Positions 1 to 64,000 of a stretch of DNA of 64,000 nucleotides are shown one piece after another. This DNA comes from Escherichia coli. GTDB taxonomy: Bacteria; Pseudomonadota; Gammaproteobacteria; Enterobacterales; Enterobacteriaceae. The translations under genes and the position numbers were made by a program. The notes beneath the pieces were generated by a model, which saw nothing but the letters and a program-made list of their open reading frames with translations, had not been told where the DNA came from and searched no databases. The stretch lies in NCBI RefSeq assembly GCF_003018255.1, contig NZ_CP027440.1; one strand, 5' to 3'. Each line of letters begins with the position of its first letter. Positions within the stretch are counted from its first letter, which is position 1.

Positions 1-998
1 ACTGGCACACCATCATCACCTTAAGCGGCCTGATGCTGCTGACCAAAGGTGTGGAGTTAAGCGGTTATTTTGATGTGCTGGGGCGCAAAATGGTGCGCCG
101 CTTTGCTACGGAGCGTCGGCTGGCGATGTTTATGGTGCTGGCGGCGGCGCTGCTTTCTACCTTTCTGACCAACGATGTCGCGCTGTTTATTGTTGTTCCG
201 CTGACTATCACGCTAAAAAGACTGTGTGAGATCCCGGTTAATCGGCTGATTATTTTTGAGGCGCTGGCAGTCAACGCTGGTTCGCTACTGACGCCAATTG
301 GCAACCCGCAAAATATTCTTATCTGGGGACGTTCTGGTCTTTCGTTTGCCGGATTTATTGCCCAAATGGCACCGCTGGCTGGCGCAATGATGCTGACACT
401 CCTGCTGTTGTGCTGGTGTTGTTTCCCTGGAAAGGCGCTGCAATACCATACGGGGGCGCAAACGCCGGAGTGGAAACCGCGGCTGGTGTGGAGTTGTCTG
501 GGGCTGTATATCGTCTTTCTGATGGCGCTGGAGTTAAAACAAGAGCTGTGGGGACTGGTGATTGTGGCGGTGGGCTTTGCGCTGCTGGCACGTCGCGTGG
601 TGCTCAGTGTGGACTGGACGCTGCTGCTGGTGTTTATGGCGATGTTTATCGACGTCCATTTACTAACCCAACTGCCAGCTTTGCAGGGGGTGTTAAGTAA
701 CGTGAGTCATTTATCCGAACCCGGATTATGGTTAACGGCAATCGGTTTATCGCAGGTGATCAGTAACGTGCCGAGTACCATATTGTTGCTGAACTATGTG
801 CCGCCGTCGTTGCTGCTGGCATGGGCGGTAAACGTAGGGGGCTTTGGTTTATTACCCGGATCGCTGGCAAATTTGATTGCGTTACGGATGGCGAACGATC
901 GCCGTATCTGGTGGCGTTTTCATCTTTATTCGATACCGATGCTGTTGTGGGCGGCGCTGGTGGGATATGTTTTGTTGGTTATGATCCCGGCCTGGTAG
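1..998 (+). CDS. ybiR: Putative ArsB/NhaD-superfamily transporter YbiR, 5' end outside the window
   Basis: Open frame from the window edge to the stop at 998; hydrophobic multi-TM translation matching the C-terminal part of YbiR; followed by an intrinsic terminator. Confidence 0.85.
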   Translation, partial: WHTIITLSGLMLLTKGVELSGYFDVLGRKMVRRFATERRLAMFMVLAAALLSTFLTNDVALFIVVPLTITLKRLCEIPVNRLIIFEALAVNAGSLLTPIGNPQNILIWGRSGLSFAGFIAQMAPLAGAMMLTLLLLCWCCFPGKALQYHTGAQTPEWKPRLVWSCLGLYIVFLMALELKQELWGLVIVAVGFALLARRVVLSVDWTLLLVFMAMFIDVHLLTQLPALQGVLSNVSHLSEPGLWLTAIGLSQVISNVPSTILLLNYVPPSLLLAWAVNVGGFGLLPGSLANLIALRMANDRRIWWRFHLYSIPMLLWAALVGYVLLVMIPAW

Positions 999-1010
999 GG
1001 TCTGGCAAAT

Positions 1011-1043
1011 AAAAAAGGCGGATTATGAGTCCGCCTTTGTTTT
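1011..1043. terminator. Bidirectional rho-independent terminator between convergent ybiR and ldtB
   Basis: A-run, then stem GGCGGA / TCCGCC with 7-nt loop, then TTTGTTTT. Confidence 0.7.
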
Positions 1044-1055
1044 ACGTTTTGACGA

Positions 1056-1976
1056 TTAATTCAGACGAACCGGCATCCCGGAACGATTTTTGATCGCTTC
1101 ATCAAGAACAACCTGGTCAACATCTGGCTGACCGGTCACTGTCTGCACGCTCTTCGTCAGGGTAATTGGCACAATTTCCTGACCTTCAAACTGGGCTTCG
1201 GTGGTAGACAGCGGGTTATGGACTTCAATGTAACGGCTGCCGTCTGGTTCGGTAGTCGCTTTCACCGGCTCATCAATAAACTGCACGCGAGTACCGACAG
1301 GCACTTTCTCGAACAGGAATTTAATGTCTTCGTTACGCAGACGCACACAGCCATGACTTACACGCAGGCCGATACCGAAGTTGGCGTTGGTGCCATGGAT
1401 AGCGTACAGGCGACCGATGTAGAGTGCATACAGACCCATCGGGTTATCCGGACCTGCCGGAACGACAGCCGGAAGCGGTTCGCCCGCAGCGCGGTACTCT
1501 GCGTGCATTTTGGCGGTCGGCGTCCAGGTCGGGCCTGCTTTTTTACGCTCAACTTTGGTGGTCCAGTTGATAGGCGTGTCTTTGCCTAACTGACCAATGC
1601 CGATCGGCAGCACGATAACGGTGTTGGTTCCTTTCGGATAGTAATACAGACGCATCTCTGCACTGTTAATGACGATGCCTTCATGAACGGTATCCGGCAG
1701 GATCAGCTGCTGCGGAATGTTCAGTACAGTACCGCCTTTCGGCAGGAAGGTATCCACACCCGGGTTCGCTTCCATCATATTGGAAAGTCCCATCTGGTAC
1801 TCGGCGGCAAAATACTCCAGCGGCTGAGTGTTACCTTCAGGAATGGTGATCACCTGATTCTGACCAACCAGGCGACTCCCGTCGGTTGGCAGAGGATAAG
1901 TTACCGCAGAGGCGGTACTGCAAAAGCCGACAACAGCGAAGGCCGCTGCGAATAATGTTTTCAATTTCATATTCAT
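1056..1976 (-). CDS. ldtB: L,D-transpeptidase (YkuD domain) with signal peptide
   Basis: 306-aa ORF; N-terminal signal peptide [24 protein letters not shown]; conserved SHGCVRL catalytic motif. Confidence 0.9.
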
Positions 1977-2194
1977 GTTAAGCGAGATTTTGTGCCTGGC
2001 AGGCCATTGGGTTGAGAATATTAGAGTATTGGAAGCGCATTATAAGTTCATTCCAGCTCACAGTGAAATCAGATGTGTACGAAATCACATTTTTTGCCTT
2101 TGGCTTGAGTGTAGACCTTAAGCGAGGAGCAGGATCTTCTTTCAGATTTATGGCATAATGCGCGGTTTGTCATATCTCTTTTCAGGATACGCCT

Positions 2195-3787
2195 GTGTTA
2201 GTTTCCAGTAACGTCACCATGCAGTTCGGCAGTAAGCCGTTGTTTGAAAACATTTCCGTCAAATTTGGCGGCGGCAACCGTTACGGCCTGATTGGCGCGA
2301 ACGGTAGTGGTAAATCCACCTTTATGAAGATCCTCGGCGGCGACTTAGAGCCGACGTTGGGTAACGTTTCCCTCGATCCCAACGAGCGCATTGGTAAGCT
2401 GCGTCAGGATCAGTTTGCCTTTGAAGAGTTCACTGTGCTGGATACGGTGATCATTGGGCATAAAGAGTTGTGGGAAGTGAAGCAGGAGCGTGACCGCATC
2501 TATGCTTTGCCGGAAATGAGTGAAGAAGACGGCTATAAAGTGGCCGATCTGGAAGTGAAATACGGCGAAATGGACGGTTACTCTGCGGAAGCTCGCGCCG
2601 GTGAACTGTTGCTTGGCGTGGGAATTCCAGTGGAACAGCACTACGGCCCGATGAGTGAAGTTGCTCCTGGCTGGAAGCTGCGTGTGCTGCTGGCGCAGGC
2701 GCTGTTTGCTGATCCGGACATTCTCCTGCTCGACGAACCGACCAACAACCTCGACATCGACACCATTCGTTGGCTGGAACAGGTGCTGAACGAGCGTGAC
2801 AGCACCATGATCATCATCTCGCACGACCGTCACTTCCTTAACATGGTTTGTACCCACATGGCGGATCTGGATTACGGCGAGCTGCGCGTTTATCCAGGTA
2901 ACTACGATGAGTACATGACGGCGGCGACCCAGGCGCGTGAGCGTCTGCTGGCTGATAACGCCAAGAAGAAAGCGCAGATTGCTGAGCTGCAATCTTTCGT
3001 TAGCCGCTTTAGTGCCAACGCCTCGAAATCTCGCCAGGCAACTTCGCGCGCGCGCCAGATTGATAAAATCAAACTGGAAGAGGTGAAAGCCTCCAGCCGT
3101 CAGAACCCGTTCATCCGTTTTGAACAGGATAAGAAACTGTTCCGTAACGCGCTGGAAGTGGAAGGTCTGACCAAAGGGTTTGATAACGGTCCGCTGTTTA
3201 AAAATCTCAACCTGCTGCTGGAAGTCGGTGAAAAACTGGCGGTACTGGGTACCAACGGCGTCGGTAAATCAACACTGTTGAAAACGCTGGTGGGCGATCT
3301 GCAACCGGACAGCGGCACCGTAAAATGGTCTGAAAACGCGCGCATTGGTTACTACGCCCAGGACCACGAATATGAGTTCGAAAATGATCTTACCGTGTTC
3401 GAATGGATGAGTCAGTGGAAGCAGGAAGGCGATGACGAGCAGGCGGTACGCAGCATTCTCGGTCGTTTGCTGTTCAGCCAGGACGACATCAAAAAGCCAG
3501 CGAAAGTGCTTTCCGGTGGGGAGAAAGGGCGGATGCTGTTTGGTAAGTTAATGATGCAGAAGCCGAACATTCTGATCATGGACGAACCGACCAACCACCT
3601 GGATATGGAATCCATTGAGTCGCTGAACATGGCGCTGGAACTGTATCAGGGCACGCTGATCTTTGTGTCTCACGACCGTGAGTTTGTAAGCTCCCTGGCG
3701 ACCCGAATTCTGGAAATCACCCCGGAACGCGTGATCGACTTTAGCGGTAATTACGAAGATTATCTGCGTAGTAAAGGGATCGAGTAA
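2195..3787 (+). CDS. ybiT: ABC-F family ATPase (tandem ABC domains, no transmembrane domain)
   Basis: 530-aa ORF with two Walker A motifs (GANGSGKST and GTNGVGKST) and two ABC signature motifs (LSGG). Confidence 0.9.
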
Positions 3788-3795
3788 GTTATTAT

Positions 3796-3824
3796 CCGTC
3801 AGCCCGATACTGTCGGGGTGACGG
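3796..3824. repeat. Nested stem-loop immediately downstream of the ybiT stop
   Basis: CCGTCA-G-CCCGA-tactg-TCGGG-G-TGACGG inverted repeat; no U-tract. Confidence 0.5.
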
Positions 3825-3847
3825 CGGCTGATGACAAACGCAAGATT

Positions 3848-3946
3848 GCCTGATGCGCTATGCTTATCAGGCCTACGCAGTACCTGCAATATATTGAATC
3901 TGCAGGACTTTGTAGGCCGGATAAGGCGTTAACGCCGCATCAGGCA
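3848..3946. repeat. BIME: two oppositely oriented REP elements between convergent ybiT and ybiU
   Basis: GCCTGATGCGCTATGCTTATCAGGCCTAC and GTAGGCCGGATAAGGCGTTAACGCCGCATCAGGCA match the E. coli REP consensus in inverted orientation. Confidence 0.8.
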
Positions 3947-4027
3947 TTAACAAAGCGCATTTGTCAGCAATCTGAGTAACGTTGAATCGATTTTCTTAAT
4001 CCCACATCAATTCACTTCCATTAACTC

Positions 4028-5287
4028 TCAAACATCCATGCCCAGTGCGCGCTTACCGTGAATGTTCAGATCCTCCAGCGTAAAGCGGCCTTCCCAGTTT
4101 GCTTCATAATCTTCCCGCGGGAAGTCGCCAGGTGATGCGCCTTTTTCCAGCGCCATTTTGACTTTGTGTGCATAAGCCCGATTTTTCTCGCACATTGGCG
4201 CAGCAGGGATATACATCACGTTGCCCCAACCCTGTTGATTGTCTACTGGCGCGACGGAGTGAATCACATCGCAGTGCCACCAGACGGAATCCCCTGCTGT
4301 TATCGCGGGAATGGAAGTCAGCGCTTTAAGCAGTAGTGGATGCCATTTCTCTGAAATGGGCAGAACTTTGCCAGGTGCAACCCCGCACAGTTCATCGTCC
4401 GGTACGTCATCCAGCAGCGGGCGCAATAAAACATACGCCATCGCTTCCGGGATAGGCACCACATGTAACAATCCCTGACCCGATAACATATCAGAGAGCG
4501 CCGTCCAGCCCTGAAACGTGCGGAACACCGAACATTTTGTAGTGTTATCTACCGTGTACTCTTCGACATCGGTCCGGTGTGCAGCATCCCAGGGATCGTA
4601 ATCATCGAAATTACCATTAAACACATTGGCAAAAACGCGCTGATAAGCGGGTAATAACCACCGTTCCAGCGCACCAGAATCGGTATGCGCGCCCAGGCCT
4701 TTAGATGTAGTACCTGGAGGGCGGCGGCGGATCCTGTCTGGATAAATCACACTGATATCAGGATTAAACCACTGTTTGCCGTTGCTTTCAGACTTCCACA
4801 GTCGGTTTAGAAAAGATTGCACAGCAGCCATGTTTTCGCTCTGCCGCGCCTGCATCTGTGCTTGCGACCAGTAAATGGGATAGATTTCGGGACGAGAAGC
4901 CTCCAGCGAGCCGAAAAAACTGTCGCCAGGGCCTTTATAAACATCATCAAAATGATTGATATCAAGATAATCGAGCATGGCACGATCCCACGCCATCGCC
5001 TGCTCGCGAGGGAAATGGCCTTTTATGACTGCACAACCGCGACGTTTAATTTCATTGCGAGTGGCATCGCTTACTGTACCTGCGGCAATATCACTATAAG
5101 AAACTTCCGGCCAAACCGGCAGCCCTTGCGCTTTTAGGGCATCGATTTCAGCAACACGCGTTTCGATTTTTGCAGAGAGTGTATCGAAAACCTGTTGCAC
5201 ATCACTGAGCTGTTCCCGCAGCGCAGCTTTCATCTCTCGGATAGCTGCTTTCGCATCTGTGGGCAGCGTCTCACAGGAAAAAGTCAT
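4028..5287 (-). CDS. ybiU: Conserved protein of unknown function (DUF1479 family)
   Basis: 419-aa ORF whose size and position match K-12 YbiU; no recognisable catalytic motif by eye. Confidence 0.8.
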   Translation of the reverse strand: MTFSCETLPTDAKAAIREMKAALREQLSDVQQVFDTLSAKIETRVAEIDALKAQGLPVWPEVSYSDIAAGTVSDATRNEIKRRGCAVIKGHFPREQAMAWDRAMLDYLDINHFDDVYKGPGDSFFGSLEASRPEIYPIYWSQAQMQARQSENMAAVQSFLNRLWKSESNGKQWFNPDISVIYPDRIRRRPPGTTSKGLGAHTDSGALERWLLPAYQRVFANVFNGNFDDYDPWDAAHRTDVEEYTVDNTTKCSVFRTFQGWTALSDMLSGQGLLHVVPIPEAMAYVLLRPLLDDVPDDELCGVAPGKVLPISEKWHPLLLKALTSIPAITAGDSVWWHCDVIHSVAPVDNQQGWGNVMYIPAAPMCEKNRAYAHKVKMALEKGASPGDFPREDYEANWEGRFTLEDLNIHGKRALGMDV

Positions 5288-5392
5288 ATCAACCTCGCTT
5301 CTTTCATTCGAAAGTAAAATGATTGCGATTGATACATTAAGTTAAAAATAAGTTAACGCAAGATAAAAATATTGAGTCAGTGCACAAAGCGA

Positions 5393-5428
5393 GCAAAAAG
5401 GAGAGAGGCCGAAGTGGTCACTTCGGCC
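5393..5428 (-). terminator. Rho-independent terminator downstream of ybiV
   Basis: Stem GGCCGAAGTG / CACTTCGGCC followed on the minus strand by a T-rich tract. Confidence 0.6.
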
Positions 5429-5438
5429 AGGGGGAAGA

Positions 5439-6254
5439 TCAACTATTGAAAGGAGCGATATTATCCAGCACCGCCTGAATCACATTCAGCGCGCCTTCAT
5501 GATTATTATCATCGGTAGCGTAACGGGCGATTTGTTTAATGTTTTCCGCAGCATTGCCCATCGCAAAGGAATAACGCGCCATTTTCAGCATCTCCGCATC
5601 GTTACCGCTGTCGCCAATCGCTACCACATTTTGCGGTGACAGATCCCAGCGTTTCAGTAACCGCGAAATACCGTTTGCTTTATGTAGACCGGGAATAATC
5701 AAGTCGATAAAGCCAAAACCACTGGTGACGGGTTTCATAATGCCATCCAGCGCTATGTGCAGTTTGTCGATCACTAACGGGATTTGTTCATCCGGCAGGT
5801 TGAGCGAAAACTTGAACAGTACGTCGTCAATCTCCTGATAATCTTTTACAGGTTTCAGGCGATGGTAGTGTTTTGCCATCAGTGCGACGAATGCTTCGGG
5901 GGCATTTTCGCTGACATATGCACTTTGCAGACCGCAGGCGACAAAATTGAGTTGCTTATCTTTTAGCAACTCGCCAATAACAATCCGCGATTCATGTCGG
6001 GTCAGTTCGCCGTGGAACAACTGCTTGCCATGTTCGTAAACCAGTGCGCCGTTTTCCGCGACAAAAGAGATCTCATCCTTTAGCTCAGGAAAGAACGAAA
6101 TAAGCTGGTAATACTGATTACCGCTGGCGACAACGAACTCAATGCCGCGCTTTTTCAGTTCCTGATATTGCGCCATAAAACGTGGTTGGTTGTACGTTTT
6201 GGCGTCGTTAAGAAAAGTACCGTCCATGTCTGTGACGATAACTTTTACGCTCAT
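5439..6254 (-). CDS. ybiV: HAD-superfamily (Cof-type) sugar phosphatase
   Basis: 271-aa ORF; N-terminal DMDGTF motif (HAD motif I) and GDSGND (motif IV); paralog of ybjI in this window. Confidence 0.9.
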
Positions 6255-6399
6255 AGGTGTGCTCCTGGCTCGAAAATGAAACCGTAACAGTGTAATAACA
6301 ATGTGACGCAGAGCACAAATTATATTTCGAATGAAAGCGAGGCTGAAATTGATGATGTGAATGATTTGGCCCGGCGACGACGACGCCGGGCTGAGGGGA

Positions 6400-8832
6400 T
6401 TACAGCATGTGTTCGGTACGGGCGATGATATCGTCCTGTGCGTCTGGAGAGAGCGCGGTGAAGAAGGCGGAATAACCCGCTACGCGTACCACCAGATCGC
6501 GGTATTGATCCGGATGTTTCTTCGCCTCCAGCAATGTTTCGCGGGAAACAATGTTGTACTGAATATGCCAGCCTTTATGCACTTCAAAGAAGGTACGCAG
6601 CAGGATCATCAGTTTCTGCTTGTCAGATTCATTCTCCAGCGTTGCCGGATTCAGTTTCTGGTTGAGCAGCACGCCGCCGAGAATTGCTGCCGTAGGCAGT
6701 TTACCCACCGAGCCAATGACCGCAGTAGGGCCGAGATGGTCAGTACCGGAGGCCGGACTAGCGCCTTCTGCCAGCGGGGTATGTGCTTTACGTCCGTCCG
6801 GCGTTGCCATCGTCTGCGCGCCAAACGGTACGTTAGCGGAGATAGACGATGTGCCCGCATAATAGTTGCCGCCAATCGGACCACGACCGTAGCGCGGGTT
6901 ATGGTACTGCTTCAGTTCGTCGATATAGGTCTGATAAGCGCGAGCCAGCAGCGTATCGACAGTATCATCGTCGTTGCCGTACTTCGGCGCACCGTTAATC
7001 AGCCGCTGACGCAGCTGCTCGTGAGTCAGGCCGTCGAAGTCATCCGCCAGTGCGGCAGCCAGCTGTTGCTGACCAATCGCGCCCTGTTCAAATACCAGTT
7101 TCTTCACTGCCGCCAGGCTGTTGCCGAGGTTAGCAATGCCGACCTGCAGGCCAGAAACCCAGTCATATTTCGCGCCGCCTTGCTTGATACTTTTCGCTCG
7201 CTCAATACAGTCATCGACCAGCGCCGAGCAGAGAATATCGTGTACGTTCTCTTCCAGCATGGTATCGACGACATATTCGATTTCGATTGATTTACGCGTG
7301 TAGTAACGGATTTGCGTATCCCATGCGTCCATTACTTCATCGAAGTTGTTGAAGTTACCCGCTGACAACGCTTTTGCTTGTGGCAGGAACACTTTGCCGC
7401 TGGTGGCATCACGACCACCTTCCAGCGCCGCCAGCATCACGCGGGCGAAGTTGATAAAGCTCATGCCGGTACAGCGATAGCCCCATTTGCCACCGACGGC
7501 GGTTTCGATACAACCAATTGCTGCGTAGTCGTAAGCGTCCTGCGGTTCAATACCGAGTTTAATAAATTCCGGGATCACGATTTCGTCGTTGTTGAACGCC
7601 GGCATCCCGAAGCCGCAGCGGATCACCTGAACACAGGCGTCGAGGAAATCGTTACTCATACCCGCATGGTAACGCACGCTGAGGTTAGGCTGAGTCGAAC
7701 GCAGGCGACCGCAAGATTCGAGGATCGCATAAGAGAGTGGATTTACCGCGTCCATCGGTTGACCATCAACCAGATTTTGCCCGCCAATGGTGACGTTCTG
7801 ATACAGCGGACTTCCCGCAGAGGCTTTTGAGTGTGAGCCGGAGCGGATTTTGTTCACTTCCAGCAGTTTCAGCCAGCAGCTATGCAGCATCTCGATGGCG
7901 TGTTCGCGATCCAGTGTCTGGTTCAGTTCAACGTCACGGCGATAGTATGGGTAGAGATACTGGTCCATACGACCAAACGATACCGAGTGACCGTTAGATT
8001 CGATCTGCAAAATCAACTGGATGAAGTAGCACAGTTGCAGCGCCTGCCAGAAAGTCTGCGGCGGCTGGTGGGCGATAAGATCGCAGTTTTCTGCTATCGT
8101 CAGCAGTTCATCGCGACGGCTTTCGCGGGTTTCGGTTGCGGCCATTTCACGCGCCAGGGCAGCGAAACGTTCAATGTGTTCACTGACTGCCACCAGCACG
8201 ATATCAATCGCTTTCAGGAATTGCTCGCCGTGCAGATCTTCCAGAACCGTCAGATTGATGCGCGAGCGACGTTCCGCCACTTTCTCACGCAGACCATCAA
8301 GACCTTTTTCCAGCAGTAGCGGGAAATTGACCGCCAGGTGCGCATCGCCGGAGGTCATATTGCCCTCCGCTTTAATGATGCCGGTCGCCAGCAGACCTTT
8401 TTGCTCATCGGTAAACATGCCGTAGCAGCGATCCTGTACGGTCTGACCGCGCCACCACGGGCACACTTCATGCAGAACGCGTTTGTTCTCTTCGCTCACC
8501 GCAAAACCAGCACCGGGACGATCTGCCAGATCATCAATCTCTTTTTCGATCCAGGAGACGGTATATTCCGGGAAGATCGGCGCGGCGCGAACTTCGCTTG
8601 CCTGGTTGCCAATGATCAATTCATCATGTTTGATCCAGATGGTGCGATTCGCCAGGTGATGCGCCAGTGCCAGCGCGCGACGTACCGGGATTGGCTTATC
8701 GAGATGTTGTTGATACATCTCGGTATAGTGTTGTGCTCGTTCGGTACAGACCGGCGGTTTCACAATATGCACCAGCGCATTTTTGTGCGCTTTAATGCGG
8801 TCGCTGAGCGTATCCAGTTTTAGTGTTGTCAT
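6400..8832 (-). CDS. ybiW: Glycyl-radical enzyme, pyruvate formate-lyase-like
   Basis: 810-aa ORF with the C-terminal glycyl-radical motif RVAGYSA; an activase gene lies immediately downstream. Confidence 0.9.
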
Positions 8833-8837
8833 GATTG

Positions 8838-9737
8838 TTATCCTCGTAAGGTCGCGGTTAACCCTTTCTGGCAGGCATACTGCTGGGCAAAGTCGAGCAG
8901 TTCTGGCGCATCAAGCGGTTTTTCCGGGGCGTCATAGGGCAGATTAAGTAAGTGATATTTGTTGATGCCCAGCGTGTGGTAGGGCAGGAAATGAATTTCA
9001 CCAACGTGCAGCTCGTCGGCGGCAAAATCGGTAATGGCTTTCACAGAGGTTTCGTCGGCATTAAAGCCCTGAATCAGCGGCACGCGGATAATGATTTTTT
9101 TGCCCGCTGCGGCGAGTTTTTTCAGGTTATCCAGCACTCTGGCGGCGTTACCGTCGGTCCACTGTTTAAATGGCGCGTCGGCAACGTGTTTTAAATCGGC
9201 AAGAAACAGATCGATATAGGGCAGAGAAGGGGCGATATATTTCCACGGCACATGCAGACAGGTTTCTACCGCAGTATGAATGCCGGCCTCGTGGCTGGCT
9301 TGCAGCAGCGCCGTCGCCATTTCCGGCTGCATAAACGGTTCACCGCCAGAAAGCGTTAAGCCGCCGCCGCTGCGCTCGTAAAACGGTTTATCGCGCAAAA
9401 CGGTTGCCATGATCTCCTCAACGCTTTTCACTTCACCACATACGGTTAACGCCTGTGTCGGGCAGCAGTCGGTTAACGCCGTAAAATGCTCCGGGGTTAA
9501 CTTTTCCCGATGGATAAGCAAACCATTCAGCGCGCGCTCAATCACTTCCGGCGCGGCCTTAGCGCACAGCTCGCAGCCTTCCAGACACAGTCGTGCGTCA
9601 TACAGCAGATCCTGCGTGCGGGCGCGGCTTTCCGGGTTCTGACACCAGCGGCAGCCCAGCGAACAGCCTTTAAGAAATACGACCGTGCGGATACCGGGGC
9701 CATCATGGGTCGAGTAGCGCTGAATATTGAAAATCAT
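8838..9737 (-). CDS. ybiY: Glycyl-radical enzyme activating enzyme (radical SAM)
   Basis: CxxxCxxC radical-SAM motif ([11 protein letters not shown]) plus additional Cys clusters; the ORF track start is at 9764, the more likely ATG at 9737. Confidence 0.85.
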
Positions 9738-9867
9738 AGTTGCCTCTCTGTTTCGTTCAAACATTAAAATACTTTCGAATGAAAGTTAGATTGATGTGCG
9801 TCAACTGTTCAGAGAGTTTTCCCGTGATAGTCTACATTCAGACAAAAAGTACATTTTGAGGATGGTT

Positions 9868-10530
9868 ATGGAACTGTATCTGGATACTTCAGACGTTGTT
9901 GCGGTGAAGGCGCTGTCACGTATTTTTCCGCTGGCGGGTGTAACCACTAACCCAAGCATTATCGCCGCGGGTAAAAAACCGCTGGAGGTTGTGCTTCCGC
10001 AACTTCACGAGGCGATGGGCGGTCAGGGGCGTCTGTTTGCCCAGGTAATGGCTACCACTGCTGAAGGGATGGTGAATGACGCACGTAAATTGCGTTCTAT
10101 TATTGCGGATATCGTGGTGAAAGTTCCGGTGACCGCTGAGGGGCTGGCAGCAATTAAGATGTTAAAAGCGGAAGGGATTCCGACGCTGGGAACCGCGGTA
10201 TATGGCGCAGCACAAGGGCTACTGTCGGCGCTGGCAGGTGCGGAATATGTTGCGCCTTACGTTAATCGTATTGATGCTCAGGGCGGTAGCGGCATTCAGA
10301 CTGTGACCGACTTACACCAGTTATTGAAAATGCATGCGCCGCAGGCAAAAGTGTTAGCCGCAAGTTTCAAAACCCCGCGTCAGGCGCTGGACTGCTTACT
10401 GGCAGGATGTGAATCAATTACTCTGCCACTGGATGTGGCACAACAGATGATTAGCTATCCGGCGGTTGATGCCGCTGTGGCGAAGTTTGAGCAGGACTGG
10501 CAGGGAGCGTTTGGCAGAACGTCGATTTAA
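9868..10530 (+). CDS. fsaA: Fructose-6-phosphate aldolase 1 (transaldolase-like)
   Basis: In-frame ATG giving [17 protein letters not shown] (220 aa); the ORF track start at 9796 is an upstream in-frame extension. Confidence 0.9.
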
Positions 10531-10561
10531 CCGGACGTTCTGCATCCTCATAAATTGCTGA

Positions 10562-10606
10562 TGACGTGGCGGAGTGCACCGATGCCTGCCACGTCTTATC
10601 AGGCCT
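10562..10606. repeat. REP-like hairpin between convergent fsaA and moeB
   Basis: Inverted repeat GACGTGGC...GCCACGTC followed by CTTATCAGGCC, resembling REP. Confidence 0.5.
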
Positions 10607-10617
10607 GGAGGTGGCAA

Positions 10618-11367
10618 TTACTGCCCGCACACCTCACACCCCGGATTGCGCATCAGTTTCATTTCGCGAAACTGACAGGTCATCGCATCGTACATCACGA
10701 TTTTCCCGCTGGCTGGTTTGCCATAACCTGCCAGCAGTTTGATCGCTTCCATTGCCTGCAACGAACCAATTACGCCGATCAACGGTGCCATCACGCCTGC
10801 TTCTACGCAGGTTAACGCGTTCTCGCCAAACAAACGGCTAAGGCAGCGATAGCACGGTTCGCCGTCCTGATAAGTGAAGACCGTGATTTGCCCTTCCATA
10901 CGAATTGCCGCGCCGGAAACCAGCGGCACCTTCGCGGCAAAACAGCCTGCGTTCAGTTGATTACGTACTGCAACGTTATCCGTACAGTCGAGCACCAGAT
11001 CGTGTTTTGCAATCATCGCAGCAAGTTCAGCGTCATCAAGCAGCGCATTGACTGGCGTAATCGCGATATGTGGGTTGATCCGCGTCAGGGCGTCACGGGC
11101 GGATTCCACCTTTGGTTGCCCGACCGTGGCATCACTGTGCAGCGTCTGGCGTTGCAGATTGGAGAGCGAAACCGTGTCGAAGTCGAGCAGCGTCAGGTTG
11201 CCGACACCGGCGCTTGCCAGATACTGCGAAGCTGCGCAGCCGAGTCCACCAAGGCCGACGACCAGCACGCGGGAATCTTTCAATGCTTCCTGACCGTCAA
11301 AATCAAAACCGCGCAGAATGATTTGCCGGTTGTAGCGCAGCATCTCCTGATCGCTGAGTTCTGCCAT
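10618..11367 (-). CDS. moeB: Molybdopterin-synthase adenylyltransferase
   Basis: 249-aa ORF; ThiF/MoeB Rossmann motif GLGGLGC; C-terminal CxxC pairs; start overlaps the moeA stop. Confidence 0.9.
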   Translation of the reverse strand: MAELSDQEMLRYNRQIILRGFDFDGQEALKDSRVLVVGLGGLGCAASQYLASAGVGNLTLLDFDTVSLSNLQRQTLHSDATVGQPKVESARDALTRINPHIAITPVNALLDDAELAAMIAKHDLVLDCTDNVAVRNQLNAGCFAAKVPLVSGAAIRMEGQITVFTYQDGEPCYRCLSRLFGENALTCVEAGVMAPLIGVIGSLQAMEAIKLLAGYGKPASGKIVMYDAMTCQFREMKLMRNPGCEVCGQ

Positions 11368-12602
11368 TACAGGCCTCCGAACAACGCGTTAAATGGTTCT
11401 ACTTCCACCCATTCGCCCGCTTCTACATTGCCGCGCTCGCGTTCCAGTACGATAAAGCAGTTGCCGAGGCTAAAAGAGCTAAATATATGTGAGCCCTGAT
11501 GCCCGGTGGTGGTGACTTCCAGTTCACCGTCAGCATTACGTTGCAGCACGCCGCGCTGGAAATCAAGGCGTCCTGGCGATTTCTTCAGAGGCGATGTCGT
11601 GCGTACGCGCTGACGCGCGGGCAGGCCGCTGGCGGTGTTGCCGCTCAATTTTGCCAGTAACGGCTGTACCAGTTGATAGAAGGTCAGCGTTGCTGAAACC
11701 GGATTACCCGGCAGGCCGCAGAACCAGCTATTGCTGAGTTTACCGAACGCGAACGGTTTACCCGGTTTAATCGCCAGCTTCCAGAAGGCGATTTCACCCA
11801 GCTCTTCGAGAATGGTTTTGGTGTAATCCGCTTCACCCACTGAAACACCGCCGGAACTGATCACTACATCCGCCTGGCTGTCGGCTTCAATAAATGCGGC
11901 GCGCAGGGCATGGGGATCGTCGCGGATAATCCCTAAGTTGATTACCTCGCAACCCAGCTGTTCTAACATCAGGTGTACGGCGAGACGGTTGGTATCGTAG
12001 ATTTGGCCATCGCCCAGTGGCTGACCAGGCAACTGGAGTTCATCACCGGTAGAAAACAGCGCTACACGCACTTTACGAATCACCGGAACTTCGGCAATCC
12101 CCAGTGAAGCAATCACTGGCAGTTCAGCGGTAGTCAGGCGAGTTCCCGCCGGGAAAACAACCGCACCTGCAGAGATATCTTCACCGCGACGGCGAATATT
12201 TTGCCCGCTACGCACTTCAGCAGTAAAACGCACGCCATTGTCCGTTTGTTCAGTCTGCTCCTGCATCACCACCCCTTCGCAGCCTTCTGGCACCGGCGCA
12301 CCGGTCATAATACGAATGCAGGTACCCGCAGGCCATTCACCATGGTACGGCTGACCGGCAAAGGATTTACCGGCAACGGGCAGCGGTTGCCCGGAGGCAA
12401 TATCGGCTAAACGCACCGCGTAGCCGTCCATAGCGGAGTTATCAAACCCCGGGACATCCAGTGGCGAAACGACATCGCTCGCCAGAATACGACCAAAACA
12501 CTGAACCAGTGGCAGCGTTTCCTGGGCGGTCAGTGGGGTAACGCGAGAAAGCATCTCATTAAGCGCGGTGTCGAGCGACATCAATCCGGTGGTAAATTCC
12601 AT
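11367..12602 (-). CDS. moeA: Molybdopterin molybdenumtransferase
   Basis: 411-aa ORF matching MoeA; translationally coupled to moeB (ATGA overlap). Confidence 0.9.
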
Positions 12603-12805
12603 GAAAACACTCCTGCGGAGGCAAAATCGAATTTGCCTATTATGTCAGAAAAACGCCACAGACTGTATGCCACCTCGGGCGTAGTGCTGGCTCCTGCCTT
12701 TACATGCCATATCCATCTTTCTATATTCAAAAATTGAATGAGTAATTCATAAAAATTCTGATATTTATAGCAAAAGTGGCGAGCCACCCTTAATGGACGA
12801 ATACT

Positions 12806-13771
12806 ATGGGCAAAGCTGTCATTGCAATTCATGGCGGCGCAGGTGCAATTAGCCGCGCGCAGATGAGTCTGCAACAGGAATTACGCTACATCGAGGCGCT
12901 GTCTGCCATTGTTGAAACCGGGCAGAAAATGCTGGAAGCGGGCGAAAGTGCGCTGGATGTGGTGACGGAAGCGGTGCGTCTGCTGGAAGAGTGTCCACTG
13001 TTTAACGCCGGAATTGGCGCTGTCTTTACGCGTGATGAAACCCATGAACTGGACGCCTGTGTGATGGATGGTAACACCCTGAAAGCCGGTGCGGTGGCGG
13101 GCGTTAGTCATCTGCGTAATCCGGTTCTTGCCGCCCGGCTGGTGATGGAGCAAAGCCCGCATGTGATGATGATTGGCGAAGGGGCAGAAAATTTTGCGTT
13201 TGCTCATGGCATGGAGCGCGTCTCGCCGGAGATTTTCTCCACGCCTTTGCGTTATGAACAACTACTGGCAGCGCGCGAGGAAGGGGCAATGGTTCTCGAC
13301 CATAGCGGTGCGCCACTGGATGAAAAACAGAAAATGGGCACCGTGGGGGCCGTGGCGTTGGATTTAGACGGCAATCTGGCGGCAGCCACGTCCACGGGCG
13401 GAATGACCAATAAATTACCCGGACGAGTTGGCGATAGTCCCTTAGTGGGGGCCGGATGCTACGCCAATAACGCCAGTGTGGCGGTTTCATGTACCGGCAC
13501 GGGCGAAGTCTTCATCCGCGCGCTGGCGGCATATGACATCGCCGCGTTAATGGATTACGGCGGATTAAGTCTCGCGGAAGCCTGCGAGCGGGTAGTAATG
13601 GAAAAACTCCCTGCGCTTGGCGGTAGCGGTGGCTTAATCGCTATCGACCATGAAGGTAACGTCGCGCTACCGTTTAACACCGAAGGAATGTATCGCGCCT
13701 GGGGCTACGCAGGCGATACGCCAACCACCGGTATCTACCGTGAAAAAGGGGACACCGTTGCCACACAGTGA
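12806..13771 (+). CDS. iaaA: Isoaspartyl dipeptidase / L-asparaginase (Ntn hydrolase)
   Basis: 321-aa ORF with the autoproteolytic GTVGAV threonine site; overlaps the gsiA start. Confidence 0.9.
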
Positions 13772-15629
13772 TGAACTTGATGCCGGTGATGTGCTGGCGG
13801 TTGAAAATCTGAATATTGCCTTTATGCAGGACCAGCAGAAAATAGCTGCGGTCCGCAATCTCTCTTTTAGCCTGCAACGCGGTGAGACGCTGGCAATTGT
13901 TGGCGAATCCGGCTCTGGTAAGTCAGTGACTGCGCTGGCATTGATGCGTCTGTTGGAACAGGCGGGCGGTTTAGTGCAGTGCGATCAAATGCTGTTGCGG
14001 CGGCGCAGTCGTGAAGTGATTGAACTTAGCGAGCAGAGCGCTGCACAAATGCGCCATGTGCGCGGTGCGGATATGGCGATGATATTTCAGGAGCCGATGA
14101 CATCGCTGAACCCGGTATTTACTGTGGGTGAACAGATTGCTGAATCTATTCGTCTGCATCAAAACGCCAGTCGTGAAGAAGCAATGGTCGAGGCGAAGCG
14201 GATGCTGGATCAGGTACGCATTCCGGAGGCACAAACCATTCTTTCACGTTATCCGCATCAACTCTCTGGCGGGATGCGCCAGCGAGTGATGATTGCGATG
14301 GCACTGTCATGCCGCCCGGCGGTGCTGATTGCCGATGAGCCAACCACCGCGCTGGATGTCACTATTCAGGCGCAGATCCTGCAATTAATCAAAGTATTGC
14401 AAAAAGAGATGTCGATGGGCGTTATCTTTATCACTCACGATATGGGCGTGGTGGCAGAGATTGCCGATCGGGTACTGGTGATGTATCAGGGCGAGGCGGT
14501 GGAAACGGGTAGCGTCGAACAGATTTTTCATGCACCGCAACATCCTTACACCCGTGCGCTGTTAGCTGCTGTTCCGCAACTTGGTGCGATGAAAGGGTTA
14601 GATTATCCCCGACGTTTCCCATTGATATCGCTTGAACATCCAGCAAAACAGGAACCACCCATCGAGCAGAAAACGGTGGTGGATGGCGAACCTGTTTTAC
14701 GGGTGCGTAATCTGGTCACCCGTTTCCCTTTGCGCAGCGGTTTGTTGAATCGCGTAACGCGGGAAGTGCATGCCGTTGAGAAAGTCAGTTTTGATCTCTG
14801 GCCTGGCGAAACGCTATCGCTGGTGGGCGAGTCTGGCAGCGGTAAATCCACTACCGGGCGGGCGTTGCTGCGCCTGGTCGAATCGCAGGGCGGCGAAATT
14901 ATCTTTAACGGTCAGCGAATCGATACCTTGTCATCCGGTAAACTTCAGGCTTTGCGCCGGGATATTCAGTTTATTTTTCAGGACCCTTACGCTTCGCTGG
15001 ACCCACGTCAGACCATCGGTGATTCGATTATCGAACCGCTGCGCGTACACGGTTTATTGCCAGGTAAAGAAGCGGCTGCACGCGTTGCGTGGTTGCTGGA
15101 GCGCGTGGGCCTGTTACCGGAACATGCCTGGCGTTACCCGCATGAGTTTTCCGGCGGTCAGCGCCAGCGCATCTGCATTGCTCGCGCGTTGGCATTGAAT
15201 CCAAAAGTGATCATTGCCGACGAAGCCGTCTCGGCGCTGGATGTTTCTATTCGCGGGCAGATTATCAACTTGTTGCTCGATCTCCAGCGTGATTTCGGCA
15301 TTGCGTATCTGTTTATCTCCCACGATATGGCCGTGGTAGAGCGGATTAGTCATCGTGTGGCGGTGATGTATCTCGGACAAATTGTTGAAATTGGTCCACG
15401 GCGCGCGGTCTTCGAAAACCCGAAGCATCCTTATACGCGTAAATTACTGGCGGCAGTTCCGGTCGCTGAACCGTCCCGACAACGACCGCAGCGTGTACTG
15501 CTGTCGGACGATCTTCCCAGCAATATTCATCTGCGTGGCGAAGAGGTTGCAGCCGTCTCGTTGCAATGCGTCGGGCCGGGGCATTACGTCGCACAACCAC
15601 AATCAGAATACGCATTCATGCGTAGATAA
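13758..15629 (+). CDS. gsiA: Glutathione ABC importer ATPase (two fused ABC domains)
   Basis: TTG start giving [10 protein letters not shown]; two Walker A motifs (GESGSGKS twice); the ORF track start at 13650 is an upstream extension. Confidence 0.85.
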
Positions 15630-15648
15630 CATTCAGGCGGAGAATAAA

Positions 15649-17187
15649 ATGGCAAGAGCTGTACACCGTAGTGGGTTAGTGGCGCTGGGCATTGCGACAG
15701 CGTTGATGGCATCTTGTGCATTCGCTGCCAAAGATGTGGTGGTGGCGGTAGGATCGAACTTCACCACGCTCGATCCGTATGACGCAAATGACACGTTATC
15801 TCAGGCCGTAGCGAAATCGTTTTACCAGGGGCTGTTCGGTCTCGATAAAGAGATGAAACTGAAAAACGTGCTGGCGGAGAGTTATACCGTTTCCGATGAC
15901 GGCCTTACTTACACCGTGAAACTGCGGGAAGGAATTAAATTCCAGGATGGAACCGACTTCAACGCAGTGGCGGTAAAAGCGAATCTGGACCGGGCCAGCG
16001 ATCCGGCGAATCATCTTAAACGCTACAACCTGTATAAGAATATTGCCAAAACGGAGGCGATCGATCCGACAACGGTAAAGATTACTCTCAAACAGCCGTT
16101 CTCAGCGTTTATTAATATTCTTGCCCATCCGGCGACCGCGATGATTTCACCGGCAGCGCTGGAAAAATATGGCAAGGAGATTGGTTTTCATCCGGTGGGA
16201 ACCGGGCCGTATGAACTGGATACCTGGAATCAGACCGATTTTGTGAAGGTGAAAAAATTCGCGGGTTACTGGCAGCCAGGATTGCCCAAACTGGACAGCA
16301 TAACCTGGCGTCCGGTGGCGGATAACAACACCCGCGCGGCAATGCTGCAAACCGGTGAAGCGCAGTTTGCTTTCCCCATTCCCTACGAGCAGGCCGCACT
16401 GCTGGAGAAAAACAAAAATATCGAGTTGATGGCCAGTCCGTCAATTATGCAGCGTTATATCAGTATGAACGTGACGCAAAAGCCGTTCGATAACCCGAAG
16501 GTCCGTGAGGCGCTGAATCACGCCATTAACCGCCCGGCGCTGGTGAAAGTGGCCTTCGCGGGCTATGCAACGCCAGCTAGTGGTGTGGTACCGCCGAGTA
16601 TCGCCTACGCGCAAAGTTATAAACCGTGGCCTTACGATCCAGTGAAAGCGCGCGAATTACTGAAAGAGGCGGGATATCCCAACGGTTTCAGTACCACGCT
16701 GTGGTCGTCACATAACCACAGCACCGCGCAGAAAGTGCTGCAATTTACCCAGCAGCAGTTAGCGCAGGTCGGGATTAAAGCCCAGGTGACTGCGATGGAT
16801 GCCGGACAGCGGGCGGCAGAAGTCGAAGGTAAAGGGCAAAAAGAGAGCGGCGTGCGGATGTTCTACACTGGCTGGTCGGCTTCAACCGGCGAAGCCGACT
16901 GGGCTCTATCGCCGCTGTTTGCCTCGCAGAACTGGCCACCAACGCTGTTTAATACCGCGTTTTACAGCAATAAACAGGTGGATGACTTCCTGGCTCAGGC
17001 ACTGAAAACTAATGATCCGGCGGAAAAGACCCGCTTGTATAAGGCGGCGCAGGATATCATCTGGCAAGAGTCGCCGTGGATCCCGCTGGTGGTAGAAAAA
17101 CTTGTGTCGGCACACAGTAAAAACCTGACCGGTTTTTGGATCATGCCAGACACCGGCTTCAGCTTTGAAGATGCGGATTTGCAATAA
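15649..17187 (+). CDS. gsiB: Glutathione ABC importer periplasmic binding protein
   Basis: ATG giving [26 protein letters not shown] (signal peptide); SBP family 5; the ORF track start at 15382 overlaps gsiA and is not used. Confidence 0.9.
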
Positions 17188-17204
17188 GCAACGCAGGGAG
17201 TGGA

Positions 17205-18125
17205 ATGCTTAATTACGTTATCAAACGCTTACTGGGGTTGATTCCGACGCTGTTTATCGTCTCGGTGCTGGTGTTTTTATTTGTCCACATGCTGCCCGGC
17301 GATCCGGCGCGATTAATTGCCGGGCCCGAAGCTGATGCGCAGGTTATAGAACTGGTGCGTCAGCAGCTGGGGTTGGATCAGCCGCTGTATCACCAGTTCT
17401 GGCACTATATCAGCAATGCTGTGCAGGGGGATTTTGGCCTGTCGATGGTGTCGCGTCGTCCGGTTGGCGATGAGATTGCCAGCCGCTTTATGCCAACGCT
17501 GTGGCTGACCATAACCAGTATGGTCTGGGCGGTGATATTTGGTATGGCGGCGGGAATTATCGCCGCCGTCTGGCGTAACCGTTGGCCGGATCGATTGAGT
17601 ATGACTATTGCGGTGTCGGGGATTTCGTTTCCGGCATTTGCTCTGGGGATGCTTTTAATTCAGGTATTCTCTGTTGAACTGGGCTGGCTGCCTACCGTGG
17701 GAGCAGACAGTTGGCAGCACTACATTTTACCCTCCCTGACGCTCGGCGCGGCAGTGGCCGCCGTGATGGCGCGCTTTACCCGCGCGTCGTTTGTCGACGT
17801 TTTAAGCGAAGATTATATGCGTACCGCGAGGGCGAAAGGGGTGAGCGAAACCTGGGTTGTCCTCAAACACGGGCTACGCAACGCGATGATCCCGGTAGTG
17901 ACCATGATGGGCTTACAGTTTGGATTTTTACTCGGTGGTTCCATCGTGGTGGAGAAAGTTTTCAACTGGCCCGGACTTGGACGCTTACTCGTTGACTCCG
18001 TTGAAATGCGCGATTACCCGGTGATTCAGGCGGAAATTCTGCTTTTCTCGCTGGAATTTATTCTTATCAACTTAGTGGTGGATGTGCTTTACGCCGCCAT
18101 TAACCCGGCTATCAGGTACAAGTAA
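17205..18125 (+). CDS. gsiC: Glutathione ABC importer permease
   Basis: 306-aa hydrophobic ORF, DppB/OppB-like. Confidence 0.9.
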
Positions 18126-18127
18126 GG

Positions 18128-19039
18128 ATGCGACTATTTAACTGGCGACGTCAGGCGGTGTTAAACGCCATGCCACTGGTCAAACCTGACCAGGTACGTA
18201 CACCGTGGCATGAATTCTGGCGACGATTTCGCCGTCAGCATATGGCGATGACCGCCGCATTGTTCGTTATTTTATTGATTGTGGTGGCCATTTTTGCACG
18301 CTGGATCGCTCCCTATGACGCCGAAAATTATTTTGATTATGACAATCTGAATAACGGACCTTCTTTGCAGCACTGGTTTGGTGTCGATTCACTGGGGCGC
18401 GACATTTTCAGCCGTGTCCTGGTTGGTGCGCAAATATCGCTGGCGGCGGGCGTGTTTGCCGTGTTTATCGGTGCGGCGATCGGGACGTTGCTGGGCTTGC
18501 TGGCTGGATATTATGAAGGCTGGTGGGATCGGCTGATCATGCGCATTTGCGATGTGTTGTTTGCCTTCCCGGGTATTTTACTGGCGATCGCTGTTGTTGC
18601 GGTGTTGGGAAGCGGCATTGCTAACGTGATTATCGCAGTCGCCATTTTTTCCATCCCCGCGTTTGCCCGGCTGGTGCGCGGCAACACGCTGGTGTTGAAA
18701 CAGCAAACCTTTATCGAGTCAGCACGCAGTATTGGTGCCAGCGATATGACCATTTTGTTGCGTCATATCTTGCCTGGGACCGTCTCTTCTATCGTGGTGT
18801 TTTTCACCATGCGCATTGGCGCCTCGATTATCTCTGCCGCCAGCCTGTCATTTCTCGGCCTCGGTGCGCAGCCGCCGACACCAGAGTGGGGTGCAATGCT
18901 CAATGAGGCACGAGCGGATATGGTTATCGCGCCGCATGTCGCTGTTTTTCCGGCCCTGGCTATTTTTCTGACCGTACTGGCGTTCAATTTGTTGGGCGAT
19001 GGTTTACGCGATGCGCTGGATCCGAAAATTAAAGGATAG
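18128..19039 (+). CDS. gsiD: Glutathione ABC importer permease
   Basis: 303-aa hydrophobic ORF, DppC/OppC-like; 2-nt gap after gsiC. Confidence 0.9.
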
Positions 19040-19215
19040 TTACGTTTGAATATTGCTTGAAAGGGTAATCACCTCACAGGAAATTATTGCCCTAAGCAAG
19101 TGTTGTAACTTTCTGCTGATTTTGTAGAATCGGGTAATTTGGTTAAAAAGCCGCAGCAAGGGACTATTTTGCAGCGGCACAGCGTTCAGACAGTTATTTT
19201 GTTAAATGTATTAAC

Positions 19216-21564
19216 ATGCTGAGTTTATACGAAAAGATAAAGATAAGGCTGATAATTTTATTTTTATTGGCAGCACTGTCATTTATTGGTCTTTTTTTCA
19301 TCATTAACTATCAACTGGTATCGGAACGCGCGGTAAAACGTGCCGATAGCCGCTTTGAACTTATTCAGAAAAACGTTGGCTATTTCTTTAAAGATATTGA
19401 ACGTTCGGCCCTGACATTAAAGGACTCACTATATTTATTAAAAAATACAGAGGAGATTCAACGCGCCGTAATTCTGAAAATGGAAATGATGCCATTTTTA
19501 GACTCGGTGGGACTGGTACTTGATGATAATAAATATTATCTCTTTTCGCGGAGGGCGAATGATAAAATCGTTGTTTATCATCAGGAACAAGTAAATGGAC
19601 CGCTTGTCGACGAGTCAGGGCGGGTTATTTTTGCCGATTTTAACCCATCGAAACGACCGTGGTCGATGGCTTCAGATGACTCTAACAACAGCTGGAATCC
19701 GGCATACAATTGCTTTGATCGTCCGGGTAAAAAATGTATCTCTTTTACGCTACGCATCAACGGCAAAGATCACGATTTGTTAGTGGTGGATAAAATTCAT
19801 GTCGATTTAAACTGGCGATATCTGAACGAGTATCTTGATCACATCAGCGCTAATGATGAAGTTCTATTTTTAAAGCAAGGTCATGAGATCATTGCCAAGA
19901 ATCAACTCGCGCGTGAAAAATTGATTATTTATAATAGCGAAGGTAATTATAATATTATTGATTCTGTCGATACGGAATATATTGAAAAAACATCAGCGGT
20001 GCCAAACAACGCATTATTCGAAATCTATTTTTATTATCCTGGTGGTAATTTATTGAACGCATCAGATAAACTTTTTTATCTGCCGTTTGCGTTCATTATT
20101 ATCGTATTGTTGGTGGTTTATTTAATGACCACTCGTGTGTTCCGTCGGCAATTTTCTGAAATGACCGAGCTGGTTAATACGCTGGCGTTTTTGCCCGACT
20201 CAACGGATCAGATCGAGGCTCTGAAAATTCGCGAAGGCGATGCGAAAGAGATTATCAGCATCAAAAATTCGATCGCGGAAATGAAAGATGCCGAAATTGA
20301 ACGGTCAAATAAATTGCTCTCACTGATCTCTTACGATCAGGAAAGCGGTTTTATTAAAAATATGGCGATTATTGAATCCAACAATAATCAGTATCTGGCT
20401 GTGGGGATCATCAAACTGTGTGGTCTGGAAGCTGTGGAAGCGGTGTTTGGTGTTGATGAACGCAATAAAATCGTCAGGAAATTGTGTCAGCGAATTGCCG
20501 AGAAATATGCGCAATGCTGCGATATCGTGACATTTAATGCCGATCTCTATTTACTCCTGTGCCGGGAAAATGTACAGACGTTTACCCGTAAGATAGCGAC
20601 GGTAAACGATTTTGACAGCAGTTTTGGCTACCGCAATCTGCGCATCCATAAGTCTGCTATTTGTGAACCTTTGCAGGGGGAAAACGCCTGGAGTTACGCA
20701 GAAAAGCTGAAACTGGCGATTTCCAGTATCCGCAACCATATGTTCTCAGAGTTTATTTTCTGTGATGATGCGAAACTCAACGAAATAGAAGAGAATATCT
20801 GGATTGCGCGTAATATTCGCCATGCAATGGAAATTGGCGAACTATTCCTCGTCTATCAACCGATCGTTGATATTAACACCCGCGCCATTCTGGGCGCGGA
20901 GGCGTTGTGCCGTTGGGTGTCTGCGGAGCGGGGGATCATTTCACCGCTGAAGTTCATTACCATTGCTGAAGATATCGGGTTTATCAATGAGCTGGGCTAT
21001 CAAATTATTAAAACCGCGATGGGTGAATTCAGACATTTTAGTCAGCGTGCGTCGCTGAAGGATGATTTCTTACTGCATATTAATGTTTCGCCCTGGCAGT
21101 TAAACGAACCACACTTTCATGAGCGTTTTACTACCATCATGAAAGAAAATGGCCTGAAGGCGAACAGCCTTTGTGTTGAGATCACTGAAACCGTGATTGA
21201 GCGAATTAATGAACATTTTTATCTCAATATTGAACAACTGCGTAAACAAGGGGTACGGATATCGATTGATGACTTTGGCACCGGTTTGTCAAACCTGAAA
21301 CGTTTTTATGAAATTAATCCAGACAGCATAAAGGTGGACTCGCAGTTTACCGGCAATATTTTTGGTACTGCGGGAAAAATTGTGCGCATTATTTTCGATC
21401 TGGCACGCTATAACCGGATCCCGGTGATTGCGGAAGGCGTAGAGAGCGAAGACGTTGCGCGCGAATTAATCAAATTAGGATGTGTTCAGGCTCAGGGGTA
21501 TCTGTACCAGAAACCCATGCCATTCTCCGCCTGGGATAAAAGTGGAAAATTAGTAAAAGAGTAG
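19216..21564 (+). CDS. pdeI: Membrane c-di-GMP phosphodiesterase (EAL domain)
   Basis: 782-aa ORF; N-terminal TM segment and periplasmic domain; C-terminal EAL motif (AEALCRW); AT-rich. Confidence 0.85.
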
Positions 21565-21571
21565 TTTACGT

Positions 21572-22900
21572 ATGTCCAGAATCAATAAGTTCGTACTTAC
21601 AGTCAGTCTGCTGATTTTTATCATGATTTCAGCAGTTGCCTGCGGGATCTACACTCAAATGGTAAAGGAACGGGTGTATAGCCTGAAACAGTCCGTTATT
21701 GATACTGCTTTTGCGGTGGCAAATATTGCTGAATATCGGCGTAGCGTGGCAATTGATCTTATCAACACGCTAAATCCCACGGAGGAACAGCTGTTGGTTG
21801 GCTTACGCACAGCTTACGCCGACTCGGTTTCACCCTCTTATTTGTACGATGTCGGTCCTTATCTGATTTCCAGTGACGAATGTATTCAGGTAAAGGAGTT
21901 CGAGAAAAATTATTGTGCAGATATTATGCAGGTTGTGAAGTATCGACATGTCAAAAATACAGGGTTTATCTCTTTTGATGGTAAAACCTTCGTCTATTAC
22001 CTCTATCCGGTAACTCACAATCGTAGTCTGATATTTTTGCTTGGTCTGGAACGTTTTTCTTTACTGTCAAAATCGCTGGCGATGGATAGCGAGAACCTGA
22101 TGTTCTCCCTGTTCAAGAACGGTAAATCGGTGACCGGTGATGAATATAACGCTAAAAACGCCATCTTCACTGTTTCGGAAGCGATGGAGCACTTCGCCTA
22201 TTTGCCGACCGGGTTGTACGTATTTGCTTATAAAAAAGACGTTTATTTTCAGGTATGTACATTGATTATTTTCTTTGCCGCATTGGTGGCAGTGATATCG
22301 GGTGCCAGTTGCCTCTATCTGGTACGCAGAGTGATTAATCGTGGTATTGTGGAGAAAGAAGCCATTATTAATAACCATTTTGAACGCGTACTGGATGGCG
22401 GGCTTTTCTTTTCGGCTGCCGATGTCAAAAAACTCTACAGTATGTATAACTCGGCATTCCTGGACGATCTGACCAAAGCGATGGGCAGAAAATCCTTTGA
22501 CGAAGATTTAAAAGCGCTGCCGGAAAAAGGCGGTTATTTGTGCCTGTTTGACGTCGATAAATTCAAAAACATTAACGACACCTTCGGTCATTTGCTGGGC
22601 GATGAAGTGTTGATGAAAGTGGTGAAAATCCTTAAATCACAGCTCCCCGTAGATAAAGGTAAAGTCTACCGCTTCGGCGGTGACGAATTTGCGGTGATTT
22701 ATACGGGTGGAACGCTGGAAGAGTTGCTATCGATTCTAAAAGAAATTGTTCATTTCCAGGTGGGAAGCATTAATTTAAGCACCAGTATCGGTGTAGCGCA
22801 TTCAAATGAATGTACTACCGTCGAACGCTTGAAAATGCTGGCGGATGAGCGACTGTATAAGAGTAAGAAAAACGGCAGGGCGCAGATTAGCTGGCAGTAG
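21572..22900 (+). CDS. dgcI: Membrane diguanylate cyclase (GGDEF domain)
   Basis: 442-aa ORF; GGDEF motif (RFGGDEF) near the C-terminus; 7-nt gap after pdeI. Confidence 0.85.
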
Positions 22901-22913
22901 AATTAGAATAGTG

Positions 22914-22941
22914 TTAGTACCCCTTAATCAAGGGGTACTAA
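22914..22941. repeat. 28-bp perfect stem-loop at the dgcI-distal edge of the two-gene cassette
   Basis: TTAGTACCCCTT-aatc-AAGGGGTACTAA: 12-bp perfect arms, 4-nt loop, no U-tract on either strand. Confidence 0.7.
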
Positions 22942-22969
22942 TGAATGTGGTAAATCATTTGCAAACATT

Positions 22970-23299
22970 TTACTTTGCAAAAACTTCCGGCCCTTTTATT
23001 GCCAATGTATTCAAAATACGTAATGCCGGGCCGCTCGGTTTTATTTCATTACGTTCCCATTTCGAGACACTTTCTTTTGACATTCCCATTGTATGTGCCA
23101 GCACGGATTGTGACATGCCGTATCGGGTGCGGATGGCTTTGATCTCTTCACCCGTCATTGATTTGACTTTGGCTATACGGGCGCTGACTTCACGAGCTTT
23201 GACCATGACGGCAATGGCATCAACTTCACTATCAGACATCAGGCCCAGTGCATTCAGTTCCTTTGCATCTTCCAGCATCATTTGTAATTTATCGCTCAT
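22970..23299 (-). CDS. HTH (XRE/MqsA-C-terminal-like) DNA-binding protein; candidate antitoxin and autorepressor
   Basis: 109-aa ORF; C-terminal HTH region (YGMSQSVLAHTMGMSKESVSKWERNEIKPSGPALRILNTLA); GAGGTG Shine-Dalgarno; ATG overlaps the upstream ORF's stop by 11 nt. Confidence 0.7.
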   Translation of the reverse strand: MSDKLQMMLEDAKELNALGLMSDSEVDAIAVMVKAREVSARIAKVKSMTGEEIKAIRTRYGMSQSVLAHTMGMSKESVSKWERNEIKPSGPALRILNTLAIKGPEVFAK

Positions 23300-23675
23300 T
23301 TTTCACCTCAATCAAAAAGCCAGTTTCGATCAAATCCTCTATTTGCTTATTGCTAAAGGCCAGAAATGCATTTGCCATTTTTTTGTAGGCCGCCAGTTCA
23401 TCATCTTCGATTTCTTTGGTTCCTTTACTGCTTAGACCACTCTTGGACCAACCATCATAAAAAAACACATGATTTGCTGATTTAAAAAAGATAATTGTTC
23501 TGGCTCCACCACTCTTTCCTTGTTGGAGGGGTAAACGTTTTTTGATGACACCGCTACCTAAATCAGCCTCCCATATGCCCTGAATCACTTCTTCAGCGGC
23601 AGCCATGAGAACTTTATCGTGAATACCAAGTTTTTTCGTGCTTTGGCTGAATCGTCTTGCCTTATACACACCCAT
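23289..23675 (-). CDS. RelE/ParE-superfamily-like toxin candidate (DUF1044/COG4737-type, GKSGGxR motif)
   Basis: 128-aa ORF; AGGA Shine-Dalgarno 7 nt upstream of the ATG; conserved DLGSGVIKKR...GKSGGARTIIFF core typical of this toxin family; AT-rich relative to flanking core genes. Confidence 0.65.
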   Translation of the reverse strand: MGVYKARRFSQSTKKLGIHDKVLMAAAEEVIQGIWEADLGSGVIKKRLPLQQGKSGGARTIIFFKSANHVFFYDGWSKSGLSSKGTKEIEDDELAAYKKMANAFLAFSNKQIEDLIETGFLIEVKNER

Positions 23676-23690
23676 ACATCCATCCTTGTG

Positions 23691-23727
23691 GTAATGTTTA
23701 CTATAGTAACCATTACGCTTATTTCAA
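23691..23727 (-). promoter_or_regulatory. Sigma70-like promoter (-35 TTGAAA, 16-nt spacer, -10 TATAGT) overlapped by a 26-bp palindromic operator
   Basis: Minus-strand read TTGAAA-N16-TATAGT; palindrome GTAATGTTTACTATAGTAACCATTAC (23691-23716) contains the -10 and sits about 15 nt upstream of the toxin ATG. Confidence 0.6.
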
Positions 23728-23900
23728 GTAATTGCGATCAAAACTTTAATTTGGTGTGAAAAAGTGAGAGTTGCCTCGAGTACGATTCATTTTTCTCGAT
23801 TTATGCGTCAGGGGATTTTGTGCGTAAGGGTAGGACATCGGGAAGGGTAGCAGAGGCAGATCGAAGAACAATATCCTTGTTAGATCTGCCTTAAGATTAA

Positions 23901-25226
23901 TTAAACCCGGCTACCCCACAAATCGTACTCATCGGCGTGCTCGACTTTCACACGCAGGATATCACCCGGCTTAACGTTGGTTTCACCATTGAGATAAACC
24001 GCGCCGTCGATTTCCGGTGCATCTGCCATGCTGCGACCAATCGCACCTTCTTCGTCCACTTCGTCGATAATCACCAGAATTTCACGGCCCACTTTCTCTT
24101 GCAGGCGCTCGGCGGAAATCTGCTGCTGCAACTGCATGAAACGGTTCCAGCGTTCTTCTTTCACTTCTTCCGGAACCTGGTCAGGCAGGGCATTGGCGTC
24201 TGCACCTTCAACCGGGCTGTATTTAAAGCAGCCAACGCGATCCAGACGTGCTTCTTTCAGGAAGTCGAGTAGCATCTGGAAATCTTCTTCCGTCTCGCCA
24301 GGGAAGCCGACAATAAAGGTTGAGCGTAGGGTCAGTTCCGGGCAGATTTCGCGCCACTGTTTGATGCGCGCGAGTTGGCGATCTACAGAACCCGGACGCT
24401 TCATCAGTTTGAGAATGCGCGGGCTGGCGTGCTGCAACGGAATGTCCAGATAGGGCAGGATTTTGCCTTCTGCCATCAGTGGGATGACGTCGTCCACATG
24501 CGGATAAGGGTAAACGTAGTGCAGACGTGTCCAGATCCCCAGTTTCGATAACTGTTCGCACAGGCTGACCATGCTGGTTTTTACCGGCTCGCCGTTGTGG
24601 AAGCCAGTACGATGTTTAACATCGACGCCATAGGCGGAAGTATCCTGCGAGATCACCAGAATCTCTTTAACGCCCGCATCAACCAGACGTTTCGCTTCAC
24701 TTAACACTTCGCCAATCGGACGGCTCACTAGGTCGCCGCGCATAGACGGAATAATGCAGAAGGTGCAGCGGTGATTACAGCCTTCAGAAATTTTCAGATA
24801 GGCATAATGACGCGGCGTCAGTTTCACACCTTGTTCTGGCACCAGGCTCAGGAATGGGTTGTGTTTCGGTTTTGGCACGTAGTGATGAACGTGCTCCAGA
24901 ACCTGCTCATAGCTATGAGGCCCGGTGATTTCCAGCACTTTCGGGTGGACTTCGCGGATCTGATCTTCTTTTGCCCCCAGACAACCGGTCACAATTACCT
25001 TGCCGTTTTCATTCAACGCTTCACCAATGGCTTCCAGTGATTCTTGTACCGCGCTGTCAATAAAGCCGCAGGTGTTGACGATCACCATGTCCGCATCGTC
25101 ATAGCTCGGTACCACGTCATAACCTTCAGTGCGTAGTTCGGTGAGAATACGCTCTGAATCGACAAGGTTTTTCGGGCAGCCAAGGGAAACAAAGCCGATT
25201 TTCGGCTGGGGAGTTACTTTGCTCAT
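23901..25226 (-). CDS. rimO: Ribosomal protein S12 methylthiotransferase (radical SAM)
   Basis: 441-aa ORF; N-terminal MTTase domain; radical-SAM motif CNHRCTFC; C-terminal TRAM domain. Confidence 0.9.
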
Positions 25227-25438
25227 AGCTTAAAAAATATTCAGTTACAGTAAAGGTCAGGGCAGGGATTCTACAGAGTTCTGGATAAAATTTGTATCGC
25301 AATCTCATTCGCTGGCGGAGGCGAAGGAAATGTAAATTTTGTTAATTCGGCGTGAAGAATTGATCCTAGACAGCATTTTGCTCAAAAAATAGCCATACTA
25401 TTTAATTGCAACAAGGCTGGAAAGAGGAGGATCGAAGT

Positions 25439-25822
25439 ATGTTCGTTGACAGACAGCGAATCGATCTGCTGAACCGGTTGATCGACGCACGCGTTGACCT
25501 CGCCGCATACGTGCAACTGAGGAAGGCAAAAGGATACATGTCCGTCAGCGAAAGCAATCATCTACGAGATAACTTTTTTAAACTGAATCGCGAACTGCAC
25601 GATAAATCGCTGCGGTTGAATCTTCATCTGGATCAGGAAGAGTGGAGTGCTCTTCATCATGCTGAAGAAGCATTAGCGACAGCCGCAGTATGTTTGATGA
25701 GTGGGCACCATGATTGCCCGACTGTTATTACCGTCAACGCCGATAAGCTTGAAAATTGTCTGATGAGCTTAACGCTGAGTATCCAGAGCCTGCAGAAGCA
25801 CGCCATGCTTGAGAAGGCCTGA
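25439..25822 (+). CDS. bssR: Biofilm regulator BssR
   Basis: In-frame ATG giving MFVDRQRIDLLNRLIDARVDLAAYV (127 aa); the ORF track start at 25406 is an upstream extension. Confidence 0.8.
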   Translation: MFVDRQRIDLLNRLIDARVDLAAYVQLRKAKGYMSVSESNHLRDNFFKLNRELHDKSLRLNLHLDQEEWSALHHAEEALATAAVCLMSGHHDCPTVITVNADKLENCLMSLTLSIQSLQKHAMLEKA

Positions 25823-25932
25823 AAACTAAGGGGGAGAAAGCGTCTCTCCCTTCATGTTTAAGTTTTTGTAAAAATAAATTTGTTATCTCCTCCACTGACT
25901 ACGCTTTAAGCCAGAGTCAATCCGGAGGCGTT

Positions 25933-27048
25933 ATGCATCGACAATCCTTTTTCCTTGTGCCCCTTATTTGTCTTTCTTCCGCTCTCTGGGCGGCTCCTGC
26001 AACGGTAAATGTCGAAGTACTGCAGGACAAACTCGACCATCCCTGGGCGCTGGCCTTTTTACCCGACAATCACGGTATGTTAATCACTCTGCGCGGCGGC
26101 GAGTTGCGTCACTGGCAAGCAGGAAAAGGATTATCTGCGCCGCTTTCCGGAGTGCCGGACGTTTGGGCGCACGGGCAGGGCGGCCTGCTGGACGTGGTTT
26201 TAGCGCCCGATTTTGCTCAGTCGCGCCGCATCTGGTTAAGTTATTCCGAAGTTGGCGATGATGGCAAAGCCGGAACTGCTGTGGGTTATGGCCGCTTAAG
26301 TGATGATCTCTCAAAAGTGACCGACTTCCGCACCGTCTTTCGTCAGATGCCAAAACTGTCTACCGGCAACCATTTTGGCGGGCGGATGGTATTTGACGGT
26401 AAAGGTTATCTTTTTATTGCTCTGGGCGAAAACAATCAGCGCCCGACGGCGCAGGATCTGGATAAATTACAGGGCAAACTGGTGCGACTGACCGACCTGG
26501 GAGAAATCCCGGATGATAATCCTTTTATAAAGGAATCCGATGCACGCGCCGAGATCTGGTCTTATGGCATTCGTAATCCGCAAGGAATGGCGATGAATCC
26601 GTGGAGTAATGCACTATGGCTGAATGAACATGGCCCGCGCGGTGGCGATGAAATTAATATCCCGCAAAAAGGCAAAAACTACGGCTGGCCGCTGGCAACC
26701 TGGGGAATCAACTATTCAGGCTTTAAGATACCGGAGGCGAAAGGGGAGATCGTCGCCGGGACCGAGCAACCTGTTTTTTACTGGAAAGATTCGCCCGCCG
26801 TGAGCGGCATGGCCTTCTATAACAGCGACAAATTCCCCCAGTGGCAGCAAAAATTATTTATTGGCGCGCTGAAAGATAAAGATGTCATTGTGATGAGCGT
26901 CAACGGCGACAAAGTGACAGAAGATGGCCGTATTTTAACGGACAGAGGGCAGCGAATTCGTGATGTTCGCACTGGACCCGACGGTTATTTATACGTTCTC
27001 ACCGACGAGTCCAGTGGGGAATTACTTAAAGTTAGCCCACGCAATTAG
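25933..27048 (+). CDS. yliI: Soluble aldose sugar dehydrogenase (PQQ-dependent beta-propeller) with signal peptide
   Basis: 371-aa ORF; signal peptide [20 protein letters not shown]; 4-nt convergent overlap with gstB. Confidence 0.85.
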
Positions 27049-27671
27049 CTAACGGGAATCATCACCACTTTGCGCACTGCGGGGCGTTCAGTGAGTTGCT
27101 GATACCAGCGTTGCAGATTTGGACGCGGTGTCCAGGTCAGGCCAACGTTAAACAAATTGTAGATGAACGGTGCGATAGCGATATCGCCCACACCAAACTC
27201 GTCGCCTGAGAACCATTTTACTTTTGCCAGTTCCGCATCGAGCAGGGCAAACAGGGCGTCGCACTCTTTGCAACTGGCATCAATGGCGGCCTGATCGCGC
27301 TCTTCCGGTGGTGTTCTGACTAATCCCATCAGGATCCCGCGATGAGCATTACTGAGCGTCTGGTTTGCCCAGTCCATCCATTTTTCGGCTTCCGCACGAC
27401 GTGCCGGTGAGTCGATCCACAGGCGTTTTTGCCCGTACTGTGCCGCCAGATAGCGGACAATGGCGTTTGATTCCCAAAGAATGAGATCACTTTCGTCGTC
27501 ACGCAACAACGGCACCAGCCCGTTAGGGTTCATCGCCAGAAAATCAGCATCGTGATTTATCCCAAACTCACGGCCCGCGAGAATTTGCTCATAAGGTAGT
27601 TCCAGTTCTTCGAGCGTCAGCAATACTTTTTTTACGTTGGTTGAATTATTCCGACCCCACAGCGTAATCAT
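27045..27671 (-). CDS. gstB: Glutathione S-transferase
   Basis: About 208-aa ORF of GST fold (start probably the second ATG of the track ORF). Confidence 0.85.
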
Positions 27672-27917
27672 ACTCACCCCTTTTCCGACAGGCAGCCACA
27701 GGCTGAACAGGACTCCGATGGTGAAGTAAAGTTAACTTTTAAGCAACAGCTGGCAAAAAAATGACACCAGAAGCAGCGAAGCGGCAGGATATTGCATAAA
27801 CTTTAAAAACTTTACCAACTTACGGTTTCTTTAAGTTTGTGTGTGCGTTATTAATCACCGAACTTATCATACGGCGATATAACGTATTTTTTTTGAATGG
27901 ATACTCGGGTGGCATTT

Positions 27918-29120
27918 ATGACGCAATACTCCTCTCTCCTTCGTGGTCTTGCAGCGGGTTCTGCATTTTTATTCCTTTTTGCCCCAACGGCATTCGCGGC
28001 GGAACAAACCGTTGAAGCGCCGAGCGTGGATGCGCGTGCATGGATTTTAATGGATTACGCCAGCGGTAAAGTGCTGGCAGAAGGCAATGCGGATGAAAAA
28101 CTGGACCCCGCGAGCCTGACTAAAATCATGACCAGCTATGTGGTTGGGCAGGCGCTTAAGGCCGATAAGATTAAACTCACCGATATGGTGACGGTCGGTA
28201 AAGATGCCTGGGCGACGGGAAATCCGGCACTGCGTGGTTCATCGGTAATGTTCCTCAAACCGGGCGATCAGGTTTCGGTGGCAGACTTGAACAAAGGTGT
28301 GATTATCCAGTCCGGTAATGACGCCTGTATTGCGCTGGCTGATTACGTTGCCGGGAGCCAGGAGTCATTTATTGGTCTGATGAATGGTTATGCCAAAAAA
28401 CTGGGTCTGACCAACACTACCTTCCAGACGGTGCACGGTCTGGATGCGCCGGGGCAGTTCAGTACCGCGCGCGATATGGCATTGCTGGGTAAAGCATTGA
28501 TCCACGATGTGCCGGAAGAGTACGCCATTCATAAAGAGAAAGAGTTCACCTTCAACAAAATTCGTCAGCCTAACCGTAATCGTCTGCTGTGGAGCAGCAA
28601 TCTGAATGTTGATGGCATGAAGACAGGAACCACGGCAGGCGCGGGATATAATCTGGTTGCTTCGGCTACCCAGGGCGATATGCGTTTAATCTCCGTAGTG
28701 CTGGGGGCGAAAACTGACCGTATCCGTTTTAATGAGTCTGAGAAATTATTGACCTGGGGCTTCCGTTTCTTTGAAACCGTGACGCCAATTAAACCTGATG
28801 CCACATTTGTGACTCAGCGCGTCTGGTTTGGTGATAAGAGCGAAGTGAATCTCGGGGCAGGCGAAGCGGGCTCAGTGACCATACCGCGTGGGCAGCTGAA
28901 AAACCTGAAGGCGAGTTATACGTTAACGGAACCGCAGCTTACCGCACCGCTGAAAAAAGGTCAGGTTGTCGGCACCATTGATTTCCAGCTTAACGGTAAA
29001 TCCATTGAGCAGCGTCCGCTGATCGTGATGGAAAATGTGGAAGAGGGCGGATTCTTTGGTCGGATGTGGGATTTCGTGATGATGAAATTCCATCAGTGGT
29101 TCGGCAGCTGGTTCTCTTAA
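27918..29120 (+). CDS. dacC: D-alanyl-D-alanine carboxypeptidase (PBP6)
   Basis: Start giving [27 protein letters not shown] (signal peptide); SxxK active-site motif (SLTK); SGN motif. Confidence 0.9.
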
Positions 29121-29129
29121 TCTTCTGAT

Positions 29130-29158
29130 AACCGGATGGCGCGAAACGTCATCCGGTT
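29130..29158. terminator. Hairpin between convergent dacC and deoR
   Basis: Stem AACCGGATG / CATCCGGTT with a 12-nt loop; weak flanking U-tracts. Confidence 0.5.
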
Positions 29159-29166
29159 ATACGTCA

Positions 29167-29925
29167 TTAATACATCAACTTAATACGCTGCGTCTGCGCG
29201 TACTTCACATACTCATCTTCCGGGCAACAATCGCTCACAACAATATCAAAGCGTTTCAGGTCACCCATGCGCGCCGGACGCACCTTGCCAAATTTACTGT
29301 GGTCGACAACCAGCACATGCTTTTGCGCCATCGACATGGCCCAGTGTTTTACCGGCAACTCTTCAAGATTAAAGCAGGTAGCGCCTTTACTGACATGCAC
29401 GCCCGCAGCGGAATAAAAAGCGATATCCGGGCAAAAATTATTCAGCGTTTGCTGAAAATCGATGGGTTTGAAAATGGCGTTGCTGGCGTGAAATTCACCA
29501 CCGCAAAGAAACGCGCGGCAATGGGGTTTCTCTTTCAGCGCCAGAAAGGTATTTAGCGAATAACAAACGGCGGTAAAAGGGATTTCATTATCAATTGCTT
29601 CAATAATCCACGGCGTGGTGGTGCCACAGTCAAAAAAGAGGGTCTGATCGGGTTCTACCAGCGTCGCAGCCAGTTTTGCCGCCCGGCGTTTTTCTTCCAC
29701 CAGGCGGGATTTTTGATCGCTTAACAGGTAATGGCTGGCGCTGCGTGGTTCCAGAACAATATAGCCGCCGAGCAAAACGACGGGCGCACTGTGGTTGTTC
29801 AGATCGCGACGAATCGTCATCTCCGAAACCCCAAGCAGGGCGGCGGCGTCTTTAAGATGTAACTTATCACTGCGTTTTAATTCTTGCAGCAGCTGCCCGA
29901 TACGCTCTTCGCGACGTGTTTCCAT
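29167..29925 (-). CDS. deoR: DeoR-family transcriptional repressor
   Basis: 252-aa ORF with N-terminal HTH (LKDAAALLGVSEMTIRRDL) and C-terminal sugar-phosphate-binding domain. Confidence 0.9.
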   Translation of the reverse strand: METRREERIGQLLQELKRSDKLHLKDAAALLGVSEMTIRRDLNNHSAPVVLLGGYIVLEPRSASHYLLSDQKSRLVEEKRRAAKLAATLVEPDQTLFFDCGTTTPWIIEAIDNEIPFTAVCYSLNTFLALKEKPHCRAFLCGGEFHASNAIFKPIDFQQTLNNFCPDIAFYSAAGVHVSKGATCFNLEELPVKHWAMSMAQKHVLVVDHSKFGKVRPARMGDLKRFDIVVSDCCPEDEYVKYAQTQRIKLMY

Positions 29926-29982
29926 AATCCCTCTGAATAGTTATTGAAGCGAGCCGCTCAATACTACACTTTTTAGCAGAGA

Positions 29983-30579
29983 TCAGTCACGCACCCAGCC
30001 TTTGCGGATCGGTAATGCAAAACAGAAGCGATACCACGATTGCAGACGTTGATAGAGTTTATGCCCCATCGCTTGCCAGATAATCTGGGCGCTAAGGCAG
30101 CCAATCATACCTGCCAGCAATCCACCGAGCATATCCAGCGGCCAGTGGACGCCAAGATAAACGCGCGACCAGGCAATGACGACGGCCAGCACCATTAAAA
30201 GTGAGCCGGACCACAGGCGATGCCAGCATAAAAATGCCAGTGCAAAGGTGAAAATCACCGTACCGTGATCGCTCGGGAATGAGTCATCCGCCGCATGATG
30301 CAGGAAGTTATAGCCGATATTTTCGACAAAGGGTCGGTCGTGCGGAAAAAGATGCCCCATCGACCAGGACACAAACAGGCTGACCGCCAGCGCGATAGCG
30401 ATTTTTATCACCAGTTGCCGTTGTGCTGTAAGCCCCCACAGCCAAAGTACCGCGGCCAGCAACGGCACCACGGTAATCAAATCTTTTGCAATAAAAATCG
30501 CCAACGAGATCATCCACGGCGCAGAGTCTGGCGTCGCGTTAATAAGAGAGAATAGAGAGAGATTCAAATTTTCCAGCAT
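29983..30579 (-). CDS. ybjG: Undecaprenyl-pyrophosphate phosphatase (PAP2 family)
   Basis: About 198-aa multi-TM ORF with PAP2 motifs (SFPSDHG). Confidence 0.85.
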   Translation of the reverse strand: MLENLNLSLFSLINATPDSAPWMISLAIFIAKDLITVVPLLAAVLWLWGLTAQRQLVIKIAIALAVSLFVSWSMGHLFPHDRPFVENIGYNFLHHAADDSFPSDHGTVIFTFALAFLCWHRLWSGSLLMVLAVVIAWSRVYLGVHWPLDMLGGLLAGMIGCLSAQIIWQAMGHKLYQRLQSWYRFCFALPIRKGWVRD

Positions 30580-30863
30580 AACTTCCCGACGCAAAGTGAT
30601 TAAAAGGGAGCCAATACAGGCAAGTCGTTGAGAATAAAGTGCAGGTTAAACTGGGTAAAGCGGCATCGTCTTATTTCCCTCAAGCGGCCTGTTTACGGTG
30701 GGTGATTGTAACGGGCAAAGGTTAAATAAAACTTAAAGAAAGCGTAGCTATACTCGCAATAATGTAAGAATGTGCTTAACCGTGGTTTCAGCTACAAAAT
30801 TCGCTTTCTCGTTAGCTGCGCTTTTATTAAACTTTGCGCGATTATTATTGGCGAAGAAATTGC

Positions 30864-32096
30864 ATGCAAAATAAATTAGCTTCCGGTGCCAGGCTTGGAC
30901 GTCAGGCGTTACTTTTCCCTCTCTGTCTGGTGCTTTACGAATTTTCAACCTATATCGGCAACGATATGATTCAACCCGGTATGTTGGCCGTGGTGGAACA
31001 ATATCAGGCGGGCATTGATTGGGTTCCTACTTCGATGACTGCGTATCTGGCGGGCGGGATGTTTTTACAATGGCTCCTGGGGCCGTTGTCGGATCGTATT
31101 GGCCGCCGTCCGGTGATGCTGGCGGGAGTGGTGTGGTTTATCGTCACCTGTCTGGCAATATTACTGGCGCAAAACATTGAACAATTCACCCTGTTGCGCT
31201 TCTTGCAGGGCATAAGCCTCTGTTTCATTGGCGCTGTGGGATACGCCGCAATTCAGGAATCCTTCGAAGAGGCGGTTTGTATCAAGATCACCGCGCTAAT
31301 GGCGAACGTGGCGCTGATTGCTCCACTACTTGGTCCGCTGGTGGGCGCGGCGTGGATCCATGTGCTGCCCTGGGAAGGGATGTTTGTCTTGTTTGCCGCA
31401 TTGGCAGCGATCTCCTTTTTCGGTCTGCAACGAGCCATGCCTGAAACCGCCACGCGTATAGGCGAGAAACTGTCGCTGAAAGAACTCGGTCGTGACTATA
31501 AGCTGGTGCTGAAGAACGGCCGCTTTGTGGCGGGGGCGCTGGCGCTGGGATTCGTTAGCCTGCCGTTGTTGGCGTGGATCGCCCAGTCGCCGATTATCAT
31601 TATTACCGGTGAGCAGTTGAGCAGCTATGAATATGGCTTGCTGCAAGTGCCTATTTTCGGGGCGTTAATTGCGGGTAACTTGCTGTTAGCGCGTCTGACC
31701 TCGCGCCGCACCGTACGTTCGCTGATTATTATGGGCGGCTGGCCGATTATGATTGGTCTGTTGGTCGCTGCTGCGGCAACGGTTATCTCATCGCACGCGT
31801 ATTTATGGATGACCGCCGGGTTAAGTATTTATGCTTTCGGTATTGGTCTGGCGAATGCGGGACTGGTGCGATTAACCCTGTTTGCCAGCGATATGAGTAA
31901 AGGTACGGTTTCTGCGGCGATGGGGATGCTGCAAATGCTGATCTTTACCGTCGGTATTGAAATCAGCAAACATGTCTGGCTGAACGGGGGCAACGGACTG
32001 TTTAATCTCTTCAACCTTGTCAACGGAATTTTGTGGCTGTTGCTGATGGTTATCTTTTTAAAAGATAAACAGATGGGAAATTCGCACGAAGGGTAA
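30864..32096 (+). CDS. mdfA: MFS multidrug efflux transporter
   Basis: ATG giving [27 protein letters not shown] (410 aa); 12-TM MFS. Confidence 0.9.
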
Positions 32097-32133
32097 AAAA
32101 ATGCCTGATTGCTTTGTGCGATCAGGCATTCTC
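32097..32133. terminator. Bidirectional intrinsic terminator between convergent mdfA and ybjH
   Basis: A-run, then stem AATGCCTGAT / ATCAGGCATT; strong U-tract on the minus-strand reading. Confidence 0.7.
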
Positions 32134-32136
32134 GAA

Positions 32137-32421
32137 TTAATGGTGATGGTCGTCAATCTGGTGTTCGATAACCATCCCTTCACCTACGCTGGCAAGATGG
32201 CGAACATAAGGATGCGGGCGGTAAGCCGGAGCTGGCGCAGGAGCCACATAGACGGTTTGCGGCACAGTCGCGACGCTGACCGCTTGTGGAACGCTGACTG
32301 AATCAGGAACCACAACCACTTTGTATCCACTCGGCACATCGACGGTGACACTTTGCGCCATCGCCACACCAGTAAAGCCCATTAAAAGCGCGCCCAACAG
32401 TAGACAATTTTTCATAATCAT
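32137..32421 (-). CDS. ybjH: Small secreted protein of unknown function
   Basis: 94-aa ORF with signal peptide MIMKNCLLLGALLMGFTGVAMA. Confidence 0.75.
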   Translation of the reverse strand: MIMKNCLLLGALLMGFTGVAMAQSVTVDVPSGYKVVVVPDSVSVPQAVSVATVPQTVYVAPAPAPAYRPHPYVRHLASVGEGMVIEHQIDDHHH

Positions 32422-32505
32422 TTCGCCTGAAATAATGCAGCGGGTTAATTTCCGCGAATTATGCAGCCTTCATTCAGGTATTGTGTTGCCGGGCGTGCTG
32501 CCGTT

Positions 32506-33321
32506 TTATTGGTTAAATGGCGCTTCGTGTTTAAGCACTTTATCGATCACATCCAGTACGCCTTCACGGTTATTGGAGCCTGCCCGGTATTTTGCCGCTG
32601 CGACGACCGCGCTGCCGGCATTTTCCATTGCAAAACTAAAGCCTGCCTGACGCAGCATCTCAATATCGTTACCGCCATCGCCAAAGACCACCACTTCGCT
32701 GTCGTCTATTCCCCATAATTTCTGCAGTTGGCGAAGGCCATTGGCTTTATGTACGCCGGGGATAATCAGATCGATGCTGCCGTTGCCGGTGTGGACCGGC
32801 ACCATAATATCGCCGATGGCCTCATGTAATGCTTTTTGTACTTGTGGAATCAGTTCATCGGAAAGATTCAGACCAAACTTAAAGAAGATATCTTCTAAGT
32901 TGTCAAAGTTATCGACGTATTCCAGACGGTGATAATACATTTCCGCCACCGTTTTCATGGCATCGTCATATTTTTTGAGTGTATAGGCGCTATTTTTTCC
33001 GCAGGCAATAATTTCCACTTCCGGGCGCGTCAGCAAATGTTCCACGACAGTAGAAAACGCATCCTTCGACAGCTCGCCATTAAAAACATCTTTGCCTTCG
33101 CTCACTACCCAGCCGCCGTTTTCAGCCACAAAGGCTATTTCATTAGCAATTTCCGGAAAGAAAGAGATCAACTGATAATATTGATTCCCGCTGGCGACCA
33201 CAAAGCGAATGCCTTGTGCTTTCATTTGCTGATACTGAGCCATAAACCGCTCACGGTTATAGGTTTTTTGATCGCTTAAGAAAGTACCATCCATGTCTAC
33301 CGCAATTAATTTAATGCTCAT
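32506..33321 (-). CDS. ybjI: HAD-superfamily (Cof-type) phosphatase
   Basis: DMDGTF and GDGGND HAD motifs; close paralog of ybiV; overlaps the ybjJ stop. Confidence 0.9.
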   Translation of the reverse strand: MSIKLIAVDMDGTFLSDQKTYNRERFMAQYQQMKAQGIRFVVASGNQYYQLISFFPEIANEIAFVAENGGWVVSEGKDVFNGELSKDAFSTVVEHLLTRPEVEIIACGKNSAYTLKKYDDAMKTVAEMYYHRLEYVDNFDNLEDIFFKFGLNLSDELIPQVQKALHEAIGDIMVPVHTGNGSIDLIIPGVHKANGLRQLQKLWGIDDSEVVVFGDGGNDIEMLRQAGFSFAMENAGSAVVAAAKYRAGSNNREGVLDVIDKVLKHEAPFNQ

Positions 33322-34529
33322 CAACTATTCTCCATCGCCGTCTGCGTTTTGGTATCGGGTTTGGCGACGGCTTTCGCGACAATAGCCGCGAGAATAACCA
33401 GCGCCAGTACAACCAGCATTGCACTACGTAATCCATAATGTTCGCCGAGATAGCCCAGCAGTGGCGGCCCGACGAGGAAAGCCAGATAACCGGTCGTAGC
33501 TACCACGCTGACGCGGGTTGGTGCATCGGGGCCGGTATCGCTGGCGGCAGAAATGGTCAGCGGGAAGCCCAACGAGGCACCCAGTCCCCAAAGTACAACA
33601 GACACCCCAGCAACCCAGGCGCTATCGACAAAAATAATCAGCCCAATACCCAACGCCCCCATTAGTGCACTGGCCCGAACCACGGCAACGCGACTGTAAC
33701 GGTCAATGAACCAACCGCCGGTAAAGCGTCCAACGGTCATCCCCAGGGTAAAACCGGCATAAATCAGCGAGCCGGAAGTAGGGCTAAAACCGTGACCGTC
33801 AACCATTAATAAGGGTAACCAGTCGTTGGCAGAACCTTCGGCAAAGGCCATCGCCAGCACCACAACACCAATCAGCAGCAACTGGATATCGCGATAAAAA
33901 GGTACGCCTTTTTCACCATGCTGGGTGCCATCGGCAGCATTTTTGCCCGTACCATCAGGGATTGCCTGAATGGCGATATAAATAGGCGCGATGCCTACCA
34001 GCGCCGCCAATAAAATGTGCACCGTTGCCGGAACGCCAAAGGCCGTTAGTGCCATCCCGACACCAGCGCCTGCCAGCGTGCCCAGGCTATAAAAACCGTG
34101 CATCATCGGCAAAACCGTCTTATTCATTTCTCGCTCAACGGCAGCACCTTCAACGTTTATCGCCACTTCCGCAGAACCAAAACTTGCCCCAAAGACGCCG
34201 AGACCAACCGCGAAGAGCAGGGGCGATGTCAGCCAGAGTGCCAGACTTAGTATCATCATCCCGATCAATGCGCAGGACATCGTGACCAGGATGACATTAC
34301 GCGTCCCAAAGCGTTTCACTAACCACGCCGAGCAGAGAATACCGCTCATTGAACCGATCGACAGACCAAAGAGGACTCCGCCCATTTCAGCGATCGAAAC
34401 AGAAAGAATATCGCGGATAGCAGGCGTACGGGTTGCCCAGGACGCCATTAACAGGCCTGGCAAAAAGAAGAACATAAACAGCGCCCAGGTTCGGCGTTTC
34501 AATGCATTACGTGAAGAATTTACGGTCAT
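33321..34529 (-). CDS. ybjJ: MFS-type inner membrane transporter
   Basis: 402-aa multi-TM ORF. Confidence 0.85.
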
Positions 34530-34612
34530 AGATCACGTCAAAATAAGAAGAGGGAAGACAACATTAGCAAGGTTGTGTACATTTGTACACAATTGCAGAG
34601 AGAGGAAATGAC

Positions 34613-35149
34613 ATGCGTCGCGCTAACGATCCGCAACGGCGAGAAAAAATTATCCAGGCCACGCTGGAGGCGGTGAAACTTTATGGAATACATGCTGTTA
34701 CGCACCGCAAAATTGCTACCCTTGCCGGGGTACCGTTGGGGTCGATGACCTACTATTTTTCAGGAATTGATGAGTTGTTGCTGGAGGCGTTCAGCAGTTT
34801 TACTGAGATCATGTCCCGGCAATATCAGGCATTTTTTAGCGATGTTAGTGATGCTCCGGGCGCATGCCAGGCTATCACCGATATGATTTACAGCTCACAG
34901 GTTGCAACGCCGGATAACATGGAGCTGATGTACCAGCTCTACGCGCTGGCTAGCCGAAAACCGCTATTAAAAACGGTAATGCAAAACTGGATGCAGCGCA
35001 GTCAGCAAACGCTCGAACAATGGTTTGAACCCGGAACCGCCCGCGCGCTTGATGCGTTTATTGAGGGGATGACGCTGCATTTTGTCACCGACCGTAAGCC
35101 GCTATCGCGCGAGGAGATTTTGAGGATGGTTGAGAGGGTTGCAGGGTAG
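34613..35149 (+). CDS. rcdA: TetR-family transcriptional regulator
   Basis: ATG giving [21 protein letters not shown] (178 aa); N-terminal TetR HTH. Confidence 0.85.
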
Positions 35150-35168
35150 TAGATAAATTTTAGACAAC

Positions 35169-35247
35169 AAAAAACCCACCAACCTTGAACCGAAATGGCG
35201 GGGTTGATGGGCTCCACAAAATGGGGACATCAAAGAAAAGCAGTGGC
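35169..35247 (-). ncRNA. rybB: RybB small RNA (sigma-E-dependent, Hfq-binding)
   Basis: Minus-strand read GCCACTGCTTTTCTTTGATGTCCCCATTTTGTGGAGCCCATCAACCCCGCCATTTCGGTTCAAGGTTGGTGGGTTTTTT matches RybB, including the terminator hairpin and U-tail. Confidence 0.9.
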
Positions 35248-35290
35248 ACTAATTAAGACTGATGCCCTGCGGAAAAGTTCTGCGGTTGTG
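35248..35290 (-). promoter_or_regulatory. Sigma-E-type promoter of rybB
   Basis: Minus-strand GAACTT (-35-like) and TCTTA (-10-like) upstream of the RybB 5' end. Confidence 0.55.
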
Positions 35291-35323
35291 CAAAAAAATT
35301 TCATTTTCAGGGCAACTTCAGTT

Positions 35324-37009
35324 TTATCCTAATCCTGGCCATACCATGACGATGATTGTCCCTGCCAGCGTCAGCAGGACGTTGGCGATTGCGTAAGTGC
35401 CCGCATAGCCCAGTGCCGGGATATTACTGCGAGCTGTATCACTGATGATCTCCATTGCCGGCGCGCAGGTGCGTGCGCCCATCATTGCGCCGAACAACAG
35501 TGCGCGGTTCATTCGCAATACATAAGCACCGAACAAGAAGCAGATAACCACTGGCACCAGACTGACAATCAATCCGGCAATCAACATCTGACCGCCAATC
35601 GCGCCCAGGCCGTTATTAATACCGCTACCAGCGCTCAGACCAACGCCTGCCATAAACACCATCAAGCCGAACTCCTTCACCATGCTTAATGCACCCTGCG
35701 GAATGTAACCGAAGGTCGGGTGGTTAGCACGCATAAAGCCCAGCATAATTCCGGCGAATAACAACCCGGCAGCGTTCCCCATACCGAAACTGAATGTGCT
35801 GAACTGGAAGGTGATCATCCCGATCATCAGCCCAATAACAAAGAAGGCGCAGAATGCCAGCAAGTCAGTGACCTGGCTGTGAATCGAGATAAAGCCGATG
35901 CGATCGGCGATGGTTTTTACCCGGCGGGCATCGCCGCTGACTTGTAAAACGTCACCTTTGTTAAGCACGACGTTGTCATCAATCGGCATCTCAATCTGGC
36001 TACGTATGACGCGGTTAAGGAAGCAACCGTGATCGGTCAACTTCAGTTGTGCCAGGCGTTTGCCAACAGCGTTATGGTTTTTAACGACCACTTCTTCAGT
36101 GACGATACGCATGTCGAGAAGGTCACGATCGAAAACTTCTTTGCCATTACGGAAACTGGGATCGAGTCGGGCGTGGGCGTCAGGATAGCCTACCAACGCT
36201 ATTTCATCGCCCATTTGTAGTACGGCATCACCGTCTGGATTTGCCAGAATCCCGTTACGCCGAATACGTTCAATGTAACAGCCAGTTTGTCGATAAATAC
36301 CCAGTTCACGCAGATTTTTGCCGTCGGTCCAGGCTACCAGCTCCGGGCCGACGCGGTAGGCGCGGATCACCGGCAAATAAACCTTACGGTTGGCATCTGT
36401 GTCCAGGCCACGTTCGCGGGCGATTTGCTGGGCGCTGGTCTGTAAGTCCTGATGCTGCAATTTCGGCAAGTAACGCGCACCAACAATCAAACTCACCAGG
36501 CCGATTAAATAGGTTAAGGCATACCCGAGGCTCAGATTATCCAGTGCCAATGAGAGCTGCCTGCTTTCCATGCCGGAATGACGCAGTGTATCGCCAGCAC
36601 CGACCAGAACCGGTGTTGACGTCATAGAGCCTGCTAACATACCGGCCGTCAGGCCAATATCCCAGCCAAACAGCTTACCTAACCCTAAGGCGATGACCAG
36701 CGCACTGCCAACCATCACCAGTGCTAACATTAGGTAATTTTTCCCATCGCGAAAAAAAATGGAAAAAAAGTTCGGTCCGGCTTCGACCCCGACGCAGAAA
36801 ATAAACAGCATAAAGCCAAGATTAAGCGCGTCGGTGTTAATGCTGAAATGTTGTTGGCCTAATAACAGCGATACGACTAAAACGCCAATGGAATTACCCA
36901 GTTGGATCGAACCAAGTCGTAATTTCCCGAGACATAGCCCAAGCGCGAGGACCACAAATAATAACAGAATGTAATTCCCATTTAACAATTCGGCGACGTT
37001 TATATTCAC
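35324..37009 (-). CDS. ybjL: Putative AAE-family transporter with TrkA-C domains
   Basis: 561-aa ORF with two hydrophobic domains flanking a soluble central region. Confidence 0.85.
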
Positions 37010-37278
37010 GGAGGCTAACTTCTTGTTTACTAGTAAGCTGTTGAAAGAAATGGTAATTTACGATAATGTTTTTTACCAGAATTCAGGGCGCAGATTCATT
37101 CAGCGCACCTAAACGATAGTAAAGTAACAATATATTTTACTAGTGTAATCACATTAGGTATCAACGGCTATATGAATTGCGTTGGCCTATATTAGCATGG
37201 AATGCGAAGCGGCTTTATCTTACTGAACGCCACACTGGCGAAAAATGTGTTCGATAGACGCAGTGTCAGGAGGAACGA

Positions 37279-37656
37279 GTGAAACATAAACAACGTTGGG
37301 CGGGGGCAATCTGCTGTTTTGTCCTCTTCATTGTGGTGTGTCTTTTTCTGGCGACACACATGAAAGGCGCTTTTCGGGCTGCCGGGCATCCTGAAATCGG
37401 TTTGCTATTTTTCATTCTTCCTGGTGCAGTTGCCAGCTTCTTTTCACATCGTAGAGAAGTCCTGAAACCTCTGTTTGGCGCAATGCTGGCGGCACCCTGT
37501 TCGATGCTCATTATGCGGCTGTTTTTTTCACCGACGCGCTCATTCTGGCAAGAGCTGGCATGGTTATTAAGTGCGGTGTTCTGGTGTGCGCTGGGGGCAT
37601 TGTGTTTCTTATTTATCAGTAGTTTGTTTAAACCACAGCACAGAAAAAATCAATAA
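37279..37656 (+). CDS. ybjM: Inner membrane protein
   Basis: 125-aa hydrophobic ORF. Confidence 0.8.
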   Translation: MKHKQRWAGAICCFVLFIVVCLFLATHMKGAFRAAGHPEIGLLFFILPGAVASFFSHRREVLKPLFGAMLAAPCSMLIMRLFFSPTRSFWQELAWLLSAVFWCALGALCFLFISSLFKPQHRKNQ

Positions 37657-37668
37657 AGCCCTCAACGC
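37647..37668. terminator. Hairpin between convergent ybjM and grxA
   Basis: Stem AGCCCTC / GAGGGCT with 5-nt loop; T-rich tract on the minus-strand reading. Confidence 0.6.
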
Positions 37669-37685
37669 GAGGGCTTGTCAGACGA

Positions 37686-37943
37686 TCAGGCGTCCAGATT
37701 CTCTTTCACCCATGCAGCAAAATCGGTATAGCCGCCGATATGTTGCTGATCGACAAAAATCTGCGGCACGGTTTCTACGGGTTTTCCTGCCTTTTGTTGT
37801 AGATCTTCTTTAGTGATCCCTTCCGCACGAATATCTACATACTGATACTGGAAATCATCGCGTTCATTGCTCAATTTCTCAGCCAGATCTTTTGCACGCA
37901 CACAGTAAGGGCAACCCGGACGACCAAAAATAACGGTTTGCAT
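37686..37943 (-). CDS. grxA: Glutaredoxin 1
   Basis: About 85-aa ORF with CPYC active site (MQTVIFGRPGCPYC). Confidence 0.9.
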   Translation of the reverse strand: MQTVIFGRPGCPYCVRAKDLAEKLSNERDDFQYQYVDIRAEGITKEDLQQKAGKPVETVPQIFVDQQHIGGYTDFAAWVKENLDA

Positions 37944-38102
37944 TATTTCTCTCCTCATAGATTTATACCTGTAATGATCACGCTAAAATGTATTCGCTGA
38001 AAGTAGGTTTAACCTGTTGCATTAATTGCTAAAAGCTATAACTGTTAAACACAATACAGTGAAAAGTTTTAGACTGAAGGCTCACTTTGCAGAGGGAAGC
38101 GT

Positions 38103-38390
38103 ATGCGCGCGATCGGTAAATTGCCTAAAAGCGTGTTGATACTGGAATTTATCGGAATGATGTTGCTGGCGGTGGCGCTGCTGTCGGTAAGCGGCTCCCT
38201 GTCGCTGCCTGAGCCATTTTCTCGGCCAGAAGTGCAGATTCTGATGATTTTTCTCGGTGTTTTGCTCATGCTTCCCGCTGCGGTGGTGGTTATTCTTCAG
38301 GTGGCAAAACGTCTTGCCCCACAGCTGATGAACCGTCCACCGCAATATTCACGTTCAGAAAGAGAAAAAGATAATGACGCCAACCATTGA
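38103..38390 (+). CDS. ybjC: Small inner membrane protein
   Basis: 95-aa hydrophobic ORF; its 3' end overlaps the nfsA start. Confidence 0.8.
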   Translation: MRAIGKLPKSVLILEFIGMMLLAVALLSVSGSLSLPEPFSRPEVQILMIFLGVLLMLPAAVVVILQVAKRLAPQLMNRPPQYSRSEREKDNDANH

Positions 38391-39096
38391 ACTTATTTGT
38401 GGCCATCGCTCCATTCGCCATTTCACTGATGAACCCATTTCCGAAGCGCAGCGTGAGGCGATTATTAACAGCGCCCGTGCGACGTCCAGTTCCAGTTTTT
38501 TGCAGTGCAGTAGCATTATTCGCATTACCGACAAAGCGTTACGTGATGAACTGGTGACGCTGACCGGCGGGCAAAAACACGTAGCGCAAGCGGCGGAGTT
38601 CTGGGTGTTCTGTGCCGACTTTAACCGCCATTTACAGATCTGTCCGGATGCACAACTTGGCCTGGCGGAACAACTGTTGCTCGGTGTCGTTGATACGGCA
38701 ATGATGGCGCAGAATGCATTAACCGCAGCGGAATCGCTGGGATTGGGCGGGGTATATATCGGCGGCCTGCGCAATAATATTGAAGCGGTGACGGAGCTGC
38801 TGAAATTACCGCAGCATGTTCTGCCGCTGTTTGGGCTGTGCCTTGGCTGGCCTGCGGATAATCCGGATCTTAAGCCGCGTTTACCGGCCTCCATTTTGGT
38901 GCATGAAAACAACTATCAACCGCTGGATAAAGACGCACTGGCGCAGTATGACGAACAACTGGCGGAATATTACCTCACCCGTGGCAGCAATAATCGCCGG
39001 GATACCTGGAGCGATCATATCCGCCGAACAATCATTAAAGAAAGCCGCCCATTTATACTGGATTATTTGCACAAACAGGGTTGGGCGACGCGCTAA
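38374..39096 (+). CDS. nfsA: Oxygen-insensitive NADPH nitroreductase
   Basis: 240-aa ORF of the nitroreductase family (MTPTIELICGHRSIRHFTDEPISEAQREAII). Confidence 0.9.
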   Translation: MTPTIELICGHRSIRHFTDEPISEAQREAIINSARATSSSSFLQCSSIIRITDKALRDELVTLTGGQKHVAQAAEFWVFCADFNRHLQICPDAQLGLAEQLLLGVVDTAMMAQNALTAAESLGLGGVYIGGLRNNIEAVTELLKLPQHVLPLFGLCLGWPADNPDLKPRLPASILVHENNYQPLDKDALAQYDEQLAEYYLTRGSNNRRDTWSDHIRRTIIKESRPFILDYLHKQGWATR

Positions 39097-39156
39097 AACC
39101 GCCACGCCGATGTATGATACGCGGGCTTTTGACCAGGTCTGACAGAGAGGTGCAGG

Positions 39157-40059
39157 GTGAAAATTGCCATATTGTCCCGGGATGGAACGCTCTATTCGTG
39201 TAAGCGGCTGCGTGAAGCCGCTATACAGCGCGGTCACCTGGTTGAAATTCTTGATCCGCTTTCTTGCTACATGAACATAAATCCTGCGGCGTCTTCTATT
39301 CACTACAAAGGCCGCAAGTTACCCCATTTTGATGCTGTGATCCCGCGTATTGGTACCGCCATTACCTTTTATGGGACGGCGGCACTGCGCCAGTTCGAGA
39401 TGCTGGGGAGCTATCCGCTCAATGAGTCGGTCGCCATTGCCCGGGCGCGTGACAAATTGCGTTCCATGCAACTGCTGGCGCGTCAGGGCATCGACCTGCC
39501 TGTCACGGGCATTGCGCATTCGCCGGATGATACCAGCGATTTAATCGACATGGTCGGTGGTGCGCCGCTGGTGGTCAAGCTGGTTGAAGGCACGCAGGGA
39601 ATTGGTGTCGTGCTGGCGGAGACGCGCCAGGCGGCGGAAAGCGTGATTGACGCTTTCCGCGGTCTGAACGCGCATATTCTGGTGCAGGAATATATCAAAG
39701 AGGCGCAAGGGTGCGATATCCGCTGTCTGGTTGTTGGCGATGAAGTGGTCGCTGCGATTGAACGGCGGGCGAAAGAGGGCGATTTTCGTTCCAATTTGCA
39801 TCGTGGCGGCGCGGCAAGCGTCGCCAGTATCACACCACAGGAGCGTGAAATCGCGATAAAAGCCGCGCGAACGATGGCGCTGGACGTTGCTGGTGTGGAT
39901 ATTCTGCGTGCTAATCGCGGGCCATTGGTGATGGAGGTGAATGCGTCGCCGGGGCTGGAAGGAATAGAAAAAACCACCGGTATCGACATCGCGGGTAAAA
40001 TGATCCGCTGGATCGAACGCCACGCTACGACGGAATATTGCCTGAAAACGGGTGGTTAG
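39157..40059 (+). CDS. rimK: Ribosomal protein S6 glutamate ligase (ATP-grasp)
   Basis: 300-aa ATP-grasp ORF. Confidence 0.9.
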
Positions 40060-40146
40060 TCGCAATCACATTACTGATCATGGTTTTGCCTGCGCTTTTT
40101 GCGTAAGCTGTGCCGGTCTTTTTATCGAAAGAGGTTGTACAAAATT

Positions 40147-40623
40147 ATGACATCGCTGGTCGTTCCTGGTCTGGATACGCTGCGTCAATGGCTCGATGAC
40201 CTGGGGATGAGTTTTTTTGAATGTGATAACTGTCAGGCTCTGCATCTGCCCCATATGCAGAATTTCGACGGTGTCTTTGATGCCAAAATCGATCTGATCG
40301 ATAACACGATCCTGTTTTCTGCCATGGCGGAAGTCCGACCTTCAGCCGTATTGCCGCTGGCGGCGGATTTATCTGCCATCAATGCCAGTTCGCTGACCGT
40401 GAAAGCATTTCTTGATATGCAGGATGATAATCTGCCAAAGCTGGTGGTTTGCCAGTCTTTATCCGTTATGCAGGGCGTAACCTATGAGCAGTTTGCATGG
40501 TTCGTGCGTCAGAGCGAAGAGCAGATTTCGATGGTCATTCTTGAAGCTAATGCCCATCAACTGCTGTTACCGACTGACGATGAAGGGCAAAACAACGTTA
40601 CCGAAAACTATTTCCTCCACTGA
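40147..40623 (+). CDS. ybjN: Conserved protein YbjN
   Basis: ATG giving MTSLVVPGLDTLRQWLDDLG (158 aa); the ORF track start at 40099 is an upstream extension. Confidence 0.8.
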   Translation: MTSLVVPGLDTLRQWLDDLGMSFFECDNCQALHLPHMQNFDGVFDAKIDLIDNTILFSAMAEVRPSAVLPLAADLSAINASSLTVKAFLDMQDDNLPKLVVCQSLSVMQGVTYEQFAWFVRQSEEQISMVILEANAHQLLLPTDDEGQNNVTENYFLH

Positions 40624-40973
40624 TAACTCCTTTCGAGTACGCAGTCGCTGCCGCAGTGACTGCGTGCTGCAAAATTATCTGCTATTCTTAACCTTTTCTT
40701 AAAGATTATTTCACTTCTCTTGTGCCGATTTGGCTTTATCACATAGAGCAAATACGCATAAAAATTTGTTAAATACCGTTTTTTAATCCGAGCTATAGTC
40801 TCAAACCCTGGCTAAAGTTATTCTTGCGATGCTTTTATATAGCGAGCAGTGCTGGCCGGGAGAGAGTTCTCTTTTCTTACACCGCGCCGATAAAAAATAT
40901 GCACGTTTATTGCATATCTTTCAGTGTGACAACTTTTGTTCGTTTGTTAACGAACTTTCAGAAGGAAAGAGAT

Positions 40974-42086
40974 ATGACCGCCTTAAATAAAAAATGGCTA
41001 TCGGGTCTGGTTACGGGTGCTCTGATGGCCGTCTCTGTCGGCACGCTCGCGGCTGAACAAAAAACACTTCACATTTATAACTGGTCTGATTATATCGCCC
41101 CGGACACGGTGGCCAATTTTGAAAAAGAAACCGGTATTAAAGTCGTCTACGATGTTTTCGACTCTAACGAAGTACTGGAAGGCAAATTAATGGCGGGTAG
41201 CACCGGCTTTGACCTGGTGGTGCCGTCAGCAAGCTTTCTTGAACGCCAGTTGACTGCGGGAGTTTTCCAGCCGCTGGACAAAAGCAAATTGCCGGAGTGG
41301 AAGAATCTCGATCCGGAGCTGCTGAAGTTAGTTGCCAAACACGATCCCGACAATAAATTTGCTATGCCCTATATGTGGGCGACGACCGGGATTGGCTATA
41401 ACGTTGATAAAGTTAAAGCGGTGCTGGGCGAAAACGCGCCCGTCGATAGCTGGGACTTGATCCTCAAGCCTGAAAATCTGGAAAAACTGAAAAGCTGCGG
41501 CGTCTCTTTCCTTGATGCACCGGAAGAAGTGTTTGCTACCGTGCTGAATTATCTCGGTAAAGATCCCAACAGCACTAAAGCAGATGATTACACCGGACCG
41601 GCAACCGATCTGCTGTTAAAGCTGCGCCCGAACATTCGTTATTTCCATTCATCTCAATACATTAACGACCTGGCAAACGGCGATATCTGCGTCGCTATTG
41701 GCTGGGCGGGCGATGTCTGGCAGGCGTCAAACCGCGCGAAGGAAGCGAAGAATGGCGTTAATGTCTCGTTCTCGATTCCGAAAGAAGGGGCGATGGCGTT
41801 CTTTGATGTCTTCGCCATGCCTGCGGATGCCAAAAATAAAGACGAAGCCTATCAGTTCCTGAATTACCTGCTGCGCCCGGATGTGGTGGCGCATATTTCC
41901 GACCATGTGTTCTATGCTAACGCCAATAAAGCAGCTACGCCGCTGGTGAGTGCGGAAGTCCGTGATAACCCGGGTATTTACCCGCCTGCGGATGTTCGTG
42001 CGAAGCTGTTCACTCTGAAAGTACAGGATCCGAAAATCGACCGTGTGCGCACCCGCGCGTGGACCAAAGTGAAGAGCGGAAAATAA
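40974..42086 (+). CDS. potF: Putrescine ABC transporter periplasmic binding protein
   Basis: ATG with GGAAAGAG Shine-Dalgarno giving MTALNKKWLSGLVTGALMAVSVGTLA (signal peptide); the ORF track start at 40824 is an extension. Confidence 0.9.
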   Translation: MTALNKKWLSGLVTGALMAVSVGTLAAEQKTLHIYNWSDYIAPDTVANFEKETGIKVVYDVFDSNEVLEGKLMAGSTGFDLVVPSASFLERQLTAGVFQPLDKSKLPEWKNLDPELLKLVAKHDPDNKFAMPYMWATTGIGYNVDKVKAVLGENAPVDSWDLILKPENLEKLKSCGVSFLDAPEEVFATVLNYLGKDPNSTKADDYTGPATDLLLKLRPNIRYFHSSQYINDLANGDICVAIGWAGDVWQASNRAKEAKNGVNVSFSIPKEGAMAFFDVFAMPADAKNKDEAYQFLNYLLRPDVVAHISDHVFYANANKAATPLVSAEVRDNPGIYPPADVRAKLFTLKVQDPKIDRVRTRAWTKVKSGK

Positions 42087-42180
42087 TCCGCAGTCGTAGA
42101 TGCCGGACGGGCGCACCACGCCCGCCGGCAATTCGCACCATTATGGTGCGCTTGCACACATTCAATGCCGGAGAGCAGCC

Positions 42181-43314
42181 GTGAATGACGCTATCCCTCG
42201 CCCGCAGGCGAAAACCCGTAAGGTGCTGACGCCGCTATTAGAAATCCGTAATCTGACTAAATCTTACGATGGTCAGCATGCGGTCGATGATGTCAGCCTG
42301 ACCATCTATAAAGGCGAAATCTTCGCGCTGCTGGGCGCATCCGGCTGTGGCAAGTCCACGCTGCTGCGTATGCTGGCAGGTTTCGAACAACCTTCTGCCG
42401 GACAGATAATGCTTGATGGCGTCGATTTGTCACAGGTTCCGCCTTACCTGCGCCCCATAAATATGATGTTTCAGTCTTACGCGCTGTTTCCGCATATGAC
42501 CGTGGAACAGAACATCGCTTTTGGCCTGAAACAGGACAAACTACCGAAAGCGGAAATTGCCAGCCGGGTCAATGAGATGCTCGGGCTGGTGCATATGCAG
42601 GAGTTCGCCAAACGCAAACCGCATCAGCTTTCCGGCGGTCAGCGACAGCGTGTGGCACTGGCCCGAAGCCTTGCCAAGCGCCCGAAACTATTACTGCTCG
42701 ATGAGCCTATGGGCGCGCTGGATAAAAAGCTGCGTGACCGGATGCAGCTTGAAGTGGTGGATATTCTGGAGCGTGTCGGTGTGACTTGTGTGATGGTCAC
42801 CCACGATCAGGAAGAGGCGATGACCATGGCGGGGCGTATCGCCATTATGAATCGAGGGAAATTTGTCCAGATTGGCGAACCGGAAGAGATCTACGAGCAT
42901 CCGACCACTCGCTACAGCGCCGAATTTATTGGCTCGGTTAATGTCTTTGAAGGTGTACTCAAAGAGCGTCAGGAAGATGGTCTGGTGCTTTATTCGCCGG
43001 GGCTGGTGCATCCACTGAAAGTCGATGTAGATGCTTCGGTGGTCGATAATGTGCCGGTGCATGTGGCGCTGCGCCCGGAAAAAATCATGCTTTGCGAGGA
43101 ACCTCCCGCTGACGGTTTTAACTTTGCGGTAGGTGAGGTGATGCACATTGCCTATCTCGGCGATCTTTCGGTGTATCACGTTCGTCTCAAGAGCGGACAG
43201 ATGATCAGCGCTCAGCTACAAAACGCTCATCGATATCGCAAAGGGTTACCAACCTGGGGCGACGAAGTGCGTTTGTGCTGGGAAGTGGACAGCTGTGTGG
43301 TGCTGACGGTTTAA
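42181..43314 (+). CDS. potG: Putrescine ABC transporter ATPase
   Basis: GTG start; Walker A GASGCGKST; ABC signature LSGGQ. Confidence 0.85.
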   Translation: MNDAIPRPQAKTRKVLTPLLEIRNLTKSYDGQHAVDDVSLTIYKGEIFALLGASGCGKSTLLRMLAGFEQPSAGQIMLDGVDLSQVPPYLRPINMMFQSYALFPHMTVEQNIAFGLKQDKLPKAEIASRVNEMLGLVHMQEFAKRKPHQLSGGQRQRVALARSLAKRPKLLLLDEPMGALDKKLRDRMQLEVVDILERVGVTCVMVTHDQEEAMTMAGRIAIMNRGKFVQIGEPEEIYEHPTTRYSAEFIGSVNVFEGVLKERQEDGLVLYSPGLVHPLKVDVDASVVDNVPVHVALRPEKIMLCEEPPADGFNFAVGEVMHIAYLGDLSVYHVRLKSGQMISAQLQNAHRYRKGLPTWGDEVRLCWEVDSCVVLTV

Positions 43315-43323
43315 GGAGCAAAG

Positions 43324-44277
43324 ATGAGTACACTTGAACCTGCTGCCCAGCCCAAACCGCCGGGCGGATTTAAGCTGTGGTTGTCGCAGCTGCAAATGAA
43401 GCATGGGCGCAAACTGGTCATTGCGTTGCCGTATATCTGGTTGATCCTGCTGTTTCTGCTGCCATTTCTGATCGTCTTTAAAATAAGTCTGGCGGAGATG
43501 GCGCGCGCCATTCCGCCTTATACCGAACTGATGGAGTGGGCTGACGGGCAACTGTCCATCACTCTTAATCTCGGTAATTTTCTGCAACTGACTGACGATC
43601 CGCTCTATTTCGATGCTTATCTCCAGTCGCTACAGGTGGCTGCGATTTCGACATTTTGCTGTTTACTGATCGGCTATCCGCTGGCGTGGGCGGTGGCGCA
43701 CAGTAAGCCTTCGACCCGTAATATCTTATTACTACTGGTGATCCTGCCGTCGTGGACCTCGTTTCTGATCCGCGTTTATGCCTGGATGGGAATATTAAAA
43801 AACAACGGTGTGCTGAATAATTTTCTGCTGTGGCTGGGGGTTATCGATCAACCGTTGACCATTCTGCATACCAACCTGGCGGTTTATATCGGCATTGTTT
43901 ACGCCTATGTGCCGTTTATGGTGCTGCCGATCTACACCGCCTTGATTCGTATTGATTATTCGCTGGTGGAAGCGGCACTGGATCTCGGTGCACGACCGCT
44001 GAAAACGTTCTTTACTGTGATCGTGCCGCTGACCAAAGGCGGGATTATTGCCGGATCGATGCTGGTGTTTATCCCGGCTGTGGGCGAGTTTGTGATCCCT
44101 GAACTGCTCGGTGGCCCGGACAGCATCATGATCGGGCGCGTGCTGTGGCAGGAGTTTTTCAATAACCGCGACTGGCCGGTGGCCTCGGCGGTAGCGATCA
44201 TCATGTTGCTGCTGCTAATTGTGCCGATAATGTGGTTTCACAAACACCAGCAAAAAAGCGTGGGAGAACACGGATGA
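43324..44277 (+). CDS. potH: Putrescine ABC transporter permease
   Basis: 317-aa hydrophobic ORF. Confidence 0.9.
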   Translation: MSTLEPAAQPKPPGGFKLWLSQLQMKHGRKLVIALPYIWLILLFLLPFLIVFKISLAEMARAIPPYTELMEWADGQLSITLNLGNFLQLTDDPLYFDAYLQSLQVAAISTFCCLLIGYPLAWAVAHSKPSTRNILLLLVILPSWTSFLIRVYAWMGILKNNGVLNNFLLWLGVIDQPLTILHTNLAVYIGIVYAYVPFMVLPIYTALIRIDYSLVEAALDLGARPLKTFFTVIVPLTKGGIIAGSMLVFIPAVGEFVIPELLGGPDSIMIGRVLWQEFFNNRDWPVASAVAIIMLLLLIVPIMWFHKHQQKSVGEHG

Positions 44278-45119
44278 ATAATTTACCGGTTGTTCGTTCG
44301 CCCTGGCGGATTGTGATTTTGCTGCTGGGCTTCACCTTTCTCTACGCGCCAATGCTGATGCTGGTGATCTATTCATTCAACAGCTCGAAACTGGTGACGG
44401 TGTGGGCCGGCTGGTCAACACGCTGGTATGGTGAGTTATTGCGCGATAACGCGATGATGAGTGCGGTTGGTTTAAGCCTGACAATTGCGGCCTGTGCGGC
44501 GACGGCGGCGGCGATCCTCGGGACGATTGCGGCGGTCGTGCTGGTGCGCTTTGGTAGGTTTCGCGGATCAAATGGTTTTGCCTTTATGATCACCGCGCCG
44601 CTGGTGATGCCAGATGTCATCACGGGCTTGTCGCTATTGTTGTTATTCGTCGCGCTTGCTCATGCTATTGGCTGGCCTGCGGACCGCGGTATGCTCACCA
44701 TCTGGCTGGCGCATGTCACTTTCTGTACGGCTTATGTGGCAGTCGTTATTTCGTCGCGTCTGCGGGAACTGGATCGCTCGATAGAAGAAGCCGCGATGGA
44801 TCTCGGTGCGACGCCGCTGAAAGTGTTTTTTGTCATTACGCTACCGATGATCATGCCCGCGATCATTTCTGGCTGGTTACTGGCTTTTACTTTGTCGCTT
44901 GATGATCTGGTGATCGCCAGCTTTGTTTCCGGGCCGGGAGCCACCACTTTACCGATGCTGGTCTTTTCCAGCGTGCGGATGGGGGTGAATCCGGAAATCA
45001 ACGCCCTGGCAACATTGATCCTCGGCGCGGTCGGAATTGTCGGATTTATCGCCTGGTATCTGATGGCGCGCGCAGAAAAACAGCGGATACGCGACATCCA
45101 GCGTGCAAGACGTGGCTGA
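44274..45119 (+). CDS. potI: Putrescine ABC transporter permease
   Basis: ATG overlapping the potH stop (ATGA); MNNLPVVRSPWRIVILLLGF; 281 aa. Confidence 0.9.
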   Translation: MNNLPVVRSPWRIVILLLGFTFLYAPMLMLVIYSFNSSKLVTVWAGWSTRWYGELLRDNAMMSAVGLSLTIAACAATAAAILGTIAAVVLVRFGRFRGSNGFAFMITAPLVMPDVITGLSLLLLFVALAHAIGWPADRGMLTIWLAHVTFCTAYVAVVISSRLRELDRSIEEAAMDLGATPLKVFFVITLPMIMPAIISGWLLAFTLSLDDLVIASFVSGPGATTLPMLVFSSVRMGVNPEINALATLILGAVGIVGFIAWYLMARAEKQRIRDIQRARRG

Positions 45120-45150
45120 AGACACTAAAATTTGCCAACCTGGCTACATA

Positions 45151-45178
45151 ATGCCGCGCATGTCGCGGCATTGTTTTC
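45151..45178 (+). terminator. Rho-independent terminator after potI, ending directly at the ybjO start codon
   Basis: Stem ATGCCGCG / CGCGGCAT with 5-nt loop, then TGTTTTC, then ATG of ybjO at 45179. Confidence 0.7.
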
Positions 45179-45667
45179 ATGGAAGACGAAACGTTGGGAT
45201 TTTTTAAGAAAACATCTTCATCTCATGCTCGCCTGAATGTGCCTGCGCTGGTGCAGGTGGCGGCGCTCGCCATTATTATGATCCGTGGCCTCGACGTGCT
45301 GATGATTTTCAATACGCTGGGCGTGCGCGGTATTGGCGAGTTCATTCATCGCAGCGTACAAACCTGGAGTTTAACGCTGGTCTTTTTGAGCAGTCTGGTG
45401 CTGGTTTTCATTGAGATCTGGTGTGCGTTTTCACTGGTGAAAGGGCGTCGCTGGGCGCGCTGGCTGTATCTGTTGACACAAATCACGGCCGCAAGTTACT
45501 TGTGGGCAGCTTCGCTGGGGTATGGTTATCCGGAGCTGTTCAGCATTCCCGGTGAATCAAAACGTGAAATCTTCCATAGCCTGATGCTGCAGAAGCTGCC
45601 GGATATGCTCATCCTGATGCTGCTGTTCGTTCCCTCGACCAGTCGGCGGTTCTTCCAGTTGCAATAA
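45179..45667 (+). CDS. ybjO: Inner membrane protein
   Basis: 162-aa ORF with hydrophobic segments. Confidence 0.8.
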   Translation: MEDETLGFFKKTSSSHARLNVPALVQVAALAIIMIRGLDVLMIFNTLGVRGIGEFIHRSVQTWSLTLVFLSSLVLVFIEIWCAFSLVKGRRWARWLYLLTQITAASYLWAASLGYGYPELFSIPGESKREIFHSLMLQKLPDMLILMLLFVPSTSRRFFQLQ

Positions 45668-45707
45668 TGTGTATAATCGTCGCCCCTGATGATGTGAAGG
45701 TCAATGT

Positions 45708-46835
45708 ATGCAGTGCGCACTTTACGACGCGGGTCGCTGTCGTTCCTGTCAGTGGATAACGCAGCCGATTCCAGAGCAACTCTCCGCTAAAACCGCCGAT
45801 CTTAAAAATCTGCTCGCCGACTTTCCGGTTGAGGAATGGTGCGCGCCGGTGTCAGGCCCGGAACAAGGGTTTCGTAATAAAGCCAAAATGGTGGTGAGTG
45901 GTAGCGTTGAAAAACCACTGCTCGGTATGCTGCATCGCGACGGCACGCCGGAAGACCTTTGTGACTGTCCGCTTTATCCTGCCTCATTTGCGCCCGTTTT
46001 TGCGGCGCTAAAACCGTTTATCGCCCGAGCGGGGTTAACGCCCTACAACGTGGCGCGTAAGCGTGGCGAACTGAAATACATTCTGCTGACTGAAAGCCAG
46101 AGCGATGGCGGCATGATGCTGCGCTTTGTACTGCGTTCTGATACCAAGCTGGCGCAACTGCGTAAGGCGCTGCCGTGGTTACAGGAACAACTACCGCAGC
46201 TGAAAGTTATTACCGTCAATATTCAGCCGGTACATATGGCGATTATGGAAGGGGAGACGGAGATTTACCTGACTGAACAACAGGCGCTGGCAGAGCGTTT
46301 TAATGACGTACCGCTGTGGATCCGTCCGCAAAGTTTCTTCCAGACTAATCCGGCGGTCGCCAGCCAGTTGTACGCCACCGCGCGCGACTGGGTACGACAG
46401 CTGCCGGTTAAACATATGTGGGATCTGTTCTGCGGTGTGGGGGGCTTTGGTTTACACTGCGCGATGCCTGACATGCAGTTAACCGGGATCGAAATTGCGC
46501 CAGAGGCCATTGCCTGTGCAAAGCAGTCAGCCGCTGAACTGGGCTTAACGCGTTTGCAATTTCAGGCGCTGGACTCCACTCAGTTTGCCACTGCTCAGGG
46601 GGAGGTGCCGGAGCTGGTGCTGGTTAACCCGCCGCGCCGCGGCATTGGTAAACCGCTGTGTGATTATCTCTCAACGATGGCACCGCGTTTTATTATCTAC
46701 TCCAGCTGTAACGCCCAAACCATGGCGAAAGATATCCGCGAACTGCCAGGTTACTGCATCGAACGGGTACAGCTTTTTGATATGTTCCCGCACACTGCGC
46801 ATTACGAAGTGCTGACACTGCTGGTTAAGCAATAA
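45708..46835 (+). CDS. rlmC: 23S rRNA (uracil747-C5)-methyltransferase
   Basis: 375-aa ORF; N-terminal Fe-S Cys cluster ([14 protein letters not shown]); SAM-dependent MTase domain. Confidence 0.9.
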
Positions 46836-46858
46836 AAAAGCCGCAGGTGCGGCTTTCT
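46836..46858. terminator. Bidirectional intrinsic terminator between convergent rlmC and artJ
   Basis: Stem AGCCGCA / GCGGCT with 3-nt loop, flanked by an A-run and T-run. Confidence 0.75.
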
Positions 46859-46863
46859 GAATC

Positions 46864-47595
46864 TTACTGCGGGAACCACTGGTCATTGATTTTCTGATAT
46901 GTACCGTCAGCTTTAATTGCTGCCAGCGCGTTATTCAGTTTTTCCAGCAGAGCTTTGTTATCCGGACGTACAGCGATACCCAGGCCGGTGCCGAAGTATT
47001 GCGGATCGGTCACTTTTTCAGTCGCAACGCCCAGTTGCGGGTTGGTTTTCAGCCATTCATTAACCACCGCTGTGTCACCAAATACCCCATCAATACGGCC
47101 ATTTTTCAGATCGATAAAGGCATTCTGATAACTGTCATAGGAGACAGTTTTCACTTCCGGGTGCTGATCCTGAATATATTTCTGGTGCGTAGTACCGTTT
47201 TCCATCCCAATACGTTTGCCTTTCAGATCGGCAAACGTTTTGTAGGTATCTTTTTTGGCAATCACGACGGCTGAGTTTTCATAGTAGGGCGTGGTAAACG
47301 ATACCTGTTTGCTACGCTCTGGAGTGATATCCATACCGGAGATTACGGCGTCATATTTTCTGAATTTCAGTGACGGGATCAGGCTGTCGAACGCGTGATT
47401 AGTAAAAGTACATTCTGCCTGCATTTGTTTGCACAAGGCTTTTGCCAGGTCGATATCAAAGCCGACAATCTCATTATTAGCACCTATAGATTCAAAGGGT
47501 GGATAGGTGGCTGAAACGCCAAAATTGATTTTCTCTGCGGCAGAAGCACCGAAAGTAAAGGAAGCAAGTAATGCGGCAAGAACTAACTTTTTCAT
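46864..47595 (-). CDS. artJ: Arginine ABC transporter periplasmic binding protein
   Basis: ATG giving MKKLVLAALLASFTFGASA (signal peptide, 243 aa); paralog of artI. Confidence 0.9.
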   Translation of the reverse strand: MKKLVLAALLASFTFGASAAEKINFGVSATYPPFESIGANNEIVGFDIDLAKALCKQMQAECTFTNHAFDSLIPSLKFRKYDAVISGMDITPERSKQVSFTTPYYENSAVVIAKKDTYKTFADLKGKRIGMENGTTHQKYIQDQHPEVKTVSYDSYQNAFIDLKNGRIDGVFGDTAVVNEWLKTNPQLGVATEKVTDPQYFGTGLGIAVRPDNKALLEKLNNALAAIKADGTYQKINDQWFPQ

Positions 47596-47666
47596 GATGG
47601 AACTCCCGTCTGTCAATCTTATGATTTTTGGCCGTGTCTGCGGCATGGGATAACAATGCCATCAAG

Positions 47667-47684
47667 TGAATTTATATGCAATAA
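47667..47684. promoter_or_regulatory. Candidate ARG box (ArgR operator) upstream of artJ
   Basis: GTGAATTTATATGCAATA matches TnTGAATwwwwATTCAnw with one mismatch in the second half-site. Confidence 0.4.
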
Positions 47685-47710
47685 ATATGATTAAATAATT
47701 TAAATGAAAT

Positions 47711-47744
47711 AAAAAAAGACGGACAACTTAGTGAGTTGTCCGTC
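47711..47744 (-). terminator. Rho-independent terminator of the artPIQM operon
   Basis: Stem GACGGACAAC / GTTGTCCGTC with 7-nt loop, followed on the minus strand by a run of seven T. Confidence 0.8.
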
Positions 47745-47769
47745 TTCATTATAAGAATTTATGCACTAT

Positions 47770-47806
47770 GTAGGCCGGATAAGGCGTCCGCGCCGCATCC
47801 GGCATC
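47770..47806. repeat. REP element downstream of artM
   Basis: GTAGGCCGGATAAGGCGTCCGCGCCGCATCCGGCATC matches the REP consensus. Confidence 0.8.
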
Positions 47807-47820
47807 AGCACGCAGCCAAA

Positions 47821-48489
47821 TTAATTCCTTCGCTCAAACGCCAGCGCTTTACGCTCGATCAGACGCATCATCAGCGTCAGCAGGCCGTTAACGACCAGAT
47901 AAATAATCCCTGCCGCGCCGAACACCATGACATCGTAGGTGCGTCCGTACAACAACTGGCTGTATCCCATCACTTCCATCAGCGTAATGGTGTAGGCCAG
48001 CGAGGTACTTTTGAACACCAGCACTACTTCGTTGGAATAAGAAGAGAGCGAGCGTTTAAAGGCATACGGCAGCAGGATCGCCAGCGTATCTTTTTTGCTC
48101 ATTCCCAGGGCGCTACAGGACTGCCACTGACCTTCCGGGATCGCACGAATTGCACCGTAAAACAGCTGCGTGGTATACGCCGCACTGTTCAGCGACAACG
48201 CAATCAGCGCACACAGCCACGGTTCTGACAACAAATGCCACAGTGCCGGATACTCCTGCAACGTCGGGAACTGGCCCGGTCCGTAATAAATCAGGAAGAT
48301 CTGCACCAGCAGCGGCGTACCGGTAAACAGCGTGATATAGCCCCGCACCAGCCACACCAGCACCGGCGTTTTCAGCGTCAGGATGATGGTAAAAATCAAT
48401 GCCAGAATCAGTGCCACAATCAGCGAGGCAACGGTTAGCGTCAGGCTGGTGTGCAACCCTTTCATCAGTTCGGGTAAATACTCAAACAT
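47821..48489 (-). CDS. artM: Arginine ABC transporter permease
   Basis: 222-aa hydrophobic ORF; start overlaps the artQ stop. Confidence 0.9.
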   Translation of the reverse strand: MFEYLPELMKGLHTSLTLTVASLIVALILALIFTIILTLKTPVLVWLVRGYITLFTGTPLLVQIFLIYYGPGQFPTLQEYPALWHLLSEPWLCALIALSLNSAAYTTQLFYGAIRAIPEGQWQSCSALGMSKKDTLAILLPYAFKRSLSSYSNEVVLVFKSTSLAYTITLMEVMGYSQLLYGRTYDVMVFGAAGIIYLVVNGLLTLMMRLIERKALAFERRN

Positions 48490-49205
48490 TAGCTGGGCCT
48501 CCGCTCAAAACGTGTCGCGCGCAGGTCAATGCGTTTGAGAATGTACTGACTGAGCAGGGTGATCACCAGGTAAATCGCCGCCGCCACAATGTACCAGGTA
48601 AACGGTTCCTGGGTACGGGTAGCGATGCTTTTGGTTTGTAGCATTAAATCATTCACACTAATCAAACTGACCAGCGCGGTATCTTTCAGCAGCACCAGCC
48701 ACTGGTTACCGAGACCCGGCAGCGCATGACGCCACATCTGCGGCATCACCAGACGGAAAAAGATAGCCGATTTCGACAGCCCCAGCGCCTGACCAGATTC
48801 CCACTGGCCCACCGGCACCGCTTTCAACGCGCCGCGCAGCGTTTGCGAGGCATAGGCGGCATACAGCAGTGACAGAGCGATGACACCACAAAGGAACGGG
48901 CTAACGTCGAAGTTCTCAATGTCCATCTGCACCGGGATCTGCACGAACCCAAGATTGATAGTGAAGCCATCCGAAAGCGTCAGCAGCAGCTGCGAGGAGC
49001 CAAAATAGATAAACAGCACCACCAGAATTTCTGGCAGGCCGCGCAGAACCGTCACCAACGCTGAACCTGCCCACGCGACAGGACGCCATTTTGCAGACTC
49101 CCATACCGCAAAGAACATCGCCAGCGCCAGCCCGACAATCAATGCACAAACGGCAAGGCCGACGGTCATCCCGGCGGCGCTTGCTAAAGGAAAAAATTCA
49201 TTCAT
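48489..49205 (-). CDS. artQ: Arginine ABC transporter permease
   Basis: 238-aa hydrophobic ORF. Confidence 0.9.
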
Positions 49206-49211
49206 CAGGAA

Positions 49212-49943
49212 TTACTTCTGGAACCATTTGTTGTAGATGGTTTCGTAAGTGCCATCTTTCTTCACTTTTTCCAGCGCAGTGTTGAGTTTCTGCTGCAGTT
49301 CAGTGTTGCCCTGGCGTACTGCGATGCCGAGGCCAGTACCGAAGTAATCTTTATCGGTCACTTTATCGCCCACTGCCGCCAGTTTCGGGTTATCTTTCAG
49401 CCATTCGGTTACCACTGCGGTGTCACCAAATACGCTGTCGATACGACCGTTTTGCAGATCCAGTTTTGCGTTCTGGTAACTGTCATATGGCACGGTAGTG
49501 ATTTCCGGATGCTTATCCATAATGAACTTCTGGTGTGTCGTCCCGTTCTGAACGCCGACTTTTTTGCCTTTCAGCTGATCAACACTGGTGTATTTGCCTT
49601 GCTGACCCACAAACAGGGCAGAGTTGTCATAGTACGGGGTGGTAAACAGCACCTGCTTTTCACGCTCCGGAGTGATATCCATGCCCGCCATCACTGCTTC
49701 TACGCGACGGAATTTCAGGCTTGGGATCAGGCTGTCAAACGCCTGGTTAGAGAAAGTGCAGGTTGCATCAATCTCTTTACACAATGCCTGCGCCAGGTCG
49801 ACATCAAAACCAACGATCTGGTTGTTTGCATCAATCGATTCAAACGGAGGATAGGAGGCTTCGGTGGCAAAACGAATGGTTTCGGCTGCTGTGGCGGAAA
49901 GACTAAAACCTGCAATTAACGCGGCAATCAGAACTTTTTTCAT
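49212..49943 (-). CDS. artI: Arginine ABC transporter periplasmic binding protein
   Basis: 243-aa ORF with signal peptide MKKVLIAALIAGFSLSATA. Confidence 0.9.
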   Translation of the reverse strand: MKKVLIAALIAGFSLSATAAETIRFATEASYPPFESIDANNQIVGFDVDLAQALCKEIDATCTFSNQAFDSLIPSLKFRRVEAVMAGMDITPEREKQVLFTTPYYDNSALFVGQQGKYTSVDQLKGKKVGVQNGTTHQKFIMDKHPEITTVPYDSYQNAKLDLQNGRIDSVFGDTAVVTEWLKDNPKLAAVGDKVTDKDYFGTGLGIAVRQGNTELQQKLNTALEKVKKDGTYETIYNKWFQK

Positions 49944-49960
49944 TGTTGTTATCCCGAATC

Positions 49961-50689
49961 TTAGTGAGAGAGATAGTTTTTAAATGCTTCGGTTTGCGGC
50001 TCGGTAAAGCAGCTCGCGTCGCCTTGTTCTACGATATGACCGTTTTCCATATACACCACTCGGCTGGCGGTTTTACGCGCCACTTCAACTTCGTGGGTGA
50101 CGATCACCTGGGTAATATTCGTTTCTGCCAGCTCACGAATGATGCTGACGATTTGTGCCGTAATTTCGGGGTCCAGTGCGGCGGTCGGTTCATCGAACAG
50201 CAGTACCTGCGGTTCCATCATCAACGCACGGGCAATAGCAACACGCTGCTGCTGACCTCCAGAAAGATGCAGCGGGTAACGATCGCTATAAGGTTTGAGA
50301 CGCAGACGTTCCAGCAGTTTTTCTGCACGGGCCAGCGCCTGATCTTTACTCAACCCCAGTACACGACAGGGCGCTTCAATCAGGTTTTGCTGCACGGTCA
50401 GATGCGGCCACAGGTTGTATTGCTGAAACACCATGCCAACGTTACGACGCAAATCGCGAATCGCTTTGTCAGAGGGGGTTTTGGTGAAATCGAAATGGTT
50501 GCCTGCAATGTTGAGCGTACCGGAGCGCGGCATCTCAAGCAGATTGAGTACACGCAGCAGCGAGCTTTTACCCGCGCCGCTGGGGCCAAGTAACACCAGC
50601 GTTTCGCCCTGTGGGCAATCCAGCGTGATATCGAACAGCGCCTGATGCGCGCCGTAGAAGCAATTAATGCCGTTTAATTGAATACTCAT
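49961..50689 (-). CDS. artP: Arginine ABC transporter ATPase
   Basis: ATG giving [21 protein letters not shown] (242 aa); Walker [10 protein letters not shown]; LSGGQQQR signature. Confidence 0.9.
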
Positions 50690-50744
50690 TGACACTCGTA
50701 TACTGGCAGTCTGATAGCTATTGAGGTCGAAGATAGTACCTTTG

Positions 50745-50762
50745 ACAGAATAATTATGCAAT
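50745..50762. promoter_or_regulatory. Candidate ARG box upstream of artP
   Basis: CAGAATAATTATGCAATA resembles the ARG-box consensus with one mismatch in each half-site. Confidence 0.35.
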
Positions 50763-50906
50763 ATTTCTGCTTTAAAAGTTAAAAGCAAAGCGCATTATTC
50801 AATAAACATAGCACAAAATAACGGGGGCGGTGGTCGGCGAGCATAAATGTCGGCATTCCTCACGAAATGCCGTACAATTTACGGGGTTTATTGGTTGATC
50901 AAGACG

Positions 50907-51422
50907 TTAGCGATTCTCGATGGACTGACGGAGCGTACCCGCTGTGGCATGAACGCTACCGCCTAAGTAGCGCACATCGTCGATGACCCAACACTGGCCT
51001 TCCTGAATCATTAACACTTCATCCTGCCAGCCCTGGTCACCCTGCTTGAGATCCACGCGCAATGGAATGTTACGGGCATCACGATTAGGGATAGTCGATG
51101 CACTGGCAACGTGGGCGCTGTCTGGCAAGGTGGTTCGACTGGAGAACGGATCGCTGCTTAACAATTCACGATGACTATTATCGCGGCTGGCATCGCTAAG
51201 TAGGGTTGCCAGTTTGTCACTCAAATAGGGGCGCAGAGCGGTAATGTCATTGCCGCGATGTTGAATGCGGTAGTCATAGAACTGTTGAGCCACGCTATCA
51301 GGCCCCCCCTGGACACAGGAACCGGTGCGGGGGCCGTTATCTTTATAAGCTGGCGTGACGGTGGTACAGGCACTGAGTAGCAGTGCGCAAGGGATAAGCA
51401 TGGTCAATTTGCTATAGCGCAT
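50907..51422 (-). CDS. ybjP: Lipoprotein of unknown function
   Basis: ATG giving MRYSKLTMLIPCALLLSACTT (lipobox LSAC). Confidence 0.8.
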   Translation of the reverse strand: MRYSKLTMLIPCALLLSACTTVTPAYKDNGPRTGSCVQGGPDSVAQQFYDYRIQHRGNDITALRPYLSDKLATLLSDASRDNSHRELLSSDPFSSRTTLPDSAHVASASTIPNRDARNIPLRVDLKQGDQGWQDEVLMIQEGQCWVIDDVRYLGGSVHATAGTLRQSIENR

Positions 51423-51547
51423 GATGATTTCCTTATAAGCGAACACCTTGAAAGCGTTCTACGATAATAATGATATCCTTTCAATAATAGCGTATCAGTC
51501 CGATAATGCTTTGAAGATCGAAGGCTTAGCAAACAAGGAGATCGATC

Positions 51548-51871
51548 ATGCAATTTTCTACAACCCCAACTCTGGAAGGCCAGACCATCGTCGAATATTG
51601 CGGTGTGGTGACCGGCGAAGCGATTTTAGGTGCCAATATTTTCCGTGATTTCTTTGCCGGTATCCGCGATATCGTTGGCGGACGCTCCGGGGCTTATGAA
51701 AAAGAATTGCGTAAAGCGCGGGAGATCGCCTTTGAGGAGCTCGGCGATCAGGCCCGGGCGCTGGGGGCTGATGCCGTAGTCGGTATTGATATCGACTACG
51801 AAACGGTCGGGCAAAATGGCAGTATGCTGATGGTTAGCGTCAGCGGTACGGCGGTGAAAACGCGTCGATGA
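51548..51871 (+). CDS. ybjQ: UPF0145 family protein
   Basis: 107-aa ORF; overlaps the amiD start by 4 nt. Confidence 0.8.
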
Positions 51872-52698
51872 GAAGAGTCTTTTGGCTGGTCGCTGTCGCT
51901 CTGTTACTGGCAGGGTGTGCAGGCGAAAAAGGCATTGTCGAGAAAGAGGGATATCAGCTTGATACCCGACGCCAGGCGCAGGCGGCGTATCCGCGCATTA
52001 AAGTGCTGGTTATCCACTACACCGCAGATGATTTTGATAGCTCGCTGGCGACACTGACCGATAAGCAGGTCAGCTCGCATTATCTGGTCCCTGCGGTACC
52101 ACCGCGATACAACGGTAAACCGCGCATCTGGCAACTGGTGCCGGAACAGGAACTGGCCTGGCATGCGGGGATTAGCGCCTGGCGCGGGGCAACGCGTCTT
52201 AACGACACCTCTATTGGCATTGAGCTGGAAAACCGTGGCTGGCAAAAATCATCCGGAGTGAAATATTTTGCCCCGTTTGAACAGGCACAGATTCAGGCGC
52301 TTATTCCGCTGGCGAAAGATATTATTGCCCGTTATCACATCAAGCCGGAAAACGTAGTGGCGCATGCGGATATTGCGCCGCAGCGCAAAGACGATCCGGG
52401 GCTGTTATTCCCCTGGCAACAACTGGCGCAGCAGGGGATTGGTGCCTGGCCGGATGCGCAGCGGGTGAACTTTTACCTTGCCGGGCGCGCGCCGCACACA
52501 CTGGTAGATACCGCATCATTACTGGAGCTTTTGGCGCGCTACGGTTATGACGTTAAACCTGATATGACACCGCGCGAGCAGCGGCGCGTGATTATGGCGT
52601 TCCAGATGCATTTCCGCCCGACGTTATACAACGGCGAAGCGGATGCAGAAACTCAGGCGATTGCCGAAGCGTTGCTGGAGAAATACGGGCAGGATTAG
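51868..52698 (+). CDS. amiD: N-acetylmuramoyl-L-alanine amidase (lipoprotein, Amidase_2/PGRP fold)
   Basis: 276-aa ORF; lipobox LLAGCAG. Confidence 0.85.
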
Positions 52699-53708
52699 CG
52701 CGGCAGTTTTCCGTGGTCGCGTAGCCAGGCGGCAGTTTTCTCGATACCTTCATCCAGGGTGATGACCGGCTGATAACCTAACTCTTCCTGCGCGCGCGTA
52801 ATATCCAGCGTAAAGTCAAAATTCAACTTGGAGACGCCGTAGTGGGTCAGCGGCGGCTCTTTTGCTGACTTGCGGCCTAAACGCTCCATGCTGCGGGCGA
52901 TCATATCCAGCATCGGGTAGGGGACGGAACGAATACGACAGTCAATATTCAACTCGTCGATCAGCTTCTGCACGATGCTGCGCAGTGTGCGATGCTCGCC
53001 GTTGGTGATGTTGTACACACGCCCGGAAGGTAGCTTATCGCAGGCTTCCTGGCTTGCCAGCCACATGGCGTGCACGGCATTTTCATAGTAGGTCATATCG
53101 ACCAGCGCACTGCCGCCATGCGGTAACAGAATGCTGCCGTAGTGGTGCATCATATGCGCCAGACGGGGAATAAAGACTTTATCGTGCGGTCCGAACAGAC
53201 TTTGTGGGCGCAGAATAGTAAAGCGCGTTTGTGGATTCGCCTGCGAAAGCATATTGATCACCTCTTCGCTGGCTGCTTTGCTACGGGCAAACTCGTTGGC
53301 GAAGCGGTGAGGGCGAAAATCTTCTTTAATATCGCGATGGTGGTGATAATCGAAGTACAGGGAGGGTGAAGAGATATGAATAAAGTTACGCACACCCCAG
53401 GCGACAGCCCATTCACCCAGGCGGCGAGTGGCGCGAACGTTAGCCAGATCGAAAGCCTGTTGTGTCCCCCAGGGCGAGGTAAAGCTGGAGCAGTGCCACA
53501 GCGTATCAATGCCCGCGAGCATCACTTTAGCTTGTGATGAGACCAGCTCGGTCAGATCCGCCGGAACAAACTCTGCGCCCATTTTTTCCAGCAATTTACC
53601 CATTGCCTCGTTGCGACCGGTCGCTCGCACGCTGATGCCTTTCTGGCATAAAAACTCTACCGCGTTTCGACCTAAGCCGCTGGTGGCGCCGGTAACCAGT
53701 ACCTTCAT
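52695..53708 (-). CDS. ybjS: NAD(P)-dependent epimerase/dehydratase-family protein
   Basis: ATG giving [20 protein letters not shown] (Rossmann GxxGxxG); 337 aa. Confidence 0.8.
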
Positions 53709-53806
53709 ATCAATCCACTGTTGTTGAGAAAATAACGTGCGCATTCTTCCGTGATTTCCCCCATGATGCAATGGGAAACATGAAAGAATAACGCAGGTTT
53801 TGTCGA

Positions 53807-55237
53807 TTAATCTGTGCTTTGTTCTGCCAGTCTGGCGATTCGTTTTGCCATTCCGCGAAAAATAAACAGATGCGCGGGGATCATCAATAACCAGTAAAAC
53901 AGCCCCGGCATACCGTGCGGATGCCAGAATGCGCGAACATCGATAGTACGATAGTCACCTTTATCTTCCAGGGTAAAACACAGTCGTCCCAGCCCCGGCG
54001 CTTTCATGCCAAATAACAGCGTAAGTTGTTTTTCCGGTTCAACGACAATCACTTTCCAGCTATCCACCGCATCGCCGGTCTGCAAATATTCACGCTCCGG
54101 GCGGCCTTTCGCCAGCTTATGACCGATCGCGCGGTCCATCAACGCCCGTGTCTGCCACAAAATATTGCCAAAGAAATAACGCTCTTTACCGCCGATTTGA
54201 TTCACCACCTGCCATAAAGCCGCAAGGCTGGCGGACGCTTTAACGGTAAACCCCGCCTGTTTGGCGAAATAACCGTACTCCGGTCGCCAGCGGGCAAAGG
54301 CCTGAGCGTCGTAGCCCCAGTCGCTGGAGTTGACCAGCTTTTCTTCTTCTTTCAGGGTGCGACGTACCGCGTCATCGAAAGCGATCAGCCGTTGTGGGAT
54401 GAGTGCACGTAGCGCGGTGTCATCCGCCAGCAGATCATGTTTCAGCCCCTGAATCAACGCCCTGGCGGTGGTGGGCGGTACGGAAGTAATCACATTGAGA
54501 AACCACACCGAAATCCAGCGGGTGGGGAGGGGGATGGGGATCAACCAGCGGCGCTTACCGCTCACCGCCATAAAATGTTCAAACTGTTGCTGATAACTGA
54601 GCACTTCTGGTCCGGCGGCTTCGAAGATGCGATGTTCGCTGGCCGGATGATCTAACAGCGCCACCAGATAGTGCAGCAAGTTTTCCAGCGCGATGGGCGT
54701 GGTGCGTGAACGAACCCAGCGTGGCGGCGTTAACACCGGCAGGTTGTAGACCATATCGCGCATGACTTCGAACGCCGCTGAACCTGCACCAACGATTATT
54801 CCGGCACGTAGTTCGGTCACCGGGACACCCGCTTCACGAAGAATATCCGCCGTAGCCTGACGGGCGCGCAGATGGTCAGACTGCTCATGTGCCGGGGCCT
54901 GCAACGAACTGAGGAAGATTAATTGCTTAACAGGGACTTCGCGTAGCGCATCGCGGACGTTGAGAGCCACCTGGCGCTCCTGAGCGATAAAATCGCCGCC
55001 TTCGCCCATGCTGTGCACCAGAAAATAGACCGTATCGATATCCTGCAACAGGGCCGGAAGGTTATCCGGCCAGCTGAGATCGACTTTATGGCAACTGACG
55101 TTTGCCAGTTGCAGCTTTGCAAGCCTGTCGACATGACGTGCCGCCGCCAGGATCTGATGCCCTTGCTGGCTGAGAGTTCGCACCAGATGCTGACCAATGT
55201 AGCCACTGGCACCGAGAACTAAAATGCGTTGCGGCAC
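53807..55237 (-). CDS. ybjT: NAD(P)-binding (NmrA-like) protein with C-terminal membrane-associated domain
   Basis: Probable GTG start giving [19 protein letters not shown]; start uncertain, the track ORF extends to 55312. Confidence 0.7.
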
Positions 55238-55247
55238 GTCTCTCTCC

Positions 55248-56249
55248 TTAACGCGCCAGGAACGCACGCCAGTGGGCGGCAACTTCCGCCAGTTGTTCAC
55301 GCGAGACGTCAAGATGGGTCACCAGGCGGACAATCGGCGAGGCGTTAATCAGCACGTTTCTCGCTTTCATGTATTCGCCTAACGCGGCAGCATTTTCTTC
55401 CCCGACGCGAACAAACAGCATATTGGTGTCCTGACGCATCACATCCGCGCCTGCTTCACGCAACTGCTCCGCCATCCAGGCGGCGTTATCGTGGTCTTCC
55501 TGCAAACGTGCGACGTTATTTTTCAGGGCATACATCCCGGCGGCAGCCAGAATGCCGGACTGACGCATCCCGCCACCTGTCATTTTCCGCCAGCGAATGG
55601 CACGTTTAATGTAATCACGATTACCGACGAGTAATGAACCGACCGGCGTCCCAAGACCTTTCGACAGGCAAATGGTGAACGAATCACAATATTGCGTGAT
55701 CTCTTTCAGTTCGCAGCCGTAAGCCACCACGGCATTAAAGATGCGCGCACCGTCAACATGCAGCGCCAGATTGCGCTCGCGAGTAAATTCCCATGCTTCT
55801 TTCAGGTATTCCCGCGGCAACACTTTGCCGTTGTGGGTGTTTTCCAGACTGAGTAATTTGGTGCGGGCGAAATGGATATCGTCGGGTTTGATCTTCATCG
55901 CCACTTTATCCAGAGGTAGCGTGCCGTCGGCAGCCGCGTCGATGGGTTGCGGCTGAATACTGCCCAGCACTGCTGCGCCACCGGCTTCAAACAGATAGTT
56001 ATGCGCGGCCTGACCGACGATATACTCTTCGCCGCGTTCGCAGTGACTGAGCAGAGCGACCAGGTTGGCCTGAGTGCCGGTAGGCAGAAAAATGGCGGCT
56101 TCTTTACCGGAAAGCTCTGCTGCATAGTCCTGCAGAGCATTAACGGTAGGGTCGTCTCCGTAAACGTCGTCCCCAACCGGGGCGGCCATCATCGCTTCGA
56201 GCATGGCGCGGCTCGGTCGGGTAACGGTATCACTGCGTAAATCAATCAT
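55248..56249 (-). CDS. ltaE: Low-specificity L-threonine aldolase (PLP-dependent)
   Basis: 333-aa ORF ([33 protein letters not shown]). Confidence 0.9.
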
Positions 56250-56285
56250 GGCATGTCCTTATTATGACGGGAAATGCCACCCTTT

Positions 56286-58004
56286 TTACCTTAGCCAGTT
56301 CGTTTTCGCCAGCTCGATCACTTCATCGCCGCGTCCGCTGATAATTGCGCGCAGCATATACAGGCTGAAACCTTTGGCCTGTTCGAGTTTGATCTGCGGT
56401 GGAATGGCTAACTCTTCTTTGGCGACCACCACATCCACCAACACCGGACCGTCGATGGAGAAGGCGCGTTGCAGGGCTTCATCGACTTCAGAGGCTTTTT
56501 CTACACGAATACCCGTAATGCCGCACGCTTCGGCAATGCGGGCAAAGTTGGTGTCGTGCAGCTCAGTACCGTCTGTCAGGTAGCCTCCGGCTTTCATCTC
56601 CATCGCCACAAAGCCCAGCACGCTGTTATTAAAGACGATAATTTTCACCGGCAGTTTCATCTGCACTACTGAGAGGAAATCGCCCATCAACATGCTAAAA
56701 CCGCCATCGCCGCACATGGCGACCACCTGACGTTCCGGCTCGGTTGCCTGCGCACCCAGCGCCTGCGGCATGGCGTTAGCCATCGAACCGTGGTTAAACG
56801 AACCTAACAGGCGACGCTTGCCGTTCATTTTTAGATAACGTGCCGCCCACACCGTTGGCGTACCAACGTCACAGGTGAAAATAGCGTCATCGGCGGCAAA
56901 ATGACTAATTTGCTGCGCCAGATATTGCGGGTGAATGGCTTTCTCGCTCGGTTTAGCTAAATCGTCCAGCCCTTTGCGGGCGTCGCGGTAATCTTCCAGC
57001 GCTTTATCCAGAAACTTGCGATCGGCTTTTTCTTCCACCAATGGCAGCAATGCACGCAGAGTCGACTTGATATCGCCGACCAGTGCCATATCAACCTTGC
57101 TGTGAGCGCCGATGCTGGCTGGGTTGATATCAATCTGAATGATTTTGGCATCGGTCGGGTAGAAGGCGCGGTAGGGAAATTGCGTGCCGAGTAGCACTAA
57201 CGTGTCGGCGTTCATCATGGTATGGAAACCTGACGAAAAGCCGATTAACCCGGTCATTCCAACATCATACGGATTATCGTATTCGACATGTTCTTTACCG
57301 CGCAGGGCATGAACTATAGGCGCTTTAATTTTCCCGGCAAACTCAACTAACTCTTTATGCGCCCCCGCGCAGCCGCTGCCACACATCAGGGCGATATTGC
57401 TGGAATAACGCAGCAGTTGCGCCAGTTTGCGTAACTCTTCTTCTTCCGGCGTCACGACTGGTTGTGGCGCATGATACCAGTGCGTGGTTGCCCCTTCTGG
57501 CGCAGGTTTTAACGCCACGTCGCCCGGTAACACGACAACGGAAACGCCACGGTTTAGCACCGCTTTGCGCATGGCAATCGCCAGCACTTGTGGGATTTGC
57601 TCCGGGCTGGAAACCAGCTCGCAATAGTGACTACATTCGCGGAATAACTCTTGTGGGTGGGTTTCCTGGAAATAGCCGCTGCCAATTTCGCTGGAGGGAA
57701 TATGAGCGGCAATCGCCAGTACCGGAACGTGATTGCGGTGGCAATCGAACAGGCCGTTGATTAAGTGCAGGTTGCCGGGGCCGCACGATCCGGCACAGAC
57801 CGCCAGTTCTCCGCTAAGTTGTGCTTCAGCGCCAGCGGCAAACGCCGCCACTTCTTCATGCCGGGTGGACATCCACTCGATGGTGCCCATGCGATTAAGA
57901 CTGTCACTAAGACCGTTCAGAGAGTCGCCCGTGACTCCCCAGATGCGTTTCACGCCTGCCGATTCGAGTGTTTTGGCGATATAAGCTGCAACCGTTTGTT
58001 TCAT
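56286..58004 (-). CDS. poxB: Pyruvate oxidase (ubiquinone), TPP/FAD enzyme
   Basis: 572-aa ORF of the TPP-enzyme family. Confidence 0.9.
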
Positions 58005-58101
58005 GGTTCTCCATCTCCTGAATGTGATAACGGTTACAAGTTTAGTTCATCTGACGGAGGGGGAAGGGATGGGAGAAAAAGGAGGCACTAACGGTTAAAT
58101 A

Positions 58102-58128
58102 GCCCGATGAAAGGAATATCATCGGGCA
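58102..58128 (-). terminator. Hairpin downstream of hcr
   Basis: Stem GCCCGATG / CATCGGGC with 11-nt loop; T-rich tract on the minus strand; lies within the poxB upstream region. Confidence 0.5.
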
Positions 58129-58136
58129 TCAGGCGA

Positions 58137-59105
58137 TTATGCGAGAACCAAATCCCCCTGCGGATGGCAGGAGCAGGCCAGTACGTAACCTTCAGCGATT
58201 TCGGCGTCGGTCAGCGTCATTGTGCTGCTCACCGTATATTCACCGGAAACCACTTTCGTCTTACAGCAGCCGCAAACACCTGCGCGGCAGGCGGCGACAA
58301 CCGGAACGTTATTGCTTTCCAGCGCCTCCAGTAGCGTGGTGCCAACCGGGGCGTAAAATTCTCGTGCCGGTTGCAGTTTGGTGAATTTCAGACCGCTGGT
58401 CGCCGCTTCCGCTACTGGGGTGAAGAATTTCTCTTTAAAGAAACGCGTCACGCCGAGCGCTTTCACTTCCTGCTCTACCCAATCCATATATGGAGCAGGG
58501 CCACAGGTCATCACGGTACGTGAGGCTAAATCAGGGACACCTGCCAGCAGTTCGCGAGTGAGACGACCAGCGATAAAGCCTTCGGTAACGTTATTTTCCG
58601 CCACCAGCGTTACCGGATAGTTACGCCACTCATCGGCGAAAATCACATCCTGCGGCGTACGCACGTTGTAGATCACCTGCACATCGGCCTGTGGACGGTT
58701 CTTCGCCAGCCAGCGACGCATCGACATAATCGGCGTAACGCCGCAGCCTGCCGCCAGCAACAGGAATTTATCTTCTGCTTTATCATCGCAGGTAAATTCC
58801 CCCATCGCGTCCGAAAGCCAGAGATAATCACCGCGTTTTACATCGCGCGTCAGCCACCGGGAGCCGACACCGTCATCAATCCGCCGCACAGTCAGGGTGA
58901 TGTATTCACTCACGCCTGGCGTGGAGGAAATGGTGTAAGCACGCAGCGTTTCCGCTGAGTTACGCACGCTGACCAGTGCATATTGCCCGGCGCGATATGG
59001 GTAGTAATCGTGGCAAATCAGGGAAATCGTCCACACATCCGGCGTTTCTTGCGTAATGTGATGAACCTGCATCCGCCACGGGCATTGATTCGTTGGCATC
59101 GTCAT
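58137..59105 (-). CDS. hcr: NADH oxidoreductase for the hybrid-cluster protein (FNR-like FAD/NAD domains plus 2Fe-2S)
   Basis: About 322-aa ORF; C-terminal 2Fe-2S Cys motif (CRAGVCGCC...C); start may be 59105 or 59111. Confidence 0.85.
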   Translation of the reverse strand: MTMPTNQCPWRMQVHHITQETPDVWTISLICHDYYPYRAGQYALVSVRNSAETLRAYTISSTPGVSEYITLTVRRIDDGVGSRWLTRDVKRGDYLWLSDAMGEFTCDDKAEDKFLLLAAGCGVTPIMSMRRWLAKNRPQADVQVIYNVRTPQDVIFADEWRNYPVTLVAENNVTEGFIAGRLTRELLAGVPDLASRTVMTCGPAPYMDWVEQEVKALGVTRFFKEKFFTPVAEAATSGLKFTKLQPAREFYAPVGTTLLEALESNNVPVVAACRAGVCGCCKTKVVSGEYTVSSTMTLTDAEIAEGYVLACSCHPQGDLVLA

Positions 59106-59116
59106 CGACAAACTCC

Positions 59117-60769
59117 TTACGCGCTCAACAGTTGCTTCATGTCTTCTTCAACAGTGGTGATAGAACGCAGGCCGAATTTCTCGTTCAGCACCGCCAGCAG
59201 GTCTGGTGTCAGGAAACCAGGTGCAGTCGGGCCGGTGACGATATTTTTCACACCCAGAGAAAGCAGCGTCAGCAGAATGACAATCGCTTTCTGTTCAAAC
59301 CAGGAGAGCACCAGCGACAGCGGCAGATCGTTGACTCCGCAGCCCAGTTTCTCTGCCAGCGTTACCGCCAGAATAATTGCTGAGTAAGCATCGTTACACT
59401 GACCAGCATCTACCAGACGCGGCAGACCTTCGATATCGCCAAACTCAAGTTTATTAAAGCGATATTTACCGCAAGCGAGGGTCAGGATCAGGCAGTCATC
59501 CGGCACGCTGGTGGCGAAATCGGTGAAGTAGTGACGCTCGCCGCGTGCGCCGTCACAGCCGCCAAGCAGGAAGATATGACGCAGTTTTTCACGGCTCACC
59601 AGATCAATCAGCGTATCGGCTGCGCCAAGCAGTGTCTGGCGACCAAAGCCCACGGTGATCAGGTGCGGAATTTCGCTGTACGGGAAGCCCGCCATCTGTT
59701 GCGCCTGGGCGATGACCGCAGAGAAATCTTCGCCATCCAGATGACGCACACCCGGCCAGCCAACGATGCTGCGGGTCCAGATACGATCGTCATAAGCGCC
59801 TACGGTTGGGTCGATGATGCAGTTCGAGGTCATCACGATGGGGCCAGGGAAACGAGCGAACTCCACTTGCTGATTCTGCCAGCCGCTGCCGTAGTTACCG
59901 ACCAGATGCTTGAATTTACGCAGCTCCGGGTAGCCATGCGCAGGCAGCATTTCACCGTGGGTGTAGACATTAACGCCCGTGCCTTCGGTCTGTTCCAGCA
60001 GGTTGTAGAGATCTTTGAGATCGTGACCGGAAATCAGAATGCATTTACCTGCCGTCGCTTTGACGTTGACCTGGGTTGGGGTCGGGTGACCGTATTTACT
60101 GGTTTCGCCTGCATCCAGAATGCTCATCACTTTGAAGTTCATCTGGCCGATTTCCATTGAACACTCAAGAAGCGCGTTCATATCGGCAGGCCAGGTCCCC
60201 AGCCACGCCATGATTTTATGGTACTGGGCATAAATATCGTTGTCGTATTGACCGAGAACATGCGCGTGTTCCATATAGGCCGCCGCACCTTTCAGGCCAT
60301 ACAGGCACAGTAGACGCAGGCCGAGAATGTTTTCGCCAATCGCCGCTTTATCTTTGTTAGGGGTAAATTCTGCTGCCTGACGTTGCAGCTCGCCGAGATC
60401 GTCGCTCACCAGTTGCAGGTCAGCCATCGGGTTATCGACGCGGGCGTTGGCATCTACAGCCAGGCATTGTGCTTTCAGCGCCTCGCGCAGGGCAATCGCT
60501 TCACGAGCGTAGCCGACAATACGCGGAGAATCGAAGTTAACGTTGGTCAGGGTTGAGAAAAAGGCACGTGGCGCAAAGCTGTCTACATCGTGGTTGATGA
60601 TGCCGTATTCACGTGCTTTCACTGCCCAGGCCGAAAGCCCTTGCAGCGCCGCGATGAGTAAATCCTGAAGGTCAGAGGTTTCCGCCGTTTTACCACACAT
60701 CCCCTGCGCGTATGAGCAGCCGTTTCCTGCCGGAGTACGGATAGTTTGTTCACATTGCACACAAAACAT
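59117..60769 (-). CDS. hcp: Hybrid-cluster protein (hydroxylamine reductase)
   Basis: N-terminal Cys cluster MFCVQCEQT...C; 550 aa. Confidence 0.9.
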
Positions 60770-60783
60770 GATCACACCTTTTA

Positions 60784-60826
60784 AAGTTATATTTAATATA
60801 CATGTTTAAGGTTAAGACGCTTAACG
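60784..60826. promoter_or_regulatory. Palindromic elements in the hcp promoter region (NsrR-like AT-rich inverted repeat plus GTTAAG-acg-CTTAAC)
   Basis: Minus-strand AACATGTATATTAAATATAACTT resembles the NsrR consensus; adjacent perfect 6-3-6 palindrome. Confidence 0.4.
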
Positions 60827-60912
60827 CGGGGATAAAAGAGATTTTTAATGCAACTTTAAGGGAGATTGATTTAGCGCAATTTTGGCGGCAGAGATCTACC
60901 GCCAGAGAGGTA

Positions 60913-61812
60913 TTATGCAGAGAAAAAGGCGATGAGAATCGGCACTAACAGACTAAGAATAAAACCGTGAACAATCGCCGCCGGGACCATATCCAGCCCG
61001 CCTGTACGTTGAAGAACGGGCAGGGTGAAATCCATCGACGTCGCACCGCATAAGCCCAGTGCAGTAGAGCGGCTACGGCGAATCAGCCCAGGGATTAACA
61101 TAATAGCAATCAGCTCACGGGCCAGATCATTAAAAAACGCCGCGCTCCCGATTACCGGACCAAAAGATTCGGTCAATAAAATACCGGAAAGAGAATACCA
61201 GCCGAAACCGGAGGCCATTGCCAGCGCGGTATTGATGGGAAGATCAAGAATAAAGGCGTTAATTAAACCACCAATTAATGAACTGGCAACCACCACCACG
61301 GCGACAATCATTCCCCGGCGATTAAGGACAATCTGCTTTAAGGTCATGCCATTATTGCGCAACTGAATACCGACGAGGAAAAGTAGCAGAATTAAGGTGT
61401 ATTCACTGGCTTCGGTCGCGTGTTGTAAGAAAGCCAGTCCACTCAGACCAATGGCAAAACCAATCACTACTACGCCGCACAGTTTTAGCGACTCCAGCGC
61501 CATCGCAATACGCGACGGGAGTTTTTCTTGATGATGGTGGTTGCGCCATGGCAGGCCGCGCTCCAGCCACATCAGGGCGGCAATATTACACAGTAAAATA
61601 ACGGTAATACTGACGGCAGAATAATGCAGAATTGCCAACAAGTTACTGGCGAGGTTATCGAGAAACGCCAGACTGATACCCATAAAAAAGAGAATAAGGT
61701 AAACCATCCAACTTAATAGCTGATTAATAACTCTTAATGCAGCTTTTTGGCGAAGCGGAATGAGGTAACCCACAATCAGGGGAACCAGAATGATTAACAG
61801 CCCAGAAAACAT
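60913..61812 (-). CDS. ybjE: Inner membrane exporter (LysO-type)
   Basis: About 299-aa multi-TM ORF (start MFSGLLIILVPLIVGYL). Confidence 0.8.
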   Translation of the reverse strand: MFSGLLIILVPLIVGYLIPLRQKAALRVINQLLSWMVYLILFFMGISLAFLDNLASNLLAILHYSAVSITVILLCNIAALMWLERGLPWRNHHHQEKLPSRIAMALESLKLCGVVVIGFAIGLSGLAFLQHATEASEYTLILLLFLVGIQLRNNGMTLKQIVLNRRGMIVAVVVVASSLIGGLINAFILDLPINTALAMASGFGWYSLSGILLTESFGPVIGSAAFFNDLARELIAIMLIPGLIRRSRSTALGLCGATSMDFTLPVLQRTGGLDMVPAAIVHGFILSLLVPILIAFFSA

Positions 61813-62132
61813 GAAAAACCAGTCCTTGCAAAGAAGATTCGAAATGCGCGATGACACACTACTGAAAGCGGAAGGACGAGTAAAGTTGCAATTAAAAGGA
61901 AATGTTATGCATCAGAGGGGGATTTTTAATTCTATATGAGTGTTTAGCATTGTTGCGCTCCTTTCATGTGCAATGCCATATAAAGCCACTGGCGCAGGGA
62001 GCGGCCAGTTGCCGCCGCTCCCTGCCCCCCCGGCCTTCGGGGAACGCCTCGGCGATTTTAACGCCACCAACACCCGTGCGGTTTGTAACGTCGAAGATAA
62101 AACCACCAGGGCAGACAACATGCCAATGCTAA

Positions 62133-62828
62133 TTAATCGCGTTTTTCCAGTAGAGTCCGGTAAATCAGACCACCGATAATACCGCCGACAATTGGCACCA
62201 CCCAGAAGAACCACAGTTGTTCTAATGCCCAGCCGCCCTGGAAGATAGCAACCGCAGTACTGCGCGCCGGGTTAACGGAAGTGTTAGTCACCGGAATACT
62301 GATTAAGTGAATCAGGGTTAAGGCCAGACCAATGGCAATTGGCGCAAAACCAGCAGGAGCGAATTTGTCAGTTGCGCCGTGGATCACCAACAGGAAACCT
62401 GCACTCAATACCAGTTCAACTACCAGCGCGGAAAGCATGGAATAACCGCCTGGTGAATGCTCGCCATAACCGTTAGAAGCAAAACCGCTGGCTGCCGCGT
62501 CAAAACCCGTTTTACCACTGGCAATTAAATACAGCAGCGCCGCCGCAACAATACCGCCGACAACCTGGGCAATTACGTAGCCAACGACTTCTTTTGCCGG
62601 GAAACGTCCGCCAGCCCATAAACCAATAGTGACCGCCGGGTTAAAATGACCACCAGAAATATGACCAACAGCAAAGGCCATTGTCAGAACGGTCAGACCG
62701 AACGCCAACGCCACGCCGGCAAAACCAATGCCTAATTCCGGGAAGCCTGCGGCCAGTACGGCACTACCACAGCCGCCAAAAACAAGCCAGAAAGTACCAA
62801 AACATTCAGCTGCTAATTTTCTGAACAT
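62133..62828 (-). CDS. aqpZ: Aquaporin Z
   Basis: [19 protein letters not shown] with two NPA motifs (HFNPAVT, NPARS); 231 aa. Confidence 0.9.
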
Positions 62829-63253
62829 ATCCACCTCAATTAAAAATTGACCCTGTGAAAAATATGGTCGTTTTATAGGGTCGTCGTAAAAAAGTGACGA
62901 CGGAAATAATGCGCGGCTATTTTAAAAACGAAGGCAAGTCATTCACCAGATAAATAAATCCAGTAAATTTGATTTAAGGCAACAGCGGGTTGCCCCATAT
63001 AGTCATTTGTCTGATTGACAGTGTAGTGCAAGCGAAAGATTTAATCCTTTAGGCGTAATAAAAAATAATTTATCATGCTAATTATTTGATTTTGTTGTTT
63101 TTGCAGACTTATCAGCAAGAGGGAGTATAACGCGATTATTCGCTCATTTTTCAGACATTTGCCATGCTTAAATGTGATGTCATCACGTATTAGCATGGCC
63201 TTTCCCGTTATACTGCCAGCGTAAAGGATAAGTCACATATTTCTGGAGGGGAT

Positions 63254-64000
63254 ATGATTCTTGAGCGCGTTGAAATTGTGGGTTTTCGCGGTATCAACCG
63301 TTTGTCGTTGATGCTGGAACAAAACAACGTCCTGATTGGGGAGAACGCGTGGGGTAAATCCAGCTTGCTGGACGCCTTAACCCTGCTGCTATCGCCAGAA
63401 TCAGATCTCTACCATTTTGAGCGCGACGATTTCTGGTTCCCGCCGGGAGATATCAACGGGCGAGAACATCATCTGCATATTATTTTGACCTTCCGCGAAT
63501 CGCTGCCAGGCCGACATCGGGTTCGCCGCTATCGGCCGCTGGAAGCGTGCTGGACGCCATGCACCGATGGTTATCACCGTATTTTTTATCGTCTGGAAGG
63601 GGAGAGTGCGGAAGACGGCAGCGTGATGACACTGCGCAGTTTTCTCGATAAAGACGGACATCCGATTGATGTTGAGGATATTAACGATCAGGCTCGTCAT
63701 CTGGTGCGTTTAATGCCGGTGCTGCGCTTGCGTGATGCCCGTTTTATGCGCCGTATTCGTAACGGCACGGTGCCAAATGTCCCCAATGTGGAAGTCACCG
63801 CGCGCCAGCTCGATTTCCTCGCCCGTGAATTATCCTCACATCCGCAAAATCTCTCTGATGGGCAGATTCGTCAGGGACTTTCCGCAATGGTGCAACTTCT
63901 TGAGCATTATTTTTCTGAGCAGGGAGCTGGACAGGCGCGATATCGTTTAATGCGGCGGCGAGCCAGCAATGAGCAACGAAGCTGGCGCTATCTGGATATC
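63254..64000 (+). CDS. ybjD: OLD-family ATP-dependent endonuclease-like protein (AAA ATPase N-terminus), 3' end outside the window
   Basis: GGAGGG Shine-Dalgarno; MILERVEIVGFRGINRL...GENAWGKSSLLDAL (Walker A); frame open to the window end; not listed in the ORF track because no stop lies inside the window. Confidence 0.8.
   Translation, partial: MILERVEIVGFRGINRLSLMLEQNNVLIGENAWGKSSLLDALTLLLSPESDLYHFERDDFWFPPGDINGREHHLHIILTFRESLPGRHRVRRYRPLEACWTPCTDGYHRIFYRLEGESAEDGSVMTLRSFLDKDGHPIDVEDINDQARHLVRLMPVLRLRDARFMRRIRNGTVPNVPNVEVTARQLDFLARELSSHPQNLSDGQIRQGLSAMVQLLEHYFSEQGAGQARYRLMRRRASNEQRSWRYLDI

Follow-up and report, generated by a model that had tools for sequence, protein, structure and literature searches.

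Two-box ARG operators over the artJ and artP promoters of an Escherichia coli chromosome: register, statistical strength and conservation

Introduction

ArgR control of artJ and artPIQM is already known, having been documented in E. coli since 2007 and dissected further in 2019, and the closest described systems are the operators of these same genes in strain K-12 (Caldara et al. 2007, J Mol Biol; Torres Montaguth et al. 2019, PMC6640053). According to the summary of Caldara et al. 2007 in PMC6640053, the control regions of artJ and artP each hold two 18-bp boxes with 3 bp between them, to which the ArgR hexamer binds when loaded with arginine; it overlaps the −35 element to the same degree at the two promoters and represses both. 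At PartJ, RNA polymerase is sterically excluded by ArgR (PMC6640053). Repression of PartP by ArgR is small in wild-type cells (1.5-fold) and amounts to 4.4-fold without Lrp, which is the stronger artP repressor (2.6–7.8-fold versus 1.5–4.4-fold for ArgR), stands in competition with ArgR and protects the DNA to about −10, covering the ARG boxes; artJ is not regulated by Lrp (PMC6640053). The reconstructed ArgR regulon counts artPIQM among its core members and artJ among its taxon-specific ones (PMC5343134). ChIP-exo of ArgR revealed a protected region of about 93 bp in vivo; the main text of Cho 2015 (ChIP-exo) names neither artJ nor artP.

The ARG-box operators of argF, argI, argA, argECBH, argD, argG, argR and carAB P2 likewise consist of two 18-bp imperfect palindromes which match WNTGAATWWWWATTCANW and lie over promoter elements, with a spacer of 2–3 bp as compared to 3 bp at the art operators. 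These classical operators govern biosynthesis genes, whereas the art operators govern uptake genes. The hisJQMP/argT cluster (HisJ, ArgT, HisQ, HisM, HisP) encodes a homologous polar-amino-acid ABC importer with, as in art, one paralogous pair of binding proteins and one of permeases, and hisJ, like artJ and artP, bears an ArgR box pair.

In this study, we located both art operators in a 64-kb stretch of an E. coli chromosome, referred to as the window, and determined their sequences, statistical strength, spacing, position relative to the promoter and conservation. ArgR binding, repression and steric exclusion of RNA polymerase are taken from the K-12 publications and would apply here by analogy.

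Results

The window contains rlmC, artJ, artM, artQ, artI, artP and ybjP, with all art genes on the minus strand. From the ORF list, the RefSeq annotation and Pfam, artJ (46864–47595; SBP_bac_3, E = 7e-43) was assigned as the gene of a periplasmic arginine-binding protein forming its own transcription unit, artM (47821–48489) and its paralogue artQ (48489–49205) as permease genes (both BPD_transp_1), and artI (49212–49943; SBP_bac_3), the paralogue of artJ, as the gene of a second binding protein, while artP (49961–50689; ATG at 50689–50687), the first gene of artPIQM, encodes the ATPase according to annotation and its ABC_tran domain. With two SBP_bac_3, two BPD_transp_1 and one ABC_tran protein, the cluster is by Pfam content a polar amino acid ABC importer of the HisJQMP-like kind. 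These gene models coincide with those annotated by RefSeq in an E. coli genome whose art stretch is identical. As a coordinate map, the annotation of strain JNE23-011 proved exact across the art region; elsewhere its positions are shifted by as much as about 22 nt, since over most of its length the window shares only 99.55% identity with this strain, with 8 gaps. The artJ–artMQIP region is matched in 5424 of 5426 complete E. coli genomes, and the art stretch displays 95–99% identity in 5405 of the 5426 records.

The artPIQM unit ends in an intrinsic terminator (47715–47747, minus strand) made up of a 14-pair stem and a subsequent T run; K-12 shares it, with one T fewer in the tail. The T-rich tail reaches to about 47705 and adjoins the artJ distal ARG box. 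Between the artM stop codon and this terminator lies a palindrome (47770–47805, GTAGGCCGGATAAGGCGTCCGCGCCGCATCCGGCAT) which, going by the REP consensus, we take to be a REP-type element; here the K-12 interval from artM to artJ is longer by about 66 bases.

A sequence-only reading of this DNA had proposed that sequences resembling the ArgR operator lie upstream of both artJ and artP. The two strings it gave each occur once in the window, GTGAATTTATATGCAATA at 47666–47683, 71 nt upstream of the artJ start codon, and CAGAATAATTATGCAATA at 50746–50763, 57 nt upstream of the artP start codon. Both operators are indeed present, but the strings were out of register, the start and end given for the proposed span (47667–50762) were each 1 nt off, and the second box of each operator had been missed. 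The canonical 18-bp ARG-box register WNTGAATWWWWATTCANW begins 1 nt before both strings, which in the earlier register obtain negative matrix scores (−15.9 and −22.8) and represent the promoter-proximal half only of a two-box operator.

For scoring, a weight matrix was trained on the 16 boxes that make up eight K-12 arginine-biosynthesis operators, with the art sites excluded; a consensus search of the eight arg and car control regions had yielded one clear box pair in each, and the resulting ArgR matrix was palindromic and of 16 bits. As controls, the known hisJ operator scored 20.6 bits and the upstream region of argT, which is described as apparently not ArgR-regulated (PMC6640053), scored −4.2.

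At artJ, the promoter-proximal box AGTGAATTTATATGCAAT (47665–47682) has 1 mismatch to the consensus, scores 21.1 bits and is nearly invariant in 79 orthologues. Its distal partner TATGATTAAATAATTTAA (47686–47703), 3 bp away, scores 8.9 bits, giving a pair score of 30.0. At artP, the proximal box ACAGAATAATTATGCAAT (50745–50762), which is the same in K-12, has 2 mismatches and scores 18.0 bits, while the distal box TCTGCTTTAAAAGTTAAA (50766–50783), again 3 bp away and at least 90% conserved at most positions, scores 5.8 bits, for a pair score of 23.9. Both operators thus combine a strong promoter-proximal box with a degenerate distal one at the canonical 3-bp spacing, and the distal boxes, weak alone, fit the range of the weak partner boxes at argD (3.2 bits) and argR (4.1 bits). 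This arrangement of two 18-bp boxes, 3 bp apart, over the −35 element is the one described for K-12 in PMC6640053, box positions having been matched to the Caldara 2007 description as summarised there and not to its figures. The K-12 artP operator is identical to that of the window and the K-12 artJ operator differs in 1 of 39 bases. A full-text literature search for the operator strings gave no match. In addition, single ARG-like boxes are found at 47750–47767 and, over the artP start codon, at 50673–50690. The former (10.5 bits) was rejected as a third ARG box upstream of artJ, being kept only within Escherichia, with a median best score at that position of 4.2 bits across 79 loci.

At both promoters, the operator overlaps the predicted −35 element, TTGCAT, which lies within the proximal box on the coding strand, at 47681–47676 for artJ and at 50761–50756 for artP, where it is invariant in 74 of 74 orthologues. 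Both promoters follow the pattern TTGCAT or TTGAAT, 17 nt, then a conserved −10-like hexamer. For artJ the predicted −10 hexamer, placed from this spacing, is CATTGT (47653–47658, minus strand), preceded by a TG at 47661–47660 which suggests an extended −10; the block TGGCATTGT is 70–99% conserved in 80 distinct orthologous sequences. For artP it is TACTAT (50733–50738, minus strand), found as TACTAT or TAGTAT in 67 of 74 orthologues. From the published numbering, in which a G+C-rich stretch (76% G+C) spans −96 to −116, the artP +1 was placed at 50723–50728, which fits the TTGCAT-17-TACTAT promoter. A simple consensus promoter scan of the artP region did not return this promoter, because TTGCAT fits just 3 of 6 consensus positions. 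The scan proposed TTAACT-18-CATAAT inside the boxes, which was discarded since its start at about 50746 is at odds with the −96 to −116 published for the G+C-rich stretch.

Across Enterobacteriaceae, the artJ box pair is present in 79 of 79 loci (17.6–37.5 bits, median 29.1) and the artP box pair in 74 of 74 (14.5–25.3 bits, median 19.5), with a spacer of always 3 bp, and the layout over the −35 element is retained across some 30 named genera. The artJ distal box varies in orthologues; the box 3 bp from the proximal one forms the best pair in 78 of 79. At artP, the entire control region is at least 90% conserved, including the 5′UTR and the Lrp zone, beyond the boxes. A conserved block upstream of the artP operator (50793–50822) coincides with the zone of Lrp nucleation and protection published at about −67 to −95, as judged from the conservation profile and the footprint coordinates of PMC6640053 mapped via our +1 estimate. 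Because the whole artP control region is so highly conserved, conservation of the artP operator cannot be credited to ArgR alone. One could argue that the artP sequence is retained chiefly for its promoter function (−35 and the AT-rich DNA upstream of it) and for its place in an Lrp nucleoprotein region, with ArgR playing a minor role there at most, an argument to which the stronger repression by Lrp, its protection over the ARG boxes and the lower pair score of artP compared to artJ, in the window as in the orthologue medians, would all lend weight. However, of all ARG boxes in the 64 kb the artP proximal box still comes second, its partner lies at exactly 3 bp, and such an explanation would supplement ArgR at artP rather than replace it and is inapplicable to artJ, which escapes Lrp regulation (PMC6640053). 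We consider it very unlikely.

We favour with high confidence the reading of both sites as ArgR operators, which their scores support and none of our results contradicts; the background scanned comprised the 64-kb window together with about 0.7 Mb from orthologous loci. Within the window, the proximal boxes of artJ and artP take the first and second rank of all positions, followed by a next best of 13.8 bits, and their pair scores compare with 7.4 bits for the next independent pair. Both pairs fall within the leave-one-out range of the true arg operators (18.0–40.1 bits), so that the matrix scan bears out the proposed likeness to ArgR operators. Shuffling the dinucleotides of the whole window 200 times never yielded a pair of 23.8 bits or more, and when the AT-rich intergenic region of either operator was shuffled 5000 times, all pairs stayed below the score observed there. 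In the 80 related loci, the remaining positions, about 700,000 in number, all scored less than 17.6 bits. Single matches at 27960, 19205 and 1048 have no partner box and are within chance. That the art sites themselves are a chance likeness in AT-rich promoter DNA, unrelated to ArgR, is hardly credible: both regions are AT-rich (41% G+C), single boxes of 10–14 bits do arise elsewhere in the window and shuffled windows have a best single box of 14.6 bits on average, but this explanation already fails because of the shuffle statistics for the pairs, and it is further opposed by the top two ranks, by the 3-bp-spaced pair kept in every orthologous promoter and by the ArgR binding to art operator DNA reported in the account of PMC6640053.

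It had also been suggested that the two units share paralogous binding-protein and permease genes as a trace of duplication. ArtJ and ArtI are 64% identical over 241 aa and their genes are split between the units. ArtM and ArtQ are paralogues as well (30% identity, E = 4e-30), but both lie within artPIQM, so that the permease pair is not split across units. The proposed duplication holds up, and artI and artJ occur together wherever the flank reaches, in 74 of 80 Enterobacteriaceae loci, with the gene order artP-artI-artQ-artM-artJ. We rejected the idea that promoter and operator had been duplicated along with the binding-protein gene: the artJ and artP operators agree at 26 of 39 positions, no higher than unrelated ARG operators (mean 24.1 of 39), and therefore nothing suggests a joint duplication of the two operators.

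Discussion

With high confidence, the two sites are the canonical ArgR operators of arginine uptake in E. coli; that ArgR binds and represses there is taken from K-12 publications, on DNA identical or nearly identical to that of the window. Arginine repression of both units, as the sequence-only reading had assumed, has been published for K-12 in the account of PMC6640053, which includes reporter assays; the K-12 operator DNA equals that of the window at artP and departs from it by 1 nt at artJ. We propose a model in which each operator, two 18-bp imperfect palindromes 3 bp apart at roughly −20 to −58 of a putative sigma-70 promoter, would be occupied by arginine-loaded hexameric ArgR when arginine is plentiful. 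Bound ArgR would block RNA polymerase from the promoter, so that less ArtJ, the high-affinity binding protein, and less ArtPIQM transporter would be made. The artP operator would in addition overlap the downstream edge of the extended Lrp-binding region, and ArgR and Lrp would therefore compete as repressors. It should be noted that this competition was absent from the sequence-only reading.

The single base that separates the artJ operators of the window and K-12 is the outermost base of the distal box, at position 47686, which is T in the window strain and in the other Escherichia loci sampled and C in K-12; the distal box scores 8.9 bits with T and 3.0 with C. A strain-level tuning of artJ repression via this base is conceivable, though we regard it as rather unlikely. 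Should the outer base play a part in cooperative binding of the hexamer, the K-12 operator used in all biochemistry would be a weakened variant, and artJ repression would be tighter in most E. coli than in K-12. As a weaker second option, the single boxes at 47750–47767 and 50673–50690 could act as auxiliary contacts inside the ChIP-exo-protected region of about 93 bp.

With ArgR control of both units already established, the importance of these findings reaches little beyond correct annotation. We herein provide the exact coordinates of both boxes of each operator in the right register, together with quantitative evidence that the art sites stand far above background, and add that the two-box, 3-bp design over the −35 element has been kept throughout the Enterobacteriaceae genera compared.

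Results

The ARG box, an 18-bp imperfect palindrome bound by the arginine repressor ArgR, reportedly has the consensus WNTGAATWWWWATTCANW, which is said to go back to Charlier 1992 and Maas 1994. In register with it, the box proximal to the promoter is located at 47665–47682 for artJ (AGTGAATTTATATGCAAT, one mismatch) and at 50745–50762 for artP (ACAGAATAATTATGCAAT, two mismatches), each with a weaker, distal partner box 3 bp farther from the gene (47686–47703 and 50766–50783, respectively), so that each site constitutes a 39-bp two-box operator. The sequence-only reading had proposed one operator-like string before each gene, and both strings occur exactly once, at 47666–47683 and 50746–50763, 71 nt (artJ) and 57 nt (artP) upstream of the start codons. 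While the sites themselves could be confirmed, the register was one nucleotide late, giving strongly negative matrix scores, and both distal boxes had been missed. The literature, including the 2019 study of ArgR and Lrp at the art promoters by Torres Montaguth, Bervoets, Peeters and Charlier (PMC6640053), describes the two-box operator as the canonical E. coli design.

For the matrix scan suggested by the sequence-only reading, we derived a palindromic log-odds matrix (16 bits information) from 16 boxes, leaving out the art sites and taking the best pair, chosen by mismatch to the consensus, from each of eight K-12 control regions (carAB, argF, argA, argG, argR, argD, argE/CBH, argI). We take the recovered pairs to agree with the classical operators. 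Across the window, the proximal boxes of artJ (21.1 bits) and artP (18.0 bits) rank first and second, the next best reaching 13.8 bits. As box pairs they score 30.0 and 23.9 bits, compared to 7.4 for the next independent pair in the window and leave-one-out scores of 18.0 to 40.1 for the training operators. When the window was shuffled 200 times with dinucleotide content preserved, no pair of at least 23.8 bits arose, and neither observed pair score was attained in 5000 shuffles of the respective intergenic region (41% G+C). As positive control we used the operator of hisJ, which ArgR is known to target and which is outside the training set (20.6 bits), and as negative control the argT upstream region (−4.2 bits); argT is apparently not under ArgR control (PMC6640053).

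Both proximal boxes contain ATTGCAT on the coding strand. A 17-nt gap separates its TTGCAT from a downstream hexamer, which is TACTAT (50738–50733) for artP and CATTGT (47658–47653), preceded by TG, for artJ. These hexamers are kept across orthologues: TTGCAT is invariant in 74/74 artP sequences, 67 of which carry TACTAT or TAGTAT, and artJ orthologues display TTGCAT or TTGAAT at the corresponding position. Mapped on the window, the stretch with 76% G+C described at −96 to −116 of artP (PMC6640053) fits a +1 at 50723, 50724 or 50728, within ~3 nt of the TACTAT prediction, and does not fit an alternative artP promoter from a simple scan, which we rejected. From the promoter positions, the operators thus span roughly −20 to −58, enclosing the −35 element, with which ArgR sites are described to overlap (PMC6640053).

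The segment 46800–51500 matches E. coli chromosomes in 5424 of 5426 complete genomes. Annotation and ORFs place artJ (46864–47595), artM (47821–48489), artQ (48489–49205), artI (49212–49943) and artP (49961–50689), all on the minus strand, between flanking rlmC and ybjP. An intrinsic terminator on the same strand (47747–47715), shortly upstream of the distal box of artJ, separates artPIQM from artJ, which supports two transcription units. Between it and the artM stop codon lies what is presumably a REP-type palindromic element (47770–47805), where K-12 carries ~66 extra bases; repeat copy number therefore appears to differ among strains. The suggested paralogy holds for artJ/artI (64% identity over 241 residues) and for artM/artQ (30% identity, E = 4e-30), and the domain families of the Art proteins are those expected for a polar-amino-acid ABC importer. 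However, only artJ/artI is split between the two units as proposed, while artM and artQ both belong to artPIQM. Both binding-protein genes are present in 74/74 loci with flank reaching them, so the duplication predates the Enterobacteriaceae.

The window holds further ARG-like boxes. Single boxes at 27960–27977 (13.8 bits) and 19205–19222 (13.5 bits), one just within the dacC 5' end and one just upstream of pdeI, are partnerless and inside the shuffled-sequence range. Likewise partnerless are 50673–50690 (11.2 bits), over the artP start codon, and 47750–47767 (10.5 bits), between REP element and terminator upstream of artJ, the latter retained within Escherichia only. The potF upstream region (40624–40973) holds only a weak pair of 4.8 bits, although a comparative study includes potFGHI in the ArgR regulon of some lineages as a taxon-specific member. 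Elsewhere, Rfam matches above the gathering score on the minus strand mark the sRNAs RybB (35166–35244, 104 bits) and ES036/CssrF (3869–3911, 41.6 bits). In the near-identical strain JNE23-011, a gene for a RelE/ParE-family toxin and a helix-turn-helix gene are annotated between dgcI and rimO (~22979–23684, minus strand, coordinates up to ~22 nt off), a pair which to our knowledge is absent there from K-12. The JNE23-011 annotation also lists pdeI (~19226–21573) and rimK (~39158–40059) as frameshifted pseudogenes in that strain. The alignment to JNE23-011 breaks at 62003–62028 in the lysO–aqpZ intergenic region, with ~136 extra bases in JNE23-011, and identity falls to 98.5% downstream.

An ArtJ search with one genome per species yielded 80 Enterobacteriaceae loci, from Escherichia, Salmonella, Citrobacter, Klebsiella, Raoultella, Enterobacter, Kosakonia, Buttiauxella, Cedecea, Atlantibacter, Trabulsiella and Franconibacter among others, with the order artP-artI-artQ-artM-artJ in every locus with sufficient flank. 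The best box pair precedes artJ in 79/79 usable loci (17.6–37.5 bits, median 29.1) and artP in 74/74 (14.5–25.3 bits, median 19.5), with a 3-bp spacer in all orthologous operators. In the rest of the loci (~700,000 positions), none reached at least 17.6 bits and only four at least 14.5 bits.

Discussion

The ArgR operators of artJ and artPIQM are already known in detail. ArgR excludes RNA polymerase at PartJ; at PartP it competes with Lrp, both acting as repressors, with repression by ArgR of 1.5-fold with and 4.4-fold without Lrp, and by Lrp of 2.6-fold with and 7.8-fold without ArgR (PMC6640053). In a gammaproteobacterial regulon reconstruction, artPIQM is a core and artJ a taxon-specific ArgR member (PMC5343134). 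The anticipated arginine repression of both units is supported by the top two matrix ranks and by the published K-12 repression.

The artP control region is conserved throughout, including the 5' UTR and a block mapping to the published Lrp footprint, so its conservation is not attributable to ArgR alone. Many positions of the 5' UTRs of artJ (47596–47650) and artP (50690–50730) are at least 90% conserved across Enterobacteriaceae; post-transcriptional control could be the source, and the sRNA SdsR acts on artPIQM in Salmonella (PMC6640053). At artJ, orthologues show almost no change in the proximal box. The distal box varies in sequence, yet in 78/79 loci the best pair is still formed with a box spaced 3 bp from the proximal box, a pattern as expected if selection acts on binding and not on a particular sequence.

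Compared to K-12, the artP operator and promoter DNA is identical and the artJ operator differs at one outermost base of the distal box; K-12 results therefore carry over. This base, 47686, is T in the window and the other sampled Escherichia loci and C in K-12 MG1655, with distal-box scores of 8.9 and 3.0 bits, respectively (+5.9 bits for the window base). Judged by these scores, the K-12 artJ operator may be a weaker variant.

Follow-up and report, generated by a model that had tools for sequence, protein, structure and literature searches.

The region between lysO and hcp in the Escherichia coli sequence analyzed here (the window, a stretch of 64,000 nucleotides to which all coordinates refer) very probably carries an activator-dependent sigma-70 promoter of hcp-hcr whose sites have already been mapped, and in which a perfect 6-3-6 palindrome is not a separate operator. 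The palindrome is best explained as the -10 hexamer combined with incidental complementarity in the promoter spacer, and is unsupported as an operator. The interval 60770-60912 is the well-studied hcp-hcr regulatory region, and its FNR and NsrR sites have already been published. Positions, motif scores, conservation, and chance levels were computed here, and in vivo occupancy by FNR and NsrR, the transcription start site, and the dependence on NsrR and NarL/NarP were taken from the literature.

The lysO-hcp intergenic region is 143 bp long (60770-60912), and both flanking genes are on the minus strand. Downstream lies hcp (59117-60769, minus strand), which encodes the hybrid cluster protein, or hydroxylamine reductase, and was identified from the ORF list, its translation, and the RefSeq annotation of an identical stretch; the ORF list and the translation place its ATG at 60769. 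The second gene of the operon, hcr (58137-59105, minus strand), encodes an NADH oxidoreductase and was mapped from the RefSeq annotation of the identical stretch. Upstream of hcp, on the same strand, RefSeq annotates lysO (ybjE; 60913-61812), encoding an L-lysine exporter, with the stop codon TAA at 60913-60915. The Shine-Dalgarno sequence of hcp, AAGGTG (60775-60780, minus strand), was read directly from the DNA and sits in a block, AAGGTGTGA, that is at least 90% conserved among 79 species. The interval 60400-61300 is 100% identical to that of several B2-type strains, including ATCC 11775, and the stretch was found in 5424 of 5426 complete E. coli genomes.

For the comparative analysis, hcp loci were collected from 80 Enterobacteriaceae genomes, and 78 of these were aligned with the window, yielding 79 sequences that cover 180 bp upstream and 30 bp of the coding sequence of hcp. 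Conservation was measured as the mean information content, in bits per position, of this alignment. NsrR sites were scored with a symmetric, 23-bp matrix derived from nine other published NsrR 11-1-11 sites, with the hcp site excluded. Chance levels for palindromes were obtained from dinucleotide-preserving shuffles of the 143-bp region and from real 143-bp tiles of the window.

Transcription of hcp starts at a T on the minus strand, at 60800, which was mapped experimentally as the T in AAACATG-T-ATATT (Rodionov et al. 2005, Figure S1, PMC1274295). With the start at 60800, the centre of the FNR site computes to -72.5, in agreement with PMC3688515. The distance to the mapped start, together with conservation, points to TAACCT (60809-60814, minus strand) as the likely -10 hexamer: T1, A2, C5, and T6 show little or no variation among the 79 species, in which the variants TAATCT and TACCCT also occur, and three of the six positions (T1, A2, and T6) match the -10 consensus. 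At a spacing of 16-17 bp from TAACCT, a weak putative -35 region, TTTTAT or TTTATC (60831-60837, minus strand), matches TTGACA at two to three of six positions and coincides with a conserved CTTTT block, whose distance to TAACCT is free of indels in all 79 species. Between this block and TAACCT the sequence varies freely at constant length across the same species, a combination that is the signature of a promoter spacer. On conservation and spacing, we infer these to be the exact -10 and -35 hexamers. Both are weak, so that the promoter would need an activator, and a scan of 60600-61100 for sigma-70 promoter and terminator consensus sequences returned no match, as expected for a weak activator-dependent promoter. 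The promoter elements and the NsrR sites were reportedly mapped experimentally by Filenko et al. 2007 (J Bacteriol) and Chismon et al. 2010 (Biochem J), who are also said to have defined the hexamers by mutation and to have placed NarL/NarP at -104.5.

In the ChIP data of Myers et al. 2013 (PMC3688515), a sigma-70 peak is absent at hcp-hcr, and dependence on sigma-E is cited. A sigma-E promoter for hcp was considered and rejected, given that the region contains no GGAACTT-N15-17-TCAAA-like match; hcp goes unmentioned in the main text of the paper cited for this dependence.

A natural disruption of the core promoter was observed in E. coli O169:H41 strain 2014EL-1345-2 (NZ_CP024223.1), in which IS421, an IS4-like element, occupies the hcp -35 region (locus L082, 2590-3935). 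The insertion point corresponds approximately to 60828-60838 of the window and is marked by an 11-bp target duplication, CCTTTTATCCC; as a result, about 1.3 kb separates the FNR and NarL sites from the -10 hexamer and the NsrR operator. This was the one split match in 30 among the matches listed (5424 genomes matched).

The original prediction quoted three strings, an AT-rich repeat, a perfect palindrome, and an FNR-like motif, all of which are present as described. Its suggestion that the palindrome is a second operator, by contrast, is left unsupported by the chance-level symmetry of the palindrome, the poor conservation of its left arm, its overlap with the -10 hexamer, and the confinement of palindromy to Escherichia. 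A repeat search locates the palindrome, GTTAAG-cgt-CTTAAC, at 60811-60825 (-11 to -25), 4 nt upstream of the AT-rich NsrR repeat, with the right arm overlapping the -10 hexamer TAACCT and the left arm constituting promoter spacer. In the 79-species alignment, the FNR site is the most conserved element of the intergenic region (1.95 bits per position), followed by the NsrR repeat (1.83), the -10 hexamer TAACCT (1.72), the right arm CTTAAC (1.52), the NarL-type site (1.40), an NsrR-like half-site at -51 (1.06), the centre of the palindrome (0.99), and the left arm GTTAAG (60820-60825), which, at 0.46 bits per position, shows less conservation than any other 6-mer between lysO and hcp. The five 6-mers with the lowest values all map to 60820-60829, a segment made up of the left arm and the adjoining 4 nt on its upstream side. 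The right arm owes its conservation to the -10 hexamer that it contains. The whole stretch resembles an ordinary sigma-70 spacer with its -10 element, fixed in length and, across the 79 species, free in sequence except for the -10 hexamer, and its symmetry appears incidental.

Counts of complementary arm pairs at the aligned columns agree with this explanation: all six pairs are complementary in E. coli and five in E. whittamii, but at most three in the other 77 species, 57 of which show none or one. The seven-species alignment published in PMC1274295 displays the same pattern at the palindrome columns. The single change in E. whittamii, from CTTAAC to CTTAAT, breaks the palindrome and converts TAACCT to TAATCT, which is the better -10 hexamer and a variant common to 23 species. 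Within E. coli, the palindrome is invariant in five phylogroup-diverse strains, an observation that, with about six polymorphic sites in the region, carries no statistical weight.

Symmetry of this kind is also common by chance. The 64-kb window contains 248 perfect 6-N(0-10)-6 palindromes, or 0.55 per 143 bp, and at least one was present in 27% of the shuffled sequences and in 31% of the real 143-bp tiles. When the spacer was fixed at 3, a perfect 6-bp palindrome appeared in 3.9% of the shuffles, a value obtained for a spacer length chosen post hoc. A search of the 64-kb window for further copies of GTTAAG-N3-CTTAAC, with 2 mismatches allowed, found none beyond chance, and the NsrR matrix produced no scoring half-site within 60807-60830. 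Folding of 60760-60830 indicated no significant RNA structure at the palindrome (z = -0.19). Readings of GTTAAGCGTCTTAAC as a Fis, ArcA, MqsA, or LysR-type T-N11-A site were inspected by eye and rejected for want of a convincing fit.

The AT-rich repeat next to the palindrome is the NsrR operator of hcp and is already established as such. It is an 11-1-11 inverted repeat, AACATGTATAT-t-AAATATAACTT (60784-60806, minus strand), that spans -6 to +17, overlaps the hcp start site, and abuts the -10 hexamer; the minus strand from 60806 to 60784 reads AACATGTATATtAAATATAACTT (also written AACATGTATATTAAATATAACTT), and the plus strand from 60784 to 60806 reads AAGTTATATTTAATATACATGTT. Scored with the NsrR matrix, it reaches 25.8 bits and ranks first among the approximately 64,000 positions of the window, against 16.2 bits for the next best position and a background mean of -22.8 (sd 8.2), and its two halves rank 2 and 4 among the 127,980 half-site scores of the window; the NsrR-like repeat is thus far above chance. 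In the 79 Enterobacteriaceae the repeat is near-invariant, with substitutions only at the central positions or between T and C at ATG(T/C)AT, the latter toward the consensus. The site was predicted by comparative genomics as early as 2005 (Rodionov et al., PMC1274295). Mehta et al. 2015 (PMC5320621) place an NsrR ChIP-seq peak between hcp and ybjE in CFT073, its summit lying 22 bp from the hcp start codon on the upstream side; among the 11-1-11 sites of the CFT073 genome, the 23-mer AAGTTATATTTAATATACATGTT, the same as in the window, ranks second; and nitrate induces hcp 44-fold.

NsrR is an NO-sensing, [4Fe-4S]-containing member of the Rrf2 family, with E. coli operators at ytfE, hmp, ygbA, and hcp. 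The repeat analyzed here is the very NsrR site published for hcp and shares the properties of these operators: each half matches AAnATGCATTT at 8 of 11 positions, and the repeat lies across the transcription start of an operon for NO detoxification. It differs from the other operators in nothing material, being only slightly AT-richer (ATGTAT and ATATAA in place of ATGCAT), and the hcp region additionally contains a single half-site at -51. In the original prediction, the repeat was a plausible NsrR-type operator and the motif TTGAT-N4-CGCAA a partial FNR-like site, with exact assignments described as uncertain. The first proposal is borne out by the top matrix rank, the conservation, and the identical 23-mer under the CFT073 ChIP-seq peak (PMC5320621), and the second by a centre at -72.5 that equals the published FNR ChIP position (PMC3688515) and by near-invariance in the 79 species; the stated uncertainty is therefore outdated for both NsrR (ChIP-seq, PMC5320621) and FNR (ChIP, PMC3688515).

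The half-site at -51, AAGTTGCATTA (60846-60856, minus strand), lies between the FNR site and the -35 region and was not mentioned in the original prediction. It ranks 20 among the 127,980 half-site scores in the window and is moderately conserved across genera. Its tenth position is T in the window and in CE10 and G in a K-12-like strain, O157:H7, and strain 137. In PMC5320621, the list of possible NsrR motifs for hcp has only three entries, AAGTTATATTT, AACATGTATAT, and AAGTTGCATTA. The half-site may serve NsrR as a secondary site or, alternatively, provide an A/T-rich contact region for alpha-CTD.

The second-best match to the NsrR matrix in the window, AAGTTGCAATTAAAAGGAAATGT (61883-61905; 16.2 bits), contains one good half-site and is situated 71-93 nt upstream of the lysO start codon. 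The parts of the CFT073 ChIP-seq tables examined (PMC5320621) contain no separate peak for this site.

Three other readings of the palindrome were weighed against the explanation as a -10 hexamer with a fortuitously complementary spacer. An Escherichia-specific operator for a dimeric regulator, which would cover the -10 hexamer and thereby repress hcp, would account for the perfect 6-bp arms and for the overlap with the core promoter, a frequent position for repressors, as well as for the invariance of the sequence in five diverse E. coli strains, its near-retention in E. whittamii, and the 3.9% frequency among shuffles at a spacer of 3. However, it would place one operator arm in the least conserved 6-mer of the region, with three or fewer of six pairs complementary in 77 of the 78 other species, and the family-wise chance of such a palindrome is 27-31%. 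Moreover, the window holds no second copy beyond chance even when 2 mismatches are allowed, the hcp promoter literature examined reports no regulator that binds the palindrome, and the sole change in E. whittamii breaks the symmetry and improves the -10 hexamer. We accord this reading only a slim chance, and a slimmer one to its evolutionary elaboration, in which the palindrome would be a recently evolved, Escherichia-specific operator that adds lineage-specific repression of hcp-hcr atop the control by FNR, NsrR, and NarL/NarP.

The palindrome lies 4 nt from the NsrR operator, and a single 11-bp half-site can suffice for NsrR (Partridge et al. 2009, cited in PMC5320621), which would be compatible with an extended or second NsrR site, such that NsrR covers -25 to +17. 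Yet the ranked half-sites of the intergenic region start at 60782-60796, 60834-60846, and 60862, with none in 60807-60830; GTTAAG and CTTAAC do not resemble AAnATGCATTT; and the palindrome is not among the three possible hcp NsrR motifs listed in PMC5320621. An extended NsrR site is accordingly most improbable. The stacked palindromes might otherwise act in RNA, as a hairpin, an attenuator, or an element sequestering the Shine-Dalgarno sequence, in hcp transcripts or in read-through transcripts from lysO, and an imperfect repeat at 60776-60812 indeed pairs the -10 region (ACCTT) with the Shine-Dalgarno region (AAGGT). The start site, however, lies downstream of the palindrome and of half the NsrR repeat; the z-scores of the folds are -0.19 for 60760-60830 and +0.30 for the native 5'UTR; and no Rfam match was found, leaving a role in RNA with a practically negligible probability. 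The preferred reading remains that of a -10 hexamer whose right-arm sequence is matched by accident in the spacer.

Farther upstream, the FNR site, TTGCG-ctaa-ATCAA, or TTGCGctaaATCAA (60866-60879, minus strand), is centred at -72.5, a class I position, and reads TTGAT-ttag-CGCAA on the plus strand. It matches TTGAT-N4-ATCAA at eight of ten positions; at 2 mismatches, the window contains 48 FNR-like matches versus about 34 expected, so that the sequence alone is unremarkable. The site is identical in 69 of the 79 species and carries one substitution in each of the remaining 10. Myers et al. 2013 (PMC3688515) class hcp-hcr as directly activated by FNR and give -72.5 as the position of its FNR ChIP peak. 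The arrangement is similar to that of class I promoters, with a motif of the TTGAT-N4-ATCAA family upstream of a weak core promoter and anaerobic activation, and differs from that of most FNR promoters (class II, -41.5) in its location farther upstream, at -72.5, and in the degeneracy of one half (TTGCG).

The original prediction mentioned neither of two further features at the lysO end of the region, a NarL/NarP-type 7-2-7 motif and a stem-loop at the 3' end of lysO. The motif, TACCTCT-ct-GGCGGTA (60897-60912, minus strand; centre -104.5), abuts the lysO stop codon; its right heptamer accounts for the 2 mismatches to TACYYMT-N2-AKRRGTA, and its left heptamer is a perfect fit. The window contains seven NarL-type matches at 2 mismatches versus 2.4 expected. 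Variation in the left heptamer stays inside TACYYMT in most of the 79 species. The motif has the same arrangement as NarL/NarP heptamer pairs but its right heptamer, GGCGGTA, doubles as the left arm of the lysO hairpin, which could equally explain the conservation of GGCGGTA. The site at -104.5 reportedly makes only a modest contribution. Induction of the hcp promoter by nitrate and nitrite is reported to depend on NarL/NarP (PMC1274295).

RNA folding places the GC-rich stem-loop, UGGCGGUAG-loop-CUGCCGCCA (60883-60904, minus strand), directly after the lysO stop codon, with a free energy of -16.5 kcal/mol and z = -3.95. Across the 79 species, 92% of the cells are paired, with exchange among U-G, U-A, and C-G at one pair. 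The stem-loop is followed by AAAAUU, without a U-tract, and the consensus scan calls no canonical terminator here; the structure is probably the 3' hairpin of the lysO mRNA. Another GC-rich inverted repeat, GGGCAGGGAGCGGCGGCAACTGGCCGCTCCCTGCGCC (61990-62045, minus strand), was observed in the aqpZ-lysO intergenic region and probably represents either the terminator of aqpZ or a REP-like element; the only Rfam match at 61990-62045 is at chance level (E = 0.78). Upstream of aqpZ, an FNR-like sequence, TTGATTTAAGGCAA (62969-62982), and a NarL-like sequence, TAATCCTTTAGGCGTA (63042-63057), were noted about 70 bp apart, each with 2 mismatches and within the chance expectation for single matches.

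Taken together, the sites suggest the following scheme for the regulation of hcp-hcr. Transcription starts at 60800 from a core promoter that is probably composed of the weak TAACCT and the weak TTTTAT or TTTATC, for which an activator would be required. Under anaerobiosis, FNR bound to TTGCG-N4-ATCAA at -72.5 activates from a class I position, and the NarL/NarP-type 7-2-7 site at -104.5 may supply the nitrate/nitrite input. The [4Fe-4S] form of NsrR, bound to the 11-1-11 repeat from -6 to +17, would block initiation, given that the repeat covers the start site and borders the -10 hexamer; the mode of repression is thus likely to be steric occlusion. Nitric oxide nitrosylates the NsrR cluster, upon which NsrR leaves the DNA and hcp-hcr is induced. 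The left arm of the palindrome, in this scheme, would be freely evolving spacer that became complementary to the right arm by accident in the Escherichia lineage.

The promoter of hcp-hcr, a standard model, is in wide use as a reporter of cytoplasmic NO and is routinely employed as an NsrR/NO reporter (PMC9052748), so that the finding matters little beyond annotation. In an AT-rich promoter, a perfect inverted repeat of 6 bp is no evidence of an operator. The useful result is a negative one: the palindrome can be set aside, and the effort of its mutagenesis saved.

Follow-up and report, generated by a model that had tools for sequence, protein, structure and literature searches.

We have analyzed the intergenic region between lysO (ybjE) and aqpZ in a stretch of 64,000 nucleotides of Escherichia coli DNA, hereafter called the window. 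The gene order found here (hcp, lysO, aqpZ) is that of K-12, and a GC-rich element with a strong hairpin lies between the last two genes (Table 1). A promoter and terminator scan of positions 61500-63000 gave no site within the lysO-aqpZ intergenic region. No T/U tract was found within 2 nt of the 12-bp stem of the hairpin, the sequence UUUAUAU starting 9 nt past it. The initial annotation had noted that the structure is unusually GC-rich for a terminator and has no clear U-tract, and it is indeed not a canonical terminator. Three open reading frames overlapping the element (76, 79 and 100 aa) were not accepted as genes, because the indel lengths are not divisible by three, the element is found in both orientations and the peptides are not conserved. 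A small ORF located after a Shine-Dalgarno-like motif is probably not a gene, since its peptide is not conserved between copies (other copies have MMNQHITTS*, MRD* or MMKLNKRF... at that position). In three strains the RefSeq numbering of locus tags leaves out one number from lysO to aqpZ, with no feature listed there (RS04790 to RS04800 in the K-12-like strain 6A, RS04830 to RS04840 in O157 and RS12075 to RS12065 in D8), and a gene call over the repeat that was later withdrawn may account for the gap.

Sequence inspection and a repeat finder identified a perfect hairpin with two arms of 12 bp, GCAGGGAGCGGC (61994-62005) and its exact complement GCCGCTCCCTGC (62014-62025). The arms had been correctly described before, but the loop is of 8 nt (CAGTTGCC, 62006-62013) and not of 5, GCC having been omitted. 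A run of seven C (62025-62031) overlaps the end of the second arm. The second hairpin reported after this run is also present, with a stem of 5 bp instead of 4; in the consensus structure of the full-length TRIP1 copies (see below) its bases have other partners, within helices 4-6. Perfect 12-bp inverted repeats with a loop of 3-10 nt are expected 0.06 times on average (100 first-order Markov simulations), and the window has three distinct ones (four overlapping matches). The hairpin at 61994-62025 exceeds this chance expectation. When compared to shuffled sequence, the fold of the 211-nt region had a z of -4.0 on the minus strand and -3.3 on the plus strand. The hairpin alone folds at -35.0 kcal/mol on the minus strand and -30.4 kcal/mol on the plus strand, and the predicted fold of the whole 155-nt element reaches -70.1 kcal/mol.

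The other two perfect 12-bp hairpins of the window are found at 22914-22941 and 47716-47746. The latter (AAAAAAAGACGGACAACT..AGTTGTCCGTCTT) has an A-run on one side and a T-rich sequence on the other, resembling a bidirectional terminator, and a REP-like sequence is located ~25 nt downstream of it. Searching the whole window with Rfam at the gathering threshold retrieved only two matches, both outside the element. One is the gene of the RybB sRNA (35166-35244, minus strand, 104.1 bits). The other is ES036 (CssrF), at 3869-3911 on the minus strand, with 41.6 bits over a threshold of 37.6; it may be repeat-derived, and at one spot in L023 (L numbers designate the stretches retrieved from other genomes) an ES036 match overlaps one to naRNA4.

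Table 1. Features of the lysO-aqpZ region, in window coordinates.
Feature	Position	Strand	Basis or remark
lysO (ybjE) coding sequence, downstream neighbor	60913-61812	-	ORF list; annotation of the identical strain D8
Small ORF MLNTHIELKIPL* after a Shine-Dalgarno-like motif, probably not a gene	61912-61950	-	Peptide differs between copies
Very probable TRIP1a / RRS-lysO remnant, 155 nt, 60% GC	61941-62095	- (sense, G-rich)	BLAST; alignments
Conserved 3' terminal motif AGGAGCGCAAC, Shine-Dalgarno-like, partly paired in helix 12	61952-61962	-	
Hairpin; corresponds to helix 11 (18 pairs) of full-length TRIP1, here collapsed	61994-62025		Helix 11 with 4 double-change pairs
11-nt deletion junction, where the imperfect tandem repeat CGCCCCCTGCG/CGCTCCCTGCG lost one unit	62003-62004		
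G-rich tract AGGCCGGGGGGGCAGGGAGCGGCGG (GGGGGGGCAGGGAGCGGCGG), counterpart of the RRS G4 motif GGGGGTGCAGGGGGCGGCGG with 2 substitutions	62012-62036	-	
Junction of the 125-nt internal deletion (the C-run); both AYGGAY core hairpins removed	62025-62033		Alignments
Short 5-bp hairpin CCCCG-GCCTT-CGGGG	62028-62042		
Conserved 5' arm, sense strand GTTGGTGGCGTTAAAATCGCCGAGGCGT	62044-62071	-	Near-invariant in all 25 aligned copies
Flank from the aqpZ stop codon to the element, specific to the reversed allele, without the K-12-type aqpZ terminator	62096-62132	-	Weak fold
aqpZ coding sequence, upstream neighbor	62133-62828	-	ORF list; annotation of the identical strain D8

There is a known family of repeats at this very place. 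The TRIP1 repeats go back to Rudd (1999, Res Microbiol 150:653) and were surveyed by Li et al. (2024, PMC10888264), who give five loci: TRIP1a at aqpZ-ybjE, TRIP1b at putP, which is devoid of the internal 125 bp, TRIP1c at yohI(dusC)-yohG, and TRIP1d and TRIP1e at further loci. Both orientations were recorded at the a and c loci, with TRIP1a reversed in 1255 genomes (PMC10888264). Under the name RRS (replication risk sequences), GC-rich near-perfect repeats of 222 bp have been described 650 kb either side of dif (Pham 2023, PMC10287960; 2024, PMC11194060). According to the RRS authors, who give the G-quadruplex (G4) motif GGGGGTGCAGGGGGCGGCGG, RRS and TRIP1 are the same (PMC11194060). The motif is on the lagging-strand template and provokes post-replication gaps, and at least one RRS is reported to be conditionally essential (PMC10287960, PMC11194060).

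Our analysis indicates that the structure in the window is very probably a decayed allele of TRIP1a, for which RRS-lysO is another name. It belongs to a known family and is not a new element. The locus is the same, between aqpZ and ybjE, and the 5' arm, the hairpin and the 3' module are homologous. BLAST against K-12 TRIP1a gave 91.8% identity over positions 8-68 and 74.8% over 176-282, and the window copy aligns end to end with 24 other TRIP1 copies. TRIP1 repeats have 62-65% GC, 146-273 bp and a very stable predicted fold; the window copy is similar in GC content and fold, and its size is like that of TRIP1b. As read on the G-rich strand, the 5' arm of the window hairpin is the counterpart of the RRS G4 motif, with two substitutions and as a putative G4, and the G4Hunter-style sequence score over 25 nt is 1.72 for the window tract versus 1.84 in K-12. 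The 3' motif AGGAGCGCAAC is kept from E. coli to Kluyvera. Full-length TRIP1 copies, of ~290 nt, are made up of the 5' arm, a core of 125 nt whose two hairpins have AYGGAY loops, a G-rich hairpin of 18 pairs and a 3' module with AGGAGCGCAAC. It is this 18-pair hairpin that holds the published G4 motif. What is seen at this place in the window is the collapsed hairpin plus a deletion scar, the C-run.

The alignments show that the window allele misses 125 nt and 11 nt of the full-length element, 136 nt together. Only ~86 of the 222 RRS bases remain, far from a near-perfect 222-bp repeat. Slippage between the short direct repeats at the junctions removed both segments. The 125-nt deletion sits between imperfect CCCCGG repeats, and APEC O18 keeps the unmodified junction CTGCACCCCCGG/CCTTC (the slash marks the junction). 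In K-12 TRIP1b, located downstream of putP, the core was lost in the same register via a different crossover (CTGCTGTCCCGG). Since the two crossovers differ, the 125-nt loss occurred at least twice, independently. TRIP1b resembles the window copy also in size (146 versus 155 nt) and in the location of its G-rich strand, which shares both chromosome strand and replichore with that of the window copy, but it is found at another locus and retains the 11-nt unit. The window copy differs from TRIP1a in having both the TRIP1b-like deletion and the 11-nt one, a combination that we did not find in the literature.

O157 and FCI1 have the element in the window orientation and full length, with the extra 125 nt and 11 nt, and the O157 match stops at query base 191, i.e. 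at window position 62003. In K-12 and CFT073 the ~290-nt core is inverted, and after it comes a canonical terminator of aqpZ, which is missing from the window allele. The other truncated alleles (APEC O18, A33 and TUM14697) have the hairpin with one A.C mismatch on the plus strand, which is a G.U pair on the sense strand. The sub-lineage of the window gained a C-to-T change that made the stem perfect, a hint of continued selection on the stem instead of plain decay.

The fold of the family was derived with RNAalifold. We used 22 full-length copies, found in E. coli, E. albertii, E. whittamii, Kluyvera, Pseudocitrobacter and one further enterobacterium. The consensus has 74 pairs in 12 helices. 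Compensatory double changes affected 14 of the 74 pairs, versus 4.2 +/- 1.3 in shuffles, none of the 500 reaching the observed number, and when the partners were slid by 1-3 columns only 1-3 pairs with double changes were left. Besides, 98.5% of the cells were paired, versus 40-48% with the partners slid in the same way. Helix 11, to which the window hairpin belongs, has four covarying pairs (for example GCGGC/GCCGC changing to GAGGA/TCCTC). On the G-rich strand there were 62 G.U cells versus 4 A.C cells, therefore the constraint acts on this strand when folded, be it in the form of RNA or of single-stranded DNA.

The G-rich strand is the minus strand of the window, and is inverted relative to K-12. 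The GC skew was +0.029 on the plus strand and the gene order is that of K-12. Therefore, the plus strand serves as template of the lagging strand, and the G-rich strand as that of the leading strand, not of the lagging one where the RRS motif has been described. The lysO-aqpZ spacer (320 nt) was then used as query against 5426 complete E. coli genomes, and the region proved to be polymorphic. The 100 nt proximal to lysO are near-universal, and only 927 genomes cover at least 80% of the spacer. The K-12 TRIP1a copy matches 17,787 places in 5425 of the 5426 genomes, with a median of 3 and a maximum of 8 per genome, and none of these places carries an annotated feature. Further TRIP1 loci were yohP-dusC, with both orientations present, and the region downstream of putP.

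The alleles were counted with flank-specific probes, and the overlaps were obtained as places minus genomes and are hence approximate. The K-12-type (forward) flank at lysO was found in 4080 genomes (~75%) and the reversed copy in ~1300 (~24%), while the reversed and truncated version found in the window was present in 384. A 56-nt probe over the truncated junction matched only ~50 genomes, an under-detection that is probably due to the C-run being masked as low-complexity sequence and to a shortage of seed words, and it was replaced by one of 103 nt. At dusC, ~2000 genomes (~37%) have the reversed copy and ~3415 the K-12-type one. Approximately 910 genomes (~17%) are reversed at both lysO and dusC, and in ~390 a reversed lysO copy appears together with a K-12-type dusC. 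O157:H7 Sakai is reversed at both. Strain D8, with a locus 100% identical to the window, carries a dusC copy that is reversed and full length, and in strain Z0117EC0036 megablast detected a single full-length copy, the reversed one at dusC. Nine of ten sampled genomes with the truncated allele had the reversed dusC flank. The conserved positioning published for RRS does not extend to their orientation.

A recent flip in place is not supported as the origin of the two orientations: the flanks outside the element have no significant similarity between the orientation alleles at one locus (p = 0.48, 0.78, 0.24). K-12 TRIP1a and the reversed dusC allele, on the other hand, share flanks beyond the ends of the element (p < 0.003). 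Taken with the presence of copies at different loci across genera, the shared flanks would point to past mobility or copy-and-replace events. The flanks common to the K-12-type TRIP1a and the reversed dusC read AGATATT..TTGCG..ATTACAAAC at the 5' side and AAGATGATGAA at the 3' side (L001 1601-1660 and 1926-1940 versus L008 1949-2025 and 2280-2290).

The 125-nt core that is absent from the window matches the Rfam family TwoAYGGAY (RF01731; Weinberg 2010, PMC2864571). In full-length TRIP1 the core has two adjacent hairpins with AUGGAU/AGGGAU loops inside an outer stem, as in TwoAYGGAY; TRIP1 differs by an extra 3' G-rich hairpin absent from the Rfam model, and the window copy by the loss of the whole core. 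The K-12 TRIP1a core scored 30.6 bits (E = 0.09), being the sole sub-threshold Rfam match at its locus. The homologues from Kluyvera, 85% identical to E. coli TRIP1a end to end, reached 54.2 and 44.6 bits over the whole model (the threshold is 43), and E. whittamii 38.3 bits. Bona fide TwoAYGGAY RNAs in Lachnospiraceae MAGs had 72-79 bits. The E. coli copies stay below the threshold because their second loop is AGGGAU or AGGAC and not AYGGAY. Scanning with an 18-mer of the first core hairpin uncovered TRIP1 homologues at non-orthologous intergenic sites in other genera. The loci were retrieved with this 18-mer from species-representative genomes and are consequently enriched for the TwoAYGGAY motif, and a single hairpin cannot reach 43 bits.

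We suggest, tentatively and as something short of probable, that TRIP1/RRS could be the enterobacterial branch of the TwoAYGGAY family, with a conserved, strand-specific fold, its GGA hairpin loops being of the CsrA type, that may act as RNA or folded sense-strand DNA and not only as a G4. TwoAYGGAY has been proposed to be a CsrA sponge (PMC4333381). Rfam, TwoAYGGAY and CsrA are not cited in the TRIP1 paper (PMC10888264) nor in the main RRS paper (PMC11194060). The TwoAYGGAY literature that we searched does not mention TRIP1 or RRS as a subject, and we found no literature on an sRNA at aqpZ-lysO or yohP-dusC, or on CsrA targets there. The Rfam link raises the question of whether full-length TRIP1/RRS is transcribed and bound by CsrA. 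If the relationship is true, the window allele is a natural knockout of the AYGGAY core. In that case the free orientation polymorphism, with ~17% of genomes reversed at both loci, would indicate that a lagging-strand G4 is not what selection maintains.

Several other interpretations of the window copy have been considered. The initial annotation had proposed a comparison with the REP/RIP repeats. Its guess was right in spirit, as this is one of a dispersed family of GC-rich palindromic intergenic repeats, the family being TRIP1/RRS and not REP/RIP. REP/BIME elements have these same characteristics and are often located at gene 3' ends, but there is no sequence similarity, and TRIP1 greatly exceeds them in length and occurs in many fewer copies (median 3). 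The REP consensus GCCKGATGCGRCG...CTTATCMGGCCTAC found no match in the window at up to 3 mismatches. An Rfam search of the region with E values up to 10 gave only noise and no REP-related family. With a sequence that aligns end to end with TRIP1, a REP/BIME-type element can practically be dismissed. The other proposal was a role in the stability of the aqpZ RNA, and one could likewise think of a dedicated aqpZ terminator. The element is indeed on the aqpZ strand, starting 37 nt past the stop codon, with a stem of -35 kcal/mol and no other terminator-like site between aqpZ and lysO. However, the U tract of an intrinsic terminator is absent in spite of the GC-rich stem. Moreover, a dedicated role in aqpZ RNA stability is unlikely because in ~75% of the genomes (~4080 of 5426) the element runs antisense to aqpZ, a gene that in those genomes ends in a hairpin-plus-T7 terminator of its own. 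Being found also at unrelated loci and in other genera, and antisense in most genomes, it did not evolve for aqpZ, and we consider improbable that the hairpin is a dedicated terminator or 3'-end stabilizer of this gene. A secondary effect on the aqpZ 3' end is possible, the element being co-directional with aqpZ in the window allele. Because the reversed allele has no aqpZ terminator of its own, transcripts of the aqpZ 3' region probably include the element, and its stem of -35 kcal/mol may incidentally pause transcription or block exonucleases there.

A different matter is whether the remnant keeps an activity of its family. A still-working replication risk sequence would be a DNA structure that stalls lagging-strand synthesis and makes post-replication gaps. 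The window copy lies at the lysO RRS locus and retains both the G-rich tract (G4Hunter 1.72), with the hairpin arm corresponding to the G4 motif, and the strong hairpin. Besides, an inverted RRS can replace the natural ones in viability tests (PMC11194060), and an inverted RRS, or the strand complementary to the G4 strand, still forms gaps in vitro at a reduced frequency (preprint 10.64898/2026.06.16.732529). Against this, the window copy is inverted, with its G-rich strand on the leading-strand template, has two substitutions in the G4 motif and keeps ~86 of 222 bp, and an RRS inverted by engineering produced neither a RecA nor an SSB peak in vivo (PMC11194060). Given the strand and the remaining length, the window copy probably creates no lagging-strand gaps, or only weakly. 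K-12 TRIP1b is not among the two reported RRS peaks, which points the same way. We think it unlikely that this is a working RRS; by analogy with the published cases, it is probably a weakened or inactive remnant. Even less credible is a functional TwoAYGGAY-type small RNA gene at this position. Full-length relatives match the Rfam model and the fold favors the sense strand, but both AYGGAY hairpins fall inside the 125-nt deletion, the window copy gave no match to the family at the gathering threshold of 43 bits, and there is no promoter-like site upstream on the minus strand within the intergenic region. If full-length TRIP1 works as an RNA of this type, the window copy would be null for that function.

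As a decayed TRIP1a, the window allele represents a natural experiment for the RRS model, in which at least one 222-bp RRS is conditionally essential and the gaps need the G4 strand on the lagging-strand template. The strains that carry it have a truncated and reversed lysO copy, and in the two strains checked directly the dusC copy was reversed as well. The interest of the locus lies in how an element reported as conditionally essential varies naturally in orientation and length, together with the link to TwoAYGGAY.

We have also observed relatives outside the five published loci (PMC10888264). Flanked by asmA and a yegH-like gene, a diverged TRIP1-like copy, with 85% identity over ~185 nt and its own 3' end (GTGAACGGAAC), is present in E. 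coli SCPM-O-B-8794, E. whittamii and two Escherichia sp. (L024 8735-9025, L050 8457-8748, L089 829-1119 and L090 307-597). In Kluyvera, Pseudocitrobacter and one further enterobacterium, a second, different TwoAYGGAY core (37-49 bits) is found ~70-250 nt away from the TRIP1-like element, in divergent orientation (L072 3745-4167, L058 9360-9775, L023 1858-2281 and L047 1594-2112). The copA locus (L022 1-697) has two divergent copies that were scored differently from the other divergent pairs.

The scan with the 18-mer hairpin GCCCACATGGATGTGGGC recovered 81 stretches in total, chance expectation being roughly 9 by a rough estimate that was not computed. The 18-mer appears 11 times in Edaphovirga cremea (L059-L069), with only one copy passing the TwoAYGGAY threshold (47.7 bits), and four times in one Thiotrichaceae MAG (L038-L041), where the only TwoAYGGAY match (57.4 bits, L041 4441-4561) is located ~180 nt from the 18-mer and not over it. 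The sites in these two organisms look like multi-copy relatives in other lineages. The same 18-mer was present across several species of Shewanella (L014, L020, L037, L046, L087, L088) and of Methylobacterium (L016, L048, L074, L080), and in Rhizobium, Agrobacterium and relatives (L031, L055-L057, L073, L076).

Follow-up and report, generated by a model that had tools for sequence, protein, structure and literature searches.

The open reading frame that runs off the 3' end of the window, by which we mean the whole 64,000-nucleotide stretch of Escherichia coli DNA analyzed here, is the 5' 45% of ybjD (b0876, proposed name oldB), which belongs to the E. coli core chromosome and whose product is very probably a solitary OLD-family ATPase-TOPRIM enzyme working as an ATP-regulated nuclease. 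Sequence, translation and extension of the locus place codons 1-249 of the 552-codon gene at 63254-64000 on the plus strand. From the ATG at 63254 the frame stays open up to position 64000, where the window end cuts the gene; these 249 codons encode the N-lobe of the ATPase and most of a helical insertion, and the ATPase C-lobe and TOPRIM domain are encoded past the window end. A GGAGG Shine-Dalgarno sequence (63245-63249, plus strand) lies 4 nt 5' of the ATG and is kept in Salmonella and Citrobacter in the intergenic alignment. The Walker A motif GENAWGKSS, which an earlier note had read in a truncated ORF at this end, is present as quoted at residues 29-37 (63338-63364, plus strand), includes Lys35 and aligns to the P-loop of GajA. 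All 249 residues are identical to the N-terminal residues of YbjD from E. coli RM14723 (WP_000599804.1, 552 aa). The full locus was taken from E. coli record NZ_CP027103.1 (L001), 99.8% identical to the window, and there the complete gene has 552 codons. YbjD as a stand-alone OLD protein is already published, and the early observation in the window is an ordinary one.

The gene is a fixture of the species. Of 5426 complete E. coli genomes searched by megablast with window positions 62000-64000, 5424 contain the region at 95-100% identity, with every match annotated as aqpZ (aquaporin Z) and ybjD (ATP-dependent endonuclease), and ybjD is single-copy and full length in that same number. Between E. 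coli, Salmonella and Citrobacter the Nei-Gojobori dN/dS is 0.03-0.04 overall, with dS saturated. Together with the 249/249 identity these figures rule out a chance ORF. The whole window, from opgE to ybjD, is E. coli core chromosome and is collinear with RM14723 at ~98% identity, two small insertions excepted.

Two differences from RM14723 lie away from ybjD. An insertion of ~950 bp between dgcI and rimO (22899-23886), absent from RM14723, carries overlapping ORFs on the minus strand (23289-23675 and 22970-23299) for a RelE-family toxin (PF06296, E 7e-32) and an HTH_3/MqsA-like antitoxin, and from these domain matches looks like an accessory type II toxin-antitoxin pair. A 419-aa Gig2-like/DUF1479 gene (PF07350, E 3e-151; ORF 4028-5287, minus strand) sits between ybiT and ybiV, which we take to be the position of ybiU in K-12; its region (3941-5459) is in the window and missing from RM14723, a presence/absence polymorphism. 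In RM14723 itself pdeI has an internal stop (L002 20180-22528; about window 19200-21560) and gstB a frameshift (L002 27055-27680; about window 27040-27670), and both are annotated as pseudogenes.

Membership in the OLD family, which had been read from the Walker A motif, is borne out by the complete protein. Pfam DUF2813 covers residues 1-375 (E 2e-160), and the C-terminal Toprim domain that the earlier note had proposed as a check was found beyond the window at residues 376-440 (OLD-like_TOPRIM PF20469, E 3.8e-16; 59.8 bits, cut-off 23.2). AAA_15 matches above its cut-off (E 7.8e-12), indicating an N-terminal ABC-type ATPase. PADLOC profiles, also suggested at the outset, put the protein inside the family: many GajA models match, with E values down to 7.7e-80, and so does Old at E 2e-24. 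Within the family YbjD represents a separate subfamily, for which Pfam has a model of its own, DUF2813. Neither outcome that the earlier note had named as a refutation, a full-length protein without Toprim or an HMM placement outside the OLD family, was observed. An exhaustive phmmer search of 1.84 billion cluster representatives returned 1,978 relatives with E ≤ 1e-3, of which 335 had E ≤ 1e-30, and YbjD was aligned with 66 full-length relatives, 28-54% identical, to give a 67-sequence alignment (A1). The AlphaFold2 model computed on this alignment (pLDDT 88.5, pTM 0.88) shows five helices (177-195, 202-221, 228-234, 242-255 and 259-277) between the strands 156-159 and 289-293. By comparison of architectures this helical insertion (residues about 161-285) is the counterpart of the dimerization domain of Thermus scotoductus OLD (TsOLD) and GajA; the window holds its start, residues 161-249, at 63734-64000 on the plus strand. 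In Foldseek searches against the PDB the best 21 matches were all OLD proteins (GajA, TsOLD and the retron-Eco8 effector; E 1e-19 to 1e-11), led by GajA structures 8u7i, 8sm3 and 8x5i (E about 1e-19) and followed by TsOLD 6p74 (E 2e-17) and the retron-Eco8 OLD effector (E 8e-14). Further down came PtuA, other retron ATPases and SMC heads, whose matches were confined to the ATPase part.

The first 50 residues of YbjD alone do match AAA_23, SMC_N, ABC_tran, RecF, PtuA and MADS3 profiles, as they would if the Walker A motif belonged to a generic ABC, SMC or RecF-type ATPase outside the OLD family. These matches are confined to the P-loop, however, and all fall under the curated cut-offs; NCBIfam likewise gave sub-threshold, P-loop-level matches alone (RecF, PtuA, MADS3, Eco8). 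The full-length protein has a TOPRIM domain and a fold of the OLD type, and we rejected this assignment as practically out of the question.

Some relatives of YbjD are giants of 1,050-1,870 aa (P0149, P0162, P0163, P0165, P0174, P0197 and others), in which the OLD core carries an expanded ATPase insertion and a C-terminal extension of ~500-1,100 residues with no Pfam match. One of them, at L012 2068-7671, adjoins an ABC exporter.

OLD classes are set by gene context: Class 1 genes are solitary, Class 2 genes stand beside a UvrD-like helicase (Gabija), and Class 3 belongs to retrons (PMC6755086, PMC10568477); in PARIS (Class 4) the two parts are split between an ATPase, AriA, and a TOPRIM nuclease, AriB. 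Extension of the locus leaves ybjD solitary, as the earlier note had described it. Upstream, across a 419-bp intergenic region, lies the divergent aqpZ (62133-62834, opposite strand) and beyond it lysO. Downstream, the convergent ybjX (Pfam DUF535/VirK) shares 4 nt with the end of ybjD, at its stop codon (L001 11909-11912), and is followed by macA, macB, cspD, clpS and clpA. Within 9 kb on either side there is no gene for a helicase, a reverse transcriptase, a free-standing TOPRIM protein or any other defence-type function, and the solitary context is the same in Salmonella (L007) and Citrobacter (L008). The ybjD-ybjX pair is listed as an RNA-seq-supported 'excludon' (PMC12288877), which hints at mutually exclusive expression of the two genes.

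An isolated gene with neither partner nor operon, ybjD thus falls in Class 1 and not in Gabija, because the partner gene is absent: no gajB-like UvrD/PcrA/Rep helicase is adjacent. The locus has no annotated reverse transcriptase, and positions 62000-64000 contain no Rfam retron RNA. Both ATPase and TOPRIM are contained in one 552-aa polypeptide, on which the AriA profile matches the P-loop alone (residues 1-51). Membership in Gabija, a retron or PARIS was accordingly rejected, the extended locus having no GajB, no reverse transcriptase and no split AriB. For Gabija the profiles and the fold do speak, since GajA profiles are the strongest PADLOC matches and GajA is the best structural match; yet the neighbours are ybjX, macAB, aqpZ and lysO, and the partner is likewise absent in Salmonella, Citrobacter and the distant relatives described below. 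We therefore regard it as next to impossible that a Gabija system, with the ORF as its GajA, or another multi-gene OLD system is present with its partner just past the window. The earlier note had supposed that partner genes, if any, lay outside the window; in the extended locus the 9 kb on either side contain no partner.

Five distant members of the subfamily are also solitary and lie amid unrelated housekeeping genes. The first stands between ribH-nusB-thiL-pgpA and dxs-ispA-xseB; the second has a 5'-nucleotidase gene on one side and a HAD hydrolase gene with PTS genes on the other; the third lies near YbjQ-domain genes and a NUDIX gene; and the neighbours of the fourth and fifth are genes for a glycogen phosphorylase and an MFS transporter. 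No conserved partner gene was found among these relatives on the contigs available, several of which are short.

The region upstream of ybjD has mostly diverged among E. coli, Salmonella and Citrobacter. The longest block conserved in all three is CCGTTATACTGC (63205-63216, plus strand), in which 11 of 12 columns are invariant, Citrobacter having C and not G at 63215. It contains a -10-like TATACT (63209-63214) and may represent a ybjD promoter element. A simple two-hexamer sigma-70 promoter scan of 62700-64000 gave no match, suggesting that any -35 element is weak. Just 5' of the TATACT, 55-93 nt upstream of the ybjD start, is an imperfect palindrome of 39 bp, GCCATGCTTAAATGTGATG-T-CATCACGTATTAGCATGGC (63161-63199, strand-neutral), with 19-nt arms that are 84% complementary around a 1-nt centre. 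The palindrome is specific to E. coli, with no counterpart in Salmonella or Citrobacter, and is a possible operator or hairpin. It resembles a CRP site (TGTGA...TCAC), but its half-site spacing is one base short and the other two genera lack it, and we do not propose it as a regulatory site. An Rfam scan of 62000-64000 returned nothing relevant, a single sub-threshold sRNA match falling inside aqpZ.

Across the 67 sequences of the alignment the residues expected of an OLD enzyme are strongly conserved. In the P-loop G29 is kept in 66, E30 in all 67, G34 in 66 and K35 in 60. In the Walker B/D-loop segment LLLIED-PE-TRLH, E293 is kept in 61 and H300 in 66, and position 294 is D or E in 57; in TsOLD and P2 Old the Walker B acidic residue and the OLD-type D-loop His are E276/H283 and D299/H306, respectively (PMC7049728). 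In the TOPRIM half E385, G386, E387 and E389 are invariant (67/67 each), as are D440, E474, K513 and P514, and D438 and D472 each occur in 66 of 67. The BpOLD crystal structure defines a two-metal site formed by E400 and D455/D457 for metal A and E404 and T506/E508 for metal B, together with K562 (PMC6755086), and killing by P2 Old requires E398, D453, D455, E402, D541, E543 and K550 (PMC7049728). Assigned by motif order and spacing, YbjD residues E385, E389, D438, D440, D472-x-E474 and K513 would correspond to this catalytic set.

One position departs from the pattern. The H-loop His of ABC ATPases, found as H310 in TsOLD, H332 in P2 Old and within 'THS' in GajA, is Asn323 in YbjD (L001 11220-11222), and the 67 aligned members of the DUF2813 subfamily mostly have N there (40 sequences), with H in 11, Q in 10 and Y in 5. 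Since the H-loop His is replaced by Asn323, ATP hydrolysis by YbjD may be slow or atypical, and the variability of the position suggests, on sequence grounds, a slow or purely regulatory ATPase.

YbjD has been in the literature since Schiltz et al. (2019) used it as the database query that defined OLD Classes 1 and 2 and placed E. coli in their list of Class 1 members (PMC6755086). According to Atahualpa et al. (2026), who proposed the name oldB, the gene is expressed (PMC13261556). The Keio knock-out left phage sensitivity unchanged, and mild induction at 0.001% arabinose reduced plaquing of two siphoviruses (Bas18 and Bas20) and made plaques of the T7-like phages Bas64-68 smaller. The TOPRIM domain (residues 378-552) was dispensable for this phenotype and the ATPase domain essential, while the K35A mutant retained the phenotype with higher toxicity, and YbjD, unlike P2 Old, did not kill recBC(ts) cells (PMC13261556). 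Neither PMC6755086 nor PMC13261556 contains a biochemical report of nuclease or ATPase activity for YbjD.

From the model and the catalytic residues a mechanism can be proposed for the ATP-regulated nuclease. YbjD would dimerize through its helical insertion, as the model and TsOLD suggest. The ATPase head may serve as a switch under nucleotide control, holding the protein in check in its ATP-bound state, a role consistent with the toxicity of K35A and with the analogy to GajA. The TOPRIM domain would cut nucleic acid by two-metal catalysis, with E385/D438/D440 as the probable ligands of metal A, E389/D472/E474 as those of metal B, and K513 as an additional catalytic residue, to judge by the match to BpOLD and P2 Old. 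Substrates of OLD proteins elsewhere are DNA for TsOLD, BpOLD and Vc OLD (from Vibrio cholerae) and tRNA for P2 Old (PMC12392090, PMC12445682). Release of the nuclease against phage by an ATP switch is nevertheless not the source of the observed phenotype, because the TOPRIM domain and Lys35 are both dispensable, induction is required and the knock-out has no phage phenotype. Within the reading of YbjD as an ATP-regulated nuclease, a primarily defensive role is quite possible, about as much so as a housekeeping one or slightly less, and short of probable.

P2 Old, also a Class 1 protein, once activated cuts tRNA-Thr(UGU) in its anticodon stem (PMC12445682), and it has the D-x-E metal-B motif and the lysine in common with YbjD, so YbjD might in principle be an abortive-infection tRNA nuclease of the same kind, triggered by a phage cue. 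An identity of 18% to P2 Old speaks against this role, which we think improbable.

The gene order lysO-(aqpZ)-ybjD-ybjX-macAB-cspD-clpS is kept in Salmonella and Citrobacter with ~90% protein identity. A tblastn search of phage genomes found no ybjD, the one match being a 98-codon fragment in an unannotated 2,060-bp record (OR845570.1) that is probably host DNA. Near-identical matches in a plasmid database include several records of 0.7-4.9 Mb and smaller ones of 42-88 kb with ybjD-ybjX, and these look like pieces of chromosome labelled as plasmid; NZ_OL790696.1, NZ_CP141089.1 and CP061270.1 are among the PLSDB entries with ybjD-ybjX. We accordingly rejected an origin on a mobile element. This analysis adds the observation that ybjD behaves as a housekeeping gene, unlike the usual accessory gene of a defence system: it belongs to the core genome, keeps its synteny, is subject to strong purifying selection and is missing from phages and true plasmids, and the published knock-out is free of phenotype with a modest effect on induction. 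The link to defence suggested in the earlier note draws weak support from the over-expression phenotype (PMC13261556), but vertical inheritance in the core genome fits a housekeeping role better.

A second new observation is that the TOPRIM half is the best-conserved part of the protein despite its reported dispensability. In the 67-sequence alignment the median identity to YbjD is 44% for the TOPRIM half and 29% for the ATPase; residues 378-552 contain 15 of the 18 invariant columns, and among the three genera the dN/dS of the TOPRIM half is 0.018-0.043, again with dS saturated. The invariant columns and the higher identity indicate that selection acts on a nuclease site which the published phenotype does not need. 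That the nuclease half is the most constrained and yet dispensable for the sole known phenotype is the one point left unexplained.

One alternative is a domesticated housekeeping OLD protein whose selected function depends on TOPRIM and concerns the cell's own nucleic acids, in the repair or replication of DNA or in the processing of RNA, the anti-phage effect being a by-product of over-expression. Besides the constraint on the TOPRIM half, the single full-length copy in nearly every genome (5424/5426), the synteny and low dN/dS, the absence from phages and genuine plasmids, and the housekeeping neighbours of the distant relatives all favour this alternative, as do the missing phage phenotype of the knock-out and the dispensability of TOPRIM (PMC13261556). 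The archaeal OLD ATPase Cran1 offers a precedent, acting in cell-cycle progression and not in defence (10.1101/2025.03.27.645713). Set against it, ybjD is non-essential, and its knock-out is not known to have a growth, repair or RNA phenotype, none being described in the 16 papers found to mention the gene; a core location is also compatible with defence, and the phage panel at native level consisted of 68 phages. We consider a housekeeping role of this kind quite possible, if a little short of probable. In its wider form, we propose tentatively that DUF2813 is a vertically inherited, 'domesticated' branch of OLD proteins that may use TOPRIM for repair, fork processing or RNA maturation. The phage effect, for which both the nuclease domain and the lysine of the P-loop can be dispensed with, would then be a side-effect of the ATPase or the insertion domain. 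The mismatch makes ybjD a tractable example, in a model organism, for the roles of solitary OLD proteins outside classic mobile defence.

P2 Old, the founding Class 1 member, is like YbjD a one-gene ATPase-TOPRIM protein with a D-x-E motif (D541/E543 in P2 Old, D472/E474 in YbjD) and a catalytic lysine; however it is encoded by a prophage, whereas ybjD is core chromosomal, and the two are 18% identical (PMC6755086). P2 Old also kills recBC cells and needs both domains to do so, while YbjD neither kills them nor needs TOPRIM or K35 for its phenotypes. Vc OLD, a Class 1 nickase that nicks DNA in vitro, resembles YbjD in being encoded on the chromosome by one gene and in having an anti-phage phenotype (PMC12392090). 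In contrast to YbjD it needs its ATP-binding residues for defence, as cited in PMC13261556. TsOLD (6p74), the Class 1 archetype, shares with YbjD a solitary gene, an ABC ATPase with helical dimerization insertion and a TOPRIM domain, as well as Glu where Walker B otherwise has Asp (E276/E293), the D-loop His (H283/H300) and a two-metal site with lysine. The two proteins differ at the H-loop (H310 against Asn323), are 16% identical in the structural alignment and, by sequence alone, are matched weakly by phmmer over residues 289-441 (E 0.0019).

GajA (Class 2; 8sm3, 8x5i) is the best match to YbjD in both structure and PADLOC profiles, and the published inhibition of its DNA cleavage by ATP, cited in PMC13261556, is a parallel to the hyper-toxicity of YbjD K35A. 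It differs in having an adjacent GajB helicase, absent for YbjD, and in sequence (about 12-16% identity). An additional helical insert in the TOPRIM region is described for Class 2 proteins, whose average length is greater by about 50 aa (PMC6755086, PMC10568477), and the lengths of YbjD (552 aa) and Bacillus cereus GajA (578 aa) are in line with this. Closest of all is YbjD of E. coli K-12, which is the same gene as that of the window, lies between the same neighbours, aqpZ and ybjX, and differs from it in nothing of substance.
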